Source of the DNA: Daphnia carinata
Lineage: Eukaryota
DNA: 64,000 bases
Direction of reading: 5' to 3'
Assembly: GCF_022539665.2 (NCBI RefSeq)
Contig: NC_081331.1
Coordinates: 1,054,001 to 1,118,000, forward strand
Shown here: positions 1 to 64,000 of the stretch, piece after piece
How positions within the stretch are numbered: the first letter of the stretch is position 1
How the letters are laid out: each line of letters begins with the position of its first letter
Made by a program: the position numbers and the translations under genes
The notes under the pieces: generated by a model
The model's input: the letters and a program-made list of their open reading frames with translations, nothing else
What the model was told of the DNA's origin: nothing
Database searches by the model: none

Positions 1-351
1 AAACTCCTGCGGTATTTGTGTTGTTAGTACACTGGTGCACTTTAAACTATCGGAGCGTACTGGCAATTTCGTAGCGGCAGCAACGTCATCTAGTGTACGT
101 AACAGCCGCAACTCAACCCCACCCTCGTTGACTATTCCTGGAGGTATATTTCATGGCTGAACCAAAAACTGGATTTCGCGTTTCCCGCCTCAAAAGCGGC
201 TGCCATCTAGCGTAATTTTATTAACGCGCACGTCTGCATGGAGTTAGTAGCGTCTGCAAGCACTTGTCCAAACTCCGAACGTGTCTGTTAAAACGTGTTT
301 CCATTTGTTTCTTCACAATATATCGTTACATCGGTATCTTCATCTGTAGGA

Positions 352-3846
<3,495 letters not shown>

Positions 3847-4174
3847 AAGGTAGATGATGAATTTTGTAGCATTTGGGGTTCATAAAAACTGAGATCCAGT
3901 TATTTTTACAAGGTTAACAAAACTATCTGTAAAATCGACTGGCCATCAGTTTCCATTCACTGAATAGGGGAAGACATTCCGGCTTCTTTCACCAAAATCA
4001 GTGACCGCTTATTCTAATATTAATTTTGAAAACAAGCAGTCGAGTAAAACACTTGTAATCGTGAATGAAACATGCCCATGTTGCATTGATGTAAAACACT
4101 GAAATGACAATATATGTGGTATCATTTCCTCCAGTTGAAGTTTCAACACACCGAGCTTCTCGCAAAAACTTTGG

Positions 4175-5766
4175 TTAGTTTTTCGTGAATTGTTCGGTTA
4201 GGGCAGCCAATTTCGCCATGAATTTAGCTTCTTCTTCTTTTGTTGAGCGCGTCCACGCCAATGGTAAGTGAGTTGGTACAGGACGGCGATCTGTAAAGAA
4301 AAAATTACGACGTAATTCAGAGCTGTCTTCTGTTGTTATTTCTATATCACAGCAATTTTTACTTGCTTCTAAATACCCAACATATTGCCTATCCTATCCC
4401 TTTACGTCACAAAAGTTTGCATCTCTTGAAGTCTATGCTTAATGGACTCACCCTCAAAGAACAAGCCAGATGGGAACTGTAAAGCAGCTTCTGATATAGC
4501 TAACCAGGTAGCCGTGTCAGCCCCTTGTTCAGCGGTACGAAGACGATCTTTCATTTTCTCATAAAAATCTGGCATTGAGGAACGAACTGCGGGTGTCTAA
4601 GAACGTCAAAATGTATTAATTTAAAACACTTTGATTTATTACTAAAAAAATAATTACATCAGCCCACCTATATAATAAAAAAAAAAAATTAGTCACGTGA
4701 TTTTTAAAAAATAACTGGTAAACTTTTGCAAAAATTTGACTACCCTGGATGCATCGCCGAAAAATGAATATTTGGATACTGTTTGGCATACTGTTCCATC
4801 ATTACCACCTAAACAATTGCAAAAGTAGCTACTAAACCCCATGTCAGGCGTACCACACCAAGAAATTCGCACCTGCTGCCTTTTGTTCTGAGCATATGCC
4901 ATGGTTCCATCAAATTTCTTTTCTTTTTCTAATTGCCAATCATCAACATTCAGTTTCTGTACCAGCATGCCGCCACTTGACACAATTATCACTCGAGGTT
5001 GGGTAGCTCTAGTTGAAATTGTGATTAGTATACAAAAATCTCTTATATTAATGTCTTTCGATTTTATACTTGGACAACAGAGGAATAAGGGATGTTGTTA
5101 GCAAATGGGTCCCTAAAGTATTTGTTGCAAAATTTTTTTCATTTCCATTGCTATCGATTTCTCTGTTGTTTATCATACAGCCAGCATTATTCACCTGTTA
5201 TCCAAATATGTAAGTATAACAATCTACAAGCTACTATTATTATAGCTTACTAAAACATTCAATTCTGTTCCACTCTCAACAAACCTCCTACCAAATTCAA
5301 CAACACTTTTGGAATCAGAAAGATCAAGTGGATGAATATGGACATTCTGAAAGGATATATGTTTATGATGTATGAAATTATCTTGATCTACAAAATGAAA
5401 ATAACTTACATTGTTCCCTGAAGCTTTTTGAATTTCAGACTGTGCTTCTTGTGCTGACTTTTTATTACGACATACAAGATGAATAGTTCCTCCTCTCTTG
5501 GCTATGTCTAAAGCAATACATTTACCAATGCCACTGTTGCCACCGGTAATCATATATGACTTTCCTGAACAATCAACGTTGAGATCAAGATCAGCAGGGT
5601 TAAAATTCTTACTAGCTGACTCATATCCCCCTCTAGATTGAAATTTTAAAACACAAATATGTTGTAAAATACAAACACAAAAACATCGAGGTGTTTGAAA
5701 ACATTCTTACTTGGTATAATCCCGCAATCCTCTGGCAAACCATACAGCGTTTCTATAGAACGACAT
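4175..5766 (-). CDS. DHRS12: Short-chain dehydrogenase/reductase DHRS12-like, 9 coding exons, 323 aa
   Basis: Exons 5766-5711, 5632-5410, 5346-5251, 5194-5070, 5008-4873, 4808-4744, 4667-4658, 4596-4452, 4290-4175 (972 nt). N-terminus MSFYRNAVWFARGLRDYTKGGY, Rossmann motif TGGNSGIG, NNAG, catalytic YAQNK, MHPGWADTPAVR and C-terminal THLPLAWT are typical of DHRS12. Confidence 0.93.
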
Positions 5767-6249
5767 TAAAAGACTTTTGGGGTTTTTATTGATGTGAAAG
5801 TAAATATGATTCCCACCAATTCTATGACAAATTCTAAAGAATGAGATCCCCTAGAAGATAGCAAGCATTATATAAACGAAATGTAAGCAAGACCCAGATA
5901 ACACATATCAACCTGGTTACGTAAAAAAAAAAATAACAAAAAACGCTCTTCCATCTATCGGCTGAAAGATGAATTACAGAATTTGGCTCATCGGACGATT
6001 TTGACCAGCACCAGTTATTGACAGCCCCTGAGTTTGATTAAGTTATTGGTTTTCTCGTTAAACCAGGCATTTTTAAAATAATAAAAAAGCAATTGCCTGT
6101 TAGCGCCCCTACATTCGAATTAGTTTTTTACGTTTCGTTCGGAAACTATAAAGCCAATTGAAAAACAAACTTGATTTCCGTGATTACCATTCAATTTGAA
6201 TCGAAATTATGTAATTTCAGCAAACTTTGAAATTAGCAAAAATGAAAAA

Positions 6250-6751
6250 GTGGAAGGCTATACCACATGGAAGGCCTTCCCACTTCAAAATCCGCAAAAA
6301 AATGAAAACTCCTAGAATACGATAAAAATCACGCAGAACATTCAAAATTAAACGCTGATTTCGATAAAGTGGTTTGTTATGTCGTCAAACCAGACCTGCC
6401 GTAATCGCGATTGAAAATTAATCACGATTGCGATTTCGATTAAAAATTTTAATCGGCGATCAAATTATTTTAAAATGATCGAAATCGGCGATTAAAGTGG
6501 AAAAAACTTAATTTTTAATCGCGATTATTTCACGATTATTTAGCGACATCTATGAACGGTAGATGAGACTATATGAAAGTCTACTCATAGCTTTGTCATT
6601 TTTGTAGCAGACGCTTTTTTTTAATTTTCACTTGTTTCAATTTTTTCAATTTAAACAATGGCAAGTTATTTTCTTACTGCTAGATGGCGGTCAAAAGTAA
6701 TCGGAAAAACAATCGCTAAGAAATTTAATCGCCGATCAAATTTTTTCAACA
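6250..6751. mobile_element. Left part of an older degenerate repeat/MITE-like sequence interrupted by the palindromic element
   Basis: Dense AATCGCGATT/AATCGGCGAT motif array at 6400-6740. Segment 6253-6362 has a diverged direct copy at 11870-11971. Boundaries are uncertain. Confidence 0.5.
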
Positions 6752-6757
6752 GACGAA

Positions 6758-9030
6758 TATAGCAATCCGTATATGGCAATCCGTTTTTATGGCAATCCGT
6801 TTTACACAAAAAAAAAAAAAAAAAAGCGCACTTTTTTCTTTTTTTCCGACACGTAGCCATCTACCGCTCAGACTCGTTATTACTGGCGTACGCAATTTCA
6901 GTCCATTGGATGCCATTCGCAGTTAGTTCAGTAGCGTGGATGGAGAATAACGCGTGGCTGGAGGAACAATTGAAAAATGGATAAGATAATACAACAAAAG
7001 AATAGTAAGTATAAACATTATTATATTGGTTTTCAATTATTAATTATTGTTTATTAGATCAAGTTATGAAGCTGCAGGCCCAATTATTGGAACAACACAA
7101 AATATTAGATAACAGCAAAGCTAAGGATGGTAAGGCCTGATGTATGTAATGATTCTATTTATTTGCTTTTATTCATTTGTGTTTTGTAGCTCAAATTTTG
7201 AGTCTACAAGCTCACCTAGGGGAAAAGAACAAATTGGAACAGAACAGTTTCCAAACAGTGAAGGAGGTTTTTCCAAACTCATCCCTAACTGAACATGAGG
7301 ATGAATTGGCATTAGGCGAACACAGTCAGGTACCAAAACGTTTCAAATAAGAATTCAAATTAAGTATAGAATTTTAACAAACAATTATTTATTGTTTAGT
7401 TATTCAGTCTACCACTTGACAGTGTGTTAAAGTTAAATTCTTTTAGTGCTGCACTAAAAGAATTGTTAGTAATAAGTCCATGCAGCGAAGGAAGTGAACA
7501 ATTGTGGGACCGTATTTGGGCTGAAAATGGGTGTGGTATGGAAACCGAGATATGGCACGAGTTCAACATAAAACATGGATTAGGTACTTTTCGGTTTTTT
7601 GTCTATTGAAAAAGTATTTTTAATGCTATTATTTTGCATTGACAGAATTTTAGCAGGGGATCAAGTCAACTCTGGAAGTGTTACAGGATGGAAAAGTCAG
7701 CCTACAGTTGAAAAACACTGAGTGCATTACCATTAAGGTATGAGGTAAAGTAATAGAGTATGCAAATTGTCTAATGAGAAGTACCATCTTGTGTGAATGA
7801 ATCCTGTGTAACAGCAATCCTTTATAGTTCTGTCACAGCTAGAAGCCTCAAATAATTCTGCTTCTCTTGCTAAAGAACAACTTGTCCTTTACGTTCAGAG
7901 TGTTGGTGAAGCTGGGTACTTAAATGGCCCTAAAGATGTTTCATTTCGTTGGCATTGCAGCGATGAACATCATACATGGACTCTTTAGGTATGAAAGGAA
8001 TTTTCTTGAAAATTTTTTAAATTTATGACAAAGCATTTCTCCTGCTTTTTGCCAACCATGTCTAATCTTAAAAAAAAATTTATCCACTAGGAAAGGATTT
8101 TCAGCATACTGGGAACACAACTATCAACAATGCAACATTCTAGGGGTGCTATTTTATCATTCAAGAGCCTTATACAATGATTTTCAACTGCAATTTGTAT
8201 GGCCTTTCCCAAGCTTCTGCCAGAAGTTGAATCTATGTCATGTAAGTCACATGAGCTACAATTGAGATGCTTAATGGTGTTGTTTTTCTTTTCTCAGCAT
8301 AGGTTAAAAGTAACATTGGATCTGAAAAGATTCTTGGTTGGGGCAAGACACTGAATAAATTGTAATGATTGAATGGATGACATGACATTTCTATACTTAA
8401 TTTGGATTCCCGAGACGGTATTTTATATTTAAAAAATTGAAGTGCATATCTGGGCTCCCTTCCTTTCCGTAGCCCCGTTTCCCCTTGACTCGTAATAAGC
8501 CCGTAGGGGGTCATGCCCCTACTGTACGGTATATATAAAAACAACATATACCGAGGTTTGGAGGGCTCTGGCCGGAAAGGGGACGTGGATGTCCGCTTAG
8601 TCCGATGATGTGTTCACGGAGGGCTCTGTGGCTACCCACAAATCCGAACTAAAGGTTAATCGCTCCTGTAAAAATGTTCCAAATCTTCAGCTCTTCTTCC
8701 GGCTTCTCTTAGCCAATCACCGGGTAATCTCCCCGGTGGGTCAACAAGGCAGTGTCTCCCCCTGCCTGGGTTGACGGCAACTTTTGAAAGGGCTATTGTG
8801 CCTTTTTAAAGTTGCAAAAATAATTGTAACGTGCAGAGAATTCTCAATAAATTTTTTTTTCATAAAAAATTTTTTGCAAATTTTGTTTTAAACTTCATTG
8901 TCATCATTTTCCTTCATTGTCTGTGTTCACACATTACATTTATCAATTTTTTTTTATTCAGCTTTGCACAATTCAATTTTATTGTTTTTGCCACCGTTGT
9001 ATCGTTTATCTGTAAGTATTCAATTATTAT
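6758..9030 (+). repeat. Left inverted arm of the palindromic element
   Basis: Aligns by eye end to end with the reverse complement of 9539-11809. It begins with tandem (T)ATGGCAATCCGT units at 6758-6800. Confidence 0.95.
6977..8265 (+). pseudogene. Decayed multi-exon gene of unknown family carried in the left arm (coiled-coil-like N-terminus)
   Basis: GT-AG bounded exons 6977-7004, 7058-7129, 7190-7329 and 7400-7583 splice into 141 open codons (MDKIIQQKNNQVMKLQAQLLEQHKILDNSKAKDAQILSLQAHLGEK...LWDRIWAENGCG...). Further exon-like blocks at 7646-7737, 7828-7988 and from 8091 contain stops or frameshifts. The 3' end is approximate. Confidence 0.7.
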
Positions 9031-9127
9031 TTATTACACTTTTTGAATTCATGAACTTAGACAAGGAACAACGTGTAATATCTTGATATTTTCTGAAGTA
9101 ATTTTGTATTTGTATATTGTTTTACTG

Positions 9128-9191
9128 GCATGGGAATCGATCCTCAAACATTCAGCGTGCAACGCCGATGCTCTAACATTGAGCCACGAGA
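9128..9191 (-). pseudogene. Degenerate tRNA-like unit 1 in the element spacer
   Basis: The minus strand reads TGGCTCAATGTTAGAGCA TCGGC GTTGCAC GCTGA ... GAGGATCGATTCCC. It has a D-stem GCTC/GAGC, a 5-bp anticodon stem with 7-nt loop and a degenerate B-box, but no acceptor stem. Confidence 0.55.
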
Positions 9192-9289
9192 TACATCTAG
9201 ATTTTTTATTATTGCATATCATATGTTATCGTCTAGGATGTTTATGCAGTCTTTCACAACTATATGTTTATCTTTGTATTGCTTTTATA

Positions 9290-9361
9290 ATGTCCATAGC
9301 TCTGTGGTAGAGCATTCAGCTGCGATAACTGTTACCCTGGGTTCAAACCTTACTAGATGTA
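9290..9361 (+). pseudogene. Degenerate tRNA-like unit 2 in the element spacer
   Basis: TAGCTCTGTGGTAGAGCA (A-box and D-arm) and GGGTTCAAACC (B-box) at tRNA spacing, with only weak acceptor pairing (ATGTCCA/TAGATGT). Confidence 0.6.
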
Positions 9362-9474
9362 TAAAAATCTACATCTCAATGGAGAAAATAATATGGCAGT
9401 ATTGCATTTCAGTTTTATTCAAAGTGTTAATACAAGTCCGCAAGCGACTAGAAAAAAGCCAACTTGACATCATA

Positions 9475-9540
9475 TGATTCATGGCTCATTGGTAAAGCAT
9501 CGGCGCGGAATGCCGAACATCTAGGGTTCGATCCCTGGAT
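9475..9540 (+). pseudogene. Degenerate tRNA-like unit 3 in the element spacer
   Basis: TGGCTCATTGGTAAAGCA TCGGC GCGGAAT GCCGA ... GGGTTCGATCCC. It has an A-box, a perfect 5-bp anticodon stem and a B-box, but no acceptor stem. Confidence 0.6.
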
Positions 9541-11809
9541 AATAATTGAATGCTTACAGATGAACTATGCTTACAGGAAACAATGCTTACCATTAAACGT
9601 GGCATAAACAATAAACGAGAATTGAGAAAGCTAAATAAAAAAAAGATGATAAATGTAATGTGTGAAAACAGACAGTGAAAGAAACAAAATTTGCAAAAAA
9701 ATTTTATAAAAAAAAATTTATTGACAATTCTCTGCACATTACAATTATTTTTGCAACTTTAAATAGGCACAATAGCCCTTTCAAAAGTTGCCGTCAACCC
9801 AGGCAGGGGGAGACACTGCCTTGTTGACCCACCGGGGAGATTACCCGGTGATTGGCTAAGAGAAGCCGGAAGAAGAGCTGAAGATTTGGAACATTTTTAC
9901 AGGAGCGATTAACCTTTAGTTCGGATTTGTGGGTAGCCACAGAGCCCTCCGTGAACACATCATCGGACTAAGCGGACATCCACGTCCCCTTTCCGGCCAG
10001 AGCCCTCCAAACCTCGGTATATGTTGTTTTTATATATACCGTACAGTAGGAGCATGACCCCCTACGGGCTTATTACGAGTCAAGGGGAAACGGGGCTTCA
10101 GAAAAGAAGGGAGCCCAGATATGCACTTCAATTTTTTTAATATCAAATACCGTCTGGGGAATCCGAATTAAGTATAGAAATGTCATGTCATCCATCCAAT
10201 CAATACAATTTATTCAGTGTCTTGCCCCAACCAAGAATTTTTTCAGATCCAATGTTACTATTAACCTATATTGAGAAAAGAAAAACAACACTGTTAAACA
10301 TATCAACTGTTGATCATGTAACTTACAAGACTCATAGATTCAACTTCTGGTGGAAGCTTGGGGAAGGACATACAAATTGCAGATTAACATCATTGTATAA
10401 GGCTCTTGAATGATAAACTAGCACCTGTACAATGTTGCATTGTTGATAGTTGTGTTCCCAGTACATGAAAATCCTTTCCTATTGGATAAAATTTTTTTTG
10501 GTAGATTAGACCTGGTTGGCAAAAAGGAGGAGAAATTCTTCGTCATAAATTCAAAATTATTTGAAGAAAAATCCTTTCATACCTAAAGAGTCCATGTATG
10601 ATGTTCATCTCTGCAATGGCAGCAAAATTAAAACATCTTTAGGGCCATTTAAGTACCCAGTTTCCCCAACACTCTGAACGTAAAGGACAAGTTGTTCTTT
10701 AGACAGAGAAGCAGAATTATTTGAGGTTTCTAGCTGTGACAGAACTATAAAGGATTGCTGTTGTACTGGATTTATTAACACAAGATGGTACTCTCATTAG
10801 ACAATGTGCATACTCTATTACTTTACCTCATACCTTAATGGTAATGCACTCTCAGTGTTTTTTCATCTGTAGGCTGACTCTTCCATCCTGTAACACTTCC
10901 AGACTTGATTTGATCCCCCATTAAATTCTGTGAATGCAAAATAATAGCATTAAAAATACTTTTTCAATAGACATAAAACCGAAAAGTACCTAATCCATGT
11001 TTCATATTCAACTTGTGCCATATCTTGGTTTCCGTACCACACCCATTTTCGGCCCAAATACGGTCCCACAATTGTTCACTTCCTTCACTGCATGGGCTTA
11101 TTACTAACAATTCTTTTTGTGCAGCACTAACAGAATTTAAATTTAACACACTGTCAGGTGGTAGACTGAATAACTAAACAATAAATAATTGTTTGTTAAA
11201 ATTCTATACTTATTTTGAATTCTTATTTGAAAAGTTTAGGTACCTGACTGTGTTCGCCTAATGCCAATTCATCCTTATGTTCAGTTAGGTTTGAGTTTGG
11301 AAAAACCTCCTTCACTGTTTGGAAACTGTTCCGTTCCAATTTGTTCTTTTCCCCTAGCTGAGCTTGTAGACTCAAAATTTGAGCTACAAAACACAAATGA
11401 ATAAAAGCAAATAAATAGAATCATTATGTATTAGGCCTTACCATCCTTAGCTTTGCTGTTATCTAATAATTTGTGCTGTTGCAATAATTGAGCCTGCAGG
11501 TCCATAATTTGATCTAATAAACAATAATTAATAATTCAAAACAAATATAATAATGTTTATACTTACCATCCTTTTGTTGTATTATCTTATCCATTTTTCA
11601 ATTGTTCCTCCAGCCACGCGTTATTCTCCATCCACGCTACTGAACTAACTGCGAATGGCATCCAATGGACTGAAATTGCCTACGCCAGTAATAATGAGTC
11701 TGAGCGGTAGATGGCTACGTGTCGGAAAAAAAGAAAAAAGTGCGATTTTTTATTTTTTTTCCGCCATTTTTTTTTTTATGTAAAACGGATTGCCATACGG
11801 ATTGCCATA
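9539..11809 (-). repeat. Right inverted arm of the palindromic element
   Basis: Reverse complement of 6758-9030 with scattered substitutions and indels. It ends in ACGGATTGCCATACGGATTGCCATA. Confidence 0.95.
10300..11594 (-). pseudogene. Mirror copy of the decayed multi-exon gene in the right arm
   Basis: ATG at 11594-11592 with the same splice sites. The first four exons are open (ORF 10964..11149 corresponds to 7424..7609), and later exons carry different lesions. The 3' end is approximate. Confidence 0.7.
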
Positions 11810-11815
11810 GACGAA

Positions 11816-12110
11816 TGATCGCCGATCATTTTTTTTGCGATTATCGACGGCTACCGATAATCTAAGTGAGAAGGCTATTGTCTTCCCACTTTTGTGAAAA
11901 TCCGAAAAAAAACGATATCTCTTGGAATTCGATGAAAATCACAAAATATAACCCAAATTTAACGCTGGTTCAGAAAAGGCTATTCATTTTCTTGTCAAGT
12001 TAGCCGTGTTTGAAATACACCGAATATTTGTACTGCATCGAGCTAGCACTGTAGGTACTGGCGCGCTAGCGCGGTATAATCAAAGTTGAACGCTGATTTT
12101 GATTAAGCTA
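11816..12110. mobile_element. Right part of the same older degenerate repeat
   Basis: ATCGCCGATCA at 11818-11828 repeats 6728-6738. AACGCTG(A/G)TT motifs at ~11961 and ~12089 repeat the one at ~6352. Boundaries are uncertain. Confidence 0.45.
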
Positions 12111-13298
12111 TTGTTTTTTTCTTGTACATAAGCAATTTTACCTTTCAAATTATCTGGTTCTGTATATTCGCCATACCAGCGTCAACTGGTACCCCCTGAC
12201 CAATTAGCACTTCTCGATGTTAGAGATTTTCCCGTGTTATTTGTACAAGGAATGACACATGATGCAAACAGGACGCTGCCGGCCTGTGGCCCAAGAAAAC
12301 TTAGATTTGGACATTCAGTATTCGCAGTTCACTATTCGACGATGCTTCAGCCTCGAAGAACCTGAACAGCCAAGCTGCTAAGTCGTCATTAAGTTATGCA
12401 AATATCCCTTCTTTCTTATGCAATTGGTTGACCAAATTTGTTAAATCATGCTTCTCGCCAAAACAAGAGGATTAAATCTGAATATAAGTATAGGGTGATT
12501 AAATGGTTAAACTATCTGACTTGCCAAAATCTGAGGAGTTAGAAAGCCTAGTTATAATTAGAGAATTGTAATTGTAAACTCTACCTCTGAATGGATACAC
12601 TCCAGAATTTCTTTTTAATTTAGTGTCATCAGAGACGGCGCAGATAACCACTTGCGCAGTAAGCATAAAAAAGACAACCACTAATCACAGGATCCAGCTT
12701 ACACAAAAATATTGCCAACTGAAACGTCCAAAAACATACAGATTTAAAACACGGTCGAGCCCAGTCACAAGCTCACATTCCGAGTTTCCCTCCCATCAAG
12801 CCTTTGCAACAATATGAAAACGATGCAGTTTTCAACGACATTGTTAGAATACGAGAGAGAACTGCAAGCTTCATAGGCTTTTTGAGATATACAAGAGGAA
12901 TGTTCGTAACCTTTGATTCAAACTGTAACAATTTGAAAACAAATTAGGGAGTTAGGGCAGAAAAGGGAAAAAAAAACACATGAAATATGGTTATTCATAT
13001 AAATCTCTGTTATCAAATCGTACATACTTTTGCTTTACTTCAATTAACTGTGTCTCAAATACGACGACCACACACAATTGCAAACACGATCGGAGTGCGG
13101 AAACGGTACTTCGTTGACCTAGAAACTATTAGAAAAGTTGACATCCAGTAACCCACCACATATGACCATTTCTTTAAATGACCAAGTGAAAATACGCATG
13201 GCGAATAATAACACAAGTATTCAAATGAATGCCGATTTCAACAGAAAATCACCAATGACCGCCAAATTTCGAATTACTATAGAAAAGATATTAAATGA

Positions 13299-14895
13299 TT
13301 ACGATTTGTAGCTGTTGGCTAAAGTCTTTGCCGCTAAAAGCAGAATATCGCGACGGGAGATTCCAGTTAGTGCCATTTGCCACTCTGTAGCAGCTACCTA
13401 AACAGACAAAATCAATGAGGATTATCATTCGTTTTTCTTCATTTTTAAGATTATCTGATTGGATGGGCCAAAACGAAAAGTAAGTTACATTAAATTCTTC
13501 AGCAACTGCTTGTCCGACAGTAACGGCAAATCCAGACTGTCGTAAGGGATAAGATTCGGTTGTACAGTTACGCATACGTGCGACGGCGTTTGCGGGGACC
13601 ATTAATGGCTGAGAAAACACCTGTATTTCAACGACAGGTTAGCATTGTCTGCTACATGTTATTTTCTGAGAGCACAATTTGCTATGTTACGAACCTGTAC
13701 GCTAATATTGCGAACAGGGTCCTCCAACAGGAGACAGTTCATTTCGAACCAACTAGAAAAGACAATACAGTCATGTTAGCAAAAAGCAAAGCAAATTATA
13801 AAGTTCGGGTTCAATCTTTCATACTTGTCACTGAAGAGTTCAACAACGAATCCCTCAACTGATACTACTGGCTGTTGAGGTGGAACGGTTCCACTACTTC
13901 GTAGGTTCTGGAAAACATACATGACTTGTACTAACTTTTTGAACCATACTATTGATTTTTAAAACAACATACCGCAATTCTTTCCCGCGCAGCTTGCAAC
14001 GCACTGGTAAATCCCACTGGTTGTGCTGCTGTGCCAACACTTTGCGATTCATAACCTCTGTAAATGAAAAGAGGTTTACATCGTTCTAATGTAAATGTTT
14101 CGGTATTTATTTACTTGACAGTTGCTTTTCCGAAAACTGTCTGGAAAGCTTCTCGGACTGAACTAAGTTTCAGTTCCTTTGTGGAGGTTACTGCAATATC
14201 AATGTCACCTCCAGAATCTAAAAAAGTAGAATTTACATTGATTGCTATTGAACGTAAAAAAAATCTAACCAAAAAAGCCAAAATTTACATATAAACTCTT
14301 TCATTTGAGGGTCCAAAGTTGTAATCATTGTATCAACTGAACTTCTAGCTTTCTCAGCCACTTTGGCTAGGATTCCTTTTCCAGGCATTGCTTCTTTCAT
14401 CCATCCAAAAAGTCCAGAACCTTTGCTTGGTTGTTCATATGGAGCATCAACAATATTTTTCTCACTTGCAGCCACAGGGCTTTCTAATACACAAATTTCC
14501 AAATCAGAAGTTGCAGCTGGAACATTATGGTGTGTTTCACCAATTTCTGCAATTGGTGATATTGGAAGCAGAATTGGAAGATTTAAACCCTGAAATAATT
14601 AAACAAATAAGTAATGCTTTATGCATTCTAAATATTTAAAATTTACAGTTTGTGATTGAAGTCCTGACTGCCCTGTAAAAAACTGAGAGTTTGCTACAGT
14701 CGGGGTGCTTGTTGTGGGAAATAGCTGCCCAGCAGGCAAAACTAAGGGGGGAGGTCCAGCCATCAAGTTAAGTGGAAGACTTGTAGGTGGATTAATCCAA
14801 GCAGGTAACGGAGTGGGACCGTCGTTTACGTTGCCTTCCTTTGGTTTGTCAACTAATTCGAATCCATTTTCTCCATCCTCTTGTTGGTTTAACAT
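13299..14895 (-). CDS. PRRC1: Protein PRRC1 (proline-rich N-terminus, C-terminal ITPase/NTPase-like domain), 8 coding exons, ~369 aa
   Basis: Exons 14895-14647, 14589-14289, 14217-14115, 14057-13973, 13907-13825, 13752-13695, 13620-13489, 13397-13299 (1110 nt). Signature stretches SSVDTMITTLDPQMKEFIYSGGDIDIAVTS, VREAFQTVFGKATV, AAQPVGF and ALTGISRRD. A probable 5'UTR intron lies at 14920-15030. Confidence 0.92.
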
Positions 14896-15102
14896 GTTTT
14901 TAACAGTGTGACGATCGGTCTAGTTTCATAGAAAAAGACTTTAAGAAACCTAAAGACCTTCCAACTTCAAGAAAAACAAAGCGTAGGGAATAAGACGTAC
15001 GTATCTACCTTGTGTGGTAAAATAACATACCTTCCTCCTGACACCAGATAAACAACACGAATACAAATTTGACCAACGTCATGGAATTATTTCAAGCTTA
15101 GG

Positions 15103-15110
15103 TATCGATA
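15103..15110. promoter_or_regulatory. DRE (TATCGATA) core-promoter element upstream of PRRC1
   Basis: Exact TATCGATA ~70 nt upstream of the inferred PRRC1 5'UTR donor at 15030. DRE is typical of arthropod housekeeping promoters, but an 8-mer can occur by chance. Confidence 0.45.
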
Positions 15111-18100
15111 GATAAAAGTGATACAGGTTACTCGATACAATATACAACGGACAAATTCTTATGTAACATATAGCACTGTAGCTTGCGATAATTGCCATTT
15201 AAAGTTATTGTTTAGCGTAGTACAGATTATCAATGCTGAGAATTGTTACATCAATGTTAATTGGTCTTCCGTATATATGAGCGACCTTTTCTGCAGGCCT
15301 ACACAAAATAACTAGCGTGCAACATTATGTTTACAATTCAATGAATGGGGGCAGTCGAGCTCAGGCATGGATAAATATAAATTATGGTCCATACATATGT
15401 ACGATCCTTTCCATATTGGCAAAATTTGTCATCCATGAGAGAAAACCAGGGGGGGGATCAAAGATGTGAATGTGTTCTTGAAATATTTTGCATGGGACTC
15501 TGCCTTTACAATATTTATGTTTCTGAATCTACAAACGATTTTTGTTAGATGCTTTATTAGGAATTGAAAGAGATTACTAGGTAAGCAGCGATGACATTTC
15601 AAGACATCTCCAAAATTTGTTTTTCCGCCTACCACCAAGCTAGTAGGTTTATTACCTATTCGTCTTAGGCGGAGAAGAAAAGATTCTTTTCGTTGGACAA
15701 ATTAAAGTGTCATCTTAAGCACAAGAACCGCTTTTGCAATACGATTCAAGGTAGCTCGAGGAGCAGACGCAAACCGTCTGAGGACATTGGTGTTTGCCTT
15801 GAACGACGAAGTCATAATTACTTTCGTACAGGACCTTGGATAGAGTCGATTTCAGCGGATTTCATCGTCTTATGGCGAAGATTTTGTGAAACAACTAGGG
15901 GAAAAGGAAGAATGAGTAATACATACAGTGTGTCTCAGCACTAACCTGGTGTGTGCCTAACATGTTCTGACTTTGCTCATTTTGTTTAAATGTTGAGGTC
16001 ACTCAAGTCTTCCTTTCATGGTTTACACACATGTACAAGCATGTTCCAATAAACGCATACAAAAATAATGAAACAAAATTGCTAAATCATAACACTTGAC
16101 GGAAAATTAATATTAACCTTTACTTGTTGTCCTGCATTAATGCAATCCTTAGATACAGTCACAAATGTTGCTGCTTTCAGTGTTCAAATGAATAAATGTA
16201 GCAATATATAAAAAGGCTCTTTCCCAGAGCCTTTACAGGCACCATCTAGAGAATAAACGCGAGGTGTTAAAGGAAAGACATCGAAAATGGACATAAGTAA
16301 ACTGAGGCTGGATGACGCTAGAATAACTATCCACAGTGTATACAGAAAGTATCTAATCGAGGTCCCATACATTTTGCACGTGTATTTTCGTTTTGCAAGA
16401 AACTCATTTCATACTTACGGTGAAGTGTAATTTGCATTTTTCTTGCTGGTTTTTCTTTTCTGGCCTATAACAACCAGCGGCACGAACATTTGGAGGCGGA
16501 AAAGTAGCAACAGCGTTAATGACACTCGTTTTCACAAAAAATCAACGCACCACACTTCCATTTGTTTAAAGCTTTTAGATCATGTAAGGTAGCTAAGCTA
16601 AAATCAGCACACCGATTGTTATTATTCCGTCTCGATAAAAGGAAAGATCATCTTGTAACTGTTTAAGGTCACCGTGATCGAATATTTCCGTAAAGAATTG
16701 TAGTTTGCCATTCAAAAGTAGATTATTCTGAAGTGAATGTAAGTGTTTATCTCTACTGGTAGAGTAATAAATGATGATGCCACTTTGTGCGGTCATTCAG
16801 CTTAAAGTGCGTATAATTATTAATACAATTGATCTTAAATAAATAAAGGTCTTAGCAGCACCTGACCTTTATGATAGGTAGTGGATTGTGCTGGGCTGTT
16901 TGTGCATTTTTGAGATCGCAATATGCGGTCATCACTAGTAGACATGTAGCGAGTATTTCCTCGTCCTATATATATGGGATGCTTCTTTAAATGTCGTGGT
17001 TTCTGCTTTCTTCCTGATACGTAAGCGAAGCGCAGCATGACTACCAATATGAAAGATGATGTCGATTTGTACAATGGCCGGGTTGACCTTTTATTGGCCT
17101 TTTCAAACATCATTTATCCCCGAAATACGATATATCCGTAGAAAACTGGATTGGGAGTTAGCAAGCCAATACAGAATCTAATTTGAGTGCCACTCATGTC
17201 AAGCGACCCGTCAAGAAAACTCGGAAAACTAACTAGATATTATAAGATTTAAAAAAAAAAAAAAAAAAAGAACAAAGTACTATACGTGGCATCGACTGAT
17301 GGGGGTTGCGTTAGGAACACGTCACTTAGCGAATATTGTCGTTATAAATGAGGCAGAGAGGGGAGCATACATAAAAGGTTTTATAGTGCGTCAAAGATCA
17401 GGAGGAGAGGACAATGGGACTCGTCATGTCAGTCGTTGATGTTGTCCCAATATATACTTCGCAAAGTTAATTTGGATATTTTAGGATGATTTATAATATT
17501 GTTTCTATGGTCGACGAACCGCCAGTTTATTATATTACGTATGTCTAATAGGATTGACATTTGATGTGTCTACATGTATACACAGAAGCATCGTCAACTG
17601 TGTGATATGCAACCGCAAACATATAAGCAATATTTGAATTTCGTGGCTTATTTCTTGACCGGTCCCATCACAGTTTTTCTGTTATCCTTTTGACGTATAC
17701 ATTTACTGCTTCTGGCAGCTCATTTGTTCCTTTTTTCTTCACATTTTGATGACATGACATGCAGCAAAAAAAAAAAAAGACATCCAGTCCGTATAGGACT
17801 AATGATAGACCGATCAGAAACTTGACGCCTCACGTCGTTCGATATTTCGATAAGCTCGTCTTTCACTGTACTGTTTGCGCATGCTGTCCACGTCTTTATC
17901 ACTTTGAGCTGCAAATCTATCGCTTAATAACTAGGAAAAGTATATAGATAGATACATTGCGTCACGGTCTACTTTGCGTTTGGTGAACTTCAAACGAAAT
18001 CGCGAAAGCAAAATGTACGAAGAACGGAGACAAATCAAAGACCAGCTTCAAAGACTGACCCTTTCTTTCTTTTTTTGCATCTCATAAAACCTGGTGACCA

Positions 18101-21100
18101 GAATAATAATGAAGTGGATGCTTTATTCCAAATAGTGGCAACCTCGAAAGATCTCTTCCGAAAATTTTTTTTTTTTTTTTAAATATTTGTATAGAATACC
18201 AGAGAGCGCAGCTAACTAAATGCACAGCATAAATCGTCAATCTAATGTTGTGCGTCTGCCGAATTAGATGACGATGAGTGGAAGATGAAATAATTAACTA
18301 AAAGTTTTCTTATTGAAAATATGTTTGTGTGAATACAGATCCTTGTTTTTCCTGCTTACGTCATTCTCCGTGACGCATGCATATACGATTGCATACTAAG
18401 CTGTGTTTGCAGCCCACATCTAGTCTCATAAATACGTATTCGATGTCTGCTGTTTTTGTTTTCATTTATACATTCCCAACATACATACGTTGGTTGACTG
18501 TCAATGGGTGTGCAAATCATAAATTTTTTTCCTCTTTGCCGTCTGGAAATTCCATGGATCCAGCGCTAAATCGAGGTGCTTCTCGGAGAATGGCGAAATA
18601 AAAAACCCGGCAAATATAAATGGGCCTTTTAGCCAAATAGCAGCACACAAAAGAACAATGATGAAGAACCGTTGCTTACGTTAAACTTTACTGAAGTGGG
18701 GACTTCAAAACAATGAACTTGTTTACCACTAATCAAGAAACCGTTAAAGGTATGTACTATACATCTGTTACCCCAGCTGCGCAGCTGTAGTATCGCTTAA
18801 CACAAAAGGAATTGCATGGGCTGTTTCAATTGCCATTTTTTTAAAGCCATGAAATTCGAACAGGCGTGCCGGAAAACCTTTATGCATTTTTTAAACAGAT
18901 TTTTTACACTTCCCACGTGTCTATTATAACGCATAAGTGAATTGTTAGTGTCATTTACCATATGGGCAGGCCCGGTATTTTATGGAACATAACTTGATTT
19001 TTCGCCTTACTGTTAAAAAAAAAAGGATCATTCATCATTTTTTGCGTCGAGAGCAGATGTCATCCAACAATTCATATTTTTTCATGTTGTTAAAAATAGT
19101 TGAAGGAATTATGACGTCAACCGATAAATCTTTGAGTTTGGTAGTTGGGCATCGTCTATTAATAAAAAGCGGCAATATACAGCACTATAAGGATATTTCG
19201 TCGATTCGCTGGCAATAAAAATATTATCTGATGGTCGTTTTGCAGTGTTACCTCTTATTATATTTTCATCTACAGCGAAAAAAAGAGGAGCATAGAGAGT
19301 AATACGAGTGCTGCTAAAGCCATTCGTTCAATTTCATACATAAATATCCGCGTCTGCTGCTGCGAGGAATTCCAATATCAAAAATTCTCAGATATCTACG
19401 TTCACGTGTTTTACATGACCAAGAAGGATGGGCGTGGGCGTAATCTTTCTATTGCTGCGTGCGCTTTCGAAACAGCCGTCTGTCGATATTATTATAGACC
19501 TGCACATGCCTTACTCGATATATAGATATATATATAGCTAATAGCAATGCAGTTTTATCTTGTTTAAATTCCTTGCGTTTTTTCATATAAAGCTTTATAA
19601 TATTTTTTGTTACCCAGTCTGAAGTGGTTCTCTCGGTCAGCCACAACGATCATTCGTTCGTTGGAAGAAGGAAAAGATGTGCGTTTTATTGCTTTTCTTA
19701 AATGATGTGGTAATCGCAACAACAAGCTTTCGATACGGCTATTTTGTAAGGTAACATATCGTTACAATTGTTTCCTCACAGTTAACGATAGTGGCAATGA
19801 AACATCAAACCGAGCTCACTTTCGTCAATTATGAAATTCTAGTGTGATGCATACGTAACCGCTATAATCCCTATTTTAAGACAGAGTTATATCTAGAGTT
19901 TGTGACACGATAGTATATAGCTGCCTACTTTATAGAGGCTAGTCGAGTCACAAGAGATGGTGGTCGGTTTGATACAAATTCGATGCGCGTTTGAAAAGTC
20001 CTAAAAATAGCCAATTAAGAATAGGGTATCGAAGATTCTTGTCATGCCAACATCTCCGTGCGACAACAAAGAAAGGTCAAATTAGGGACACTGGGTATGA
20101 CAACGTGCCGATTGATACTCTTTTGTTAAATCATTGCGTCTATCTAGAGGTCTACGTATATGAAATACAAAAAGCTGGACACCGCGTCAATGAGTCGAGC
20201 GTACCCAAAGCTCTACAGAAATCTAATATTCAGACTTGCTGATGGGGCATCACAGCTGCGGGAAAAAGGTCATACAAAGCACGTATACAGATGAATTTTT
20301 ACTGAAGGACAAGAAACGGATCGTATCGACTCACTTTCAACGCAATAGGCGACAAACCTATTTATGAGGTGCCAAGATTTAGTCTACCAATTAGAAATGG
20401 GACCGACGAAATTCACTGCCCATCACAGTCATTTCGATAAATGTTGTAATATTGGTTTTTTCTTGTAGGTGAAATGCACTGGAGCCGCAATGACGCATCA
20501 AATTGCAGTCAGTGAAAGAGCTAGAAGATTGAGAAAATCCGTAGTTGCGCACGTCAGCATAGCAATAAGTGCATACAGCAAAGACGTACACAAGCACCTT
20601 TGATACATTCAGATTTACGATGGCGATGCACCTGTCTACCATACTGAACAAGAATTTTTTATTTCTTCAATATTTACGTTTATCGATACTATCGAAGTGC
20701 GTGGGACGAAGAGAACAAGGAATTCGTTCTTTTCTTTGTACACCATTTAGTTTGATTTTATTGTTCTTTAATAGGTTTGCTCACCTTCGTCATCAAATTA
20801 CGTTTGAATTTATTCAAGAATCAAGTATACATATTTCTAGAAGTGCAGCGTATCAGATTTTCTGTCATTATAATCTCTATACAATTTAGGAAGAGGGGCG
20901 ACTCAGATGCCACTATTACACTCGTGTCACTTCTTTTGATTCTTCTGTCGGTGTAATAGATCTGATGTCAACCACCGAAGCGTGCTGAACGTGCAGCAGA
21001 CGAATAGTTCAAGGAAAAAAAAACGGATTGACAACAGATAAAGATGAAAAAAAGAGAAAAATTAATTGCGTTTCAACAGCTCCAGTCATTCGTTCGTTTT

Positions 21101-24100
21101 TTTCATCGTTTGAAAATGAGTTGATAGTAGAGGATGTACTCGTGAAGAGCAAATGTCTTTGATGCTTCCTGTCATCATATGTATACCTGATGAGCTTCAT
21201 ATATTCTATATACAGCAGCTAATGAATATCCACTTTATAGATGCCCTAGTCTCCAATCTTTTTTTTACTACACTTCTTTCACATTTGATTTCTTATAAGG
21301 GCACCGCTGCATAGCCGTCGTCACTCTTTGGGCATCATCATCCCCACTTTGAAATTCAAATAGGTCAAATAAGAGAAGGATGGACGTGAATTTCATAACA
21401 CACCATAGGTTTGACAGGGAAGATAGCGAACATATTAATTAGGAGCAAAGAATAACTCTCCGACACATCTTCACGTGAAACCTCTTTTCTTCCCTCTCTG
21501 TGTATTACATCCGTATATAACCTATATACGAATATAAACATTTCATCCGTTACTTTATTAACGGGTAACGACAAAGTCAGGATGAGTTGCAAAGATGGCC
21601 ACCGTACGGCTGTTTGTGACAACGATTTGTGGCCAAAGCGATAAAGAAATCACAAACGGACCATCGCTATCTATGTGAACTGTCTTCTGGAAGAAATAGA
21701 CTATAAGCCATTAAAATATAGTCCGCGAAAAGCGTTCAAGTATTTGATTAGTTTTCATAGAGAAAAAACCCAGTTGCCCTCTTTTGCTTGCTGTAACTCT
21801 AAAAAACATGTTAGCATAGCAAGGGGAAATTGAAACGAAAAGCGTGTTCATATCGCAAGCAAAAAAAGCAATAAAACGAAGTTTTATTAGTCTCTGTCTA
21901 TATAAATGAATAAAAGGGAATCTATATTCTTTCTTGCCCCCTATATATTTGCATTACGAGCAAGTCACGGCAAATATATAGGGAGGGCCAACTATACACG
22001 AAAAAAACGGGGGCGAACGAAAACGATTTGCGTTCAAGTGGATTCGTCCATGTGGAAAAAAAAGGGCTAGCATCAGCAGAAAGAATGAGAATCATCTAAA
22101 GCGTTTGCCCTATATTTATATATAAAGTACAGGACAAAAGACGGAGAAAAAGAAAATGGTTATCGTAAAGTAGACTTGCGGTTTTATGGCCGGGCCGTTT
22201 GACTGGGTTGACAAGTGACGGGTATCAAATCAATACATATATTTTTTTGTGTGTTACTTTGTATTTATTACCTACAATCAATATGACGTACCCGTAAAAA
22301 TCTGAAAATATATGAGCGGATGATTTACTAATACACTGTTGTAAATGACCGAAGCATTGACAGCCAACAATTCAACAGCCCCTCCATTTCATAAGAAGAG
22401 GGTAGATATGAAAAGAAAAACCGCCTATAGGACAAGCCCGATGTATGGAGTGTCTATACTTGATATTGTCTGAGATATTGGAGCTATACGTCCTTCGTGC
22501 TTACCCTTTCCTTTCAATACAACAGCTGTACGTATTCGTTTATATGGACACTGACCCCAACAATAAAATGGTGCAAGCTGAACGTACATACACTGATAGA
22601 AAACGTCAATGAGCTATACCGAGTCTTGCTTACGTTTGCCACCCTCGACTATGTTTTTTTCAAACACGATACAAAAAATTCGTTCGTGGTATTTGCTTGC
22701 ACGAATAGAAAGCTCGCAGTATCTTATTAAAGAAAAATGGATTCTATATCTGTGCTTACCTTGTTCTCGACTCGTGCACCTGCACTGCTTTCGTTTGGCC
22801 CGAACTTGGTCAGTTGCGACGAGGGGATCACTTGAGTGGGCAGTTATAAAAACTGTGCCTTTTAAAGTTATGAAACAGCTTGTTAAGTTAAGTGCAGACT
22901 AAAAGAATCACAACAGTTGTGCTTTTCAATTGTCTTGTACTAGGCTCACTGGAGGCAAAGAGAAATAGAGGAATTGCACTATTCATGCTATGCTGCACAA
23001 GTGCCAGCTTAAGGCAGACTGCTGGCCTTGTAGACATTATGGAAAGAGAAAATGAAAAGGTAAGTTGCCTACGTAGATATTTAGTTACCCTTCCCTTCAG
23101 TTTCGATATTTGGTTGAAACTACCGAAATAAGAGGTAAAGAAAGCATCGGTGAGATAAAGGGATAGGCAACTACCTGAAGCAATCGTACAGGTGGCGCCC
23201 AAAACACAAAAACAGCCTGAAATGCTTACGGACATTTTTCATATATACGTCACCCATTTTCTAAAATTTTGTGGATTAAAACAAACCTCTTTATTTTAAA
23301 TTTCTTAGATAAAGAAGGTCGTATGAGAAAATGTTGAAGATCAAAGCTCGATGATTACTGAGATTGCATAACCCAGATAGTGAACGATAGTTTCGGCTAT
23401 GGCATTTCACTCGATTCATACGCCGGAATGATGGTAGTGGTGTATAGACAGAGCGCACAATAAACGTAGAAGCTACAATAGCGTGTTAGGAGTCCATCTC
23501 TATCTTTTCAGACTTCGGGCAGAACACAAAAGGTCACAAAATTTACATCAAAATGTATGCGCTATACATGTCTCAACTGACGAACATGATGCTATTTCTG
23601 AATAAGAAGATCGTGTTGTGTACTTAGGGAAACCGTTGCAACGTGTACAACATGTTGAAATGTTGAACTAATGAGCTGGAACAATAAAATGAGGTCCTTT
23701 TAAGTATCTCAAGCGTTAGATAAGCCGCAATAAAACACATGAATATACATAGACTAAAAATGACATCTTTACGGCTGTTATTTCTTTAAGGTGTTAAGCC
23801 TCCAAAAGCAGCTGTCCTTTTCTGTTTCAAACCGATGGCCCCATGGTGCTATCTATACAATAATATGCTCAAGTGTTATTCTGTTTAACGTCAGCGCCAA
23901 ATGTTCGCAGCCCGGAATACTTTATACACGATCGACTTATTCTAGCTTTAATGGCGGTATAATTTATCCCGACTTTGTACGAGTAATCCCTCACCATAAG
24001 CTGGATGCATGAGCATTCTTCTTACCTATATGTTTTGTTTTATCCCCCATCAGTTTAGTTATCTTAGCCTCAATGATACAAAGACATCCATTCTAATACT

Positions 24101-26247
24101 TTTAGAGTATAAATTAAAATACGACGATGGGTTATAATGTTGAATGTGTGCTATAATCAGATAATAATCAGCAAAGGGTATACCAGAAACGGCCACACGT
24201 CATCTATGCGCAAGAAAAGTAACACAATACTTCAATAACCTCACCCATTTTCAACATATAGTCGCTATTACGATGTATATACGAAACGCTTGTAATAATC
24301 GTGCGCCTTATTAGGAGCTTACGTACATGATGGGGCATGGCTCGTAAATAGCAACAGAGGCCTCATACTCTTAAGGAAAGAAACTAGACAAATATTGATC
24401 TGATATAGCAAGCATTTAGCGAAAGAGAGGCCCAAGTAACAACGACCAAAGATATTGTTGTCAACGAACGATGCACGCTGTGCGTTCTGCTAAAACATTC
24501 AATGTGAATATAGGGGGAAGCGGAAAAAATCTATACATCAGCGCATCGTCACACGATGATGATGATGTGCCAAACTATGTCCATTACCTTTTGTTACATG
24601 GCTTAAGCCTTGGTTACCAAACGATGGAATGGAAACATGGAACAGCTTCTGTTATTGGCCTACGAACATCAGCGAAGACGCTCGTGCATCCAAGAGTCAT
24701 AAATAAAACGAAAAATTTCAATGGAAAAATTACAAGTTTTTTTTGCTCGTGTGTCTACAGCACGTCTGCAAAATGACAAGCGCTTGATTAATGAAGTGGA
24801 GTTCATGAGAAATCGATAAATGACGATGTAATAGACGAAGATGGTAAACACATTTTTTACAATACAAAGAAAATTCAAAGCAAGTTGGGCTCCGTTAGTT
24901 ATAAAATAATGGTCGAAATCATCTTGTTTCCATTGGCTCCATGCATAACCTTAGCTTTAGTTTTAATTTAGCTCTTTCGTTAGCCACATGTGCTAAAAAA
25001 CAGCTTTAAAATTAAACAATATTGTTTCTGCGTGTGTCATTACAGTTTATCGTATAGGACAGCCGCTAGACGATCTGACAGCAGCACAGGAATCTTTTTT
25101 TTTTATATGGTTGAACGTTAGCCTTGCGCAATCTGATATTTGCTGCTGACATGGCTCTCATTTTATTTCCTTCCCTAAATATATATATATATATACGCTT
25201 CTGGTGTACATGGTCGATGTAATAGCCAGCATTTATACTGGCTCACCCCTTATATAAACGGGCCTGGACTCGAGCAGATTAGAGATTCAATACCTTATTG
25301 CTTCTCGCTGCTATAGCGAAAGCGAGAGTTGGAATGGCAAGCTGAGAGAGAGACCCAGTGACGTTACTTTATTCAAGGCTAGGCTGCTACTGGCACCACA
25401 CAAGCTGTTTTTGCTGTTGTTACTGCATGCTACTGCCCTTGGTGCGTACGTCTCTCTGCTGGCGTTTGCTCTATTCACATCTATAACATGACCCATCATA
25501 TCTGTTCTATAAATCCTCCACGTAGACACTGTCGGCCGCCCTATATTTTCTAATATAAAGCTTTATGTATTCGATTTATATATATATAGGCTAGATGGAG
25601 TGTTGGCTGCCCTTGTTTGATACCACGCTCCTATATATAGCATTAAATGATTACATATTTTTATACGATGTTGTTTGATGGGCCCTTTTCTTCATGTCGT
25701 TCTTCAATTGCTGCCGAATAGACAGAACGCAAGCTGTAGCTATATATATACTGCGTGGCTTTGCGGGTGTCTTCCATGATGGACGTCCACGAGCAAAAAC
25801 CAAGAGAGAGGACATCAAAAAGGAGACGTAATGACGTCGTAAGAGATTCTCATGGCGAACCCTATGCCCTCACATCAGTAGAAGATTCAGATTAGCGATG
25901 ATTAAACTCTTGTTTGTTATTTATTCATTCAGTGTGGATTCAACTTCTTGGGTCTGCTTCTTTTTGTGTGGGAGCGGTGTTCTCCTCCTGTTGTTTCAGC
26001 GTCATGAATATCTACGTCTTTGATTATTTGCAATCACTGCGCAGTTTTTATAAAGGAAAATGCGTCACGTATTTCCTTTTGAAATGAAAAGGCATCGACT
26101 TTGTCGTTGGCAACGACGGCCAATCGAAGAAATGTAAAATAAATGGAATTCAGCGAACGCGGAGAATCACATATTTTATTCGATAGGTATAAAATGTTTG
26201 GAAACATTACGATTACCTTGCGCTTTTACCTATTAAATACGTACTGA

Positions 26248-26277
26248 GGCTGAATGCAAAACGGCTGAATGCAAAAC
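26248..26277. repeat. Perfect 15-bp tandem duplication GGCTGAATGCAAAAC x2
   Basis: Direct reading of the sequence. Confidence 0.85.
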
Positions 26278-29200
26278 AAACCAATGAATCTGCTAATTAC
26301 ATACAGTCCCTTTTCTGTTTATTGCACTTATATTATATCAATTGCACTTATGAAAGTCAACCTCACTGCAACGAACTCTTATCATCTCCAACTTCTATGC
26401 ACACATACTGAATTTCTATATTTTTAACAACGCATATGAACGTTAATACATGCCGTAAATGGCGATGGATATGTAGACAGACCATCACGCATCAACTTTG
26501 TACTTGAAGCTGTAGGCGAGAGCCTGCAGCTATGCAAATTTAACTGACGGAATATACTCGGAGCTCTATATGCATAACCTATACAGATCAGACAAGGGTA
26601 GAGGTATAACATCTTTCACCAAAGCCAATACTATTAAGACATCCGCAAATGATGGAGAAAAAAAGAAATCGATAAAATGCTATATCGGAAAAACTGCTTT
26701 CGTTTGACGCACGAAAGCAATAATTAGATCTATCTAGTTAAAAAGAGACAAGTTTTCTTTTAAGAATAAATTGGAATTCTTTATTGCGTAGGAGCGAGTG
26801 GTCTAATTTTCGACAGCTTGAAAGGAAATGTCTCGTCCAAGGGATGTTCGGATACCTTTGTACAATGTGGGATAGTCTTACCACGAATTCGCATTCAGGA
26901 AAAAGTCAATAGTGAAAGCCACCAGCGGTATATGGACACGCATTATTGATGGGCTGAAATTCTGCATGAAGTGGCACAAATAAATGGTTCGTCAAAATGA
27001 GATGATGGCGTGCGATGGCTGACGCGTTTCGCACGAGCAGCTGCGTTTGCCATCGCTTGAATAGATTTAACTCTGTATAAAGCTATATATAGGAACCAAC
27101 GTGTCTAGAGATCGAAACTTATTGATGCTCCAAGAGTCCTATAATCACTGCGGAAGAGGTGACAAACAGGAGCGCGAGGAAGGAAAAAATCAGCAAACAA
27201 CGCAGAGTGACAGTCAAGTGGTCCATCCAGCTTATATAAATGTATATCTTCAGGCCTGTATATATTTACACTTGATGAGGTCTGTATACTTAAAAAGTGT
27301 TTTTGCATATAGATTTGACGAGGCGATAGAGAACAGAAAAGATGAGGACAAAATGAAAAGAATCGATAGATGTGTAGTCAAGGATATTATTTAGGAGGCA
27401 CGTATAATGTCATACTGTACACGTATGAGGAGAAAAAGTGACAGGAAAAGCACAAATCAATGTTCCTTCTGTTGGCCGGCATCGGAAGAGCCAATTCTTT
27501 CCGTAATAAAAACGCCCGTCGGAGACACAGAAAAAGGACTGTCATTACGTTACACAGTATATTGGGACAATAGAGATCATTTATATAGGAGGAACATGAC
27601 AAAATAGCGTCTAAAAAAAGCACATACAAATGAAATGACACACGCACAGAGATCCGCACAACGTCCGCAAAATTGGCCGACGTCGTGATATTGATACTTG
27701 CTCTGCGTGTAAAGCCGTCTAGACTTTTATGTGTTTCGTAAATGTATATATAAAATGCAAACGTTTAATCAAACAGTTGGTGTGTCTGTCGAGATCAGCT
27801 GTATACGTACGTCATGTGATGTAACTTTATTGCGGATTAAAGAAGAATTTAATTCACCATTACCTTATCGTGTACAGAGTATGGGAGGAACAACGTAGTT
27901 TCAAAATGTGGGACGAAGCAATAAAATACGGATAAATGCTGTCAATCGTATCGATCGTTTACAAAGCCATTCACATCTAGACGCGATTTTTTTTTATAGG
28001 GAGGGGTGCGTGTTGGGGCGGGTGTGTACGTTGAAAGACTGCGAAATAGAATCAAGAGGAAAACATAATAGGATTGTTGTTGGCTACAGATAAAACCTCC
28101 TATATAGGGCTTGCATTTTATATACTACGCTGGATATAAGGCATTTGTTTCTTATAAATGGAGGACGAATTTGGATCACGAGTTTCTCTCAAGTCGCGTG
28201 TAAAGGATTCGGTTTTTTTTCCATCCCTCTCCCAGAAAAAAAAACGTATAGACAAAAGCAACAATGTACACAACAGCTAAGCTGAAAAACAAAAACAAGA
28301 AAACTTAAAAATAATAAAAAGCGATGCTGACGTCATTATATATGCCTACTGGCGAGTTACATGTTATTGTTGGTCGGCATCGGAAAGGGAATGAAAGAAA
28401 TAGATGTCAGCAAATCGCTCCCTTACCATTGGTAAAAAAAAAGAGAAGAAGCAGATGAGACCAGCCTTCCGAGCTTGACAATTGACACGAGTTTACATAC
28501 AGCAATAGTACAGATGGCCGTTTATTATTATATGTAGGCCAGATTTTTGCTGATGCCCGGCTGTCACTTATTATGATGCTGCTGCGTATAGCCGATCAAC
28601 TGCGTTTCATTTCCGCGGAGCGTGCATAAATATATACGTATACATGTGTATGGATGACTGGGAGTGTATCATGTGACCTCCTCTTTGGGACGACAGGGAG
28701 AGAGCCACTATACAGATCAAATTATGTATCGGTTGTCAGCTGACGATGGCGTAATGATGACAGTTTTTTTCAGGCTTCTTTCGTATGGAAGAACACGCCC
28801 TTGTCCATCAGTTTGACAGGCTTTCTTTTGATATCCATTAATGAGTTGTTTGCGATGAAACGGCAAATGTACTTGTATAAGAGTGTGTTTGATTTCGTTG
28901 CCTAACAAATTGGAAACGAATATTTCCCCAAGCCAATTGTGATTGGCGAGTAGAGTGATGTCTGCCTCTAGACGGCCAGACATTTTAGCTCTTAATCATG
29001 CACAGCCTGTATAGGATTCAGCATAATTGGTGTATTTCATCCTTTCATTCGCTCAAATACAGAATGAAATTCTTGCCATTTTTTGGATGGAGCAACGGAG
29101 AAAATGGCCTATTTTCGTCACGAAATAGTCTGCATATGATGGGTATTCACGTTCGAGGTGCGTATACATGCAAATCGAGTAAGAATGGAAGAGAACGAGC

Positions 29201-32200
29201 AGCATCCGTATATGGCATTGTATGGGTGTGGTCTATTAGCAAGTCGAGACGAGTCTGCATCACATTCGAATCCGATTAGGGACACATACGCGGAATTGCA
29301 TCGACTCACAAAATTGAGATTCTTTTTTTTTTTTTAATTCTTAACAAGCTCTACGTAGAATCGAGTGTATACATAAGACCCCTTTAACAAACGAGAAAAC
29401 GATGAATCGAAAAATCATTATTGAGCGAATGTGATGCGTCATATACATATAGCCATTCAACACTAGCGAATCGCTGCCGGATGCGATAAAGGCAGCACGT
29501 GTATTCCCCCTGTTTTTTTTTTAAAGAAAAAAAAATTGTGTGTATAGTATATGTGACACCTCATGCAGCAATGCTGTTCTGTATATACTTCCCTTCTTTT
29601 TCGACAACAACAGGGAGAGAGAGAGAGAGAGATTACCAATATATAAATACACAAAGAGAAAAGACCCTGCGGTTGGTTTTTTTTTTTCTATTATGCCGTA
29701 CATATACAAGTCTGGCGTTGGCTTTAGACATGTTATTTTATTTTCGGGTGATGCGCACTGGCGTCGCACTCTACGCCCTGCCCAAAGACCCGACAACAAT
29801 CTCATAAGAAACCCGAGTTTGAATGCGCTGCGCCGACTAGTCGTCGGTGAATCGCCTTTCGGTCGTCATCATCGGTCCTCGTTTCCGCCAGTTCGTTTCT
29901 TCCCGAATCCGGTCACGTCGCGTTCAACCGTCTCGTTGCGTGCTGTGTGTCGCTCTTATACTTTCACTATATATATATACTGGGACGTGTTTGATGGCTT
30001 TCTGCTGATTTGAGTTGCTATATAAAACAGCCGTCCGAGAGTGAAACCAACTGACTGTTTATACTCGTGCACAGGATATAATGTGGCCGTTGCCCAGCGC
30101 AAGTTCCTCGCTCGAAAATTGTGTTTCATCAACGTCGTGTAACTGATACACTTTTGGGCCAGTGACCAGGGCCTTTTTCCCGTTGTTTTTTTTTTTTTTT
30201 TACTTTGTTGTGTGTCACTGAATTACGACCTTATGAGAAGAATTTCCACATTTTTTGCGATTGATAAACGAAGAAACATTGCACGTCCCGACTAACAAAT
30301 GCGTACCAGTTACGGAGCAATTGAATATTGAGTAATGCGCTTTACATCTGATGTACTATAGATAGAAAACGTATCTGTATCATAGTTTTTCATTACGGCT
30401 GCCGATAGATATCGATCGCATTTCAAGATTTGTTTTGTGTTGGCAGAGTTTTTGGCCAGCAAGGCACGTCAGCAGCATCAGGGTAGGAAGAAAAAAGAGG
30501 CAAAACAAGGGAAGTAACGGGTAGAACAAGCAAGCTTCGGATTATATAAAGAACAAGAGCGTCTGAGCAAGAGAGTGCACTACACAGCCTAAAATATTAA
30601 ATGAGGGGAATGCGAAAAAGAAGGGAAAAAAATCTATTAGGGATGTGGCTCTTATTGCCTCATGTTTTCGATCTCTAACTCAGAAGTTGAAAAAGATCAG
30701 AAAAGAAAAAAAGCGGACGGCAGATTTCCGTAGTTGCCCATGCAGACAGACTATCCATGTCATTCACAATAAAAAATTACGTATGTTTGTTTTATTTTGT
30801 TTTGCGTTCAATAAGAAACAAGAATAATTCACGTGCATTTCTGTCCTTTCTGCGCGTTTTTCTCTGCTTGTAATGGGGAGACTACGTCGTTGCATGCAGC
30901 CTTCAGCGCATACAAACGAATTGCCCTAGAAATTCTCCTTTCTTTTCTTGACACCGACACTGCTGTGGCCTTTACTTTTTCTCTTCGCCCTTATAAAATA
31001 TAGAATCGTATCCATTTTTCTTGCTTACTCAACGTATATAGAGATTTATATTTAGTTCAACTTGTATATGTAGGGAAAGACTATGGCAAGGCCGTTGCTC
31101 GGATCTCTTTCTGTCTTTATCAATAAACGTATCATCGGTTTCCTTTACTTTTTCTTCTGCAAAAGCACAAAACAAAAACTTTTGTTTTCTTCTGTTTGCG
31201 AGTGATTTTGTCTCTTATAGCCAGGCGACTTGCATCGCGTATTGTCCACTATACGTGCCAATCGATAAAAGGCGCACAAAATAGAGGCTCACGCTAATAA
31301 TCAAACGCTCGCCTGTACTGACAGTATATACAGCGAGAACTCCACTGAAGCATCCACAAGATTATCTGTTCGGCTACAGCAGTGGCTGAAAGCACATCAG
31401 CAAAAAAAAAAAAAAAAAAACCGCAAAGAAGGCAACAAAATCAAGCCGATGATATTTCGATTTTTGTACTAACGCACAGCCAATACAAAGTGTACCATCT
31501 GTCTGAGCTGATCAGCCACGGCTTTATGCGACCATATACCTGTGTATGCCAATGTGTGGTGAAATTTACTTATGAAATTAGGAAAAGCATTCAAAGTAAA
31601 ACTCGGACTTCGTAGCACACAGACGTAGGGGGGGAGTAACTAAATCCGTGTGGATTTAGACTATCGGATTGTGTTTTGAGGAGTATTTACACGTTACATA
31701 TAGCGATTGTGTGTAGTGAGTTGTTTATACGTTTCAACTTGTCAACGGTTTGTTTTGCCATTCGCACACGATCTCATTCTAAGTTTCTTTATAGGTTGAC
31801 GGAGCTGGCGGAATTGAGAACAAGCTATCTGGGAAACATCCCGACAACGCCCTTTCAAAAACACAAATAATATCTAAAACCTGTCACGGCGTGTTTTTTG
31901 TTTTTTTCGGAGGGTGCGTTTTTTTCCATCTTCGTCCGCTCAATCCTGTCGCCCAGCTGCTCTTCCATCTCCCTTGAGGGAAGGTCTCACTTTGACGCTT
32001 CCTTCGGATGTTTCTTTTTCAGGTATGTTGACTTTCATCTGTTTCGTTTTAGGTTACATCTTTCGACAATATTATTTTAAGGTGTAGTTGAAAACATTAC
32101 TTTCCCTTAACGTTTCTAGTCAACGTAGACGTTTAACGTTAAACATCCCGCTCGTTAAACAAACGAAGAAATGTACACTGTCTTGTGTGATGAAATCAAA

Positions 32201-35200
32201 CAATCAAAAGCCATCCCAGTAGAAAGACGAAATGTCATGAGAGAGTTGTGTTGCTCTCATTTGTTGTATCATAGGCGAGAAATTTGCCTAAAACAGGGAC
32301 ACATATAACATGTACCGGACGGACAATAATGATGAGCTTAAGTACTTTCGTTTTTAATCTAATGAACACGTATGTCTTCATTTATATGCAAAACATCCAA
32401 CTGAATGCAAATGGGCGAAAAAGTTAAAGGAAGTCAAGAAGGTGAATGTATGTAAAGTGCATTAGTTTGTAGGGGGCGATCGTTGCTACACCAATTGAGC
32501 GAATACAAGAATTTTAGCAGGTACAGGTCAAATGACATATTGCACAACGAACGTTGACGACATCAGATTCACCATAATCAAGTCTTGTTCGTACACGTAA
32601 TGTCGAAGAAGTAAAAAATGTTTAGGTTGTGAACTTTACGTGTGGATCACAGCTTTAAGGTCTTACAATGTCTAGCGAGAAAGGCTGAAAAAATAGAATG
32701 CACACTTGTAATAGAACCACGGCGTATAACTGTGCCTAATCAGATGGAATAACAAGGCCAAGACACATCAGAAGCTGCTGGAATAAGAAAAAGTCTTATT
32801 TTATATCCCGTAGCCTATTCTAGTTTGCCTCGACAATTCACGCGACAGCCGACATAGTCGCTTGGTATCGTATATATTAAAAGATGAAAAAAAAAAAATA
32901 GAACGGAGCCTTGCAAAACCTCGGTTCAGTCTCATATTAAACTATATTTATAGAGAATCCCTTTTTTTTTTTACTTAACATCTACATAGATTACAAGAGA
33001 TAGGGCCCATTTTTCTGATGCGCATCAATAGTTGGATGCGAGCATTCAATCTGGCGTTGTCATCTCGATGGGTTAGCTGTTCTTTGCTATACGCAGAATG
33101 AACAAAAAAAAGGGAAATATTTTGTAAAAAAAAAAGACAAGAAGAGCCGGAAAAGAAATGGCAAGAAAAACAGGAAAAAAAAATCAAGAAAATCTGGTCT
33201 AGCAAAAGATTCATGGAGTAAAAAAGAATAGAGACAGCCTGACCGACGATATGGCCCTTACGTATAGATGAAGGAGACAAAAAAAAAGAGTCAAAATAAG
33301 AAGAGGACGTCGGACACGCGCGCGCAAAAGTCCATTTGGGAACGGAGCCAAAAGAAACATATCGTCATGGAATAAACGTAGACATCAAACTGTATATGGT
33401 AGTAGAGAAAGAAAAAAGAAATGTGTCATAGATGGATACGTACACAGTGAGATATCTCGAGCCACATCTGATGTGGCCATTCCATTGACAGTTGCGATAC
33501 ATTTTTCAGTGAAGCTATAATTGCGTGCTGTTGCTGGCAGGGTGAAGGTAAACACCTGACTTCGGGGCGCAAAACATACAGGAACTATGTCTGACCATCG
33601 CAAAATACAAACATTGTACAGATATATTATCACAAATCATTTGCGAATTTTGCTGTGATTTCTTGCCAAGTTACTAGATGCGTGTTTTGATGCATCTGGG
33701 ATAATGGGCTTTATACGCTGCTATTGATGAACAAAAATCTAATTTTGGTATAGATGTACAGTATGTCATAGTATGAGAGATATTGTGTATACAAGGAGGA
33801 ACATGCAAACGTCTTTGAAAGTCTATATAGAATGGGTAATTGAATTCATCTTGAATTGATGAATAGAATCTTTTCTATACGCGGTATTGAGACATGTCCA
33901 GCCTATATAGGACAATAGACGGGGTAGCACACGAGTTAAAGATGAAATGTTTTTTTCATCAACATAGGCTGCCACTACATCAACACATGTCAGGGGGGAA
34001 GACATCTTGTGCATCCTCGTAATTTTTCTTACATTTTATTCCGAAATTTTATGTAACCCATCTCGATAAAACCGGATATAAAATCTCTATGCTATACACA
34101 CTCAGCTTATACTGTACAAATGTAGCGTACGTATAGACAAGATGTGTCTCTATCTATAACAGGCGATCTGTGAGTCCTCATTGATCATTGGCGATGGTCA
34201 GCAGACTTATGGGATATAAATAAACGTTTCTGAAAGTTGTTTTTGACGACCATTGCCATCAACCAATACCAAGTATAGGTAGATTTCAACCGAACCAATC
34301 GCTAAATTGATCTAGTATATGGCTCTTTACATATTCTGAGGCTTCAAACGGTAAAAGGTTTGGCTCATAAAGGAGAAAGAGCTGTACACAAAAGGGCAGG
34401 CAAACTGCTGTGACTCGTATGCTTGGGCCCTCATTTGGATTGAAGCGATACACAGCATGTGAGAGGCTTACTCGATCGCTAAATCATTTAGGTTATACAA
34501 TTTACCGTCCTTGATATCGAAAAGAAAAATGAACCTCATTTAATTGATTGTTCCCGATGACTTGCCACGGCTGACTATGCCGACCGTCTGGAAACAATTA
34601 ACTACATTTTTGGTAATATTCAATTCTTTGAATTTAATCGGATGACCTTTAAGTATCGATGTATAGAACACTAGACAGATAGCCGGACCTTCCGAGACAT
34701 TTATTGGGCGTCGAAAACAACAAACGGGGATCAAACGTGGTTCAATTTATATACAAGACAGGTGTTGAAATCAGAGGTTCATTAACGTTCACCACTAATT
34801 ATCTGTTAGTAGGCCTGACCGTAAACATATTGAATAGACATCTTTGATTCACGTTGCGTATCGAAAGATCGGCAAAGGAGGGAGCAGAAAGAGTATATCA
34901 TTCAATCTCATTAGCCCGTGATGTGCTTTTTAGATGAATATTGAATAAGCCTAGACTTAATATCAGCCCATGGCTCTACAGACGTGATGGATATAATGGA
35001 GGTCGTACACACGCTGTAGCCTCCAGCACAACAACGCGCTTGCGTTTCTTCCATCGTATAGTATAAATGTAGTTCTTTTTGTATTGTCATTTGATATGTA
35101 GTTCCATTATATTTGAAAACTAGGGTTCGACAAAAAGAAGGAAATAACAGAAGATCACATCATCAATTTTCACTGTACTCGTGTGATCTTTTCCTGTTGC

Positions 35201-38200
35201 AAATATAGCCATCTCTGTATGCATGTGACATGTGTATAGAGTAACAATGTTATGCTTGTGCTGTTGGCGTTTTTCTTCTCTTACACATAACAGCATCTAG
35301 TGATGAATGACAGTTGGGATATGAGAAATTAAAACGACCTTTTATTACGTGGGTTATTTTTAGAAACGGAAAGAACGACACAAACCAAAAACTGAATTCA
35401 AAGCAAATAGAAATGAAATCTATGAATGAAGGCTTCATCTTTCATTGGATGTAGAAGATGAATAAAAGGACAAAATAGAAGAACGTTTTGCATCATCCTT
35501 CTAATAAGGACCGACTAAAGTATATACGTGCATATATACCTAATTATTTTCTTGCTCTTGCTTAACTACTACTGATGTCTTTTATTGGAAATAGTTTATG
35601 ACGGGAGAGCTAGGAAAGACATTAGCGAACTGAAACTATGTATATAGGGACCAGTAGTTTTTCGATAATGAAAGAAAGTGTGGCTTAGACGAACGCACGG
35701 TGAGAGATGGGCTATATCAATTAGGCTATATAGATCCACTCAACTTTTTTTCAGGATGGATGTGATGAATTACTTTTATTCTCCTTTGTTTATCGGTGGA
35801 ACTGTAAGATGACGGATGCGTGGTTTCCCCTGGTGGATTCAAAAGTTTTCAACTGAAGTTGAAATCGATAAATTGAATCAAAGTGAATTTACAGGTTGAA
35901 TCGGCAACACGTTTTCAACATTAGTAGTTTTTTCGTCCCTTTGATCACTGCTGAATGAATGTAGCAAATGCTGGATTGAAAAACAAAAAAAAAAATAGTG
36001 GCAAGCCGAATGGCTGAATGGAGAAAAAAGCTTTCGTTCCATCTTGTCGACAGATAGGTTTTATCCTAATTGTTAAACATTTTTGCAAAGTATATACCAG
36101 TTCCGCGAAAACGTATTGTTAAAATCATAAGAGAACGCCATTCACGTAGGCATATGTTCTATAATGTAGTATACACGACACTTTAGTGTGAAACAGCAAC
36201 CTGACACTTTGCCGCGTTAGATTCAATCTAAATGGTTCAGCAAAGAAGACGTGCTATACGTTTTCACGCTCGTGTATGTGTGTGCTTACATTGCAACGAT
36301 GTCAACATCGTCGACAGCTTTACATATACACAGTTCCATATGTAATTGTATATTGATTCAATTATCTACGTCGAGGCGGCGTGTCTGCGACAAAACTACA
36401 AGGAATAACACCGAAACGGATGACAAGGAAATTGTCTGCAAAAGCGAGCCAAGAAAAGAATGGATCTTCTACATGGAAAATAATTACGAAAAAACAAAAA
36501 GGAAGCGTTCATCAACCACCACTCGTCCAAAATGAAAAATCTTGTGGGTTAGCAACAGCGCCCAAAGAGTGGACCAACCAGAAACAGTGCGCTATATAGA
36601 CTAGTTGATATAGATATATGCTTGTGTATGGAGCATCCAAAACAATAGGCTGTATACAATAATATGCAATTACATATAAAGAAAAGGCCAGCAGGAAATA
36701 ATAAATGCCTCCTTGGTTCTGGAAAATATATCGCGTTATATTAGCACCGGTGGAACGCCAAATACCTAAAGGAAGAGAAAGAGCAAACACTAAAGCACGG
36801 GATTTTCGTATGTTTATATGCATATAGAACCATCCATATTAGTGACGTGCACAGCAGTTAACAGCCAAGTGAGAATGGAACGAATTTAGGGAAAGTTTCC
36901 TTGAATCGAAAACGTTTTCCAATAGACGGACGCACACGCATTTAAACTGGAACAAGTGTATAGCCTAATGATCGTGTCGTTTAATTATGCAATCAAGTCG
37001 TTGGATTCTCCAGACGTAGGTATGATGGACTATGCGCTGTCCGCGTGAGAAGCGTAACGCGAACTGTTGACTCAGTTGCTATTTACATAAACTACATTGC
37101 GTACATGCTTCGCTAGAAATACAGCACTTGCAGAACTGTCACTCGTTGGAAGAAATCAAAGAATTGTCGGCCATCTATGGCAAACATGTCGTGGAAATAG
37201 GCGTCGCCTTCCGTGTCATCGAATAACCAAGAAAACTCACTTCTATTCGCATATCTTTTGCTCGTCAAAATTGAATGCATTTTCTATTCTTATTCCTATT
37301 CTTATTCGGATCTACAGTTGACACAAGTTGGGTTAAACGATGAAACGGAGAACGAGGAACCCATTTTTAAATGCCTATATATGATGGTTGGCTATCTGAC
37401 ATACTTGCCGTTCTCTATGTTTCTCCACGTTCCCTCCTTTACAGAAGGACGGAATTTATCAAACGTTCATTCCTTGATACGTGTGTATGTAAATTTACAA
37501 GTAAGGAGAAAAAAAAAGGCCTTTCAGTTAACTTGTTCCATGCATATGCGTCCATCAACAGCGCTACATGGGAGTGTGTATGTGTATACAAATGGTGGTG
37601 CTGGGTATACAGAAGTCTACTGTTGTAAATGTCCAGGGCGCAGTGACAGATGACAACTCGCCGGGCGTGGTGACGTGTTTTTATTGATTTATACGATTCT
37701 ATATAGGAAAAGCGCGAGACTGGAATGAGAGTCTCGTTCGCCAGTAAATACATTTCCCCTTCTGGGGACGACTAGATATATACAGTGCCTATAGAGGCAA
37801 TAAAGATGCTGGGGCTCGCTGATGGATAACTCAATGATTTGTCAACTTTTGTCCTGTATACCAATCGCCGCTGTGATTTAACCGGATTTTTTAGAAATGG
37901 CTTGAGGGTGGTCACGAAGCGTTATTTAGTTTCATGAAATGTAACAAGCATCGGACATTGTAAACCAATTTATTAGTAGCAGATATTGGATGTTTTGAGA
38001 TGCGTGTATATCGTGATGGACATTTTTCCCGAAATCTATACGCTGTAGGCGCCTGTGTGTATATACATCAAATCATGCGTCATAGAGAACTCCTTTTCAT
38101 TACAGACCTTTATGCTCGGTTCTTTGGAATACAGCGGGAAATAGCGGATGAAATTTTATTTTTGCCAGGAAGTTGATTGAAAAGAAAAGGATTATTTATC

Positions 38201-41200
38201 AAATCTGTACTATTTATCTTCTATACATGGGCATTGAGAACAAGTTTATATACGCGCATTAAAGTAGAGATATAGAAAACAGAGTATATCAGACTTTTGA
38301 CGTACATCAGCTCTCGACTAAAGATTCTGCACAAACTCTTTGATTTCTTTTTACGTCTTTCCCTTCGAAACATCTCTCTTCGTTTCTCTATATCTAGGGA
38401 TGGCAACATTATGCACCCGGCTCTTTATTTTACTTCCAGCACCTATTCAAATTCAAGCAAACGTTATGAAAAAGTTGTAACCTCACCACAACATCCATTC
38501 ATCGTCTTTACGTACATTTACTGCTGGCGTCTTTATGTCTAATATGCATAGGTCTTTTCGTTCGGCCAGACGCATTAAATTTGCCCACTGCTCTATATAG
38601 GTCTACTAACTTCCATTAGAATTCATACGTGAAACGTATAAAGGCATATGGCTCGTGTGTTCGCTTTTTCAAAGAACTATCGCTATTCAACTGTGTGCGC
38701 GCATGAAAGTAAGGAAGCATAATTATTAGCACAGCGTGCATAACAGATAAGGAAACATGCAACTTTTGCCAGACGCGTTATTACGCGAGAGGGTAGGCAA
38801 CACCTTTTTAGGGTCTGTCGGTGCCTTCTTTGATACCGAGTTGACATATAGCGAAAAGAACGACGTGTCGACTGTGCAATGCAAAAATGTGAGGGGGGTA
38901 AAAAGTTTGAAACAATGACAACGATATAGATTGGCTATAAGTTACACGACGGCATGTCTGTAGTCGATATATAAATGGGAAATGTTCACTCTCGGCAGCA
39001 CGACAGCAATGCCAAAAGATCGAATTGCATTGGGGAAAAAGGTCTCGCCATCTTTTTATATCGGCGTTCGGTGACAATATCGACGTTTGTAATGCAATAA
39101 CGGTATGTTGTCTAGATTGCACAAAAAAAAAGATCTTTCTGTGTGTCGATGCTGCGCACGGTGCATTTCCGTGTTGTTGTGTTCTATGACAATAATGGCG
39201 TCTGTGCGAATTGCGCGACGTCCTTGACGCTTTTGATTGTTACACAGAGACAAGAAGGCCTAAATATAGGTTTAGACTTACATACAGATTAACCCTAGAT
39301 GCTGCAGAGACATTGAATTCGTTTTTTTTTTTGTTTTATTTTTTACTTTTAAACTTGCTACTACCCCATCATCGTTGATAAGCGACGTACGTTTACGTGA
39401 CGGTGGTGTTTTCACCATACGACTTCCGACGACTCTGGCTAAGCGTATTCCCAACAAAAAAATATGACGAGAAACATAAGTCGCGTTTGATTGCGTCACC
39501 TTGTTGCCATTTCCATTGGCATTGGTCCAATGCTCGGAAATGAAAACGTATTGTGCTTTGGCTGCAGATCAAGGTCGGTGTACAAGTGTAACGCAATTTT
39601 GCTGAAATGCTACTAAGACAATCGCCAAAAATAAACACACACAAAAAAAAAAGGGAAAACTATTGCTAAAAATTTGCATTTGCTCCGCCTTTTGCCCGTA
39701 ATCGAAACCGATCCCCGGTAAACAAATGAATGGAAGGATTTTTTTTCGAATAAATTGATGTACGCCACGAATATAGAAAAAGCGATTCACTTCAGGAAAT
39801 GGAAACCATCTAAAAATCTTGGACTGTGTGTTAAAAAAAATATCCAAATCCATTAAGAGTAGATGAGATGTATCCCTATTCTTTTGTCCTAAGCATTTTC
39901 CCTAATTTTTACGGACGAAAGGAAAGCGGAAGCGAACGGCTTTATAATGCACACGCGGCCATCACGTCGTCTACATGTATCGAAGAAAAGCAAAAGAGAA
40001 GCCTACGATGTGTAAAATATTCATGTAAAAAGGACGAAGTGTTATCTAGGCTGTTCAGAAACTTGTCCTATACGCCAATCTTAAAGGGCGCTACTGTCTT
40101 TGTTGAATGGCATGTCTTTCTTTCCTTTTATTATTCACAGCAATCCTTTTTAGATTTCAACATTTCCCTGTATTATTCTTTTAAAAATACATATATATAC
40201 TGTACATCTAGAAATGGACAGAAGGAAGCGTTTGGTTTGCTATTGCCATGCACATGCCTGTATGGTAGCTAGCGCCCATTGCGTTGGATATAGCATAGCA
40301 ACTGTTGGACAGTTATATGTTTCCATCACGCATGTCTTTCGACCGAGTCCAGCAACATCTCTGCGAGCAAAACATATATTTAGGGCTCTCCAATCACAAT
40401 AAGTATATGGGTGCTTGGATACACAACATCTCTTTTTATTATGAGGAAGCTGCTGCGTAATGCACGCAGCTATACATGATGGACGTCTACCGCAGTAATC
40501 AGTTTTCAAGTCAAAGTAGGAGATATATTTATATATCTATCAAAAGATGCTATTCATAACTGACGAGTCCAAGTGATGAATACGGTTTGTTTTTTTAAAG
40601 GAGAGGCTTTTCTGCGCTCATGTCTAATAATTTTACATATAACAAGTTGTTAGGACGTTGCACTAATATTTGAATAGAACAAACAGAATTCGGTGGTTTG
40701 CGATGAAACCCTTTCGCAATCCATCAAGGAATTTTTTTTCTTCCCAGTCGGTTGTTGTAGTTGTTTTTATTGGTAAGTAACTGGTGACAGTGAGAAATAC
40801 GCGCCTCTCGCACTTTGCGCTATTATTTCAAGTCGGGGTCGAGCTGAGACACAAAGACAAATGCGTCACATCAAGTCTCTACAGACAACGCAGCAATGCG
40901 TTGACATGGTCCCCTTCATAAAGCGTTACGTGACAAAGAAAAAGAATTTCCTTCTTTATCTTCATGACTCTTTGAAGGGGTCAGCTACAAATTGTTGCGC
41001 ATTTTCGGTTCGTTGCAGTGGAAATAACAAACAAAAAAAAACAAACAGACAGAAGTAAACAATTCATTCCCCTTGAAATTGTGTGCCTTTTTTAGTTACT
41101 TTACGTTGACGTAAATTCATTCCCCGAAGAGGAAAACTTTGGCCTTTTCTTCTTTTAGTTTCACCGCAATTTTCACTACATCCGCCAACCGATCGGATTA

Positions 41201-44200
41201 CAGACCCAAAAAGCGAACGGATCGATAGTTGCAGCCTCGAAGATGGCAACTGCATTATTTTGCATGTACTCAATACTTTACTGCATGAGCACACATCTGA
41301 GATACGTCGCAGATTGTATATGAGCTATCATTGGCCAACAACATATGATGGCCAAATGACAGTGAAAATATTGCACGGTAATTGGAAATGACGCGAGTTC
41401 ATCATCCCGCGACTATCGAATGCGATAGTCGATTTCGTTCGATTCCTTTTATGCATCCACGATGCGTTTTCTGGCTATGTAGACGGTGTCTAGACTGTTA
41501 TTGCTATTTATACATGATACAGCATTTCCAGTTTAAAATCTCTTAATCCTTGAGTTTATTGCCATCTTCAATGCGGGGTTGGGGGGGGGGGGTAGATCTT
41601 GCTATTTAAAAAATACTATTTCCTTTTGTATGCGTCTGTGTGTGGATGCTTAGAAAAGAAAAGTAAAACTGGGATCTCTTTTCACGATAGATGCAGTGTA
41701 TAAGCAAAGAGAAAAAGCGGAAGGATGTAATGCCGAGTGTGCTGAGTAAACATGTTATTTTCTTTTTCGTTTTTATTTTTCGCTCTTTTCTCACTGCGGC
41801 GCCGATGAGGTAACATAAGGATCGAAAACACATTCACCTACGCCTATATTTGCTCAGTGTCTCTGTGTGTGTTTGGACAAAAAAAAGCATGCAGGGGAAG
41901 AGGGGGGGGGGGGGTAAAGTGGATGGCATCACTTGGATACATGGGCCATGTCAATATACTTTGTGTCTATATACGCTCGTCATGCGTGTGGAGTATCATG
42001 AATATTAGCCATTCAAGGTGTTGGTCTTTGATGGATCATCACGAACGAAAGTCCAGCGTCTAAATGTCTCTTATATAGTATTTTTTATAGTTGATTTACT
42101 TTGATCTCGGAGATAACTCATAAATGCAAGAGTACAACGGTGGGATGGGTTCATTCAGTGTGAAGCAGTCATTGCCAAAGAGTTTGAAAACCCCAACAAG
42201 TTTAAACGTGCGTGATAAATGTCTTTCTCTTTCACTGTTGTAGACAGCCAAAAAATGGGGGGGGGGGGCCGATCATTCACTATTTCTGTTGTTTGAATAC
42301 CTCCATTTACAGTATAGATATGTGTATTCAAATAGCGTAATATGCGTAATAGCTGTCAACATTATTCATGTATCCGGTTGTGTCCGTCCCTTTTTATTGC
42401 ATCTCATCGTCCACCGCTGTTTTCTTGCTCGAAGCAAAGAAAAAGTCGCTTTTGCCAGATTTGAAAGCCACAGAATTGGAATCCGACCTACACGTATACC
42501 GTTTTTCTTGTTTTTCAAACTGCATAATATTGGAAGTGGGAGGCCGGAATTGCCAATACTTTTCTTTTTCCAAATGTCACAGTGTATAAGCCCCGTGTGT
42601 TCGTGGACGGGCGTAAACTTTCTGATACATCTAATCGAAAATCGGGAAGCAAAGGACGCGTTGCTAAAGTAAGCGGCAAAGTACTTGTACACTTTCCCAA
42701 TCGTCCATAACAACATGGATATTGGTGCTGCTTATGTCGGCTACATAAGCCCATATAAATGTATAAGGACGTACACAAAGAACGACGTAAGACTTCCGCA
42801 GGGAGAACGGATCACAAGGGGGCTACGGTTCCTATGTATACAGGATAAAGGGCGAAAGATTTCGAGTAACATTCGAGACATAATTCCAGCAATGGAGGAA
42901 AAAGAAGAAACAGGTAAATTAGGAGAGATGTAGTGAGATTACTCGTTCCCTGTGGGAACGTTAGTGAAAAACAAACGCTTCTATATTACTAAAATAGTAG
43001 GCACAAGTGCGAATCGTATTGACACGATTTGTTGCAATTCTTATTCTATACTTGTCCCAACTCCTTCTCCCCCCCCCCCCCAAAAAAAAAAGTTTTCTAT
43101 TCAACGTTCTAGAGAATCGATTTCTTTAGCGTTTTTGTGTTGCTTTTATCGAGCTATTAAGTGGCAAGTTGCGAGTAAAGTGCCCATTGAACGGGCAAAT
43201 TCACGGAGGCCCGTGTTTGTATTTGGTCGTACAGGCTGGTTTTAAAAGAAACGAATAAATTTTGCAGCTTTTGGCGAAAGAGGAAAATTTTATTCCGTAT
43301 ATATGTACACAGACACGAATCACCAAACAAAAACACGAAACACAATGTTTTATTAAGAATTGGTAGGAAACACATACCGAGGCCTAAACCCATTAAACTA
43401 TTAATGCGAGTTGTTTATTTTACTTTATCTCATTTCCGCGTTTTCACACTAGAAAGCCAAAGAGGCATCATTAATCATTTCACGAACCACGTGACTTCCT
43501 ATGTCGCTTTCTATCTTAAAAAAGACGCATTCTTATTAGTCGTGTCTGCCCTATATAAATTGAACAACCTACATGCAACCATATTGATTGGCTCTTCATG
43601 ACGAATTTTGTTCATCAAGGACGCACTGTTAAATCCAATGTAGGCCACTCTTCAAAACGTGTAATCATTGACAGCGCGCGTTTTCCACAAATTGTATGGG
43701 ACTACGTGCCAAAAACAGAGAGAAAAGGTTGTTTTAGCTACTCAAATGATCGTTCAAACGAAAGAGGCCCGTCAACCACGTTTTTGAACTTGCAATCAAA
43801 TCGACAGATTTAGATTCTAATTTGCCAAAGGGTGCTGACATGTTCAACGCTGTATGTACGTAGCATAAATATAGCATTTTGTAATAGATATATATGCTTC
43901 AACTTGATTAGCCTCGTCATCTAGTTTTCTTTACTCGTTCCCTTTGTCGATGGATTCCACTTTCTTTGATCTACGCACTGCGTAAATGTCTGCATAAATA
44001 ACGTATTCAAATGTGCTTTATTGCCCATTTTTTTTTTCTTTTTATTCAAACTTTCATTTTTCTATCAAGGGAATCGCGTAATTGATTCTTGCCACACCCT
44101 GTAATCTGCGCGATATATCTTGGGAACGCTAAAGAATAAGAAAGAAAATAAAAAGATTGGAAGCATATCTACTTTTACAGGCTTATTATGTTATCAAAAC

Positions 44201-44861
44201 TGCGGGGGGAAAAAAATGTGTAAAAAAAAATTCTACGTGTACAGAAGGATAGTAATGTGGAGCATTTTTTTATATTAGCAAAAAGATAATAACCAATCAT
44301 GTTAGACGGCACGGAACACCAGTCCTTTATAGTAACAGCTAGTGCATTATTTACATGCGAGCCAGTTGCGGATCGCATTGATACGCGATGATTCGATCGT
44401 ATGTCAGTTTTCTTTTGCAAAACAAAAAAAAATTGCGTACAAGAAATGGCAAAGGCAAAATTGTATATGCCACATATAGTGGCAATTGATGGCGTACGAA
44501 AATGAAACAGTCAAACGATTTAGCTCCCCTCCGTATGACTTAAAATCAATAAAGTGCCTCACTTCCAAGGAATAAAAAAGAAAAACGATCGATGGCGTCT
44601 CTACTCCCCTTTCTGATGTGTAATACTCGTATAGGTTGAAGCGTTTAGATTCTTGTTGCTGTCCGCGCTTGATATTCGTTGCTATTCTTGTTGGTTTTTA
44701 TATGAAAAAATATTCTATTTGAATACACAAAGGTGGCTCGTTTTCTCCCTTTTAAACAGAGGAAACCGCCACATTCGCGAATCTGCAAGGGAACTAGCCT
44801 TTTCAAGTGAATGAATAACACAAAGGATATACAGCGTCCAGTTCTATACGCTACATTATGC

Positions 44862-44885
44862 GTGTGTGTGTGTGTGTGTGTGTGT
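44862..44885. repeat. (GT)12 microsatellite
   Basis: Direct reading of the sequence. Confidence 0.9.
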
Positions 44886-45245
44886 AAAACGGCGTATAAT
44901 ACGCGAGAACAGCATTTTATCCTCAAGGTATTTCAGCCCATATTTGCGTATTGTGTAAGCGAATAATCTTCCTTTCCTCTTTGTTCACCGTCGACTGTAT
45001 ATTTTTTAGATTTTTACGATGTATATTTTACTACACCGGAATCCTTTTCAAGTAGAGTTATACGTCTTTTAATGTTTTTTTTTTTTTTTTGCCCGTGTGG
45101 GTCATTCGTTATCGTCTTTGATTACGACTTGAATGTTCGATTTCCGTGCCGATGTCCTTTCTCGATTTTGATGTATTCTTTTCTGACTGACAGGAATAAT
45201 GCACATCCATTCTGCTGTCGGATAGAGCGATCATCAGTTGTAATC

Positions 45246-48200
45246 ATGAAGCCACTACAGCCGCTTAGCACCGTCTTCCTTCTTATTGTGTCCATCGTCA
45301 CGTTCGCCTCGTCTGCCCTTCGTAAGTTTAAACTAAGATATGATTTCCTTCAACGTTTGAATAGCCATGACATTCTTCATTCTATATAGTTAAGCAGACT
45401 CGATTCTATCTTAAATGGTCCTTGCTTCGGGCTTGTGTGTATATCGTTAAGAGTAACGATATTATTCTGACCCATTTCCAGCATCCGTTGTTTACATGTC
45501 AAGTTTTTTTGCCCCTTTTTTTTGTGTTCATCACTGGGCAAATAGAGCAGTGGCTCGGTGATGTATTCACATAAAAATGGTTTTGGGCGGAGCAAATGGT
45601 CGACAGAAGATGTTACCTCGAATATGATGGATGTAACGCGTGAGCTATATATGCCTAGCTGCTGATGCTCTTTGAATTCATGACTTCTTTCTTAGTTCTT
45701 TTTGTTGAATACGTCCCCTTCTCTTGCCGAGGGATTGCGTGTGCCCGATTGACGCGGAATAACGCCGACTTAATGTTGCGGAAAGAAGGGAGAAAAAAAA
45801 AACCCAATTCGGAATAATAGTCGTCATTTGCGGCTGTTGCTGGATGAAGAGCATTTCATTTCAAGCGAGAAACGGCTTTTTCTTTATTTATATACACAGT
45901 GAAAAAAAAAAAAAATGTTTATATAGAACAAGGCGAAAAAGGCGGACGGCATCACGCACAGTAGCTAAAAGGACATGTACATCCACAAAAAAAAAGGGGG
46001 GAATGAGTTACATGAATAACAGCCGAAGAAACCATGCATCTTGAGAGGCAAGCAGCAATGAAGAACGCAGTGGGTTGGCAACGTTTCAAGAAATGTCGTT
46101 GTTGTTTCTTGCTCGTGTCGCGGAGCATTGACTGGATGCAGGCGGCTGTATCAGGACACGGCCGCATTTTTTTTTTTAAGGGCGGCTGTATAGAACGGCC
46201 TCACTTCTCGTAACAACCCAAGTTCAGCACGATAAAGCAATCCTTCTTTCAAACATATATACTACGCTATAGTGTACATATATATATCCTGTCTGCGGTT
46301 TAAGCGATGACAAGGTTAACGAGGGGCAATTTTTTTTCTTTGCGGTAGTCAGTTGTTTGTGAGGACGTCAAAAGTAGGAAAAAAAAAAAAGAAAAGGCAA
46401 TGAGTTTTCTTTTTAGATCGTCCGTATCGCGGTTTCTGGTTGGTTTTCAAAGTGAATTAGGTGAATTTGGATCTGAAACAACGCAAAGCGGGCAGCTCAG
46501 ACATTTAACAAGGAAAACAATTTTCTGTACATTGTCAAACTATTTTCCTATTCGCCGAATCAATTTCCACTGTACCTTCTGTACGTATGGTGACCACTCC
46601 ATCAAATTGGTGCAGTACCCAGAACATCTCGATTGTGATGCAATGGTTTATTACAAGGCTGCTTTAAAATGTCATTTTCCACTTTTATACGTAAGGAGAA
46701 ATGCTCTTTCTTTTCCTGCAGTGCATCGTTCGTAGCATCAGCAATGGTATACGTAGACAACTAATCCGATTACAGGCAAACGGTTATACTTCAAAAATAA
46801 AAGCAATTCACCGTCCTTGGCTTTAAAAAAATGAAAACAAATGGATGTAATGGCCATGAAGTGCATTAATAATTGTTCGCACACACATTCAGCAAGAGGC
46901 TAAGTTTAAATTTCTGTTGGAAAGTCATCAAATATATACGGGAAGGGATACGTGAACATTTCGTTCTACAGAAGACGTATAGAATGATGCAACATGAGCC
47001 TTGTCCTAAACACTTTAGGGTCTTCGCGTCCTTCACGTTGCTGGGAAAGAAAAACCAATCGTCCAGCGATAGAATGGTCTATATAGCTAAAGAGAATTTG
47101 ATTGGGTTGCCATAGTCTTGTTTTGACAATACCCTCCTAACAAGAAAACCCACCCAACGTTGTGTGCACAAAATAAGAGGGGCATTCTTCTATACGATTA
47201 GACTCTGTTGTATTTCGCGATGTGTTGGAACTGTTATCGCTATTTTCTCCGGCTATCGTTCTTTTCTTATACATAGAAATATATAGAACACCCTTATCGA
47301 CACATACAATTGAAAGCTAGAGATTGGCTAACAGATTCATTTGGAAAAAAAAACAAAAACGTTTTTAGATGAAAAAGAAAATGAAGTGAGCATCGCTCCC
47401 CTTGCACTCACAGCCGAGGATTATGCGTCGAGTATACAGCGTCCAGGCGATGACGATGGAGGTGGTACTAGTCGGCACAGTTTGACCGATGCAGCAGCCA
47501 TTAATTTAGCGGAGCGATCGCCGCGCTTCGAGGATCCATCCGGACACGCCAATGTCACCGTCCAGTTGGGCGGCACCGCTTTCCTCAACTGCAGAGTCCT
47601 GGATCTTCAGGATAAGACGGTAATATTCAGCATGTATTTATATAGCTGTGATTATTACGATTAGCTTTTGTTCTATAATTGGTCGACGTTTGCAGCAAGT
47701 GTCGTGGGTGCGACGTCACGAACAAGAATTGCATTTGCTTACAGTCGGCATGCAAACGTACAGCACGGACTCGCGGTTCTCGCTCCATTTTCAGCATCCC
47801 AACGACTGGCGGCTGCAGATCAAGTTCGCCCGTCCTCGCGATGAGGGCACCTACGAGTGCCAGGTTTCCATCCATCCACCTCGCATCTACACTGTTCGAC
47901 TCATCGTAGCAGGTATCTTATCATTTCACTTATCATTTTTTTTTTTTACATATAGCTATGGTCTGTGTGTTTAGCAGCACGCTTCCTTTACTTAACTGGT
48001 AACCTCTTGCTAACTGTTGACTGGGCACGTTATAGAAACGTTGTTCGAGCCGTACGCCTCATGTCGCCATAGTGACTTTGCACACGGCAGCAGCAGAGTC
48101 CAACTTATTTTCATGTAACCTAAAAATTTCAGTCACGCATACCGTCTTAAAAGTCGAAATGCAATAAGGTCGAACTAATGCCTTGTAAAAGCGGCGTGTT

Positions 48201-51200
48201 CGTGAAAAGAGGCAGACAGTTACGTGTAGTCTGTATTATAACGGGTTAGCGGGAGCGACGAAAATGGAACTTGTGCCAATTAACGAGTCGTGATTGCTAC
48301 GTGTTGTGAGTAACGAGGGAGATGGCGCCGCGGCGCTTGTCATGATTGAACGCTGCTAATCACTTCGTAACGTATTCAATAATGAATAAGACTTTGATGC
48401 TATTCCCGTCGTACTGGAGACGTTGTTACACGCATGCCAACTGAACGTCGAAAGCAAAAGCTTAGATGCTTTCAAAAAATCAAGAGGGGGAGGGTGTTGA
48501 TTGACTCGGTACCGCGTAACCCCTTTGCGGTGGAACTTTTTTTTTTTTTTGTCTCTCGTCATTTAAAATATTAAATACAAGTGACGTACGTCGGATGCAG
48601 CAGTGGCTGTATCTCCGTGAATCATTCGGATCAATAGAATGGCGGGGAACAGTCGAGCAGCAACTAAACCTGATATTCAGCATTTCACGCTATTTTTGAT
48701 ATTTTAATAGGGCTGAAACAAACCAGAATGAAATCAAGTACATATTTGTGGGGAAGAATGTCACCTAATAAAGACCGACTTGTGCTTGTTAATTTCGATT
48801 TCATTTTCTGGCAATTTCATTATGCGGGGGCATGCGACGTACGCCGTACATCGCAACGAGACCCTGGATATGCCTCTGATTGAAAATTCTTTTGAAGGCA
48901 CAGTTCGGTTTAACTTCGTTGGGATTTTGAATCTATGATACATTTTAGCTTGGCTGTATATTACAGGCGTACACGTGTGGACAAGGCTAAAGCCGTCTGT
49001 GTGTAAGAAAGGGGGAGGGGGGCAACATGGAAATCATTCAAAAACAAGAAGAGCAACTCGCTTTTCTTGATATTGTGTAGTCCGCCCTGTTCATCGTCTC
49101 GCTTGGCTTATTCAATAAGAAGCCATCTCGTTGCTTTGGTCTTGTTTTCTTTCCTGGGTTCATAGGTGACGATTGCTACATACCGACTTGCTCTTTCATT
49201 CCAAACGTCTTTGATCAACGAACTTCATTTAGTAGAAGAAAACTAGAGTTTTTATGTTTTATTGGATGCATTGGGAACAGTAAAAAAAAACACTCGACAA
49301 CGGCTAAATTCTTGCTGGACGTGAAATTGCGAAACGCCCGTCAACGATTCTTTGTGTTGATTGACATTCAAAGTCGAGTCACGCGACTCCGCACAATGGA
49401 CGAGCCTCTCTCTTTCCATTCATCAGCATTCACGCAAAAAATGACATCAGATGCATCGAAACAAGTCTAAAATTATGTTGGGTACCGATAAAAAGAAAAC
49501 CGTAGGAATTTTATGAGTCTGACGATAACATCTTCAATCAAATGTGATTTTAGAGTTGTTATTTTCTCTTCCGTGTACAGTACAGACAAAGGGGTGAAAT
49601 GAAAAGATTACAGATGTCAAGGCAAAAAGAAAAAGAGTTATTTTAAAAGTTAGTTTTTTACAAGAGCTTGCGTGTGCCTTTCAAGTTTTCAGCCTAATAA
49701 GCTTCCAACCTCTCGACTCCTATACGTTTCCTACTACATTTTTCACTTGCGTCGTCTATAAATATTCTCGACATCCATTGCTGCTCCCCGGCATGTTTAT
49801 TCCTTATTTCCGTGTTTCCTATTTGAGAGCCTTTGTATTTCGTGTTTGACTCTATCCAGTACAAAATAGTCTCGTGTACTTCTATTTTATTCCCTGGGAA
49901 TAACTGAATTTGCCTCAGGTATCGCGCGAGATCCTGGTCCATAACTTCTTTTGCTTTCACGAAAGGCCGTGAACATTGTCACCGGCACGACAGGCACTTT
50001 TGTCCAAGGCGCTTTTCTTTTTGCCTCCGCTTGCTCGGGTGTTTCCACTTGTGTACCGATTGATTGGATTGAAAGTGTAGACAACGAAAAGGACATTTTT
50101 ACACTGTTCTTTCTATACACATTTTGGCAATGACTTTTCTCTCAGCACTTTGTCAGCCCCCTTTTTCTCGCCAGTAATGTCTTTGAATTGTTTAGTTTGA
50201 CCTTCTTTTTTCTTTTGGCTTATGCGCTAGACGATCGTGACGGCAAAATGTCAACGCGTTTCCTTTGCGAGATGGGACAATGAATTCGAAACGTTACACG
50301 TATATAATAAAAAGTCCTTGAAAATAATATTTTCCACATTTACTTCCGGAAAAGTGTCAATGGTTGGCTTCTACGGAAATCCTCTTGTCTCCACACTTGA
50401 TCTGCGTTTCTTAGTATTATTTTTAAAAAAAATTTATTCTGCGTGTGACTCAAGCCTCGATTGCCTGAAGATTCCATCTATAGATTTGCACCACTTGTGA
50501 CGCAAACATCTGGTGTTATTCAATTTCGCCTACATCCCCCAATGTGAATTGTGTAGTTTGAGAACGTTCTCAGCCTTGCGCTACCTTCCATAAGCCCCTT
50601 TTGAATCAATTCAATATCGGGGAAGTATTACCACTGAGCTGTGGGAACCCGTCACAGGAATCGAAACACAATACGCGATGGTATCAGTTGTTGCGTTGCT
50701 CAACTGGGAGCAGGGCACAAAAAAAAAGGCTTTTTAAATCGAAATGAAATGGAAACTCGCGTTTGTGATATTGAACAAGTTTTGGGTCTATTTAATTTTT
50801 TGTCAGCAAGTAGACTTTTTTAAATTTTGAATCTTAACTATTTAATGACATTTTCTTTGTTTTCTTGCCCTTGTGATCGCCAAAATGATTATAGTACCGA
50901 GTGTGGAGATGGTGGACGACCACGGCCGCGTAATTGAGGAGAAGATCTACAAGACAGGAAGCACGATTGAGCTCAAGTGCGTCGTCAGCAAAGTACCGGG
51001 CCCCACTGCCAACGTCATGTGGCGTCACGGACTGCGAATACTCAATTACGACACTTCACGTGGCGGAATCAGGTGAGCATCTTATTTTTTCTTCCTCCCC
51101 CTGGATTTCGTGCCCTTCCTCTGTCGTACCGGAAACATCTCTCAAGATAACCGAGTCGAGTTTTTGATTGAACTCTTTGGGTCGTTCCCGTTGGCCGAGG

Positions 51201-51988
51201 AGGACGAGTTCTCCTCTGTGTTCATTCGTCTTTTGACTGTTCATTTGCTTCCTTGTTCAAGTGTCAAAACCGACCTGTTGCCCTATGGCGCCGTCAGTCG
51301 CCTGTATATCGCCAACGCCAGTCAACGCGACGCCGGCAATTACACGTGCAACATCTCCGAGTCATCGTGGACGACCGTCGTGGTCCACATCCTGAACGGT
51401 ACGTGCATGTGAAAGACACACAAAAGAGAGCGAGCATATTTTCTTTGGAAAATGCGATGATACCACAAAGTGCAATTTGACGTCGAACCTATTCTCTGGC
51501 GTCTCTGCTTTTGTTTGCTTCGTCCACATTTCGTGGATCAAAGCAACAGGAAAATGGTAATGGAGAACAAACAACAACAGCTTTCCTAGACACATGATTA
51601 TGTTTCCCCTTCCAGTCTGTTGGATATATAGAGTTTCTCTGATTATCTGCATGCTAGCCATTTTAATTCTCGCACGAATGTTCACGTCTCGCTCTCTTGT
51701 AAACGCATAAAAGAAACGAGTTGTTCAGACGGGGCAAAAGGATTCGGCAACCCATGGTGGCGTGCATCGTCTCGTTGACGCAATTTTACTGCAACAATCA
51801 CCGACTGACTTTTCTTTTTCTCTTTTCTGTTGGCTTGTTTCTTTTTTTGAAATGGCACAGGCGAACATCCAGCGGCAATGCAGCACGGCCAGTCATCATC
51901 GTCGGAAAGGAGACCGCTCGTCATATCTATGCTCGTCGTTGTTATGGCCTCATGGTTCTTCATGTGGAAATGTTCTTTTAGTCGGTAA
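45246..51988 (+). CDS. dpr14: Defective proboscis extension response (Dpr) family two-Ig-domain cell-surface protein, Dpr14-like, ~313-328 aa
   Basis: Exons 45246-45321 (signal peptide MKPLQPLSTVFLLIVSIVTFASSAL), 47369 or 47414-47619, 47696-47912, 50895-51072, 51262-51398, 51861-51988, with consistent phases. Ig1 reads C-RVLDLQDKT..VSWVRR..PNDWRLQI..DEGTYECQVSIHPP. Ig2 reads YKTGSTIELKCVVSK..LNYDTSRGGISVKTD..SRLYIANA..DAGNYTC. These are followed by LNGEHPAAMQH and a hydrophobic GPI-like tail. The Dpr14 assignment is from recalled similarity; the family call is firmer. Confidence 0.88.
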
Positions 51989-54900
51989 CCCGCACGTCAT
52001 ATAGAACTGAGAAAAGAAGAGATGTCCATCGTTTTGGGCCATCAGTGCGTGCCCGACGGAGAAGCAACAACATTAAGCGACATGACAACAAGAGAGACCA
52101 CACGCAGTGCTAAGAGAAAGGCAATGGAGCTCAACCCAAAAATCGGTTTATAATTTATCGAGGCGGGAGACGCGGCGACGTCAGCCGACCGTAAAACCAC
52201 TGCTAAACAAATAAACGAATCAAATATTAAATAAACCAAACACGCAAGGCTTTGCTGTGTGGACGTATATACCTACAGCCGAACAAAACAGGTTAAGCTA
52301 TCGTGGCCAATACCAAGAACTCATTTTCCGGTCGAGAAACAGCTATGTCTATTCGTGATTCAAAGAGCTTCAATTGCACGTATTCGATGTACGTACAACA
52401 TCGCACAGTTCTAACGAAAAACAAACAATAAATCCCTTCGTTTGTCAACGCTTCATTTCGTTCATAGTTTAGTGGCCAGTGAAGTCCGGCGTATGTGCTT
52501 TACATTGTGTGGTGTGCGTGATATAAAGACTTGAAAAATCCAGTTATGGTGTTCGGCCTGATGATGATGCTCGCGTTCAACTCGAATAGAAACTGGATTT
52601 CGGTTTTAGGAGTTATGGAGCGTGCGAGCAGAGGCGTATCAGCAAGACTGGGTGCACATCCTCCCCCTTCTTCCTTCAAAAAAAAAAAATAAAATAAAAT
52701 AACGTGAACGACAGCCGATCAATAAACGAGTAGAAGATTTCCACTAGTCTCAAACGATCGCGTGCGACGTAGACGTCGTCGTCGTTATCGGAACGAAGCA
52801 ATGCAACATGCTCGTTATATTCTGCACAAAAAAAAAAATAGTCGCTAGACAGTGGAGGGAAGGAACCGTTGTTTGCAAAATCAAATATATTCAGCCGAAG
52901 TAAAATCGTGTAACAAGCACGTCCTCTACGTGTATGTGTTCGCTGCCCAATTGTGACTATCGATGTGGTGAGAATCCCAAATCAGCCCATTGGTGAACAA
53001 AAAAAAAAAAGATTTGCCAACATTTTGAAAAGATAAGAAAAATACAAAATTGACCTCGTTTTACGCGATCAATACGGTCACGCAATCAACTGACGAGTTT
53101 TCTACCGGTCAGTTTATGCTTGCACACACGTGTTTCATATTAGTTTTATGTGACGTTTCCCCAGTCCTTGGTTGGCGGTACATCTGAGAAGGATGACTTG
53201 ATTGCCTTTTTCAATTTCCACCACTGTAGTCAGTTTCTTTTCTTTTTTTCGCTCAACGCGGTCATCATTGCAGCACGCCCTTGTTTTTCGTAGAACAAGT
53301 CCTCCATGTACTTGCTTTCCTCTCCGTTGATTCGCGGCTGCTTTTCGTAATGACGAGCAAAATCACAAACAGAGCCGCTTCAGGCTCCGTGAGGCCATGC
53401 GGATCTGGATAGCCAGATGGCAAATCAGAACCCTATAGCTCCATATAAACTGTGTGCCCATGATGGACTAGCTGGATTGCATCAATTTCGCATCGGTGAC
53501 TTTTTGCAGCCACTGCACACGACCATACAACAGCATGTCCTCTCCACAATATATATACACCGACATTATACAAGACCTGCTTGTTTGAGATTCATGTTTC
53601 CCCTTCAATCGTTTGCCTCTTGCAAACCGACATATTTGCTGTGGACCTCCTCTTCGTGGCTAAGTGGACCTAGCATCAATACATGACACGCCGACTTTAT
53701 AGATGACGTGCAGATTATACCGCTAAAACAAGATTCGCGTGTTGTTTGCCGTGTTTTTACATAGACCCTGTGGCTCTCTCCAGTATATATACATACATTC
53801 ACTATAACGTGTAACTCACTGTTTTTGGACCCTTTTTTTTTCCTTTATACTCACGATTGGCTCATCAAAATGTCAACATGTTATAATGAAAAAAAAAAAG
53901 AAAAAAAAAATCCTGCATAGACATAATGTATAGCCGTCCGCTCGCGACGTCAACATCCATTTTTGACTAATGTGTTTGGGTTTGTTGTCTAAACAGTATT
54001 ATATTATTCGCATACATATATATTACTGTGCGTATAGAAATAGTAAACTATACGGAATGGCGTCGATTTCTGTGTGACACCTTAACTCAATAAGACAAGA
54101 ATCTGAAAGAAAAAAAGAGCGGAATTGTATTTCCATTATCCTAAAAGAAAAATCGGCCAAAAATTCTTTTAACTATTCATTTTGATATTACTGTCCACCA
54201 TGTCAACAGCCCCCTTTTTTTTCTTTAATAAAAAAAAAACCAACAAACAAACAAAAATATTTAGCGGGTGGCGTACACGAAAAGCCGCAGCGACACATCG
54301 GATCGAAACGACGAATGGCTATTACAAGAACCCTACACTATGTGAAAATCGATTTTGAGTTGATGACGCGTGTGACGCAACCAAATGTAAACCCACAAAT
54401 CACATGGTTATTTCATTTGAGGAAAAATGATAGAAACCAAAAAAAAAAAAATAAAATAAATAACTAGAAAAATACATTGGTCACAGATTTATTAATACTA
54501 AACCACTGTGCACTTTTTTTTTCAACCACCTTTCGTGAAATACGCCTACTTCTGTCACAAGTTTTGAAAAGTAGATGAAACTCTCTCCACGGTTAGCCTG
54601 ATTTTTTTTTTTGTTGATTTTCTAGATGGTGGGCAAAAGTACACGTCGCTACGTGACGTAGTTATGGGGATGAATATCTCGTACAAACTCTCATACGGCA
54701 TGCAAAGCTGGCAAAGAAGGCCAAAAAGTGAGGCGAGAGGCGAAGATTTTGTGTGTGGGTGCGTCATCTTCCTTTCTATCATTATGCATGAGTTGCGAGT
54801 TTATTGATGTCAGACATCCGATGCCTTCATCTCTATAAAACACTATTTATTTTGAGTGGAATAAGCGTGGAAACACGGTTAGGGATACAGGAGCCAGCCA

Positions 54901-57900
54901 TTTTAGAGTCGACGATGTTACATCGATCTGATCCGCATATAACACACACACAAGTAGAACTACCATAATACGTCATCATCCATCTTGCTTTCCTTACAGT
55001 GCCCACTGTCTGTGAGGTGCTTTCTCTTGGGTGTTTACGAAAGAGGAAAAAACGGCTCGCTGATTGTCTCTTTTCTTCTGGCTCTGCAACAACACAATGC
55101 GAGCAAAACAACAAAAATAAGAAAAAAAAAACCTATAGCACAAATAAACACACGGTTGTATAGAGAGAGATAGACCTTACACGCTCCGATGCGGGCATCT
55201 CAAGAGATGGGAGGGGGGATGATGGTCATTCGTGTGGCTCCATATAATCTTTTGCTCCATTTTCTCTGTGTGTCAGTCCTTGCATTTTCTTTTGTTTTGT
55301 CTTTTGTGCTGGTATTGCGCTCGATTTTATAACTTGCGCTGTCGTTAAACATTTGAATCGTTCAAGCTGATCGGTTAGAAACAATAACAACAACAAAGAA
55401 AAGAGGTCGTGAATGTAACGAAATGCCGCATTTTCAAATGAAAAGTTTGGATGACGACAGTCGAGTTCTAATCGTCAATTTCCATTTCAAGAAAAAGAAT
55501 GTCCTCAGCGTCGTATAAAACAGTGGAACCATTTGCATACCAACTGCTTGCTTATTAATACTTCAATAAAAATTCTTCCTCAAAGCCTCTTGATGCCAAA
55601 GATTTGAAGGATTCATTTTGTCTTTATTATCGTACGACTCGAAAGCCTCGATGAAGAATTCCTGATGAACGTTATCGTCAAATGGGAAATCGTTACGAAT
55701 TTTTACGACCGGAGAAGGGGATAAAGAGATTATGACGCAACATGAAAATGCAGTATACTTTGCAGCCGTTACAAGACCAGAGGATTGATCGATGCATCCG
55801 TGCGAATGCACTTTACATTGTTTGGCAGAAAAAGAACGAGAGTCACGTTCGCCTTTCGAATATAGAAATACACCTTAGGGATTGATTGTATCACGCCGGT
55901 TGCGACTCAACAATGAGGATTCTCGGCTGTTTAAAGCATACGATGATGCGACAAACTGACTACCTAACAAGTTATTAACTCCTATACATACAACGCGTTT
56001 GAAATGAGAGAGAGAGAGAGACAGAGGGCCACTATTTTGATTGTCATGTGTAGATCTATTTTGTTGTAACATGTACGGCGGTCTACTTTGTCGCGAAATT
56101 GGATTGTTACTAACTTGTAGTTTATATTATGCCAAAGGCACAAAAAGAAAATTGGCATGAAGTCGCTTTTCAAAAAAACGCAGTACATCTAAATGTAACT
56201 AAATTTCTTGAAAAACCAAAGGGGAAAAGACAAACATTTTTTCATTTCCGAGTGGCTGATGGCCTTGTGCCAAACGCGAAAAAGTCCCTACTATGCATAG
56301 AGTTTATTTGTATTTAGACGTGCACCATGTATATGTACATAATCAATCACTATGGCAATCGAATGACGTTCTGTTCGGCAAAAGGCAAGGCCACACACGC
56401 TGCATTGCTCTTGTTGTTTGACTTGCACGCCACGCAATAAAGTTTTCTTCTAAAGTCGTTACATGCTGCGCGCTAAAGTTGTCCGTATAGACGTACAAAA
56501 CAACATGCACTACACACGAAGGTAATGGATCATAACGCTATGCAACATTTTCATGACCACATATCGCCATTTATTTAAAAAATATTCATCTAAAGTCTAA
56601 CGACTCTGTGTTTGTGTGTGTCATGCTGTCTGCCAAGAGAAGATGACCCACCGAGAAAGATCGACAAGACCAAGGAGGATAGGTTGTCGAGTGGGTAAAG
56701 ATGCAAAGCCGCAATGCAGTTCGCTCGAGTCCAGCCCAGCCAACTCTCCACTTAACGTTGATTATCTTGACTGTTGGTCTTTAAACTTCTTGATTGGCAA
56801 TTCCTCTCCGGTTGGAGTGTGTATAATTCTTACACCACACAATGTCGGTGGTATAGACTTCAGGCTTTAATGCAGCTATTGACCTAAAGTTTATACCACG
56901 TCTACCATTAGTGAAGATGCAGTTGGCCGGTTTAAAAAGAACGGGCTTAGTCGTTTCAAATTATATTTTTCTGGTTCATAAAAAGAATAACCAACGGTAG
57001 CAGCGACATTGTCCCAATAAAATATTTTTAAAAACAAAACAATATTTCATTCTCTTTTTTTCCGGTCTGTGTAACAATTTTTACAGCTAAAAGAAAAAAA
57101 GAAAAAAAGCACTGCACAAGGCTGTGTTTATGCTGATATGCATGCTTCGTTACATTGTCGCCTACTGCTTAGCTGCTGCCCTGTCTATATGGGCTTTGCG
57201 TGATAAAACTTTTCAATACGTCTCCCTCTGGCCCGTTAAACTTTAGAGCTCCATCAAATAACGCGCTATACGTGAACAACAAAGATCAAAGAAGAAATGC
57301 AACATTTTTGTTTGGTCGACCGTTGTGCGGGAGAGTGGATATATAGGGTGCCAATGTCGGGGAGTGTCTTGAACAATCATAGATGCCTGTCGTACGTTAG
57401 TGTATGTACATTGTGTACTGGTGGTTGATACTGTGTCATTTTTTTTCACGAAGCTGTACAAGTGGAATGACGGTGATGTGTTCGCTTGGCTAGAGATCCG
57501 TTTTGTACACAGATATCCGACATAAATGTATAGTCGTCACGTAGACGCAGTGCGTGCGATGTGTGCGCGGTAACCCTACAATAGCTATGTTTGGTGATCC
57601 CTAAATGAAAGAACGAGGAACAAGATCAATCTAGAGGAATAAATGCTGTTTTTCCATCGACAGAGTTAAACATTTTTTTTGGAGTTATACGTATAAAGCA
57701 CGTGGATGATGCCATCAGAGGATGTCTCCCCATGTTGGGGTGTCGGGGTAAATCAATCGAATCGGAAGAGTTTTCGCAATTTTCCGCCATCACTTGGGAA
57801 AGTATCAGAAACGCAACAGCCGGGGGGTTCTGGCTGGAGCAAGGCTTTTTTTTCTAGATCCAACGTTTTATCTATAGCTCGTCGATTCTATATTTCATAT

Positions 57901-60900
57901 GCCATCCTTCAGACGGAAGGAGACAGGCAAAGAAACTGATCATTATGTTTCTTTATCGTGATCGCGTTACACGTCGATCAGTTTACCAGGCAACGGAATG
58001 TTCGATGCCGTTGCAATTGGAACACAACCACGGATCAATTCAATTGCCAAACATGAAGTTTAAGTATAAGGCAAGGTGTTTGCAAAGCTGTAAAGCGCTA
58101 TTTAACGTAACGATATACCGTCTGCTCGGATTTCTATTTTCATTGGGTTGAATTTGACAAAGAAGAATGGGCTCCAAATGAATCTGAAAATCAAGGTGAA
58201 AAGGATTGAGGGCACAGGCGTCACAAGACCCTGAAGGAAAAAGGGCGTTTTTCGTTACACATGTAAACGTTGCCGGTTTGCAATTGCCAGTAGATTACGA
58301 AGCGCCCACCGTCAAGACGTCACATCGTAATGTCAATGAAAACTGCAAGAGGGTGTAAACACCTAACACCTGAACACACTCGAATTTCTTTTTTCTTTTT
58401 GAGAATCGATTTAAAAAAGAACTGAAAAACGATATTCCCCTGCCTAATTGGTAAACGACGTCAGATCGTTACGCCTTCACACTTTGTGCGATATCTATTC
58501 GAAGAAAACCTCTTGTTTGAATACATTGGACGAGTTGTGCGAATGACGATGTAACCGAGAGTTAGTTCTTCGTTAGAAGAAAACACATCATTAATTTGAC
58601 TTGCTTATCTGCCGTGTAATTCACTAATGAACGTCAGTTGTCTGAAACTTGTCCTGGTACAAAATGTTTGTCTCCTCTGACGCTGAAATATTCGTGGAAA
58701 TCTTTTTTTTTTTCTTCTTCGTTTTTCGTTACTCGTCTCAAACGGTGTAGACAATAAAGTCAATGGACGACTTGCTATTCGTCAAAAAAAAAAAAAAGAA
58801 CGCCCTTGTTATACGTCGCAGCGTTTACATTTCGAATAAGCCAACTAAGAGATATGTATTCATTCCCTTTAAGTGTGTAAAAACGATTGCGACGCAGTGT
58901 AGCTTCCAATGATTGTTATATTTTGTATACTAAGACTTGGCAAAGTGCTGATGCGGCTATGTCCTTAACTAGAGAGAGTAGAAGCGATGATGGAAAAGCA
59001 TAAAAAAAAAATTCCAACTATACAGAGCAGTAGATCAAAACGTATCATTTCAAGTAGCCGTCACTGACGTCAGTTACACGTTGTACATACATGCATCAGT
59101 GCTAAAGTTACAATAAGCCCCAATATATTATACCGTCCGGGAGTCTCGTGCTGCAGCGCTCTCGTCCTTGTTGTACTGTGTGTATGTGTGTATACAGTTC
59201 CATTGGGACGAACTCTCCACGACCCACCCATTTTAAATGACATGTACAGTAGCACGTTGCCTGTCTGGTATATATATATATATAGTCTATTCGCTGAACG
59301 TTGGAAGGTGAACATCAGCAGCGCCCTAGCGATCTTTGGCTTTCCATTACATCGTCTATTCTTTATAGGAAACGACAAGCTTGCCCTGGAATACTTGATT
59401 CACAGCAGTTATATACACGGCACGTTTTACCATCAGAAACACGGATTTATAAGTCTCCTTATGGACCCCGCCGCTACACAGGCATAATAAATCCGCTAGG
59501 GGGGATTTAAAGAAAAACGACGAGGCTGTAAAAAAGAAAAGAATAGAGGTGAGTACACGTTAAGATGACGAACGAGATGAAAAGACAAACGAAAAAGACC
59601 ATGTATTGAATAACAGATACGCACATAAGCCAAAATGTGGGTCACATTTAGAAATGAAGAAACCAAAAAAAAAACAAAAAAACAAGGCAATTGCTGACCA
59701 TGCGACTGCCAATTGAAACCGTCAACCAGTTTTCCCGGTGGTACCAGAGAAGGAACAATACTGATGATAACAAAAAAACGCCCGAATATTTCAAACATAA
59801 AGCGATGTAGGTCCAAATAATAATCATAACATTATGGGAGAAGCGCAGTGGAATAGCATCAACGGTTTAACGCAATTCGTTATTTCCATCGTGAAACGAA
59901 GCTTTTGAATTTCGCGCACATCGGTTATTGGCAAATCAATTTCCAAATTTCTTTGTGACGACAACAAAGAATAATATATAAAGGAACTAATAAAAATACT
60001 TTAAAAAAGGAAAAAGAAAAAGAGAGGGAAAGAATAAGGACAATATCGTGCCATCTTGGCGGCAGCGGAAGCGAACTCGTCGAGTTCAATCAAGTTACGC
60101 CATCTAATATGCTGATGGATGAAGACGAGCTTTCGGCAACTTTAATCACAAATCGAAAGCTGCTGCACGGCAAATGATGTTGCTGATGCACAATCTTCTT
60201 TTTCTCTATTTTCTTCTTCCCTTTTTTTTCTTTTATCATCGTGTCTCTTCATTTTAAGATATAAATAGGAAGAGAGGGAATCGTTGGCTCGATACGAGCT
60301 CCAGCTATTCCCTCGCATAAGATGCTGGCTTTAACTATCCGTATCCTTTTTTTGTTGTCTCTCATCGTCATAGCTGCTCAACTCATCAGTCTTCTGATGA
60401 TGCTCTCTATGCAGCCATTGTCTTGTCTCTCACACGTTTGTGTGAGCCCAGGAAACAAGCAAAAGAAATGGAGAATACACTTCAATGTGGAGGGCGTGTT
60501 ACAATCAAAAATTCATAGAGAATAATCAAGTGCCGAGAGGAACTGTATAGAAAAACATAGCTTTTTTTTTACTTGCGTCCATACAAACCCTTAGCGGCTA
60601 TTCACCGTCATTTGTTGCTCTTTGCCAAACAATAAGAAAGTTCAAAATAAATAAAGATATGGTGTCAACTATTCACAGACGCTCGTAACTCGACAAGTTT
60701 CGTTTTGATCGCTGTCGTTCGTTGCGCGTTTAACAATTTGCGAGGATGCAGATTTGACGCAGCAGGCCATCATCCTAAAATTCGCTTTCTTTAAAAATTG
60801 GTGGCCTTTTTTTTATATTACTATTCCATTTCCAACTTCTTGGCGTCGTCTTGACAACCCGGTTCCTTGACGCTTCTTCCGGGAAAGCATGCGTCACTCG

Positions 60901-61841
60901 AGTGAAATGGAATCAGTCAAAGGCGATGCGAATACGAAAAAAGGAGGGCACACATTGTTAACAACTTGTACAAAATGGTCAGGGCTGCGGCAAGACACAC
61001 GCCAACGAACTTGCCTTCTCTATACATATCTATCCTTTTTTTTTTTTTCAAAAAGATTTTCTTTCTTTTTATATTTTGCTTCTCCCTGCATACGCGGCAT
61101 TAAACAGCCAATGGGAAACGAGTTGGAGCGGGGGGTATCCTATATGTAAAGAAAGAAATGCTCGTACAATATGCATGAACGGTTCTCTTCAAGCGGTCCC
61201 TTATTCCCGATGCAACAAAAAGAAAACATTTAAAGACTACAAAAGTTGTCGACCTTTTTTTTTCGTGTTTTATTGGGAAAATCCATTTCGTTTTCTACTC
61301 TTAGGGGACAGCATAATAGACCTTGACTTTATTGGCTCCTCTTTTTTTTTTTAAATATTATTCCACCCTCTTTTCTTTCAACAAAAAAGAAACGGCTGCT
61401 CATCATTATCCATTTGATTCTATTGGCCCATCTAAGCCTCAATTGCGTATGCTAGTTAAGTAGCCTTCTTTCGGAAACCGTAAGCCTGTTAAACGCCATG
61501 CTATGATGTGCCGGATGAAACGGATACGACCCAATCTGCACAATAAGTCAACTTTTTTTTTGTACCTACCATATGTATGTAAAATGGAGGGAACGGATGA
61601 ATGCAGTTCACGCACAGATAAACTATTGACTGTCAAAATAGGTAGGGGGGTTTCCTCCGTGTCTCGCTAGCCGTGGTATTTGCATCCGCAATTAGGCAGG
61701 AGCAAATCGGAACGTTGGTTAATGAAATGGGAGGGAGGGGATTGTTATCTTTTGAAGATGCGCAAGGTGGTCCATCACCAGATGAAAAAGAGAGCAACAG
61801 GATTTTAAAGCTACTTGGCAAGGATGTGTACGGCAGCAGTT

Positions 61842-62048
61842 TCAAACAGGTCCGAGGGATCCGAAAATCATTTGTCCTTGTGACAGGTAGAGAGAAATGA
61901 CGATGACGACAATGACAAGAACGACGAGGCAAAGCAGAAGGAGAAGGCAACAGCAGACTCGACGACGTAGTTTATGGCTATCAGAGCGACGTTGAAGCAG
62001 AGCCTCTTCGACGCCATCCAGAGTGAAATCCACGCACATGGACCTTTC
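61842..62048 (-). CDS. Probable terminal coding exon of an uncharacterised single-pass (tail-anchored/type II) membrane protein
   Basis: After the acceptor ...gtaaatAG (62050-62049) the frame reads ERSMCVDFTLDGVEEALLQRRSDSHKLRRRVCCCLLLLLCLVVLVIVVIVISLYLSQGQMIFGSLGPV*. This is a basic cluster, CCC, a ~24-residue hydrophobic helix and a short tail, in locally GC-richer sequence. Upstream exons are unresolved. Confidence 0.5.
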   Translation of the reverse strand, partial: ERSMCVDFTLDGVEEALLQRRSDSHKLRRRVCCCLLLLLCLVVLVIVVIVISLYLSQGQMIFGSLGPV

Positions 62049-64000
62049 CTATTTACAATTCATTGAAGGAAACACATAAATAAAGATTAATGAATATACA
62101 GGTATCATAAAACAGAACTGACATTGTATCATGGGCGCATCGAAACCTCCCCCCAAAAGCTCAGCACGCACGTTCAACTGTTCCGCCAGCTTGAAATTTA
62201 CCATAGGAGAAGGTTCACCAGTTGAGACGCGAGGCTATTTGCATTATTGCTGACAAAATTTGAGCTATATTGATTATACACATCAGTACAAGTCAACTGT
62301 CTCTCTTTGTCTGTGTGTGTGTGTGGCTCTCGATCTAATTCTATATGCGGAGCTGGAGCAGCTTAGAGTCAACGTACGCTGTCCAGGGTTACACCCACCG
62401 CCCATCACCTTATACTTATTTATGTATAAGTCAGTAGAAAGCCCAGAGAAATAAGAGCTTTGAGCTTAAGGCACAACAACGTATAGAACTGCAGTGGCTG
62501 GGGGCCAAAGCTATAATCCGATCGAACAGCAAGAGCGAGGACAGCGCCTGAGTAGGTAATTTGGAGCTTCAACTTTGATTGCAGATGCGTGTTCTGATAA
62601 CACGGGCCAGCCATACTGATGGCTTCAGCTAACAGAGTATGGCACCTCTGCTTTCCTCTTCTTATTGGACAGTATTTATTTATTCAATCTTTCTTTATTA
62701 ACTAAACGTCATTTTATTTGAGATGTGGCGATTTACGACGTTCATTTGATTTCATTTGAATTCAATAGAATCTCCACGAAGTTATACGAAAAGAGTAGCC
62801 CGGATACTTGAGCGATGCAATGACTGATCCACTACACCATATCGCAAAAGTCTAGCGTAGATTTAACTCAAGTTGACATCACCTAGATGGTTTGCGCCAA
62901 GATTTGCGAGATTGTTTGAGTCAGCGTGACGGGCATCACGTGAATCTGACCGTTCCATAGAATAGGATAAGACAGCAAAGGCAGGGTGACCATAAGGGAA
63001 CAAGACGTCACATCCTGTTGATTTTGAAACTTCATTTTTTTTTTTTTTCATTTCTTTGTCCCCACACGAGCGTTATGGAAGAAGGAAAAGTCGGCTTCCC
63101 AGATGGCCATTCATCGAATAGCAGTCATTCAGGGGAATCAAGTTTTACAGGTCGATAAACAAGTCGTGCAAAACACAAAGTTTCAGAAGGCGGCGGCCAG
63201 TGATGATTCATAGATGGAATCGACAGATGCTATAACTTTGGATGAGGCGAACAATGAAATAAACAGAGCATACTCTTCCGCCATATATTTTTTCTATCGT
63301 GTTTCTTTTTTGCCTTGACTGTGTGCACATCAGACGCCGGAAACGGACATCAGACACTACGCAGAGTCACAAAAAGTTGAAGGCGACTTGATAAGTTGAT
63401 TGCAAGAGCGCGTTTCTTATGATTTCTGACGCTTTTTTTTTCGTATATTTTTTGGTTCCATCTTCGCGGAAACACGGGACGTAAGGGGGTCGTGAACGAA
63501 ATCACGCAAGCAACAACTGAAAATGACAAAAAAAAAGGGGGAGAAGGGGAAGATTTTCTCAAGCGAATCGGCTCAAAGTCGCACGACGTTGCGATGCGTG
63601 GCCGCACCGGCCGCTGCGCTTCATCCGACCAGAACGGACATCGTCAGAGTTTTAAAATAATGGAATATAAAAAGAGCTTTTCTGCTGGCGTTGAGCTACG
63701 AAAAAATCGAGTGACGCAAACAACGGTGTCAATGTGCGCACCTCACTCATGAGGAACCAAGGACGACTATGGCTGGCAATGGACGTCATAACCAAAACTT
63801 ACTCACATCATTTCTTTTTTTTTTTTCACAACATCTGCTCTGCTGGGAATCGGCTTGTCTCGAATTTTTCTTTTTTCTGCTCGATATAATCATTTTTTTT
63901 TTTTGCTGCTTCCCAGGTTTGTACGGCCTTCGATTTATCATTCAATGAAATTCTAGTTGAATTCTTCTTGACAATGGCAATTTTCAATTCTGTGCTCCGA

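What the first reader, a model, noticed from the sequence alone, without database searches (positions are those of the whole stretch)
6752..11815. 5-kb palindromic transposon with IS3EU-type ends built from two copies of the same half
Seen: arms of 2273 and 2271 nt around a ~508-nt spacer, termini TAT...ATA, and a perfect 6-bp flanking duplication GACGAA. It can also be read as an 8-bp AGACGAAT duplication with the element one base shorter at each end. Known (from memory): TAY..RTA termini with a 6-bp TSD define the little-studied eukaryotic IS3EU superfamily, whose autonomous members encode a DDE transposase plus a second protein. Inference: this is a non-autonomous derivative in which the non-transposase half was duplicated head-to-head, so about 90% of the element is inverted repeat. 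The arms have visibly diverged while the TSD is intact, so the palindrome probably moved as a unit long after it formed.
Basis: partly seen in the sequence, partly recalled or inferred. Interest (0 to 1): 0.85.

Follow-up and report, generated by a model that had tools for sequence, protein, structure and literature searches.

The report
Palindromic IS3EU-like foldback transposon, Daphnia
This is a real 5.06-kb insertion of jumping DNA built as a near-mirror image in what is probably a Daphnia (water flea) genome; its ends likely place it in the little-studied IS3EU group, and each arm carries a short spliced gene that is probably a leftover of the transposon's own genes, so it is a tidy variant of a known kind and not a new class.

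Summary
Window 6758-11809 is a 5,052-bp palindrome: arms 6758-9030 and 9539-11809, 94.3% alike, around a 508-bp spacer. It is flanked by GACGAA, or equally by AGACGAAT. One public-run contig joins the two flanks with a single AGACGAAT, so the whole palindrome is one insertion.

The sequence alone cannot separate a 6-bp from an 8-bp duplication. I favour 6 bp with TAT..ATA ends, about 0.7. The right end matches the published IS3EU signature TAYGG..CCRTA. Two contigs from other copies end in ..GCCATA before unrelated DNA. An arm exon is homologous to a Daphnia magna protein that continues into a helix-turn-helix region resembling the N-termini of integrase-core proteins.

New here:
- Each arm carries a five-exon gene reading inward, and contigs lacking its introns exist.
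- Its 143- or 162-aa product matches 86 "uncharacterized" Daphnia carinata protein sequences on at least nine scaffolds.
- The arms hold no DNA-binding or catalytic part, and the open reading frame (ORF) drifts neutrally (pN/pS 0.79).
- The two arms fall in different subfamilies. Their divergence is therefore inherited, not decay in place.

Verdict: a non-autonomous foldback transposon, a new variant of a known kind, of moderate interest.

The parts
6752..6757 (.). Left target-site duplication GACGAA (or 6751-6758 AGACGAAT in the 8-bp reading)
   Evidence: The empty-site joint 6750->11809 has 8 shared letters.
6758..9030 (+). Left arm, 2,273 bp counting the disputed first T
   Evidence: 94.3% identity to the reverse complement of the right arm.
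6758..6800 (+). Left end array: three copies of TAT(A/G)GCAATCCG. Likely transposase binding sites (inferred).
   Evidence: 5 matches against 0.36 expected; TRF 6757-6800 and 6772-6803.
6845..6976 (+). Best-conserved stretch of the arm, upstream of the ATG. Presumed promoter and 5' UTR (inferred).
   Evidence: 2 mismatches in 132 (98.5%), against 94.3% overall.
6977..7653 (+). Left-arm gene coding part, 143 aa. Exons 6977-7004, 7058-7129, 7190-7329, 7400-7583, 7646-7653 (stop included). All introns are GT..AG.
   Evidence: frame kept across 4 introns. (joints and loose ends of contigs lacking the introns). (D. carinata proteins of 143 aa match end to end).
7989..8090 (+). Fifth intron (102 nt, GT..AG), downstream of the stop codon
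   Evidence: joint 7985->8088 (cut +3), one contig at depth 12.6.
9031..9538 (.). Unique 508-bp spacer, of low depth in the public run
   Evidence: (no significant internal symmetry). (depth 13.7-149).
9539..11809 (-). Right arm, 2,271 bp counting the disputed last A
10863..11594 (-). Right-arm gene coding part, 162 aa. Exons 11594-11567, 11513-11442, 11383-11244, 11173-10990, 10927-10863 (stop included).
   Evidence: (P0006 matches exon by exon at 94-100%). (joints 10927->10990 and 11383->11442 with CT..AC ends).
11785..11809 (-). Right end array: two copies of TATGGCAATCCG, read on the minus strand
   Evidence: (TRF 11785-11809, period 12, 100% matches).
11810..11815 (.). Right target-site duplication GACGAA (or 11809-11816 in the 8-bp reading)

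Best explanation
Window 6758-11809 is one inserted, gene-poor foldback DNA transposon that most likely belongs to the IS3EU/GingerRoot group and would be moved in trans by an integrase-like transposase encoded elsewhere in the genome.

Shown:
- A 5,052-bp palindrome with 94.3% arms lies between exact direct repeats.
- A contig with the uninterrupted target exists.
- Each tip carries 2-3 tandem copies of TATGGCAATCCG.
- Each arm carries, reading inward, a five-exon gene. Intron-less contigs of it exist. Its 143- or 162-aa product belongs to a family of 86 distinct Daphnia carinata protein sequences spread over at least nine scaffolds.
- The arms hold no HTH or DDE coding sequence.
- The two arm genes differ at a near-neutral ratio and fall in two different family subtypes.

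Inferred:
- The duplication is 6 bp (GACGAA) and the ends are TAT..ATA.
- The end repeats are the transposase binding sites.
- The arm gene is a 5' remnant of the autonomous element's genes, since its exon 4 matches the start of a D. magna protein with an integrase-type HTH region. It has no function of its own.
- This copy is a hybrid of two subfamilies. It would have formed by repair from, or recombination with, another copy before or during the move that placed it here.
- Transcripts running through the centre would fold into a long hairpin and could feed silencing.
For: Insertion as a unit:
- The joint 6750->11809 skips 5,058 bases with 8 shared letters, in one contig at depth 91.
- Exact flanking repeats.

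Family and mobility:
- All 13 of 13 hits to exon 4 are D. carinata proteins of 114-162 aa at 77-90% identity, standing for 86 member sequences.
- Clusters of 30 and 39 members lie on scaffolds of 7.9-14.4 Mb.
- 815 contigs of run X1 lie on the element in all identity classes, 344/248/140/83.

IS3EU reading:
- Published IS3EU ends are 'always TA..TA' and the TSD is 'usually 6 bp' (PMC10045372, passages).
- GingerRoot has 6 bp in 72 of 77 elements, 7 bp in 5 and 8 bp in 1 (PMC6839031, section 18; the paper's own counts overlap).
- Fungal IS3EU ends are TAYGG..CCRTA (PMC12730594, section 3.1.3). The right end here reads TATGG.
- Two contigs from other copies match up to ..CGGATTGCCATA and then run into unrelated DNA.
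- IS3EU is listed at 0.05% of the D. pulex assembly (PMC8594854, Table 1).
- A profile of the arm protein hits D. magna P0044 at E 7.5e-8 over exon 4. Residues 55-164 of P0044 resemble the N-termini of clusters rich in PF24764 rva_4 integrase-core proteins (feature score 0.93; TM 0.83/0.70).

Non-autonomy:
- No Pfam family reaches its curated cut-off in 16 element ORFs; the best E-value is 0.046.
- tblastn finds only homologues of exons 2-4 in the arms.

Splicing:
- Four GT..AG introns keep the frame.
- Intron-less joints and loose ends are seen.
- The protein models are identical in structure.

Neutral drift:
- 6 synonymous and 21 non-synonymous differences, pN/pS 0.79.

Hybrid arms:
- 8 of the 19 amino-acid differences follow family subtypes.
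- In the tree the right arm sits in an 18-row clade and the left arm in a 26-row clade, split support 87/99.
Against: - 6-bp versus 8-bp TSD is not resolved by this copy. The empty site fits both.
- The left tip reads TATAG, one mismatch to TAYGG.
- Only two contigs speak for the CCATA end. A third ends at 11801 in a way I cannot read.
- No DDE transposase was linked. Searches from P0044 found no longer relative (0 of 754 candidates) and only D. magna and unnamed fragments.
- The step from P0044 to rva_4, and from rva_4 to IS3EU, rests on an alignment-free look-alike search and on my recall.
- Run X1 is labelled 'DNA?'. If it truly is DNA, the intron-less contigs would be processed copies, not RNA.
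- The tree's bootstrap had not settled, and most inner forks are unsupported.
- That other loci have two arms of the same subtype is read only from consecutive gene numbers.
Confidence: 0.7

Rival explanations
1. It is a foldback derivative of a superfamily that makes 8-bp duplications (hAT, P, or an undescribed group). The TSD would be AGACGAAT and the ends AT..AT.
For: The direct repeat is exact over 8 bases, and the empty-site joint shares 8 letters. The coincidence needed for this reading is the same size as the one needed for the 6-bp reading (my arithmetic, about 0.09 each).
Against: - Ends ATAGC/ATGGC do not fit the hAT YARNG or the P-element CATG tips (both recalled).
- No hAT, P or MULE domain was found in 16 element ORFs, nor in the D. 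magna and D. sinensis relatives of the arm gene.
- Two other-copy contigs carry the extra A (..GCCATA).
- The 12-nt unit at each inner copy also starts with T.
- The one protein lead points to an integrase-type HTH.
- GingerRoot itself gives an 8-bp TSD in 1 of 77 elements, so 8 bp here would not even exclude IS3EU.
Confidence: 0.17
2. Two separate half-elements of different subfamilies landed or were joined head to head at this site. The palindrome never moved as a unit.
For: The arms belong to two subtypes. The spacer is unique and of low depth.
Against: - A single exact duplication flanks the whole 5,052 bp, and one contig restores the target with one copy of it.
- The arms stop at the same homologous point (9030 and 9539) and differ in length by 2 bases.
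- Paired identical genes under consecutive gene numbers in D. carinata suggest that palindromic copies are the rule (inference).
Confidence: 0.06
3. It is not mobile DNA: a local inverted duplication, or an assembly artefact that mirrors one arm.
For: No read spanning both arms could be examined. No contig of X1 spans the stretch.
Against: - The arms differ at 127 of 2,222 aligned positions plus indels, so they are not a mirrored copy.
- There are exact TSDs, an empty-site contig, end-specific tandem motifs, and a dispersed family of 86 protein sequences on at least 9 scaffolds.
Confidence: 0.03

Closest known systems
IS3EU / GingerRoot superfamily of eukaryotic DNA transposons (Repbase IS3EU; Kojima and Bao 2023, PMC10045372, passages and section 3.3 read; Cerbin et al. 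2019, PMC6839031, sections 15, 18, 21 read; Kojima 2025, PMC12730594, passages read)
   Same: - TA..TA ends and a 6-bp duplication are available as an exact reading.
- The right tip TATGG fits TAYGG..CCRTA.
- The superfamily is reported in Daphnia pulex repeat tables (PMC8594854, Table 1).
- An arm exon is homologous to a protein whose next part looks like the HTH of integrase-core proteins.
   Different: - There is no transposase in the element.
- About 90% of the element is inverted repeat, against TIRs of 100-150 bp in GingerRoot and over 30 bp in fungal IS3EU.
- The left tip reads TATAG.
- The TSD could be 8 bp.
- One search of the paper library for 'IS3EU' together with 'foldback' gave a single paper; only its listing was seen and it was not opened, so a description of palindromic IS3EU members there is not excluded.
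Foldback-type transposons
   Same: Long inverted arms make up nearly the whole element. There are short tandem motifs at the tips, no transposase in most copies, and mobilisation in trans.
   Different: Those families belong to other superfamilies (MULE-related, P, and Tc4 with TNA targets; recalled). Their arms are built largely of tandem repeats. Here the arms are unique sequence that carries a spliced gene.
Palindromic IS3EU-type foldbacks noted earlier in this scan in other genomes (e1-9570859, e1-9944295, e1-9364906, e1-9058212, e1-9025964, e1-9322762)
   Same: They are 2-4.7-kb near-perfect palindromes with TATGG..CCATA-type ends and 6-bp duplications, described as gene-less.
   Different: - No sequence likeness to this element (0 windows).
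- This one has 94% arms, not near-identical ones.
- Its arms come from two subfamilies.
- Each arm carries an annotated, spliced short gene.
- Those notes are unchecked AI notes.

Membership tests
IS3EU / GingerRoot | Integrase-like DDE transposase of the IS3EU/GingerRoot clade, in the element or in an autonomous partner with the same ends | not testable with these tools
   - None in the element, and none in 100 other window ORFs of 85 aa or more.
- No source genome is held.
- Lead only: D. magna P0044 shares exon 4 (E 7.5e-8), and its residues 55-164 resemble the N-termini of rva_4 integrase-core clusters.
- No full-length relative was found.
IS3EU / GingerRoot | Termini 5'-TA..TA-3' (PMC10045372; PMC6839031) | tested here: met
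   TAT..ATA if the end bases 6758 and 11809 belong to the element. Two contigs of other copies end ..GCCATA before unrelated DNA, and the tandem array runs through 11809. The result depends on the same one-base ambiguity as the TSD.
IS3EU / GingerRoot | 6-bp target-site duplication (usual; 7-8 bp occur in GingerRoot) | tested here: inconclusive
   GACGAA (6 bp) and AGACGAAT (8 bp) are both exact. The empty site fits both. Only one copy lies in the window.
IS3EU / GingerRoot | End signature TAYGG..CCRTA (fungal families, PMC12730594) | tested here: inconclusive
   The right end ..CCATA fits. The left end TATAG has one mismatch, while the two inner left copies read TATGG.
Foldback-type (structural class) | Inverted arms make up most of the element, with repeated motifs at the tips | tested here: met
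   Arms of 2,273 and 2,271 bp out of 5,052 bp (90%). There are 3 and 2 tandem 12-nt motifs at the tips.
Non-autonomous DNA transposon | Flanking TSD, empty site, multiple dispersed copies, no transposase of its own | tested here: met
   TSD. Empty-site contig. 86 related protein sequences on at least 9 D. carinata scaffolds. No transposase domain.
hAT | 8-bp TSD, YARNG tips, transposase with hAT dimerisation domain | tested here: not met
   An 8-bp reading is possible, but the tips would be ATAGC/ATGGC (the YARNG rule is recalled). No hAT domain was found in the element ORFs or in relatives of the arm gene.

The most novel reading that the evidence does not exclude
IS3EU palindromes are not old accidents that then spread. 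They are made anew when the transposase, or the repair that follows it, pairs two like ends taken from different copies. This element, with one arm from the young homogeneous subfamily and one from the older heterogeneous one under a single target duplication, would be a caught example. If so, the superfamily would need only one kind of end to move, and foldback formation would be a regular by-product of its chemistry.
Probability: 0.15. Interest if true: 0.6.

Novelty: new variant of a known kind. Interest (0 to 1): 0.4.

Why it matters
IS3EU/GingerRoot is among the least studied cut-and-paste superfamilies. One search of the paper library held here for 'IS3EU' together with 'foldback' returned a single paper, which I saw only as a listing and did not open. 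So I know of no printed description of palindromic members, but that one unread paper leaves it open.

A Daphnia family of this shape matters for three reasons:
- It explains about 86 "uncharacterized protein" gene models in the D. carinata annotation as transposon remnants.
- It offers a natural long-hairpin RNA source in a model crustacean.
- Its mixed arms offer a handle on how foldback elements arise.

The class is known, and similar cases have already been noted in other genomes.

Tried and rejected
- CENSOR and Dfam are not available here.
- A metagenome scan with the 18-nt end motif returned 33 loci. blastn showed no more than 22-27 matching bases, so these are chance hits or unrelated DNA.
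- A viral-contig scan with the arm-protein alignment matched 25 pattern stretches, none confirmed.
- Earlier-findings look-ups by place, by sequence and by relatives returned nothing.
- Pfam on 16 element ORFs and on 9 family or relative proteins: nothing reaching a curated cut-off.
- ARAGORN and Rfam found nothing on the element. I dropped an impression of tRNA-like pieces in the spacer.
- An Atlas search with the 162-aa arm-type protein P0006 gave a best score of 0.77, below use.
- Sequencing runs: 2 listed, no RNA holder listed. X2 laid nothing.
- I first read the depth of 2,000-8,000 on the arms as copy number. I dropped this because X1 may be RNA and the tool warns that depth is not copy number.
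- I first suspected a hAT dimerisation motif in exon 4. Pfam did not support it.
- P0048, a 485-aa repeat protein at E 2.4e-5, was not followed up. It matches in 6 stretches over the coiled-coil part only.
- P0052, a 283-aa D. magna model, added nothing readable.


Full report
**1. The observation**

The repeat finder on 6000-12600 gives a chain of collinear inverted blocks running from the tips (6788-6818 / 11767-11797) to the inner ends (9001-9030 / 9539-9568). A global alignment of 6759-9030 with the reverse complement of 9539-11808 has 2,222 aligned bases, 127 mismatches (94.3%) and about 20 small indels. The spacer 9031-9538 is 508 bp. Its best internal inverted match scores 34, below the best of 200 shuffles at 40.

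The junctions read ..caac A GACGAA T ATAGCAATCCG.. and ..CGGATTGCCAT A GACGAA T gatcgcc...
- a 6-bp GACGAA duplication with TAT..ATA ends;
- an 8-bp AGACGAAT duplication with AT..AT ends.

The tips carry a 12-nt unit, TATGGCAATCCG, three times on the left (the outermost copy reads TATAG) and twice on the right. With up to one mismatch it occurs 5 times in the window, all at the tips. Shuffles give 0.36 on average, and 0 of 100 reach 5. No second copy of the element lies in the 64-kb window.

**2. It is an insertion**

No genome is held for this window. One public run (X1, Logan contigs, kind guessed as 'DNA?') holds 30% of the stretch's sampled words. A second run of the same sample laid nothing.

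Of X1's 571,527 contigs, 815 lie on 6300-12300. One contig (depth 91, 27 letters on its shorter side) joins 6750 directly to 11809, skipping 5,058 bases with 8 letters shared by both sides. That is the uninterrupted target with a single AGACGAAT. It may be an allele without the insertion or a paralogue. The flanks are themselves repeated: a contig of depth 300 covers 11809-11849, and 6332-6369 resembles 11942-11979 and 12070-12107. Either way, both arms and the spacer went in as one piece. The empty site has the same sequence under the 6-bp and the 8-bp reading, so it cannot decide between them.

**3. The arms carry a spliced gene**

One search showed joints with GT..AG ends in the left arm and CT..AC ends in the right arm. 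It also showed loose ends that continue in the next exon; for example, after 7329 three contigs go on with the first ten bases of 7400.

With introns at 7005-7057, 7130-7189, 7330-7399 and 7584-7645, all GT..AG, the frame stays open from the ATG at 6977 for 143 codons. The same structure on the minus strand of the right arm, with the ATG at 11594, gives 162 codons. A fifth intron (7989-8090) lies behind the stop codon.

A search with exon 4 (7400-7582) among longer proteins gave 13 hits among 28 candidates. All 13 are 'uncharacterized protein LOC...' of Daphnia carinata, 114-162 aa, 77-90% identical, without Pfam domains, and they stand for 86 member sequences. Their sequences match my spliced models from first to last residue, including the two alternative ends.

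Two clusters of 30 and 39 members lie on scaffolds of 7.9 to 14.4 Mb. Together, that makes at least nine different scaffolds. The right-arm product is 157/162 identical to P0015. The left-arm product is 112/119 identical to P0037. The window therefore probably comes from D. carinata or a close relative (inference), and the element belongs to a dispersed multi-copy family.

Because X1's kind is only guessed, the intron-less contigs mean one of two things: X1 is an RNA run, or processed copies exist. I favour the first, because the annotated gene models have the same introns.

**4. What the arm gene is**

Pfam finds nothing in 16 element ORFs or in the family proteins. A profile of the 13 proteins (alignment A1) was searched against 1.84 billion representatives and gave 10 hits at E up to 0.001:
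- Two are the family itself.
- P0048, a 485-aa repeat protein, matches only the coiled-coil part and was not followed.
- The other seven are from D. magna, D. sinensis and unnamed Logan contigs.

The seven fall into two groups. P0044, P0045, P0046 and P0050 match profile positions 75-126, which is exon 4. P0043, P0047 and P0049 match positions 28-77, which is exons 2-3, and then continue as a different protein.

P0044 (D. magna, 164 aa) continues after the exon-4 homology into a region that the ESM Atlas places beside the N-termini of eukaryotic clusters rich in PF24764 rva_4 'integrase core' and PF27079 HTH domains. The feature score is 0.93. Structure TM is 0.83/0.70 to the first cluster and 0.60-0.73 to rva_4 clusters. 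That is a lead, not an alignment, and my equation of rva_4 proteins with IS3EU transposases is recalled, not tested.

Searches from P0044 found no longer relative (0 of 754 candidates). They found only D. magna and unnamed fragments of similar length. tblastn of these relatives against the window finds only the homologues of exons 2-4 in both arms. Nothing of the HTH part, or of the second protein's body, is present.

The arm gene is therefore best read as a 5' remnant, perhaps a fusion, of the autonomous element's genes. It is not simply the non-transposase half.

Between the two arms the 429 coding bases differ at 27 sites: 6 synonymous and 21 non-synonymous, pN/pS 0.79. Introns differ at 10 of 243 sites. 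This gives no sign of purifying selection.

**5. The arms are of two kinds**

Of the 19 amino-acid differences between the arm products:
- 8 (positions 14, 21, 65, 91, 99, 130, 134, 137) follow a split that runs through the D. carinata family;
- about 8 are private, or nearly so, to the left arm;
- about 3 are private, or nearly so, to the right arm.

I built a tree of all 42 family proteins held plus the two arms, 44 rows with none left out. It puts the right arm in a homogeneous 18-row clade of the 162/150-aa type and the left arm in a heterogeneous 26-row clade of the 143/131-aa type. The split has support 87/99, but the bootstrap had not settled and most inner forks are open.

In the cluster listing, identical proteins carry consecutive gene numbers three times (..692407/8..686766/7..689229/30), each pair within one subtype. 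I read these as the two arms of palindromes whose arms are alike. This is an inference from numbering, and only 15 of 30 and 15 of 39 members were listed.

Arm identity is also mosaic:

| Stretch | Identity |
|---|---|
| 6845-6976 | 98.5% |
| exons | 93.6% |
| 7646-8400 | 92.0% |
| 8401-8860 | 97.6% |

So the 5.7% divergence is largely inherited subfamily difference, not decay at this site. At about 3% change per arm, 12-16 bases stay intact roughly two times in three (my arithmetic).

**6. Which superfamily**

Each TSD reading needs the same two-base coincidence, about 0.09 in this AT-rich DNA, so the copy itself is neutral between them. Four outside points favour 6 bp with TA..TA ends:
[quoted passage not shown] GingerRoot has TA..TA in 72 of 77 elements and mostly 6-bp TSDs (PMC6839031). 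Fungal IS3EU end with TAYGG..CCRTA (PMC12730594). The right tip here is TATGG and the left is TATAG.
- (b) On 11720-11850, two X1 contigs from other copies match through ..CGGATTGCCATA (to 11797) and then run into unrelated sequence. This is what a copy with a single end unit ending in ..CCATA would give. A third contig ends at 11801 and I cannot interpret it (36 contigs laid).
- (c) The protein lead points to an integrase-type enzyme, not to hAT, P or MULE.
- (d) IS3EU is listed for D. pulex at 0.05% of the assembly (PMC8594854, Table 1).

I put IS3EU membership at about 0.7 and an 8-bp superfamily at about 0.17.

**7. How it most likely works**

Shown: the structure, the insertion as a unit, the dispersed family, the spliced gene, and the lack of any enzyme.

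Inferred:
- An integrase-like transposase made elsewhere binds the TATGGCAATCCG units at both tips. None is in this window: 100 further ORFs of 85 aa or more show only helicase, short-chain dehydrogenase, immunoglobulin and a weak CENP-N match.
- The transposase cuts out the element and inserts it with a 6-bp stagger.
- Because both ends are the same end, only one kind of end is needed.
- The short protein lacks DNA-binding and catalytic parts and drifts neutrally, so I take it as a by-product.
- Transcripts that cross the centre would fold into a hairpin with a stem of about 2.2 kb and could feed RNA silencing. This was not tested.
- The hybrid arms suggest repair from, or recombination with, a copy of the other subfamily. 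I could not test this.

**8. Verdict**

Its class, foldback-shaped and IS3EU-like, is known, and similar cases in other genomes are already in this scan's notes (unchecked). Three things are new here: the Daphnia family, the spliced arm gene that accounts for dozens of 'uncharacterized' gene models, and the mixed arms.

Open points:
- the TSD length;
- the autonomous partner;
- the nature of run X1;
- whether long reads span the palindrome.

Supplements of the three IS3EU papers were not read. They may hold end sequences or transposase sets that bear on points 4 and 6.

Noticed in passing
window 6250-6757 and 11816-12110: The DNA on both sides of the insertion is itself repeated. 6332-6369 resembles 11942-11979 (63%) and 12070-12107 (79%). 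A contig of depth 300 covers 11809-11849, and a contig joins 6364 to 11982. The element seems to have landed in a degenerate repeat rich in AATCGCCGATCA-like words.
   Followed up: partly
window 7351-7371 / 8389-8409 and 10159-10179 / 11202-11222: A 21-nt inverted repeat lies inside each arm (20 of 21 complementary in the left arm), about 1 kb apart. It brackets exon 4 and everything up to the presumed transcript end. That is the part homologous to D. magna P0044, whereas exons 2-3 match another protein. It may mark a module boundary or an old nested element. No TSD is visible.
   Followed up: no
window 6845-6976 and 8401-8860: Two stretches of the arms are 98.5% and 97.6% alike, while the gene body between them is 92-94% alike. 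This mosaic could mean partial arm-to-arm conversion or constraint on the region upstream of the ATG.
   Followed up: partly
window 4696-5706 (minus strand): Exons of a short-chain dehydrogenase gene (adh_short, E 2.9e-8). The element lies about 1 kb beyond the exon holding the dinucleotide-binding motif, that is, in the gene's upstream region.
   Followed up: no
window 1320-2085 (plus strand): Exons of a DEAH-box RNA helicase. Pfam gives Helicase_C at E 3.8e-5. The sequence looks like DHX15/Prp43 by eye (recalled).
   Followed up: no
window 47624-47971 (plus strand): An exon with an immunoglobulin V-set/I-set domain (E 3.8e-7). The long stretch from 13 to 64 kb has very few open frames with any Pfam match.
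   Followed up: no
proteins P0043, P0047 (Daphnia magna): These proteins share the coiled-coil exons 2-3 of the arm gene and then continue as an unrelated body of about 100-280 aa with no Pfam match. This could be the second gene of the autonomous element family in D. magna.
   Followed up: partly

Follow-up and report, generated by a model that had tools for sequence, protein, structure and literature searches.

A hairpin-rich block shared by the two arms of a Daphnia carinata inverted duplication belongs to an abundant, likely SINE-like repeat

The window analysed here, a 64,000-nucleotide stretch of Daphnia carinata DNA, contains an inverted duplication whose two arms carry a hairpin-rich block of 286 nt without a single difference between them. 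On balance, we consider that each arm holds one copy of an abundant Daphnia repeat of ~0.4 kb, likely SINE-like and with an RNA of the + strand, and that the identity of the two copies likely reflects recent conversion. We regard it as improbable that the block represents a new kind of RNA gene.

The left arm of the duplication extends over 6788..9030 (+ strand; BLAST, inverted-repeat blocks I1-I9 and sliding identity) and its mirror image, the right arm, over 9599..11797 (- strand; same types of evidence). BLAST against the window aligned 6788-9030 with 11797-9599 at 91.9% identity over 2229 columns. When 8237-8873 was aligned without gaps to 9695-10331 read in reverse complement, 32 mismatches appeared, none of which lies in 8518-8803, the invariant block (+), whose right-arm copy was located by BLAST at 9765..10050 (-). 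The mismatches nearest to the block are found at 8463, 8468, 8470 and 8517 on one side and at 8804 and 8830 on the other. A sequence-only reading of this DNA had reported both the 286-nt identity and a single mismatch (C8517 versus T) over 8471-8803, and the gapless comparison agrees with it on both counts, as it does on the divergence of the neighbouring arm segments, ~7% of sites being different outside the block. Arm-to-arm substitution rates are 0.035 in the 5' region, 0.063 in the gene of the arm, 0.101 in the 3' flank, 0.061 over 8404-8517, 0/286 in the block and 0.10, with many indels, over 8830-9030. At the flank rate of 0.072, 20.6 differences would be expected in 286 nt, and the probability of observing none is ~1e-9. 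When the 222 differing columns were scattered at random over the 2265-column arm alignment in 20,000 trials, the longest identity run had a mean of 57 and a maximum of at most 142, and 286 was never reached; the second-longest real run between the arms is 109. The sliding-window comparison of the arms that the sequence-only reading had proposed was also run, and the identity of the block is far beyond chance. BLAST against the window detected no match to the block beyond the two arm copies.

The block differs from its surroundings in composition, as had been noted, with a GC content of 0.46-0.56 versus 0.21-0.42. Of the hairpins previously said to tile it, GTAGGGG/CCCCTAC, CGGTATAT/ATATACCG and CACCGGG/CCCGGTG were recovered by hairpin search and GTCAAC-AGGCAG/CTGCCT-GTTGAC is present in the computed folds, and the duplicated GGAGGGCTCTG is indeed found twice, at 8560 and 8618. 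An AT-rich, TATA-like run at 8530..8541 (+; sequence, hairpin I6) forms the loop region of the CGGTATAT/ATATACCG hairpin. A terminal hairpin of ~15-16 bp (8777..8815, +; hairpin search, folds and T-run scan) includes a run of five T at 8803-8807 in the left arm, which is broken by an A at 8804 in the right arm (TATTT), and is followed by an A-rich stretch up to the right border of the repeat at ~8805-8828. Internal T5 runs occur on the - strand at 8541 and 8674, and none occurs on the + strand before 8803. Folding energies, whose comparison with shuffled controls had been suggested as a check, are better than expected on both strands (z = -3.9 for the + strand and -6.0 for the - strand, 0 of 100 shuffles being as stable). 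An apparent internal duplication (8415-8435 versus 8521-8541) was dropped, 32 of 300 shuffles having scored equally well, and a CCAAT-box or promoter reading of 8713-8717 was rejected, the majority sequence of organisms B and C being different at 8716 and 8717.

The block is part of a repeat of ~0.4 kb, spanning ~8404-8825. Its left, or head, module (8404..8517, +; run coverage and loose ends) carries 7 arm-to-arm differences, and the invariant block corresponds to the body and most of the 3' part. In runs X5 and X6 (organisms B and C) and in the RNA runs X15 and X19, coverage of the window was restricted to the stretch from 8433/8434 to ~8805-8819, the letters of the loose ends before 8433/8434 still resembling 8404-8433. 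Summed depth over the covered stretch ranged from 10^3 to 6x10^4, with maxima of ~3.7x10^4 (X5) and 6x10^4 (X6), the depth of long contigs carrying single copies being ~45-64; 8518-8803 was covered at a summed depth of 10^3-10^4 in X5 and X6 without the arm. The loose ends agree poorly at both borders of the repeat, that is, the flanks vary among copies. Parts of the block were found in 20 of the 22 listed runs (12 studies), which derive from organisms A, B and C and from invertebrate, crustacean and wetland metagenomes. Furthermore, the + strand frame 8601-8771 matches 6 clusters (12 member sequences) annotated 'hypothetical protein OUZ56_... [Daphnia magna]', located on at least 5 large, chromosome-scale contigs; 35 columns are invariant among these copies and their continuation differs after ~8737. 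Among the copies, departures from the window sequence lie at 8525 and 8588 and re-entries at 8630 and 8695-8697, and single copies have internal deletions, showing that the repeat is built of modules that recombine between subfamilies. The right border is variable (departures at 8805, 8819, 8825 and 8828). Summed depth peaks over 8454-8519, at 3-4 times the rest. A shared head module would explain the left-end depth maximum in organisms B and C. These data uphold the earlier placement of the block on a multi-copy unit. They do not sustain the proposal of a constrained ncRNA or ssDNA structure used by that element: the block is a separate abundant repeat that occurs in other Daphnia without the arm, an outcome that the sequence-only reading had itself named as speaking against its proposal.

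The repeat is dispersed, shorter than 0.7 kb, present in high copy number and differently flanked in each copy. Like SINEs, it is ~0.4 kb long, has hundreds of dispersed copies, is common to related species, shows head, body and tail modules with subfamily mosaics, appears to end after the terminal hairpin in a variable A-rich right border, and displays a strand-specific, RNA-like conservation. The two window copies lie in one shared flanking context. From the window copies, the run coverage and the protein matches, we infer that it is likely an unclassified SINE-like non-autonomous retroposon. In stringent-type LINE/SINE pairs, the partner reverse transcriptase recognises 3' stem-loops; the long terminal hairpin before the tail and the further conserved hairpins upstream, on the transcribed strand, are similar, as a resemblance only. 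The repeat would be copied through an RNA intermediate, and its hairpins, chiefly the terminal one before the A-rich tail, may be recognised by a partner reverse transcriptase or stabilise the RNA.

Unlike classical SINEs, the repeat has no tRNA-, 5S- or 7SL-like head and no A and B boxes, the best A-box candidates having 2 mismatches and a mid-element position and no B box being found; these missing hallmarks count against our favoured explanation. Rfam searches gave only chance-level matches on 6000-12500 at E<=1, with 0 within 8434-8825; 0 matches on both strands of 8400-8850 at E<=10, neither tRNA, 5S, 7SL or snRNA nor the self-cleaving ribozymes of retroelements (hammerhead, HDV-like, twister) being matched; and 0 matches in the whole window at the gathering score. 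ARAGORN found 0 tRNA genes. The lack of a match to a known ribozyme or RNA family, first judged by eye, thus persists in the Rfam searches that had been recommended. Likenesses to the telomerase template, RNase P/MRP and 7SK, weighed by eye against their motifs, were dropped, no model match being obtained. No tandem repeat with a score of at least 80 was detected in the window. Exact words from the block (a 23-mer and a 20-mer) had 0 occurrences in metagenome contigs and an exact 18-mer had 0 in viral contigs, these collections being without Daphnia genomes; six 16-19-mers did not occur in the published text searched, and four 12-13-mers had 0 occurrences among the first 12 of the 32 supplementary files of PMC8594854. 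In the accessible parts of the literature on Daphnia SINEs and on the D. carinata genome (including PMC12241861), a description of this repeat was not found. According to a survey of transposable elements in D. magna and D. pulex, SINEs are mostly 'Unclassified' and have the lowest pairwise divergence of the classes (PMC8594854). A further difficulty for our explanation is the depth maximum of organisms B and C, which lies at the left end; 5' truncation of a + strand retroposon would not give this.

Variants from other organisms bear on the strand of the structure. Twenty variant sites were scored against the minimum free energy fold of each strand: on the + strand 11 pairs are kept, 3 are broken and 6 sites are unpaired, versus 0 kept, 10 broken and 10 unpaired on the - strand. 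Among transitions at paired sites, 11 of 12 keep pairing (binomial p 0.006); C>T at a paired C accounts for 9 of the changes, and in one fold the changes 8610 G>A and 8615 C>T compensate for each other. The arm-to-arm difference C8517>T likewise retains a G.U pair on the + strand, in accordance with the earlier remark that the stem is preserved on the inward-reading strand, and the variants from other organisms fit that strand only. The hairpins modelled in the block are likely RNA structures of the + strand. It should be noted that a strand-biased mutation process, and not selection for pairing, could lie behind the surplus of C>T relative to G>A, that the folds scored derive from the same window sequence, and that the - strand folds at least as well.

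Regarding the cause of the identity, the window differs from the majority sequence of organisms B and C by 14 major substitutions and one insertion within 8518-8803. The block tolerates change, as these substitutions indicate, and the interpretation of its near-invariance as constraint was not supported; since the block changes between species, constraint alone fails to explain 0 differences in arms that are ~7% diverged. Recent homogenisation is the simpler cause, and we consider recent gene conversion or homogenisation, rather than constraint at this locus, to be the likely origin of the identity. The identity run goes far beyond what the arm divergence predicts and is bounded by unconverted markers, and its edges (8517 and 8804) adjoin the module border at 8525 and the right end of the repeat. 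A conversion tract of 286-333 nt would have erased the ~20 expected arm differences, its template could have been the opposite arm or one of the numerous further copies of the repeat, and it may be bounded where module homology ends. A sharply bounded tract of a typical length (~0.3 kb) in arms with ~7% divergence resembles gene conversion in palindrome arms or between ectopic copies; unlike in those cases, it coincides with one GC-rich repeat module. Counting against conversion, common variants (>=10%) in run X1 number 3 in the 286 nt of the block versus 9 in the 218 nt of 8300-8517 (Fisher p 0.036), a scarcity that hints at family-wide uniformity, which one arm-to-arm event would not produce.

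A second, tRNA-related SINE-like repeat (8826..9190, -; extent read from the sequence), mirrored at ~9475-9760 (+), lies tail to tail with the block. It gave partial tRNA matches at 9130-9186 (-, E 0.23) and 9482-9537 (+, E 0.34), both below the gathering score, and ARAGORN found no tRNA. Summed X1 depth is ~500 over 8804-9166, with at most 17 variant contigs at one site.

The alternative that survives best, which we judge unlikely, involves the small intron-bearing gene of the arm (6978..7653, +; translations), whose exons lie at ~6978-7004, 7057-7129, 7190-7329, 7400-7583 and 7646-7653 and whose product ends in ...HGLEF. The block had been placed just 3' of this gene; in fact the coding sequence ends at ~7653, and ~0.85 kb separates its stop codon from the start of the block. 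Thirteen clusters (86 members) of 'uncharacterized protein LOC... [Daphnia carinata]' match exon 3 at 77-90% identity, and the relatives in D. carinata are found on contigs of 8 different sizes, showing that the arm gene and the surrounding arm form a dispersed multi-copy family in this species. Three of its exons matched no Pfam family, its best protein-atlas scores for function (0.77 and 0.76) are at chance level, and no relatives were found for the open stretch 7839-7985. In this reading, the arm gene and a SINE-like module would together make up a composite retro-mobile unit, in which the block is the 3' module and acts in cis: transcription of the gene would read through into the module and end there, a reverse transcriptase would use the hairpins and all 2 kb of the unit would be amplified, the block being kept uniform through masters with an intact module or through template switching from abundant module RNA. 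Quite unlikely, in our estimation, is the specific form in which a host gene was made into a high-copy mobile unit with the structured 3' module as its reverse-transcription handle, the module being uniform and the cargo diverging because each new copy receives the module afresh by template switching.

Besides the dispersal of the arm gene, it is run X1 that speaks for such a unit. Its summed depth is 1.7x10^3 to 1.5x10^4 from ~6868 (~110 nt before the ATG) to 8803, only 0.2-100 upstream and 2-24 beyond 9167, and copies depart from the window sequence at 8825/8828, the end of the module. GT..AG joints in X1 remove 7130-7189 (depth 2209, 4 contigs), 7742-7897 and 7985-8088, and loose ends occur at two further intron borders, joints and loose ends coinciding with exon borders of the arm gene; the lower frequency of common X1 variants in the block than beside it would also fit. 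X1 was, however, taken as DNA by guess and may be RNA, in which case the depth profile and the spliced joints represent a plain transcript; the key claims made here do not rest on X1 alone. Moreover, all introns are retained in both window copies, and the ~80 nt upstream and ~200 nt downstream of the gene-plus-block unit that both arms share are more readily explained by a local inverted duplication than by two insertions. Nor would selection acting on masters alone shield the block from mutations that arise after insertion.

That the block is a novel small RNA gene in many copies, transcribed by Pol III from an upstream-type promoter, seems to us very unlikely. The TATA-like run at 8530-8541 would set a start at ~8560 and the T5 at 8803 would end an RNA of ~245 nt; like type 3 Pol III genes (U6, 7SK, RNase P/MRP RNA), the putative gene would have a TATA-like run ~30 nt ahead of a possible G-rich start, a terminal T-run and a structured product. 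The identity tract opens shortly ahead of the TATA-like run and closes on the first T of the T-run, the + strand is without a run of at least 5 T before 8803, and the variants keep + strand pairs. Unlike such genes, the block has no Rfam sequence or structure match in the searches described above (E<=10 on 8400-8850; gathering score for the whole window), its T-run is broken in the right arm by the A at 8804, and it is multi-copy and modular. Folded by itself, the 245-nt stretch is barely more stable than its shuffles (z -1.9), conservation of the repeat is just as strong over the 125 nt or more that precede the supposed start, and contigs of the RNA runs extend into unlike flanks. The modular mosaic, together with the differing 3' continuations in D. 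magna, fits a mobile repeat and not a gene.

We give equally little credence to a DNA-level element, either a MITE or a rolling-circle element with hairpins in single-stranded DNA, in which the strand asymmetry would come from G.T pairs. Such pairs are tolerated in DNA hairpins, the repeat is hairpin-rich on both strands and every copy includes AT-rich upstream sequence. Against this stand the absence of a terminal inverted repeat linking the ends of the repeat beyond 8-nt AT-rich matches (the true ends being uncertain), the absence, by eye, of a CTRR-type end near 8805-8828, and the variable A-rich right end, which resembles a retroposon tail. Least probable of all is an assembly or polishing artefact, in which reads of hundreds of copies pulled both arms to the majority: the deepest X1 contigs over 8493-8588, 8638-8719 and 8690-8825 (depth 1328-1556) are identical to the window and both arms therefore carry the majority sequence, yet X1 depth is no lower over the arm flanks, which keep their arm-specific states, and the left-arm bases at 7442, 8187 and 8257 are absent from X1 and would have been erased by polishing too.

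Taken together, most of what looked like the signal of a new structured RNA has an ordinary explanation: the block is a copy, young or homogenised, of an abundant repeat. What the analysis brings out is an unclassified Daphnia repeat with strand-specific, pair-keeping variation between species, a candidate for an RNA structure read by its mobilising enzyme, and a small D. carinata gene that has multiplied into many dispersed copies and is followed on its 3' side by this repeat. Should this multiplication turn out to be retro-mobilisation, it would provide a clear example, in an invertebrate, of a SINE-like tail driving the amplification of a gene.

An inverted duplication occupies 6788-9030 and 11797-9599, its two arms matching at 91.9% identity over 2229 columns by BLAST. 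Within it, the block at 8518-8803 (+ strand) is the exact reverse complement of 9765-10050 (0 differences in 286), flanked most closely by mismatches at 8470 and 8517 to the left and at 8804 to the right. The substitution rate between the arms is 0.035 in the 5' region, 0.063 in the gene segment, 0.061 over 8404-8517, 0.101 in the 3' flank and, with many indels, 0.10 over 8830-9030. From the flank rate, 20.6 differences are expected in the block (P(0) ~1e-9), and none of 20,000 permutations gave an identical run of more than 142; after the block itself, the longest run in the real arms is 109. The arm-to-arm identity noticed in the sequence-only reading is confirmed by alignment and is far beyond chance. 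Likewise, the GC-richness of the block (0.46-0.56 versus 0.21-0.42 in its surroundings), the stems named there and the 11-mer occurring twice were all recovered. No further copy of the block was found by BLAST within the 64-kb window.

In a search of sequencing runs, 20 of the 22 listed, from 12 studies, contained words of the block; among them are organisms A, B and C and metagenomes of invertebrate, crustacean and wetland type, and six of the runs are recorded as RNA. When run contigs were aligned to 8300-8950 and to 5900-9500, coverage was confined to the stretch from 8433/8434 to about 8805-8819 in run X5 of organism B, run X6 of organism C and two RNA runs, X15 and X19. The summed depth over this repeat reaches ~3.7x10^4 in X5 and ~6x10^4 in X6, against contig depths of ~45-64 for long contigs with one copy; beyond both borders, the contig continuations vary between copies (agreement 0.6-0.8). 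Since the contig letters immediately upstream of 8434 are still similar to window 8404-8433, the repeat probably starts nearer 8404. Its copies diverge from the window at 8525 and 8588 and rejoin it at 8630 and 8695-8697, and depth over its leftmost 90 nt is 3-4 times that of the remainder, which points to a modular repeat with a shared head.

In the protein search, the open + frame 8601-8771 matched, at 84-90% identity, proteins annotated 'hypothetical protein OUZ56_... [Daphnia magna]' (12 sequences in 6 clusters), spread over at least 5 contigs of 8.8-14.7 Mb. The alignment contains 35 invariant columns; past about 8737, the D. magna copies agree among themselves on another continuation than that of the window. 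These matches are independent, named support for a separate abundant repeat. The block had been proposed to be a constrained structured RNA or single-stranded DNA element; given X5, X6, X15, X19 and the D. magna matches, it is instead a copy of a common, separately occurring Daphnia repeat.

The structured character of the block was borne out, the repeat (8434-8815) being more stable than shuffled controls on both strands (z = -3.9 for + and -6.0 for -; 0 of 100 shuffles as stable). The putative 245-nt RNA by itself is weakly better than shuffles (z = -1.9 and -2.6), and covariance-model searches of Rfam gave no family matching the block or the repeat. Predicted folding energy gives no choice of strand; the natural variants do choose, favouring + as the structured strand in the modelled folds. 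The variants tested were 19 substitutions from B and C (8463, 8468, 8471, 8492, 8551, 8599, 8602, 8609, 8610, 8613, 8615, 8617, 8716, 8717, 8721, 8739, 8745, 8746 and 8768) plus the arm difference at 8517, minor or single-contig variants (8469, 8487, 8514, 8625, 8680-8687, 8769, 8777 and 8778) and the insertions at 8744 and 8746 being excluded. With folds derived from the same sequence, and variants that are family majorities and not independent events, the MFE fold of the + strand kept 11 pairs, with 3 broken and 6 sites unpaired, and that of the - strand kept none, with 10 broken and 10 sites unpaired. A pair was retained in 11 of 12 transitions at paired sites (p 0.006), and nine of the changes turn a paired C into T, against no disruptive G>A (p 0.004), an excess that could also come from a strand-biased mutation process instead of pairing. 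The changes 8610 G>A and 8615 C>T compensate each other in one of the folds. Inspection by hand indicated that the B-type changes at 8745, 8746 (with an inserted G) and 8768 would shut the internal loop of the GTCAAC...GTTGAC hairpin through wobble pairs on the + strand. T5 runs are absent from the + strand before 8803 and occur on the - strand at 8541 and 8674.

The perfect identity of the block between the arms is most simply explained by recent homogenisation, for which a conversion tract of 286-333 nt would be of ordinary length. The tract limits, 8517 and 8804, adjoin the module border (8525) and the right end of the repeat, as would be expected if homology with the donor stopped at those points. 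In X1, a run of organism A that is only guessed to be DNA, common variants number 3 in the 286 nt of the block versus 9 in the 218 nt of 8300-8517 (p 0.036), so homogenisation may extend across the whole repeat family. This leaves room for a bolder reading, which we consider improbable, in which every new copy of the arm unit acquires the 3' module anew. A polishing artefact of the assembly could also render the two block copies identical and is unlikely: X1 depth over the arm flanks is no lower than over the block, and these flanks nevertheless retain arm-specific bases, some of which are missing from X1. Constraint would not by itself explain the identity: the block differs from the majority in B and C by 14 major substitutions and one insertion and is thus not frozen in evolution, and constraint at that level would probably still leave several differences between arms with 7% flank divergence.

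Short GT..AG introns show the window to be eukaryotic, and translations place the exons of the arm gene at about 6978-7004, 7057-7129, 7190-7329, 7400-7583 and 7646-7653. Proteins annotated 'uncharacterized protein LOC... [Daphnia carinata]' (114-162 aa; 86 sequences in 13 clusters) match exon 3 with 77-90% identity, which assigns the window to D. carinata or a closely related species; as these proteins are spread over at least 8 contigs, the arm is a member of a dispersed multi-copy unit. The unit spans 6868-8825 (mirror 9740-11720), its gene product is about 143 aa and at least 86 sequences are annotated as members of the family; a profile search assigned no Pfam family to the product, which has no convincing look-alike. 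The summed depth in X1 is 1.7x10^3 to 1.5x10^4 from about 6868 to 8803, ~500 over 8804-9166 and 0.2-100 elsewhere, and 16 of 20 X1 variants checked inside the arm are the right-arm base. GT..AG joints in X1 excise 7130-7189 (depth 2209), 7742-7897 and 7985-8088, and loose ends occur at two more intron borders; individual introns are absent from some X1 copies or transcripts. Were X1 DNA, the joints would represent copies lacking introns and suggest retro-copying of the arm unit; were it RNA, they would simply be those of transcripts. Downstream of the annotated-type stop, 7839-7985 (+) is open for 49 codons from a good acceptor site to a stop, and is possibly a leftover exon from the ancestral gene; the protein search gave no relatives, and 7796-7877 is matched, with 9 differences in 82, by an organism B contig of single-copy depth.

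The block lies tail to tail, in both arms, with a second repeat (8826-9190, - strand; mirror about 9475-9760, + strand), which by its partial tRNA matches (E 0.23 and 0.34, below gathering score) looks like a tRNA-related SINE; ARAGORN finds no tRNA. Its summed depth in X1 is ~500, as many as 17 variant contigs occur at a single site, and arm identity drops within it toward the palindrome centre. Another short repeat (6021-6262, with related pieces at 6332-6402, 11942-12012 and 12070-12140) lies on both sides of the palindrome; it has a summed depth of ~2.7x10^4 in X5 with many unlike flanks and is also found in RNA run X19. Its match to U4 (19 bits versus a gathering score of 46) is probably due to chance. 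The arm starts (6788-6830 and 11760-11800) carry a ~12-nt motif three times (ATGGCAATCCG-like) followed by poly(A) of 11-17 nt, an arrangement that resembles the tail of a further retroposon immediately 5' of the arm gene. Ordinary host genes adjoin this nest: putative DEAH/DEAD-type helicase exons (1320-2088, +; weak Pfam DEAD match, E 0.024, below cut-off; DHX15-like by eye) and a short-chain dehydrogenase (5224-5706, -; adh_short, E 2.9e-08).

Readings of the block as a type 3 Pol III gene or a ribozyme, and of the repeat as a MITE or a Helitron, were tested as far as possible and are unsupported. The repeat resembles SINEs in being short, dispersed, modular and strand-specific and in having a variable A-rich end after its terminal hairpin, but differs from classical SINEs in failing the promoter test (no A/B boxes, no Rfam match). 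We therefore call it SINE-like and unclassified, a provisional class assigned from these features. In D. magna and D. pulex, a published survey lists most SINE sequence as 'Unclassified' and gives SINEs as the least diverged class (PMC8594854).
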